This document shows positions 1 through 64,000 of a stretch of DNA of 64,000 nucleotides, piece after piece (positions within the stretch are counted from its first letter, which is position 1; each line of letters starts with the position of its first letter). The stretch is from a virus (Duplodnaviria; Heunggongvirae; Uroviricota; Caudoviricetes). Location: the IMG/VR virus record IMGVR_UViG_3300021387_001477; one strand, 5' to 3'. Under the pieces are notes generated by a model, which was not told where the DNA came from, did no database searches, and saw nothing but the letters and a program-made list of their open reading frames with translations. A program made the translations under genes and the position numbers.

Positions 1-18853: not shown

Positions 18854-19036
18854 CTAACTGGACTTCTCCTCTTTTTTCTTGGGTTCACTCTTGAAAAGTT
18901 GATATGCTTTTCCTACGCATATTACCAAGATTCCCATAGATATTATAAAAAGGGAATCTCCAAGTGTAAAATGTCCTTTTTCCATAAATTTTAGTTTCAG
19001 TCTTGATGCATGGGACATTATTTCCTTCCCATGCAA
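18854..19036 (-). CDS. small membrane protein
   Basis: 60 aa, LFIISMGILVICVG followed by basic tail; internal ATG may be the true start. Confidence 0.65.
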   Translation of the reverse strand: MHGKEIMSHASRLKLKFMEKGHFTLGDSLFIISMGILVICVGKAYQLFKSEPKKKEEKSS

Positions 19037-19059
19037 AATGGTTTAATGAAGGGAAGGGA

Positions 19060-19299
19060 TTAGACGGTTTCAGGCTTAGGAACAAATTTGCCGTTCTTTT
19101 TGTAGCAGATGTACTCCTTTCCGTTTTTAATGAATACAACCTTCTTTATCTCATCCTTCTTAGCGTTGTTTGCTTCTTCCTTGTTATCAGAAGCATTTTC
19201 GTTGTTTTCGCTGTTCCTAACCTCAAAAAAGGCCGCGACAGCAATGGCAATAACCAGTAATCCGGCTCCGATGCCAACTTTTTCTACTACATTTTTCAT
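19060..19299 (-). CDS. small membrane-anchored protein
   Basis: VGIGAGLLVIAIAVAAFF. Confidence 0.75.
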   Translation of the reverse strand: MKNVVEKVGIGAGLLVIAIAVAAFFEVRNSENNENASDNKEEANNAKKDEIKKVVFIKNGKEYICYKKNGKFVPKPETV

Positions 19300-19365
19300 A
19301 ACTTTTTACTTTAACTTTTCATCGCCTCTTTACGGGCTTTTGTAGTTTAGTGTCGACGCTGGGAC

Positions 19366-19509
19366 TCAAGACTCTTCATCTCTCCCAGCAATGGTTCTTA
19401 GATCCTCCTTATTTTCTTTAATAAACTGAGAAATTGCATCGAATAATCCTTCAGCTATGCCAAAGATTAGTACATCTATAAGTAATAGTTTAACTAGGCT
19501 GCACCTCAT
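19366..19509 (-). CDS. small hydrophobic protein, 47 aa (below cutoff)
   Basis: Manual translation MRCSLVKLLLIDVLIFGIAEGLFDAISQFIKENKEDLRTIAGRDEES; overlaps upstream stop. Confidence 0.6.
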   Translation of the reverse strand: MRCSLVKLLLIDVLIFGIAEGLFDAISQFIKENKEDLRTIAGRDEES

Positions 19510-19732
19510 AACCTTTTTCCTCCACAACTGTTTTAAATCTCTTTATTATATTCTCTGCGGTATTCTCTTTGTCTGTATCTTCAGGATGATCTTTAAAATA
19601 TCCGTTTTCGGCATCTGTATAAATATAATGCCAAATTTCTTTCAGGATGTCATATACCAGACTTCCTGCTGCTTGCCCCATCAATGTTCCCAATAGGTGT
19701 AATAGGGCATCTGTAAAACTTTTTAAAAACAT
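19490..19732 (-). CDS. small protein with amphipathic N-terminus
   Basis: 80 aa, LLHLLGTLMGQAAGSLVY. Confidence 0.7.
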   Translation of the reverse strand: MFLKSFTDALLHLLGTLMGQAAGSLVYDILKEIWHYIYTDAENGYFKDHPEDTDKENTAENIIKRFKTVVEEKGYEVQPS

Positions 19733-19765
19733 CTCTTGTTAATATTTTCTCGAAAGAGAAGAATT

Positions 19766-20008
19766 TTAAATTTTCTTCTCCCAAAATGATTTAGATATGT
19801 CGGATGCGCCTTGCCGGCATGCAGAAAGATCATTTCTAAATTTCTTGATGTCCTTTATTTTTCCAGACTTTTCAATATAATTTATATCTTCCTCATCCAA
19901 CTCCAAAGACATAGACACCACCTGCATTCCAAGTGATGTATTTTCACTATCAAGCTCAAACTTATTGTAAAGCTCGATATACTTTTCTAGATCTTTTTTG
20001 TTTATCAT
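19766..20008 (-). CDS. hypothetical protein
   Basis: 80 aa. Confidence 0.7.
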   Translation of the reverse strand: MINKKDLEKYIELYNKFELDSENTSLGMQVVSMSLELDEEDINYIEKSGKIKDIKKFRNDLSACRQGASDISKSFWEKKI

Positions 20009-20049
20009 AATATAATAGTTATTGTCTCTTTTAATAGTTTGTTTTGTTT

Positions 20050-20650
20050 ACCCAGAACTTCTCTTTCCAGGATTTTTGAAGTAAAATCATATCTTTTGTT
20101 CAGTACTCTTCGTCTTACTTATATGTTTTATGATAAGAGAGGTCTGTATACTTCTCTCAAATTACTTCCGACGTCTAAGTTCTCATAATATCATACAGGA
20201 TATTATGATTCCCTAGTTCACGGTGTACATCCGCTACCGCCCTTGTATATCTCTATAATTATTTTTCTTCAAAATAATATCAATATACTGGTTCCAAATT
20301 CTTTTCGAATTCAGAAAATTTATATAATTTGTTACACACGACCGGGCTTAAATAGATACCCAGCCATATGTTTGTCTCTAAAACCATTTTTCCGCTCCCT
20401 AGCCTATACTTATGCACCTTATGTATTCGGTCGGAACTAACAACAATTCCGAATAGGCATTACCCTAGCATAAGCCTGAGACATTTTAACCTCGCCGGGA
20501 CGAGGGTGAGTGGGGACTCTCACATTTCATTATATAAGCTCGCTCTCAGCACCTTCACTATGCTTATATAACTAAGTATAATAATATTATACGCCCCAAA
20601 ATAAAATCAAGAAAACTAGACTATTAAATCTAATTTCCTTGAGGTATTTT
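20050..20650 (-). ncRNA. candidate large structured ncRNA
   Basis: Starts after minus-strand promoter motif 20655-20665; no credible ORF; 10 or more helices including perfect 10-bp stems 20530-20571 and 20183-20208; G-U pairs favour the minus strand. Confidence 0.6.
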
Positions 20651-20677
20651 ATTACATATATAAGGCAATCAAGCTCT

Positions 20678-21061
20678 TTAAAACGGAGGAGTTAGTGGTG
20701 TTCCTGTTGTTGAAATCCCACCATAAGGAAAGTATGAAGGATCAAGATTAAAACTACGTAATAGGTTTTCCAAATGTTGTATACGAGCCTCTAACGCAGT
20801 TATTTGTATGGCCAAATTATTAATCTGGTTCTCGAGATCCAGAATCCTCTCATCCTTTTTAGATAAGATATCACGTATAACATTCTCTGGGCCCTCATCT
20901 AAGATCTTCTCTAGGGCCTTTTGAAGAATTCCCTCGATTATAGAATTATAATCAAAGTTAATATTAAACCCAGCTTCTCCTTTATAATCAGGGTCAGCAG
21001 GTTCACCTTCGCCTCCTTCTGTCCAGGACTGAGAGTTGTTGTAATTATAAAAATCCATCAT
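20678..21061 (-). CDS. coiled-coil hypothetical protein
   Basis: ILDLENQINNLAIQITALEARIQHLENLL heptads. Confidence 0.75.
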   Translation of the reverse strand: MMDFYNYNNSQSWTEGGEGEPADPDYKGEAGFNINFDYNSIIEGILQKALEKILDEGPENVIRDILSKKDERILDLENQINNLAIQITALEARIQHLENLLRSFNLDPSYFPYGGISTTGTPLTPPF

Positions 21062-21065
21062 ATTA

Positions 21066-21779
21066 TTAGTTATTATTATTTATATCTCCGGCCTCGATAA
21101 TCTCCATGATTCCAAGTCCCCTATATATTACATTTTCATACGACCCCGATATAGAGTCATGATAATGCCCGAAATACCAGTAATCGGTTGTAACTTCAGA
21201 TAGTACGTGATTTAAATATTTCCTTTCATCCATAATATTCTCCCACTGATATTCTGGTAATCCTTCTGGTCGTGTAGAGACTGGATTGAAAGAGAGCGGA
21301 GCACAATGACTAATTATTATATCAACTTTTCCGGGGAGATTATCATATTTCTCTATAACTTTTTCTCCTTCCCACCAGACTCTCTTATCTTTTCCTCTTG
21401 ATGCTAATTTTTGATTTGTTTCTAATCTCCACCCAATATCGAGTGAACTAGCACCACCTATCGGATAAATATTCCTTCCTGAAATATTATATATCTTATG
21501 ATCTTCCATAAATCTAAGAAGTGGATAAGAATATTTATCCTCATCGGAAAAATAGACAGGATCATCGTGGTTTCCTCTTATCGTCCAGATTTTGAGATTA
21601 TTTTTCTCTAGTCGCTTTTCTGCCCATTTGTATAGATCTGGCATATCATTAGTAAACCCAATGCCAAAATCTCCAAGTATTATAATATTTGCATCGTGAA
21701 GACCATACTGTTGGGTTATTTTAAAGACGAACTCTTTCCACTCTCCATGTATATCTCCACAAAAATATAAATTATTCAT
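21066..21779 (-). CDS. calcineurin-like metallophosphoesterase
   Basis: GDIHG, LGDFG, RGNHD, SHCAP, FGHYH. Confidence 0.9.
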   Translation of the reverse strand: MNNLYFCGDIHGEWKEFVFKITQQYGLHDANIIILGDFGIGFTNDMPDLYKWAEKRLEKNNLKIWTIRGNHDDPVYFSDEDKYSYPLLRFMEDHKIYNISGRNIYPIGGASSLDIGWRLETNQKLASRGKDKRVWWEGEKVIEKYDNLPGKVDIIISHCAPLSFNPVSTRPEGLPEYQWENIMDERKYLNHVLSEVTTDYWYFGHYHDSISGSYENVIYRGLGIMEIIEAGDINNNN

Positions 21780-21820
21780 ATCAATTATTAGGTCTTCAAC
21801 CTCGCTCTACTACCTTATTA

Positions 21821-22282
21821 ATGATGGATAGTGAAAAATATAGGAAATACTGTATAGAATGTGAAGATTGGTTTAAGAAAGAGGAGGAATTTTATGCCAA
21901 GATGAAGGCTATTCACGACTCTTCTCTTCCGAGGAGTGAAAAAGAAAGAAGACAAGAAAGAATTAGGAAAAAGTACGGTAAGGATGGAAATAGTTCTGAT
22001 TTTGGTCCGTGGGTTGAAATATATGACCCAAAAGACCTTCTAGATCCAAATTTTATACTTCCAGGTTATAATTGTAGTTTTCTTAACTTGTCAAATACCG
22101 ATCATGATATTCCTTCATACTTTGGAAAATATATAATCAGTGAGACTCCAGATTATTATGGAAAGGTCATTGGATACGCATATGATATGGGAGACGATTA
22201 TATAATTGCGTTACATCCTTCTGGTGAGATTCGTGCAATAATAGTTAATTCACATTATAAAGTTTATGATAATAGCAATTGA
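21821..22282 (+). CDS. hypothetical protein
   Basis: 153 aa; promoter motif 21813-21823. Confidence 0.75.
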   Translation: MMDSEKYRKYCIECEDWFKKEEEFYAKMKAIHDSSLPRSEKERRQERIRKKYGKDGNSSDFGPWVEIYDPKDLLDPNFILPGYNCSFLNLSNTDHDIPSYFGKYIISETPDYYGKVIGYAYDMGDDYIIALHPSGEIRAIIVNSHYKVYDNSN

Positions 22283-22649
22283 TTTTGATGGAACTTGTGT
22301 TGAACATAAGTATCCAGAGATAGGAAATGAATTACCGGGCTGCGTAGATACATTAAAAGAACTTGTATCTATGGGGCATCGGCTTGTTCTCAATACCATG
22401 AGAGGTAGGCCTAAGAAAGAGGGAGATAGAGATACTCTTCAGGAAGCCTTAGATTGGTTTCAGGAAAGAGGAATTATCCTGAGTGGGTTTAATATATCCC
22501 CAGGACAGTGGAATTGGACAACATCTCCGAAGGTGTATGCAAATCTTTATATAGATGATGCTGGCCTAGGATGTCCCAAAGATCAAAATGGACAAGTAGA
22601 CTGGGCTGAGATCCGGAAGATGCTTGGATTAAAAAAAAATAAAGAGTGA
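22266..22649 (+). CDS. HAD-family hydrolase (BT0820-like small HAD)
   Basis: IAIDFDGT, KVYANLYIDD; paralog of 46849-47328. Confidence 0.85.
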   Translation: MIIAIDFDGTCVEHKYPEIGNELPGCVDTLKELVSMGHRLVLNTMRGRPKKEGDRDTLQEALDWFQERGIILSGFNISPGQWNWTTSPKVYANLYIDDAGLGCPKDQNGQVDWAEIRKMLGLKKNKE

Positions 22650-22656
22650 TTAAATG

Positions 22657-22986
22657 TCACTCTTTTCTTTCTATATGTTTAGAGAAATAATATAAGTTCT
22701 TAAAAAATTCCTCTACTTCGTCTAAGATGGTATCTGTTTCTTCCCATCCGACAGTACTTACATTAAATGTTTTTGTGTCTCCTAGTTGTGTGGAAAATTC
22801 CCAAGCCCTTAGATCTTGACCAAACGTACGATAATCATACATGTAAGCGTCTATGAATAAATTATCGTCTTCATCATCGCTCATGTGTATTTTCTTTTGA
22901 TAAAAGGCTGAAGCATCTGGTTTAATAACTTCAGACACTTTATATTCTTTATACCCTCTGTTTACTAAATCTTCTATTTTTATCAT
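22657..22986 (-). CDS. hypothetical protein
   Basis: 109 aa. Confidence 0.7.
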   Translation of the reverse strand: MIKIEDLVNRGYKEYKVSEVIKPDASAFYQKKIHMSDDEDDNLFIDAYMYDYRTFGQDLRAWEFSTQLGDTKTFNVSTVGWEETDTILDEVEEFFKNLYYFSKHIERKE

Positions 22987-23019
22987 ACATAAGTAAGGGT
23001 TTTATCTCTTATATTTGAT

Positions 23020-24048
23020 ATGAAGAAAGAAAAATTCAAAAAGAAATTTGTATACAGATTGGGAATGGAGGAAACTAATTCTTCTAGTTCCCACTCTTGT
23101 TGTATTGTTACAGATAGGGCTTTTGAAGCAAGGCCGGGAGATCCAGAATATAATTTAAATATTAAAAATAATATTTTGTATATTCCAGAACCAGACATTG
23201 AATTTGGTTCCGACAGACAAAAATTTAACACTTGTCTAGAAAAATTATGGTATGTCTGTGGTTTTTATGCCACAAGTTATACGGGATATGGACAAAAGAG
23301 GTTGAGAAGGCTGGAGACGATTCTGAAAAAGGTCTTTAATGTGTCTGAGGTTAGGTTTGAATGGGTTGATAGGTTTTTGGCGGATCACTCTGGCGCCGAT
23401 GATGAAGAGGATTTGTGTGAGGAAGTAGAGTCCTTGTCCTATTCTCCGACTATAGACCACCAATCTTGTAGTAGTATGCAAAAAGAAGTTTGTGAATCCA
23501 TAGAGTCGATCAGATCTTTTATATTAAATAAAAATTCATGGTTGTATACAGACGGTGATTGTAGCACTTCTTATGAATTTTATGGAGAAACTTTGAAAGA
23601 AAAAGAGGCAGATATACTACTGAAAATTAACTTTGGTGGAAATTTAGGGATAGTAGATATTCTTGTTTCAGATATGGACATGCTTTTTGCTCTACAGTCC
23701 CCATTTCGTAAGGCATCATCATTCTTAGAGGATCTTATATACAATAGGGAGACTAATATGTTTTATGTTTCTCCTTCACAATATCTTGAGGTTAGAATGG
23801 CTCCAGGATGTGGAAAGAGAAATGATCCGAGAGAAAGTAACCCGGAGAATTACTATGCGATACTCAGTGGAGAAGAGATTATAAAAAACATTGAGGGAAA
23901 ATATTATGTAAAGTTTAGTCAAATTGCAGCAAATGTTCAATCAGTAAAGCCTCAAGAGGAATTTATTCAATTAATGAATATGATAGAGAAAAATTATGTT
24001 CTCTTTCCGGTTGAGATAATTAGTAAAGAATTTGGGAAACTTGTATAA
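23020..24048 (+). CDS. phage protein with ETNSSSSHS motif, radical-SAM-associated
   Basis: TNSS motif, IDHQS; directly upstream of the radical SAM gene; promoter motif 23007-23017. Confidence 0.7.
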   Translation: MKKEKFKKKFVYRLGMEETNSSSSHSCCIVTDRAFEARPGDPEYNLNIKNNILYIPEPDIEFGSDRQKFNTCLEKLWYVCGFYATSYTGYGQKRLRRLETILKKVFNVSEVRFEWVDRFLADHSGADDEEDLCEEVESLSYSPTIDHQSCSSMQKEVCESIESIRSFILNKNSWLYTDGDCSTSYEFYGETLKEKEADILLKINFGGNLGIVDILVSDMDMLFALQSPFRKASSFLEDLIYNRETNMFYVSPSQYLEVRMAPGCGKRNDPRESNPENYYAILSGEEIIKNIEGKYYVKFSQIAANVQSVKPQEEFIQLMNMIEKNYVLFPVEIISKEFGKLV

Positions 24049-25111
24049 AAATCTTAAATTAATGAAGGTGGTAACTGGATATATAAATGGGAATTATATC
24101 GTAAAAAGACTAAGTTATTGTCAATTTCCAGCGATGATAAAAACAGCGCTTCGGGTAGACGAGGAGCTGTGTCCCGCATTTCCCGACTCTATAGATATAA
24201 AAATATCTAATAAGTGTAAGTGGGGATGTAAATTTTGTCATGAGTCTTCTGTGCCTGATGGGAATATACTTGATGTGAATAAGACTATTAATATATTATC
24301 TCAACTTCCAGAAGATACAGGAATAGAGCTTGCTATAGGAGGAGGAAACATCTTAGAGTCGATAGATGAGATAACGCCTTTTATAAATTGGGCAAAAGAG
24401 TATGGATTTCTACTTAGATGTACCTTAAACTATAGAGACGTTCTAACTCTCTCTGAGCGTGAAAAAGAATTTCTCAAAAACTTTTCCGGAATTGGGATTA
24501 GTGTTGACAGATTGGCGGAAGATGTATACCTAGCTCTCAAAGCTTGGAATATTTCTAATAGGAGAGCACCAAACTCATTTAGGATCCGCCTCACAGATTT
24601 AAATTGTCCTAAAAAAATTGATCTATACGTTCACCCTAGAGACAAATTTAGAATGAGTGGCGATATAAATTCTTTTGGTAGTATTGTTGATGAGTATGAT
24701 AAAAACATAGTATTTCATGTTATTGCTGGCATTATTCCACCAGAACATCTACGAGAATTGATATTATCCGAAAATCCCATACTAGTTTTGGGATATAAAC
24801 AATGGGGTCGGGCAATAAATGATACTCTTCCCGACATGACTGAAACAAAACAGGTAATAAAGGAAATTCTAGATGTCCGTCCCTGGGCTGTTCTCGGATT
24901 TGATAACTTAGCCTTGGATCAACTTGGGATAAGAGATATGATTTCGAAGGATAAAATGGAAAATATATACCTCGGAGATGAAGGAACTTGCTCAATGTAT
25001 ATAGATGCTGTAAAGGGGGAATATGCAAAGACTTCAAGATCAAAAGAAAGGGTGAGTTGGGATAACATAGGACTTATAGACTTTTTTAAAGATGATTCAA
25101 TTGCTGTCTAA
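24032..25111 (+). CDS. radical SAM protein (ATG 24062 is an alternative start)
   Basis: CKWGCKFCH CxxxCxxC, AIGGG, MYIDAV. Confidence 0.9.
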   Translation: MGNLYKNLKLMKVVTGYINGNYIVKRLSYCQFPAMIKTALRVDEELCPAFPDSIDIKISNKCKWGCKFCHESSVPDGNILDVNKTINILSQLPEDTGIELAIGGGNILESIDEITPFINWAKEYGFLLRCTLNYRDVLTLSEREKEFLKNFSGIGISVDRLAEDVYLALKAWNISNRRAPNSFRIRLTDLNCPKKIDLYVHPRDKFRMSGDINSFGSIVDEYDKNIVFHVIAGIIPPEHLRELILSENPILVLGYKQWGRAINDTLPDMTETKQVIKEILDVRPWAVLGFDNLALDQLGIRDMISKDKMENIYLGDEGTCSMYIDAVKGEYAKTSRSKERVSWDNIGLIDFFKDDSIAV

Positions 25112-25697
25112 AGAAACATATTATAAAAACAATCCAGATCTCCTAGAAAATCCAGAGTATTATTTCTATATGGGCAGAATTAAAGACGCCCCTTATAAAA
25201 AAATAAGCTTTGGAGTAGGGAATAATTTGTATCAAAGGACTGATTCTGGTATATACTTTGTATCTGAAATTACATTCAAGGATATGTACTATGTATATAT
25301 ACCAAAGAAATATGGAAATAAAATATCACCAGACGATCTATTAAGGGATGAGTATGATACTTCTAATTGGAATCTAGAATTTATCGATAAGAATATACCT
25401 AAAGACCAATTATTAAATTACTTTGAGATGGAGCGCAAATCTATATGGGGAGAAGAGGATCTTATAAAGATATCATTAAATACGCTTGTAGAAGGAGTTT
25501 ATTCCCTTAATAGTGTTGACGGGGATCATATAGACTTTTCATTAAAACTAGATAATTCATGGGAAAAACTGAAAGATCCACTAATTTATATAAAAGAAAA
25601 GTCTATATTCCCATATGATAAAGATTCAGTTTCATATAAAACTATATTGATTCAATTTGTAGTACTTTGGAAACAGAAAGAATTATTAAAACAATAG
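25092..25697 (+). CDS. hypothetical protein
   Basis: 201 aa in operon. Confidence 0.7.
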   Translation: MIQLLSKETYYKNNPDLLENPEYYFYMGRIKDAPYKKISFGVGNNLYQRTDSGIYFVSEITFKDMYYVYIPKKYGNKISPDDLLRDEYDTSNWNLEFIDKNIPKDQLLNYFEMERKSIWGEEDLIKISLNTLVEGVYSLNSVDGDHIDFSLKLDNSWEKLKDPLIYIKEKSIFPYDKDSVSYKTILIQFVVLWKQKELLKQ

Positions 25698-26086
25698 TTG
25701 GAAAAGTTAATAATACTTTAAGTTATTATGAAGAAGACTATACATCTGCCAAGAGAACTAAAGATCTTGTCAATGAGAGATGTCATAGCTTCGAACAATA
25801 TATTGAAATAAGGTTCAATTTTGAGGCCTCTAAGATTCCTGAACTCTCATATCTTGTAGAAGAATTTGGTGGAAGATTATTCTCTCCGGTTGTTCTTGAA
25901 GAGGGAGATAAGACAAAAAAGAAGTTTAAGTTGGCAACAATACGACTTATAGACCCAAATTTGCTTATCGGAGAGAGTGAAAGCCTTAAAAATGAACTCA
26001 CCAAGGTAAGAGAATTACTTGGTGGGAATAAGATTACATTTAATAATTTGAAAAAGAAAATAAAATTTAATATAGAAAATGAGTAA
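25667..26086 (+). CDS. hypothetical protein
   Basis: 139 aa in operon. Confidence 0.7.
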   Translation: METERIIKTIVGKVNNTLSYYEEDYTSAKRTKDLVNERCHSFEQYIEIRFNFEASKIPELSYLVEEFGGRLFSPVVLEEGDKTKKKFKLATIRLIDPNLLIGESESLKNELTKVRELLGGNKITFNNLKKKIKFNIENE

Positions 26087-27650
26087 TTGGAGAATTATAC
26101 AAAACTTGGTAATATTTTTGCCAACAGTAGAAAACAAAAATCTTATTTACATTGCAAATGAAGAGTCCGCCGCTTATCTGTCTGAGGTTATAAAGAGTAT
26201 GTCAGAATATATTGGGTATAATTCCTTCAAAATTTCTGACCTTAGGGTATCTATAAAATTTGGGGAAAACTTATCTTTGTGCATAAAATCAGCACAACTA
26301 CCTGATAAAGATGCCTGGTATGAAGTCGGAAATTTCAGAAAAGAGGATGCATTTAAGATTGTTTCTGAAAATACCTTAGTTAATGGAGAAATTCTAGGAG
26401 AGGAGTTTGAAGTTATATTCTCGGATGATTATCCTAATGAAATTTCTTTCATCTCCTCAAAAATGTCGGGATACAATGAGTGTATGGAAGAGGTAAGGAG
26501 AAGGCTAAGCTGTACTTTTGGAAAGAAAACCAAAAAATTCGTCGAAGGGCATAGATATGATTCCTTGGAAGAAACTATATATTATCTGGGCGAATTCAAG
26601 TCTAGAAAAATAGCCATGGATGCCTCAGAATTTGTCCCCATCGATCAAGCAGTTCCAGTCTACCTATATACTGAAGCAGTACGTTTTGATAACATAGACG
26701 ATGTTTTCAAAAATGAAGTGTTTGGAAGTGGTAAATATGATATCAAAGTAGCATACAAGCTAAAGTCAATGGTGGATTCTGGAGAAATCCTGAAAAACAA
26801 CCTACAAGGAGGAATTCAAGACTATTGGACAACTATCTGGAGGAATAGTCTAAACCGGTATGAACAAAATGATGGCCGTGGAAATATAAGATACCAGAAT
26901 ATTTTAGATATATTCGCCCCATTATCTATTTTGAGTAAGGCAGATATTGCTGTAAATACTAATATGGTGAATGAAATTACAGCTCTTCTTGAAAATCTGA
27001 CAAAAGAATTTATCCTAAATAATTGGGAAATAAAAACTCAAGGGTCTGGTGATCTTCTAGCATCAAATTCAAAGGAAAAGAATGTTGACTCAATTCGCCT
27101 TAGACTATTCACTAAGTCTGGGTGTATGAAAACAGACCCGAATGTGATGTCTATAAAGTACTATAATCAACTTCTGAATGAATTTAAAGTCCCTTCTCTT
27201 GATGTATATAAAAATGAAATCGAGCAGTTTAGTGAAGGTAACTTATCCTGTGATTTTGATGAATTCTACAAAAATGAGGACTACTTTAAGAGAAGAGTTG
27301 TTGTACGAGATATTACCTTACAGCAGAGGAAATCCAGTACTCCATATACACTTCCTCAAAAATATATAAAGGATGTATATGGTCAGGGTACTAAGTTGAC
27401 AGAAACCCTCGTGAATATCATCGACACTGCTAATAATAATTTCGGTGTTGGGGTACATAAATATAATATGTATAATGCAGGAAGTAAATCTAAGCCAATG
27501 GAATTTATTGATGCTTGGGTTACTCTAGATGATGTTGTGAAGTATTGTGGTGGAGTAGATAAGATGCCAGAAGCGCTTAAGAATGAAATCGCCTCTTCTA
27601 GATTCTGCATGATTAATGTAAAATTTGATAAAGGAGCGAAAGTAGAATGA
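26079..27650 (+). CDS. hypothetical protein
   Basis: 523 aa in operon. Confidence 0.8.
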
Positions 27651-27889
27651 AGCAGTCAAATATAGAAACAACCGGGTCTGTAACTCAAGAACTAGGAAAT
27701 TCAATGTTTAGAGTACTCCTAGATGATTACGGAGCGGAAATAACCTGTACAATATCAGGCAAGATTAGAAAAAATTATATACGGATCATGGCAGGGGATA
27801 AAGTTAAGGTCGAATTAAGTCCCTATGATCTTACAAAAGGTAGAATAGTTACAAGATTTAATCAACCAATAAAGAAAGATGAAGAATAA
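27647..27889 (+). CDS. infA: translation initiation factor IF-1
   Basis: [40 protein letters not shown]. Confidence 0.95.
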
Positions 27890-28541
27890 CATGATTGGAA
27901 AGAGATATACATTTTATCTCAGTAACATTGATCTTAGAAACTCGTATTATGTTTATCAGATAACCAGCCCAAGATTAAATAGAAAAACGCTGGTTCCCTA
28001 TCTAAGTCTATCTCAAGTTGTAGAAAAGACTGGTAGGAAAGATGAAAGACCTAGACACGACGGAGATATTCTTATGACATATCTCGGTGAGAGAAAACAA
28101 GACTTTGCTACAAAATGTAAAGAGCTGGTGTCTAGATTTCTCGAAAAAGATAATGCTGTGGTTCTAGAAAATGGCGTAGACTTTCCCTTGATTGAAATGA
28201 AGCCAGAAAGTACTAATATTCAGGAGGCGCTTATTGTAAATATTCGTAGCCTCTTTAGGAAAAAGAATTATAGACTGACTCCTGGAAATTATGTAGACGT
28301 CCTATATTCACCAGACACTTTTGTTCTATACAAGGTGGCCGGGAAAGGAGAGGCTGGTCCAGAAAGAGAATACTGGCTGGAGGCCGTTGGATTATTCAAA
28401 ACCGATGATGCAGAAATGAAAAATCCACTTTCTATGGAGGGTAAGACATTCTCTACAAGTCGCTGGAACAATCTTGGCGAAATGGCTAGAGCAATCAAGG
28501 TCATGGAATGGAATGCATTTGAAAATACAAAAGGAGTGTAA
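27879..28541 (+). CDS. hypothetical protein
   Basis: 220 aa. Confidence 0.75.
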
Positions 28542-28650
28542 AAACTCCTTTTAATTTTTCCGTCTCAGATCTTCCCAATGCCTTATATATGTAGACGATA
28601 CCTTAAGTTAATCTTATGGTTGGTGGCTACATTTTTATTTATTTTAAATC

Positions 28651-29103
28651 ATGGAAAAAATGTTAGACGAAGATTTAAGATTTTTAAGGCAAGAAAGCCT
28701 AGAAAAAGTTAAAAACTTTGTAGGACTAGAACGGATTGTGTTTATATCCGAACTACGCGAACATATAGAGAGTCACCAAAGAATCTTTAATGATTTTAAG
28801 AAAACTAATGACCTCTTGGTAGAACTTAGTGAAGTAACCAAGGAAATTCTGGTAAGCCCGGTCTTAAAGGAGATTGAAAGTATACTAAAAGATATAATTG
28901 GCCTGAATGCAGAACAAGCTAAGGCCTTGGCAAGATATGATATCGACGAAGTATATAAAATTGACCAGAAGATCGCCGAAGAGACAATTAAGCTCTTAGA
29001 AAAACACAAAGAGGTAGCAATGCTTTCAGAAGCAGGATTACACGAGATTGCTGCTATTGCTCGGATGGGTCTTACAAACGTGAAAAAGGGAAGCTTATCA
29101 TAG
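28651..29103 (+). CDS. helical hypothetical protein
   Basis: 150 aa; promoter motif 28581-28591 and leader hairpin. Confidence 0.75.
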   Translation: MEKMLDEDLRFLRQESLEKVKNFVGLERIVFISELREHIESHQRIFNDFKKTNDLLVELSEVTKEILVSPVLKEIESILKDIIGLNAEQAKALARYDIDEVYKIDQKIAEETIKLLEKHKEVAMLSEAGLHEIAAIARMGLTNVKKGSLS

Positions 29104-29157
29104 CTCCCTTTCTTTTTTTTTTTGCTCCTCAGAAGACGATGAGCTCTTATATATGAT

Positions 29158-64000: not shown

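Follow-up and report, generated by a model that had tools for sequence, protein, structure and literature searches.

A conserved, highly structured noncoding RNA with an enlarged pistol-type core in a lineage of jumbo gut/rumen phages

Pistol (Rfam RF02679) is a self-cleaving ribozyme (Weinberg 2015; Harris 2015, PMC4604425) that is associated with phages, occurs in Bacteroidales and is known from Alistipes (PMC4604425). In the solved pistols, the guanine of the GCG motif serves as general base, and P1 is where the AAA linker docks (PMC6101554, which also gives the env25 sequence). The GU dinucleotide at the scissile position is modestly conserved, and the 2-nt length of the junction is strict (Harris 2015, PMC4604425). 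For two other RNAs to be compared below, ROOL and GOLLD, covarying loop-loop pairs proved to be intermolecular (PMC12286853).

The window analyzed here is a 64,000-nt stretch of a caudoviricete virus (IMG/VR record IMGVR_UViG_3300021387_001477), in which an ORF-free gap (20009-20677) lies between a 127-aa ORF (20678-21061) and an 80-aa ORF (19766-20008), both on the minus strand. The first-pass annotation, made from the letters alone, had proposed that most of this gap encodes a structured RNA of ~600 nt with several domains, read from the minus strand and driven by a promoter. The non-coding part of this proposal was borne out, as no ORF of at least 50 aa was found on the minus strand of the gap under table 11, table 4, TAG=Q or TAA=Q, short non-conserved frames excepted, and the idea of an alternative genetic code opening a frame was dropped. 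No frame is conserved among the homologues described below, and every frame on the RNA strand of each of them is interrupted by 14-28 stops. The longest frame among the homologues, 128 codons, occurs in the contig L020 only, where a gene caller annotated it; this 118-aa call (L020:6657-7013) lies inside the RNA without a counterpart in any homologue and is probably spurious. The gap is not the longest non-coding stretch in the window, as had been stated, since positions 35400-36117 span 718 nt against ~670 nt here. The minus strand of the gap folds at -178 kcal/mol (z = -7.97 against shuffles), compared with z = -1.74 for the plus strand. Invariant G-U pairs are workable on the minus strand alone, and we thus assign the RNA to that strand. 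No informative family was found for the proteins encoded by the neighboring genes. Sixteen RNA runs from animal gut share 0.09-0.46 of positions 18000-22500 of the window, shares that indicate neither expression nor habitat.

Homologues of the RNA occupy the equivalent position in related phage contigs. The contig L004 (317,399 bp) is 100% identical over the RNA, and eight near-identical contigs (99%) retrieved with the downstream 80-aa protein all keep the gap. Starting from phosphoesterases 55-64% identical to the upstream one, we reached diverged contigs in which a gap of 560-800 nt takes the corresponding position, and the RNA was found in these gaps by nhmmer with E values from 1e-13 to 5e-27. 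A search with a conserved pattern yielded 31 metagenome contigs and two IMG/VR contigs, and ~32 carry the full-length element; two further pattern matches, in bacterial and archaeal MAGs, showed no profile homology and were discarded as chance. A covariance model built from the 5' domain, detected 40 copies in 425 kb of fetched sequence, 31 of them distinct (E values from 1e-14 to 1e-76), and a single copy in the window. The alignment used for the overall fold, A1, comprises 15 non-redundant homologues that are 51-96% identical. Genes downstream of the RNA differ between homologues. No match to the RNA was obtained by blastn against 50,697 phage records, the two distant loci reached in IMG/VR via the phosphoesterase were both devoid of it, and no comparable gap was seen in the nearest named relative, Bacteroides phage BS162P1 (47% identity in a CobS-like ATPase).

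The covariation check run on the homologues found more than 80 pairs with compensatory changes (83 of the 109 pairs predicted by RNAalifold on A1). In the model-based alignment of the 31 distinct 5' domains, 96.9% of cells are paired and both sides change in 39 of 52 pairs; none of 500 shuffles reached any of the observed measures, and slid partners were 32-43% paired with 12-16 such pairs. Counted directly, 91.6% of cells are paired in the 3' domain, and both sides change in 48 of 63 pairs, as opposed to 13-21 of 63 for slid partners. Across the homologues, the pairing is kept and the frames are broken, and the multi-domain minus-strand RNA is supported by homologues, covariation and strand asymmetry alike.

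The helices that had been picked out in the window recurred in the homologue-based fold (Table 1) and mostly covary. In the 5' part, ucaagga/uucuuga is P1h, for which a hairpin of differing sequence stands at the same place in 15 of 15 homologues; guauaa/uuauac is P2h (both sides change in three of five pairs), the 10-bp uuauauaagc/gcuuauauaa is P3h (10 of 10) and gugag/cucac is P4h (five of five). Within the pistol-type core, ccucg/cgagg is P1, of which seven stem variants are found, all paired and all with a loop of 6 nt; gucuc/gagac is P2, present with partial covariation support; and ucggaa/uuccga is P7 of the covarying P6-P8 arm. The pair gcuggg/cccggu belongs to the variable linker hairpin, and uucugaauuc/gaauuuggaa and ucauaauauc/gauauuauga are P9 and P14, respectively. 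Long-range pairing, which had also been suggested, does exist, between 20500-20495 and 20402-20396 and between 20198-20193 and 20149-20144. The two complementarities originally put forward as pseudoknots or alternative folds are not among them: cuuaugc/gcauaag is an ordinary nested helix, P6, and gccuau/auaggc is restricted to this lineage. Two other candidate helices were set aside. A CCUA/UAGG helix closing the 5' domain is nearly invariant and competes with the pistol core, and a helix between AAAACC of the promoter and GGUUUU shows no covariation and would sit upstream of the likely start.

It had been suspected that positions 20050-20190 might be a decayed reading frame. That suspicion is refuted: the hairpin P18 covaries (CCUGGAA/UUCUGGG, CUUUGGG/CCUAAAG, CUUUAUG/CAUAAAG and CUUAAAG/CUUUAAG) around an invariant loop, from which we conclude that the last 140 nt are RNA, and stops occur in all frames of the homologues. 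More generally, the reading of the gap as something other than RNA, be it a decayed gene, structure that arose by chance or an element working at the DNA level (an origin or an array for protein binding), is scarcely credible in the face of the strand asymmetry, the G-U pairs, the more than 80 compensatory pairs, and the absence of repeats and of a conserved frame in this region. Altogether, the gap is the gene for a conserved, highly structured noncoding RNA of a jumbo gut/rumen phage lineage, encoded on the minus strand and ~600 nt in size in the window phage and up to ~750 nt in its relatives.

Table 1. Positions and sequence features of the RNA and its surroundings in the window. RNA position 1 corresponds to window position 20677.
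Feature	Position	Strand	Description or evidence
Promoter-like motif CCTTATATATG (extended form cTTGATTgCCTTATATATG; here CCUUAUAUAUG)	20655-20665	-	invariant in 15/15 aligned homologues
CCTTAWWWATG sites	2135, 4449, 15351, 20655, 21813, 25984, 28581, 35403, 35491, 43151, 48544, 50430, 51052, 55230, 60838		
5' unit	20598-20645	-	invariant ACCU 20645-20642; P1h 20641-20608; U-run 20606-20598
P2h-P4h	20506-20592	-	P2h 20592-20576; P3h 20572-20529; P4h 20523-20506; both-side changes
Pistol-type core	20374-20505	-	match to Rfam Pistol consensus line, pseudoknot covariation
P1	20505-20490	-	5 bp; 6-nt loop 20500-20495
Linker UUAAAAU	20489-20483	-	
P2 5' strand GUCUC	20482-20478	-	
Inserted three-helix arm P6-P8	20475-20408	-	loop UGUUGUUA; helices covary
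AUAGG	20407-20403	-	
Pseudoknot strand	20402-20396	-	
GCG	20395-20393	-	
Weak A/U hairpin	20392-20380	-	
Junction	A20379 G20378	-	
P2 3' strand	20378-20374	-	
Variable linker hairpin	20334-20371	-	core GGCUGGG/CCCGGUC; between both domains
3' domain (P9-P18, ten helices)	20051-20316	-	RNAalifold pair table, covariation
P9	20316-20292	-	
P10/P11 arm	20288-20245	-	
P12	20234-20220	-	
P13/P14	20216-20175	-	loop CUGUAU 20198-20193
P15	20168-20162 with 20084-20078	-	
P16	20158-20135	-	loop AUACAG 20149-20144
P17	20134-20129 with 20091-20086	-	
P18	20071-20051	-	invariant loop AGAGAAG
Rfam Pistol consensus			acUCGUCuggGCGAgu-AUAAAuA-cgCa-UUAgGCccaGAGC-[P3]-GU-uGcg
Family consensus of the core			P1 hairpin (c/g)UCGUCugaGCGA(c/g); linker UUAAAAUAU; P2 5' strand AUGU or GUCUC; GG[C ... 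P6-P8 ... ]AUAGG; pseudoknot strand; GCG; weak P3-like hairpin GAAAG..AUGG..UUUU; junction 1-3 nt; P2 3' strand ACAU or GAGAC
Pseudoknot variants (loop/strand)			UCUGAG/CUUAGA, UCUGGG/CCCAGA, UCAGGG/CCUUGA, UUAGGG/CCCUGA, UGCCGG/CCGGCA, UUCCGG/CCGGAA, UUCGGG/CCCGAA, UGCCAG/CUGGCA, UUUUGG/CCAAAA, UUUGGG/CCCAAA, UCCCGG/CU(A)GGGA

The motif at the start of the RNA proved to be recurrent, as 15 copies of CCTTAWWWATG were counted in the window against 0.8 expected (~18-fold), in intergenic positions and with the extended consensus. The same motif precedes tRNA-Tyr by 7-9 nt in the related phage L017, and a tRNA-like gene of the window (50962-51044, minus strand) starts 7 nt after the copy at 51052-51062. 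This tRNA-like gene was missed by ARAGORN, scored 28.5 bits with the Rfam tRNA model (gathering score, 29) and carries 19 nt in place of the 7-nt anticodon loop. We infer from these positions that CCTTATATATG acts as the phage's own promoter, also for tRNA genes. Based on the spacing of the motif before tRNA genes, the 5' end of the RNA would be at ~20648-20646, 7-9 nt downstream of the motif; this position falls just ahead of the first conserved block.

The P1h hairpin and its U-run were called by a terminator scan (16 pairs plus TTTTATTTTG), and the hairpins of different sequence at the P1h position in the 15 homologues are likewise followed by a U-rich tail. Placed right after the promoter, this unit should end a fraction of the transcripts early. 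The loop of P3h (GAAGGUGC, 20556-20549) is invariant. Five or six motif copies, including that of the RNA, have a terminator-like hairpin and a U-run in the 80 nt behind them, a layout that may reflect antitermination-controlled units; the hairpins after the motif could either attenuate transcription or protect the 5' end of the RNA. Upstream of several motif sites stands an inverted variant, so that the two form divergent units. At 54909-55245 (minus strand), a structured stretch (z = -5.1), the order of promoter motif, ACCU, hairpin and U-run repeats the one with which the RNA begins. The ORF-free gap at 35400-36117 (plus strand), the longest in the window, has a fold z of -3.5 and several direct-repeat families, contains the promoter motif twice, with a terminator-like hairpin behind each copy, and bears two repeated hairpins, the loops of which contain AUGUACA and GUAUACAG, words of the P12 and P16 loops of the RNA.

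This layout is one of the reasons to consider the RNA as a giant cis-acting leader, that is, the 5' UTR of a small-protein operon that controls read-through or message stability. In addition to the terminator-like hairpin behind the promoter, seen here and after four or five further copies of the motif, as in antitermination-controlled units, the downstream genes are co-stranded with the RNA, no terminator precedes the next ORF in the window or its clade, and homologue loci are free of a further promoter motif for ~3 kb after the RNA. We nevertheless regard a leader as improbable, since a strong intrinsic terminator, absent in the window and its clade, follows the RNA in most homologues, the downstream genes vary from one homologue to another, and no alternative terminator/antiterminator pairing was found. 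Nor is the ops-like GGCGGTAG conserved, and an ops/JUMPstart element (JUMPstart hit with E 0.59) was rejected on the same ground. GAAGGUG was considered as a Shine-Dalgarno mimic and discarded as imperfect.

At gathering score, Rfam returned nothing on the window or on 10 homologue loci. For ROOL and GOLLD in particular, neither covariance model reached gathering score in any of these sequences, and on the RNA region even a cutoff of E <= 10 brought up no hit, in agreement with the first-pass annotation, which could not match the hallmarks of either class. The statement that the RNA belongs to no recognizable family held insofar as no Rfam model matched at gathering score, but it failed for the center of the 5' domain, which bears a pistol signature. 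The weak Rfam hits include a single catalytic family, Pistol, in the window (16.1 bits) and in the contig L013 (17.5 bits), both below the gathering score of 34.5. We attribute the low score to the P6-P8 insertion of 70-120 nt, which the Rfam model cannot span.

The order of elements is that of pistol: P1, J1-2, P2, a junction with the pseudoknot strand, P3, a short junction and the second strand of P2. Nearly all upper-case positions of the Pistol consensus agree (UCGUC..GCGA, AAA in the linker and UAgGC-PK-GAGC). The agreement includes the AGG and GCG on either side of the pseudoknot strand, a strand that lies beyond the reach of the Rfam score and had been located by covariation ahead of the comparison. 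The AAAA linker, AUAGG (AUAAG in two sequences) and GCG are invariant and agree with the Rfam consensus. The 6-bp pseudoknot is canonical at all six pairs in 15 of 15 sequences, and 11 compensatory variants of loop and strand occur among the 31 sequences (Table 1). The remaining elements are less clear. P2 reads GUCUC/GAGAC in one clade and AUAUGU/ACAUAU in another, with two compensatory positions in one register, and UCUU/AAGA in L020; it is poorly supported in the clade of L034, L037 and L038 and also in L029, and a crude helix search did no better than shuffles. The equivalent of P3 consists of 2-5 A-U or G-U pairs (AAAG/UUUU type) with a variable loop and cannot show covariation. The junction reads A, AG, G, AC, AA or ACG among the homologues and GU in none of them, and no definite length of 2 nt can be assigned to it. 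Thus, the core is likely homologous to the pistol self-cleaving ribozyme, and self-cleavage is predicted with about even odds, given the weak P3, the junction of ambiguous length in which the scissile position never shows GU, and the unclear P2 in one clade. Another pistol-like 5' half, which lacks the insertion, was noticed at 2077-2128 (plus strand), with P1 AGAUG/CAUCU, the loop AAGCAG, the linker AUAAAAAG, CACA, UUAAG, the pseudoknot strand CUGCUU and GCG, and with the promoter motif directly after it at 2135; it received no Rfam call at gathering score.

The 5' domain is joined to the 3' domain by the linker hairpin, which most homologues possess in versions differing in sequence and length, three of them A/U-rich; A1 is poorly alignable here. 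The 3' domain (~330 nt) is a separate fold that matches no known family. The loops of P13/P14 and P16 form a 6-bp kissing loop that pairs in 15 of 15 aligned homologues and holds in all 26 sequences checked, with five invariant pairs and a sixth that is A-U in 15 and U-A in 11, without exception; the change at the sixth pair may represent a single evolutionary switch. The kissing loop would lock the 3' domain, and intramolecular and intermolecular pairing alike are compatible with the sequence. Resemblances to other ribozymes in this domain were not retained: a Hatchet-like UGGGGCGU occurs in one clade only and gave no Rfam hit, and a Hammerhead-like CUGAUGAG in the P11 loop is not conserved.

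Taking both domains together, we propose with about even confidence that the RNA comprises four hairpins and a pistol-type core followed by the ten-helix 3' domain, starts at the promoter and is probably cleaved within the core. Transcription would start a few bases after the putative promoter motif CCTTATATATG, and the pistol-type core would probably cleave the transcript at the short junction between the weak P3 and P2, near 20379|20378. Such a cut would part the 5' module from the 3' domain. In the phages without a terminator after the RNA, that of the window included, it would likewise detach the 5' module from the messages for the small proteins encoded downstream. A 5'-hydroxyl end would be left on the released RNA.

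Alternatively, and as the main rival reading, the whole 600 nt may be the functional unit of a stand-alone ornate RNA with a role in trans like that proposed for GOLLD and ROOL, perhaps self-assembling through its conserved loops, with the pistol module as a rigid, non-cleaving pseudoknot. We consider this rather unlikely, even though several observations speak for it. A promoter motif of its own precedes the RNA, and an intrinsic terminator follows it in most homologues; the scissile position is without a conserved GU, and the pairing of P3 is weak; and many invariant purine-rich loops and a variable linker are present, the loop-loop pairs of ROOL and GOLLD being intermolecular (PMC12286853). 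Moreover, in L017, in which the phosphoesterase is 55% identical and a homologue of the 127-aa ORF is found, four tRNA genes fill the slot of the RNA (tRNA-Tyr, tRNA-Gly, tRNA-Ser and tRNA-Pro; L017:1829-2227), suggesting a locus for stable RNA. On the other hand, GCG, the G before the pseudoknot strand and the AAA linker, which are catalytic in solved pistols, are invariant at 51-60% identity, so that more is kept than a purely structural role would obviously need. The 5' pistol-type domain is also found without the 3' domain, in the distant relative L048 (5030-5950, minus strand). This copy is without P1h, carries the pseudoknot UUUGGG/CCCAAA and is followed by a 60-aa hydrophobic ORF (a small membrane protein) and then by another long hairpin region, which implies that the two domains are modular.

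A bolder version of the cleaving RNA is a giant pistol, the extensive conserved periphery of which would let it cut only with a given ligand, protein or tRNA or at a given stage of infection, or one in which the released 330-nt 3' domain is itself catalytic or self-assembling. We view this version as quite improbable; if true, it would establish regulated or composite ribozymes as a new class in jumbo phages. Large conserved RNAs of unassigned job are rare, and RNase P, group I and group II introns, OLE, ROOL and GOLLD are linked to unusual chemistry or assemblies.

In comparison with pistol, the RNA described here shares the 5-bp P1 (UCGUC...GCGA), the 6-nt loop that is fully paired downstream, the AAA linker, the A(g)G and GCG around the pseudoknot strand, a putative enclosing P2, a short hairpin with a junction, and the association with phages and Bacteroidales. 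It differs from pistol in the three-helix insertion between the 5' strand of P2 and AUAGG, the four extra hairpins upstream and the 330-nt domain downstream, as well as in the P3 of few A-U pairs, the non-GU junction and the score below gathering. In glmS and other small ribozymes with peripheral domains, a small catalytic core is likewise extended by added folded domains; the fold of glmS is unrelated to that of the RNA here, for which no ligand is known. ROOL and GOLLD (PMC5737381, PMC12286853) resemble it in size (580-800 nt), in having numerous helices as well as pseudoknots and kissing loops, in being phage-encoded in rumen and gut metagenomes, and in the variable linker, and the RNA here occupies the slot of tRNA genes in a relative. 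In contrast to ROOL and GOLLD, it shows no sequence or model similarity to either, has no adjacent tRNA genes in its loci, contains far more invariant nucleotides and possesses a ribozyme-type core. This is a new RNA family, a composite of an enlarged pistol-type 5' domain and a 3' domain matching no family, and with 31 distinct sequences, about 120 covarying pairs and two tertiary pairings it is a well-supported addition to the RNA families of uncultured gut jumbo phages. It also illustrates that covariance-model searches at curated thresholds miss ribozyme cores bearing large insertions. Unlike ROOL and GOLLD, the RNA offers a concrete handle, namely a recognizable pistol-type core with an insertion and domains that canonical pistols lack.

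Follow-up and report, generated by a model that had tools for sequence, protein, structure and literature searches.

The question raised by this locus is what lies in a gap without genes. The window, i.e., the whole stretch of 64,000 nucleotides of Caudoviricetes DNA that was analyzed (IMG/VR record IMGVR_UViG_3300021387_001477), contains such a gap at 20009-20677 (669 nt), between the minus-strand ORFs 20678-21061 upstream and 19766-20008 downstream. A first-pass annotation had proposed for it a promoter-driven, multi-domain structured RNA of about 600 nt with no recognisable family. This proposal is supported, the promoter part resting on inference in the absence of transcript data. Comparison of homologues shows that the gap holds an RNA with conserved base pairing and without a conserved reading frame. 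The minus strand from ~20655 to ~20045 is likely (probability about 0.82) to be a single-copy gene for a stand-alone functional structured RNA of a new class, whose expression is inferred. Few bacterial or phage RNAs longer than 500 nt are known to have ornate conserved folds, and the function of those from phages, GOLLD and ROOL, is still open.

Strand and Coding Potential

The minus strand of the gap folds with a predicted energy of -178 kcal/mol against a mean of -139 kcal/mol for shuffled sequences (z = -7.97); for the plus strand, the comparison with shuffled sequence gives z = -1.74. Invariant G-U pairs in the homologue alignment identify the window minus strand as the transcribed one. 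In the window copy, ORFs of 45-67 aa are present on both strands of the gap. The homologue comparison revealed no conserved reading frame: the longest ATG-initiated ORF ranges from 19 to 67 aa, with a length that differs by lineage. Among pairwise indels, 21% are multiples of three, and the substitutions show no marked three-base periodicity and no strong third-position bias. Since the ORFs are unconserved, most indels have lengths not divisible by three, and compensatory pair changes occur throughout, the RNA of the gap is regarded as non-coding. It had also been suggested that 20050-20190 could be a decayed reading frame. This did not hold, as the region forms helices P14-P17, which covary; in the homologues, pairing is conserved with covariation and the reading frame is not.

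Homologues and Distribution

Homologues were collected by synteny, motif scans, and a covariance model. They occur on about 50 metagenomic or viral contigs and represent at least 21 sequence groups; clustering at 95% identity gave 19 groups before subgroups F and G joined. The carriers whose length is informative are phage contigs of 100-380 kb, several of them from cow rumen (project PRJEB21624); they are taken to represent a clade of phages from rumen and gut metagenomes. The relatives have a gap of 700-780 nt without genes after the phosphoesterase block, and these gaps are homologous to that of the window (nhmmer E = 1e-14 to 1e-20; 5e-92 with a profile). One copy in the opposite orientation was found on a 315-kb contig, whose phosphoesterase is just 43% identical. 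The RNA is present exactly once in a 93%-complete record of 367 kb.

A three-part search pattern taken from invariant motifs, including GAGCGGAAA..AUGGUUUU, matched 25 metagenomic loci, 23 of which are true; the other two (L142 and L158) are chance matches. The same pattern retrieved one additional contig of 184 kb from IMG/VR and no true copy from the representative genomes of 185,579 prokaryote species, where the two GTDB matches (L159 and L160) are due to chance and are both rejected by the covariance model. Sixteen IMG/VR contigs (200-380 kb) retrieved with a pattern based on the P17 hairpin carry two more divergent subgroups, F and G. These subgroups share the 3' domain with the family and have a divergent 5' domain. 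No match to the region was obtained with blastn among 50,697 phage records. Loci anchored on the phosphoesterase in IMG/VR numbered two, with 23% identity, and neither carries the RNA. The short motif GARTTGTTGTTAGYTC was also tried in IMG/VR and discarded, nearly all of its 108 matches being chance.

Covariation Evidence

For the 5' domain, a covariance model covering window 20575-20389 (178 positions and 47 pairs) matched 30 loci at E <= 2e-26. In the resulting alignment 98.6% of the paired positions are canonical, and compensatory changes occur in 34 of the 47 pairs, compared with 7-12 in slid controls, in which the partners were moved by 1-3 columns. The alignment has a covariation score of 0.596; the controls stay at or below 0.11, and none of 500 shuffles reached 0.596. 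It should be considered that this alignment was fitted to the model, which biases part of the pair statistics toward the structure. Subgroups F and G remained outside model building and match the model at 78 and 54 bits, respectively; they retain every 5'-domain helix via new compensatory changes. With both included, 97.7% of the 5'-domain pairs are canonical and 38 of 47 covary, versus 10-16 in slid controls.

The whole molecule was aligned without structural information (MAFFT L-INS-i, 29 distinct full-length copies). RNAalifold predicted 106 nested pairs from this alignment, with 93.8% canonical and 77 covarying, against 21-30 in slid controls. An alignment of 38 sequences supports 82 pairs, 66 of them covarying versus 18-25. 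Pair statistics for the 3' domain were computed with custom scripts; MAFFT misplaced the UUACAG motif of this domain between groups, and no covariance model was built from that alignment. Mutual information with APC correction, based on about 18 effective sequences, is noisy, with roughly one third of the top 80 pairs located in helices.

Architecture and 5' Domain

The window copy comprises about 25 helices with 169 bp, all described here on the minus strand. They are arranged in two domains, 5' (P2-P9) and 3' (Vb-P17), joined by a hypervariable A/U-rich linker. Three tertiary pairings complete the fold, i.e., two pseudoknots in the 5' domain and one intramolecular kissing loop in the 3' domain. 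Dozens of unpaired nucleotides are invariant across homologues; such elements of the core are GAAGGU, GUUAAAAU, UGUUGUUAG, GUAUAGGC, GAGCGGAAA, and GUGAAC.

The 5' domain starts with the P2 hairpin (20576-20594), which has five consensus pairs, three of them covarying, and is 96% canonical against 10-58% when slid. Its loop is UGAAACGAAU in most relatives; in the window copy, an AUU loop caps a stem of 7 bp. P3 (20529-20572) consists of an 11-bp stem, formed by 20572-20562 with 20539-20529, and an inner stem of 2 bp; 10 of its 11 pairs covary. The P3 loop holds the invariant GAAGGUGC and the 5' strand of the first pseudoknot, PK-A, in which CUGAGA (20544-20549) pairs with UCUCAG (20476-20481). 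All six PK-A pairs covary and 99.4% are canonical, and new variants appear in subgroups F (CCAGAA/UUCUGG) and G (GUGAUGA/UCAUCAC). Two small hairpins follow: P4, GUGAG/CUCAC (20506-20523), is 100% canonical with all four model pairs covarying, and P5, CCUCG/CGAGG (20490-20505), is also 100% canonical, with covariation in its two outer pairs. The 6-nt loop of P5 (20495-20500) forms the second pseudoknot, PK-B, with 20396-20402, supported by 3-5 covarying pairs; in subgroup G the loop reads UCAGAA and pairs with UUCUGA.

Helix P7, GCUUAUGC/GCAUAAGU (20408-20475), has nine pairs, of which 7-9 covary depending on the model alignment. It encloses the window-specific P7a (20454-20467), P8 (20432-20451; five covarying pairs) with its invariant loop UGUUGUUAG, and P9 (20416-20418 with 20429-20431; three covarying pairs). 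Between 20380 and 20403, the 3' strand of PK-B is followed by the near-invariant single-stranded segment GAGCGGAAA..AUGGUUUU, recognised by its invariant columns.

Linker and 3' Domain

The A/U-rich linker (20317-20379) conserves neither length nor sequence between groups, and the Va hairpin within it (20340-20365) is lineage-specific. The 3' domain begins with Vb (20292-20316), a 10-bp hairpin with a GAAAA pentaloop in which all seven predicted pairs covary; in relatives the loop is GAAGA, GGAAA, or GAGAA. Vc (20245-20288) has an outer stem of 6 bp, which covaries, and an inner stem of 8 bp, in which all eight pairs covary. It carries a GAAGA pentaloop and a conserved internal loop, AUUGA../..AUAGAGA. 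In groups D and E the Vb and Vc pentaloops are replaced by 7-nt loops, e.g., UGAUGAA or UGAUAAA. Together with P16a, these hairpins provide three pentaloops of the GNRNA type, which recur across groups.

The first junction of the 3' domain is closed by P11, GGCG/CGUC (20170-20241), in which three of four pairs covary and which contains the top mutual-information pair. Inside P11 lie the invariant GUGAAC; P12 (20220-20234), with the palindromic loop AUGUACA and five covarying pairs; P13 (20212-20216 with 20175-20179), with three covarying pairs; and P13a (20183-20208). Every pair of P11, P12, P13, and P13a is canonical in the window copy. The P13a loop CUGUAU (20193-20198) forms the kissing contact PK-C with the loop AUACAG of P14 (20144-20149). 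This contact is complementary at all six positions in 16 lineages with correctly read hexamers, and includes a switch from A-U to U-A between groups. The P14 hairpin presenting AUACAG (20135-20158) is itself located inside P15. In constrained folds, UACAG is found in a hairpin loop in most of 17 folded lineages, with no clean P14 in L149, L139, and L144.

P15, GAAGUAA/UUACUUC (20078-20168), closes the 3' junction, with covariation in six of seven pairs and 99% canonical pairing. It contains P16 (20129-20134 with 20086-20091), which in turn encloses P16a (20102-20115) with a GAAGA pentaloop. This P15/P16/P16a layout is common to most folded lineages, and its version in F and G is AACUUAGA/UCUAAGUU. 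The last element is the P17 hairpin, CCUGGAA/UUCUGGG (20051-20071), with a conserved purine loop AGAGAAG, 5-7 covarying pairs, and 99% canonical pairing. Two further pairings, a long-range helix P10 (GGUUU/GAACY) and an extension of P12 (GGU/ACY), involve invariant bases and exclude each other; neither is claimed.

All helices listed by the first-pass annotation exist in the sequence, and not all are conserved. The homologues support ucaagga/uucuuga (hairpin H1, described below), guauaa/uuauac (P2), the 10-bp uuauauaagc helix (P3), gugag/cucac (P4), ccucg/cgagg (P5), ucggaa/uuccga (P8), gcuggg/cccggu (Va), uucugaauuc/gaauuuggaa (Vb), and ucauaauauc/gauauuauga (P13a). The complementarity cuuaugc/gcauaag, listed as long-range, held as helix P7, with nine pairs and seven covarying. 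The helix gucuc/gagac failed, being only about 50% canonical in homologues, because UCUCAG pairs instead with CUGAGA as a pseudoknot. The pairing gccuau/auaggc is unconserved and failed as well, and aggc/gccu, unsupported, belongs to an insert specific to the window, where UAGG/CCUA is the better reading. The suggestion of pseudoknots was right, with pairs other than those proposed.

Promoter-Like Motif and Transcript Ends

The promoter-like motif CCTTATATATG is located at 20655-20665 on the minus strand, where it had been annotated, and is real, recurrent, and conserved. With at most one mismatch allowed, the window contains 46 instances of CCTTATWWATG, compared with 10.9 expected. In 20 of these 46 instances the ATG of a long ORF lies 0-7 nt past the ATG of the motif itself, and every homologue with a 5' flank keeps the motif upstream of the RNA, at an equivalent position. 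The motif thus sits at gene starts, and transcripts from it would, by inference, be near-leaderless. The late promoter of the phiKZ non-virion RNA polymerase is TATG, with the start at G (PMC4666361), and the window motif likewise ends in TATG. Unlike the phiKZ promoter, the window motif is longer (CCTTATWWATG), and the phages of the window type show no relationship to phiKZ in sequence. The identification as a promoter is thus an inference from recurrence and the phiKZ analogy, without transcript data; by the same analogy, G20655 would be the first nucleotide of the RNA. In the window the ATG of the motif is followed by TAA, and TAA, TGA, or TAG comes directly after the ATG in groups A, B, C, and F. 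Such an ATG-stop would be predicted to halt any ribosome loading at this 5' end.

A terminator scan detected H1 (20607-20642, minus strand), a 16-bp hairpin with all 16 pairs formed in the window and followed by UUUUAUUUU. A hairpin at this position, with compensatory changes, is present in groups A, B, C, E, and F. H1 is terminator-like and might represent a terminator of the upstream gene, a 5' leader hairpin or cap, or an attenuator of the RNA's own transcription. It lies between the promoter-like motif and the conserved core, and the true 5' end may follow H1. The conserved base sequence of H1, ACCU-AAG, recurs at 55240 (minus strand) and 28581 (plus strand).

At the 3' end, the window copy has an A-rich tail without terminator (20009-20050), and the ATG of the next ORF is at 20008. 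A strong hairpin with a U-rich tract follows P17 in 12 of 15 other lineages; no such terminator was found in the window copy or in L156, and that of L132 is weak. A sigma-70-like promoter inside P2/P3 was considered and rejected, as the 5' strand of P3, which covaries, would go untranscribed.

Genomic Setting and Hosts

Proteins of the window identified with PHROG and Pfam include a CobS/CobT-like pair, a radical SAM protein, an F420-ligase-like protein, and an RlaP nucleotidyltransferase, a set typical of jumbo phages. For the neighbouring metallophosphoesterase (21066-21779), 78 relatives were found, many of them on contigs of 300-400 kb, and it also matches 15 Prevotella phage records. One window protein has its nearest relative from a cultured phage in Bacteroides phage BS162P1 (47% identity). 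The hosts are, by inference, probably Bacteroidota. A gene similar to the beta subunit of multisubunit RNA polymerases was found on one related contig.

The gene upstream of the RNA encodes an acidic coiled-coil protein without an RNA-binding signature, and it is alone among protein genes in being strictly linked to the RNA. Domains of the RNA-repair type occur in the same genomes, namely the neighbouring metallophosphoesterase, the RlaP of the window, and PNK3P, which is found in related loci. Downstream, small ORFs are found in most loci, and the gene families vary by group (F20, F23, and F7); in group D loci, neighbourhood and orientation are unlike those of other groups. ARAGORN detected no tRNA or tmRNA in the window, and no tRNA lies within ~5 kb of the RNA in 18 RNA-carrying loci. 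In the near-complete record G001 the RNA is more than 110 kb away from the tRNA island. In a distant relative, L128, four tRNA genes fill the slot where others carry the RNA.

Comparison with Known RNA Families

The cmscan check against Rfam 15 matched no family at the gathering score, neither in the whole window nor in five related loci. With E raised to 10, region 19900-20800 and 12 homologous loci gave only scattered sub-threshold noise. The ROOL and GOLLD models did not match the window copy or the 12 homologous loci even at E up to 10, and neither Rfam nor ARAGORN gave matches to self-splicing introns, RNase P, tmRNA, 6S, SRP, or HEARO/omega RNAs. No prior description of this RNA was found in the literature searched, which does not prove that it is unpublished.

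ROOL (RF03087) is a large phage-associated non-coding RNA, first found in cow rumen metagenomes, with an average of 581 nt. Its fold includes multistem junctions and three pseudoknots, its linker is poorly conserved, and its function is unknown (PMC5737381; bioRxiv 10.1101/2024.12.08.627333). The window RNA resembles it in cow rumen habitat, size, phage origin, three pseudoknot-type contacts, and a variable linker. It differs from ROOL in its conserved sequences, its helix layout, and the lack of tRNA neighbours; in addition, it is carried by virulent-type phage contigs of 100-380 kb, whereas ROOL is found in prophages of Bacillota. With GOLLD (RF01998) it shares the character of a giant ornate phage RNA made of linker-joined parts that are unequally conserved. 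Unlike GOLLD, which often exceeds 800 nt and lies beside tRNAs, it gives no match to the GOLLD model. OLE and raiA, of about 200-600 nt, form dimers with symmetric loop contacts and resemble the window RNA in extensive covariation and many invariant unpaired nucleotides. They are chromosomal genes of Bacillota and Actinomycetota, OLE having known protein partners, and neither shows sequence or model similarity to the window RNA. With about 600-800 nt, numerous junctions, and a disordered linker, the family has the traits of the ornate large RNAs. These comparisons favour a previously uncatalogued class within the giant ornate phage RNAs as the likely assignment.

Proposed Function

As a best guess, the RNA would act in trans, as a stand-alone ornate RNA. 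Transcription would start at the phage-type promoter CCTTATATATG, as inferred from the phiKZ analogy, and in most relatives would stop at the hairpin and U-tract, which is also an inference. Both transcript ends are therefore inferred. Without a terminator, transcription of the window copy may continue into the small downstream ORFs, and with the next ORF adjoining, this copy could conceivably act as a leader as well.

ROOL and GOLLD form RNA-only cages held via kissing loops, some of them palindromic, and switches from one palindrome to another served as evidence of intermolecular pairing (bioRxiv 10.1101/2024.12.08.627333). The folded window RNA could possibly self-associate into a similar RNA particle, the candidate contacts being the apical loop of P12 and the three pentaloops of the GNRNA type. 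The P12 loop has three versions, each a palindrome: UGUACA is that of the window, F and G share AUAUAU, and most lineages have GUAUAC. Groups B and C have an extra hairpin tipped with GUUAAC. This evidence, inferred from sequence alone, is suggestive and weak, because most of the palindrome can be accounted for by a tetraloop with its closing pair, and because the window alone changes the central four bases (UAUA to GUAC). A bolder reading, which remains a possibility, places the RNA in a class of its own, the third among giant phage RNAs and independent of ROOL and GOLLD, as either a protein-free multimer like these two, formed by kissing of palindromic loops or a new large ribozyme. It might be encoded once per genome of virulent-type Bacteroidota jumbo phages, under a phage-polymerase promoter and with a promoter-proximal hairpin gating read-through.

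Alternative Explanations

It is unlikely that the RNA is a large ribozyme or serves as RNA subunit in a ribonucleoprotein enzyme of the phage. In its favour, many invariant unpaired nucleotides lie in a pseudoknotted core, as in RNase P and group I and II introns, and genes with RNA-repair-type domains occur in the same genomes. Against it, there is no evident substrate, cleavage site, or flanking exon; no protein gene is strictly linked besides that of the acidic coiled-coil protein; and model similarity is limited to sub-threshold noise.

Also improbable is a protein sponge or scaffold, in which boxB-like pentaloop hairpins and the purine-rich P17 loop would bind several protein copies. The boxB loops of lambda nutR and nutL read GAAGA and GAAAA, and GNRNA pentaloops are found in Vb, Vc, and P16a across groups. 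However, groups D and E have 7-nt loops instead in Vb and Vc, loops of the GNRA kind are common as tertiary-contact modules too, and no candidate binding protein has been identified.

Slightly less probable still is a cis-acting leader (riboswitch-like, attenuator, or antitermination) controlling the small downstream ORFs. It would agree with the absence of a terminator before the next ORF in the window copy and L156, with the small ORFs that follow the RNA in most loci, and with the succession of the motif and terminator-like H1, which resembles attenuation or antitermination and recurs as the same module upstream of ORF 28651. Nevertheless, 12 of 15 lineages have a hairpin and U-tract between the RNA and the next gene, the downstream families differ by group, and group D differs in neighbourhood and orientation. 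A length of ~600 nt with ~25 helices is also far above the size of known cis-regulators. A very divergent member of ROOL or GOLLD is even harder to sustain: rumen habitat, size, three pseudoknot-type contacts, variable linker, and phage origin are common features, but the models stay silent up to E 10 on the window copy and 12 homologues, and no tRNA occurs within ~5 kb in 18 loci, the tRNA island being >110 kb away. A decayed or unusual coding region, or a set of small ORFs, is all but excluded, since the 45-67 aa ORFs of the window copy are the sole point for it and stand against unconserved frames, indels mostly not in multiples of three, and compensatory changes throughout.

Implications

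If the stand-alone RNA is confirmed as an unrelated class, in a different phage lineage and without tRNA association, giant structured RNAs would appear as a recurrent invention of phages. The class would then offer an independent system for studying the function of giant phage RNAs, and its two domains, mapped pseudoknots, and candidate kissing loops would make it a defined target for cryo-EM. The conserved motif directly at start codons points, by inference, to near-leaderless expression in uncultured jumbo phages. The gap at 20009-20677 is not strictly the longest non-coding stretch of the window, as had been annotated: 35400-36117 extends over 718 nt without a credible ORF.

Promoter-like motif and the 5'-end module

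The promoter-like motif CCTTATWWATG, a copy of which precedes the large structured RNA, was matched 46 times in a scan of the whole window with up to one mismatch allowed, against 10.9 expected. Copies such as those at 4449-4459 (+), 21813-21823 (+), 36110-36120 (+), and 50440-50430 (-) are placed right at gene starts across the whole window. In 20 of the 46, the ATG of an ORF of at least 60 aa lies 0-7 nt past the motif's own ATG, the commonest arrangement being ..TATATG NN ATG. Because the motif sits directly on gene starts, the mRNAs might be near-leaderless and, by analogy with phiKZ, would start from a phiKZ-like TATG promoter (PMC4666361).

The element order of the large RNA's 5' end, in which the motif is followed by an ATG with an immediate stop codon, a hairpin starting with ACCU-AAG, and a U-run, recurs at 55240-55180 (-) and 28581-28645 (+). 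These two further copies could represent tiny transcripts or attenuators.

Large RNA in related phages

The copy of the large RNA in locus L164 (9180-9990, -) was compared with that in L181 (8560-9540, +), representing the divergent subgroups F and G, respectively. The 5' leader and 3' domain are near-identical, whereas the 5' domains diverge strongly; large inserts are present in the subgroup G copy. This pattern points to domain-wise exchange or rapid divergence.

In L128, a more distant relative on a 98-kb contig, the slot past the metallophosphoesterase and a 152-aa gene is occupied by four tRNA genes (1829-2226) in place of the large RNA. In L130, on a 305-kb contig, 1.9 kb adjoining the phosphoesterase (6087-8011) are free of ORFs of 70 aa or more and matched neither Rfam nor the large RNA's covariance model; they may contain another unannotated RNA or else reflect a gene-calling problem.

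Other features of the window

Like the gap holding the large RNA, the 718-nt region at 35400-36117 (+) is free of genes. It carries two exact 17-nt copies of TGATTTCCTTATATATG, direct repeats of 68 and 57 nt, and repeated GGAGCGAAGCGAAGTGGAGG units, with an MFE z-score of -3.95, and might harbor additional non-coding RNAs.

The window also encodes an auxiliary set typical of huge phages, comprising an RlaP-type RNA-repair nucleotidyltransferase (51899-53116), a CobS/CobT-like ATPase and VWA pair (8818-11795), an F420-ligase-like protein (57668-58792), and a radical SAM protein (24032-25111).
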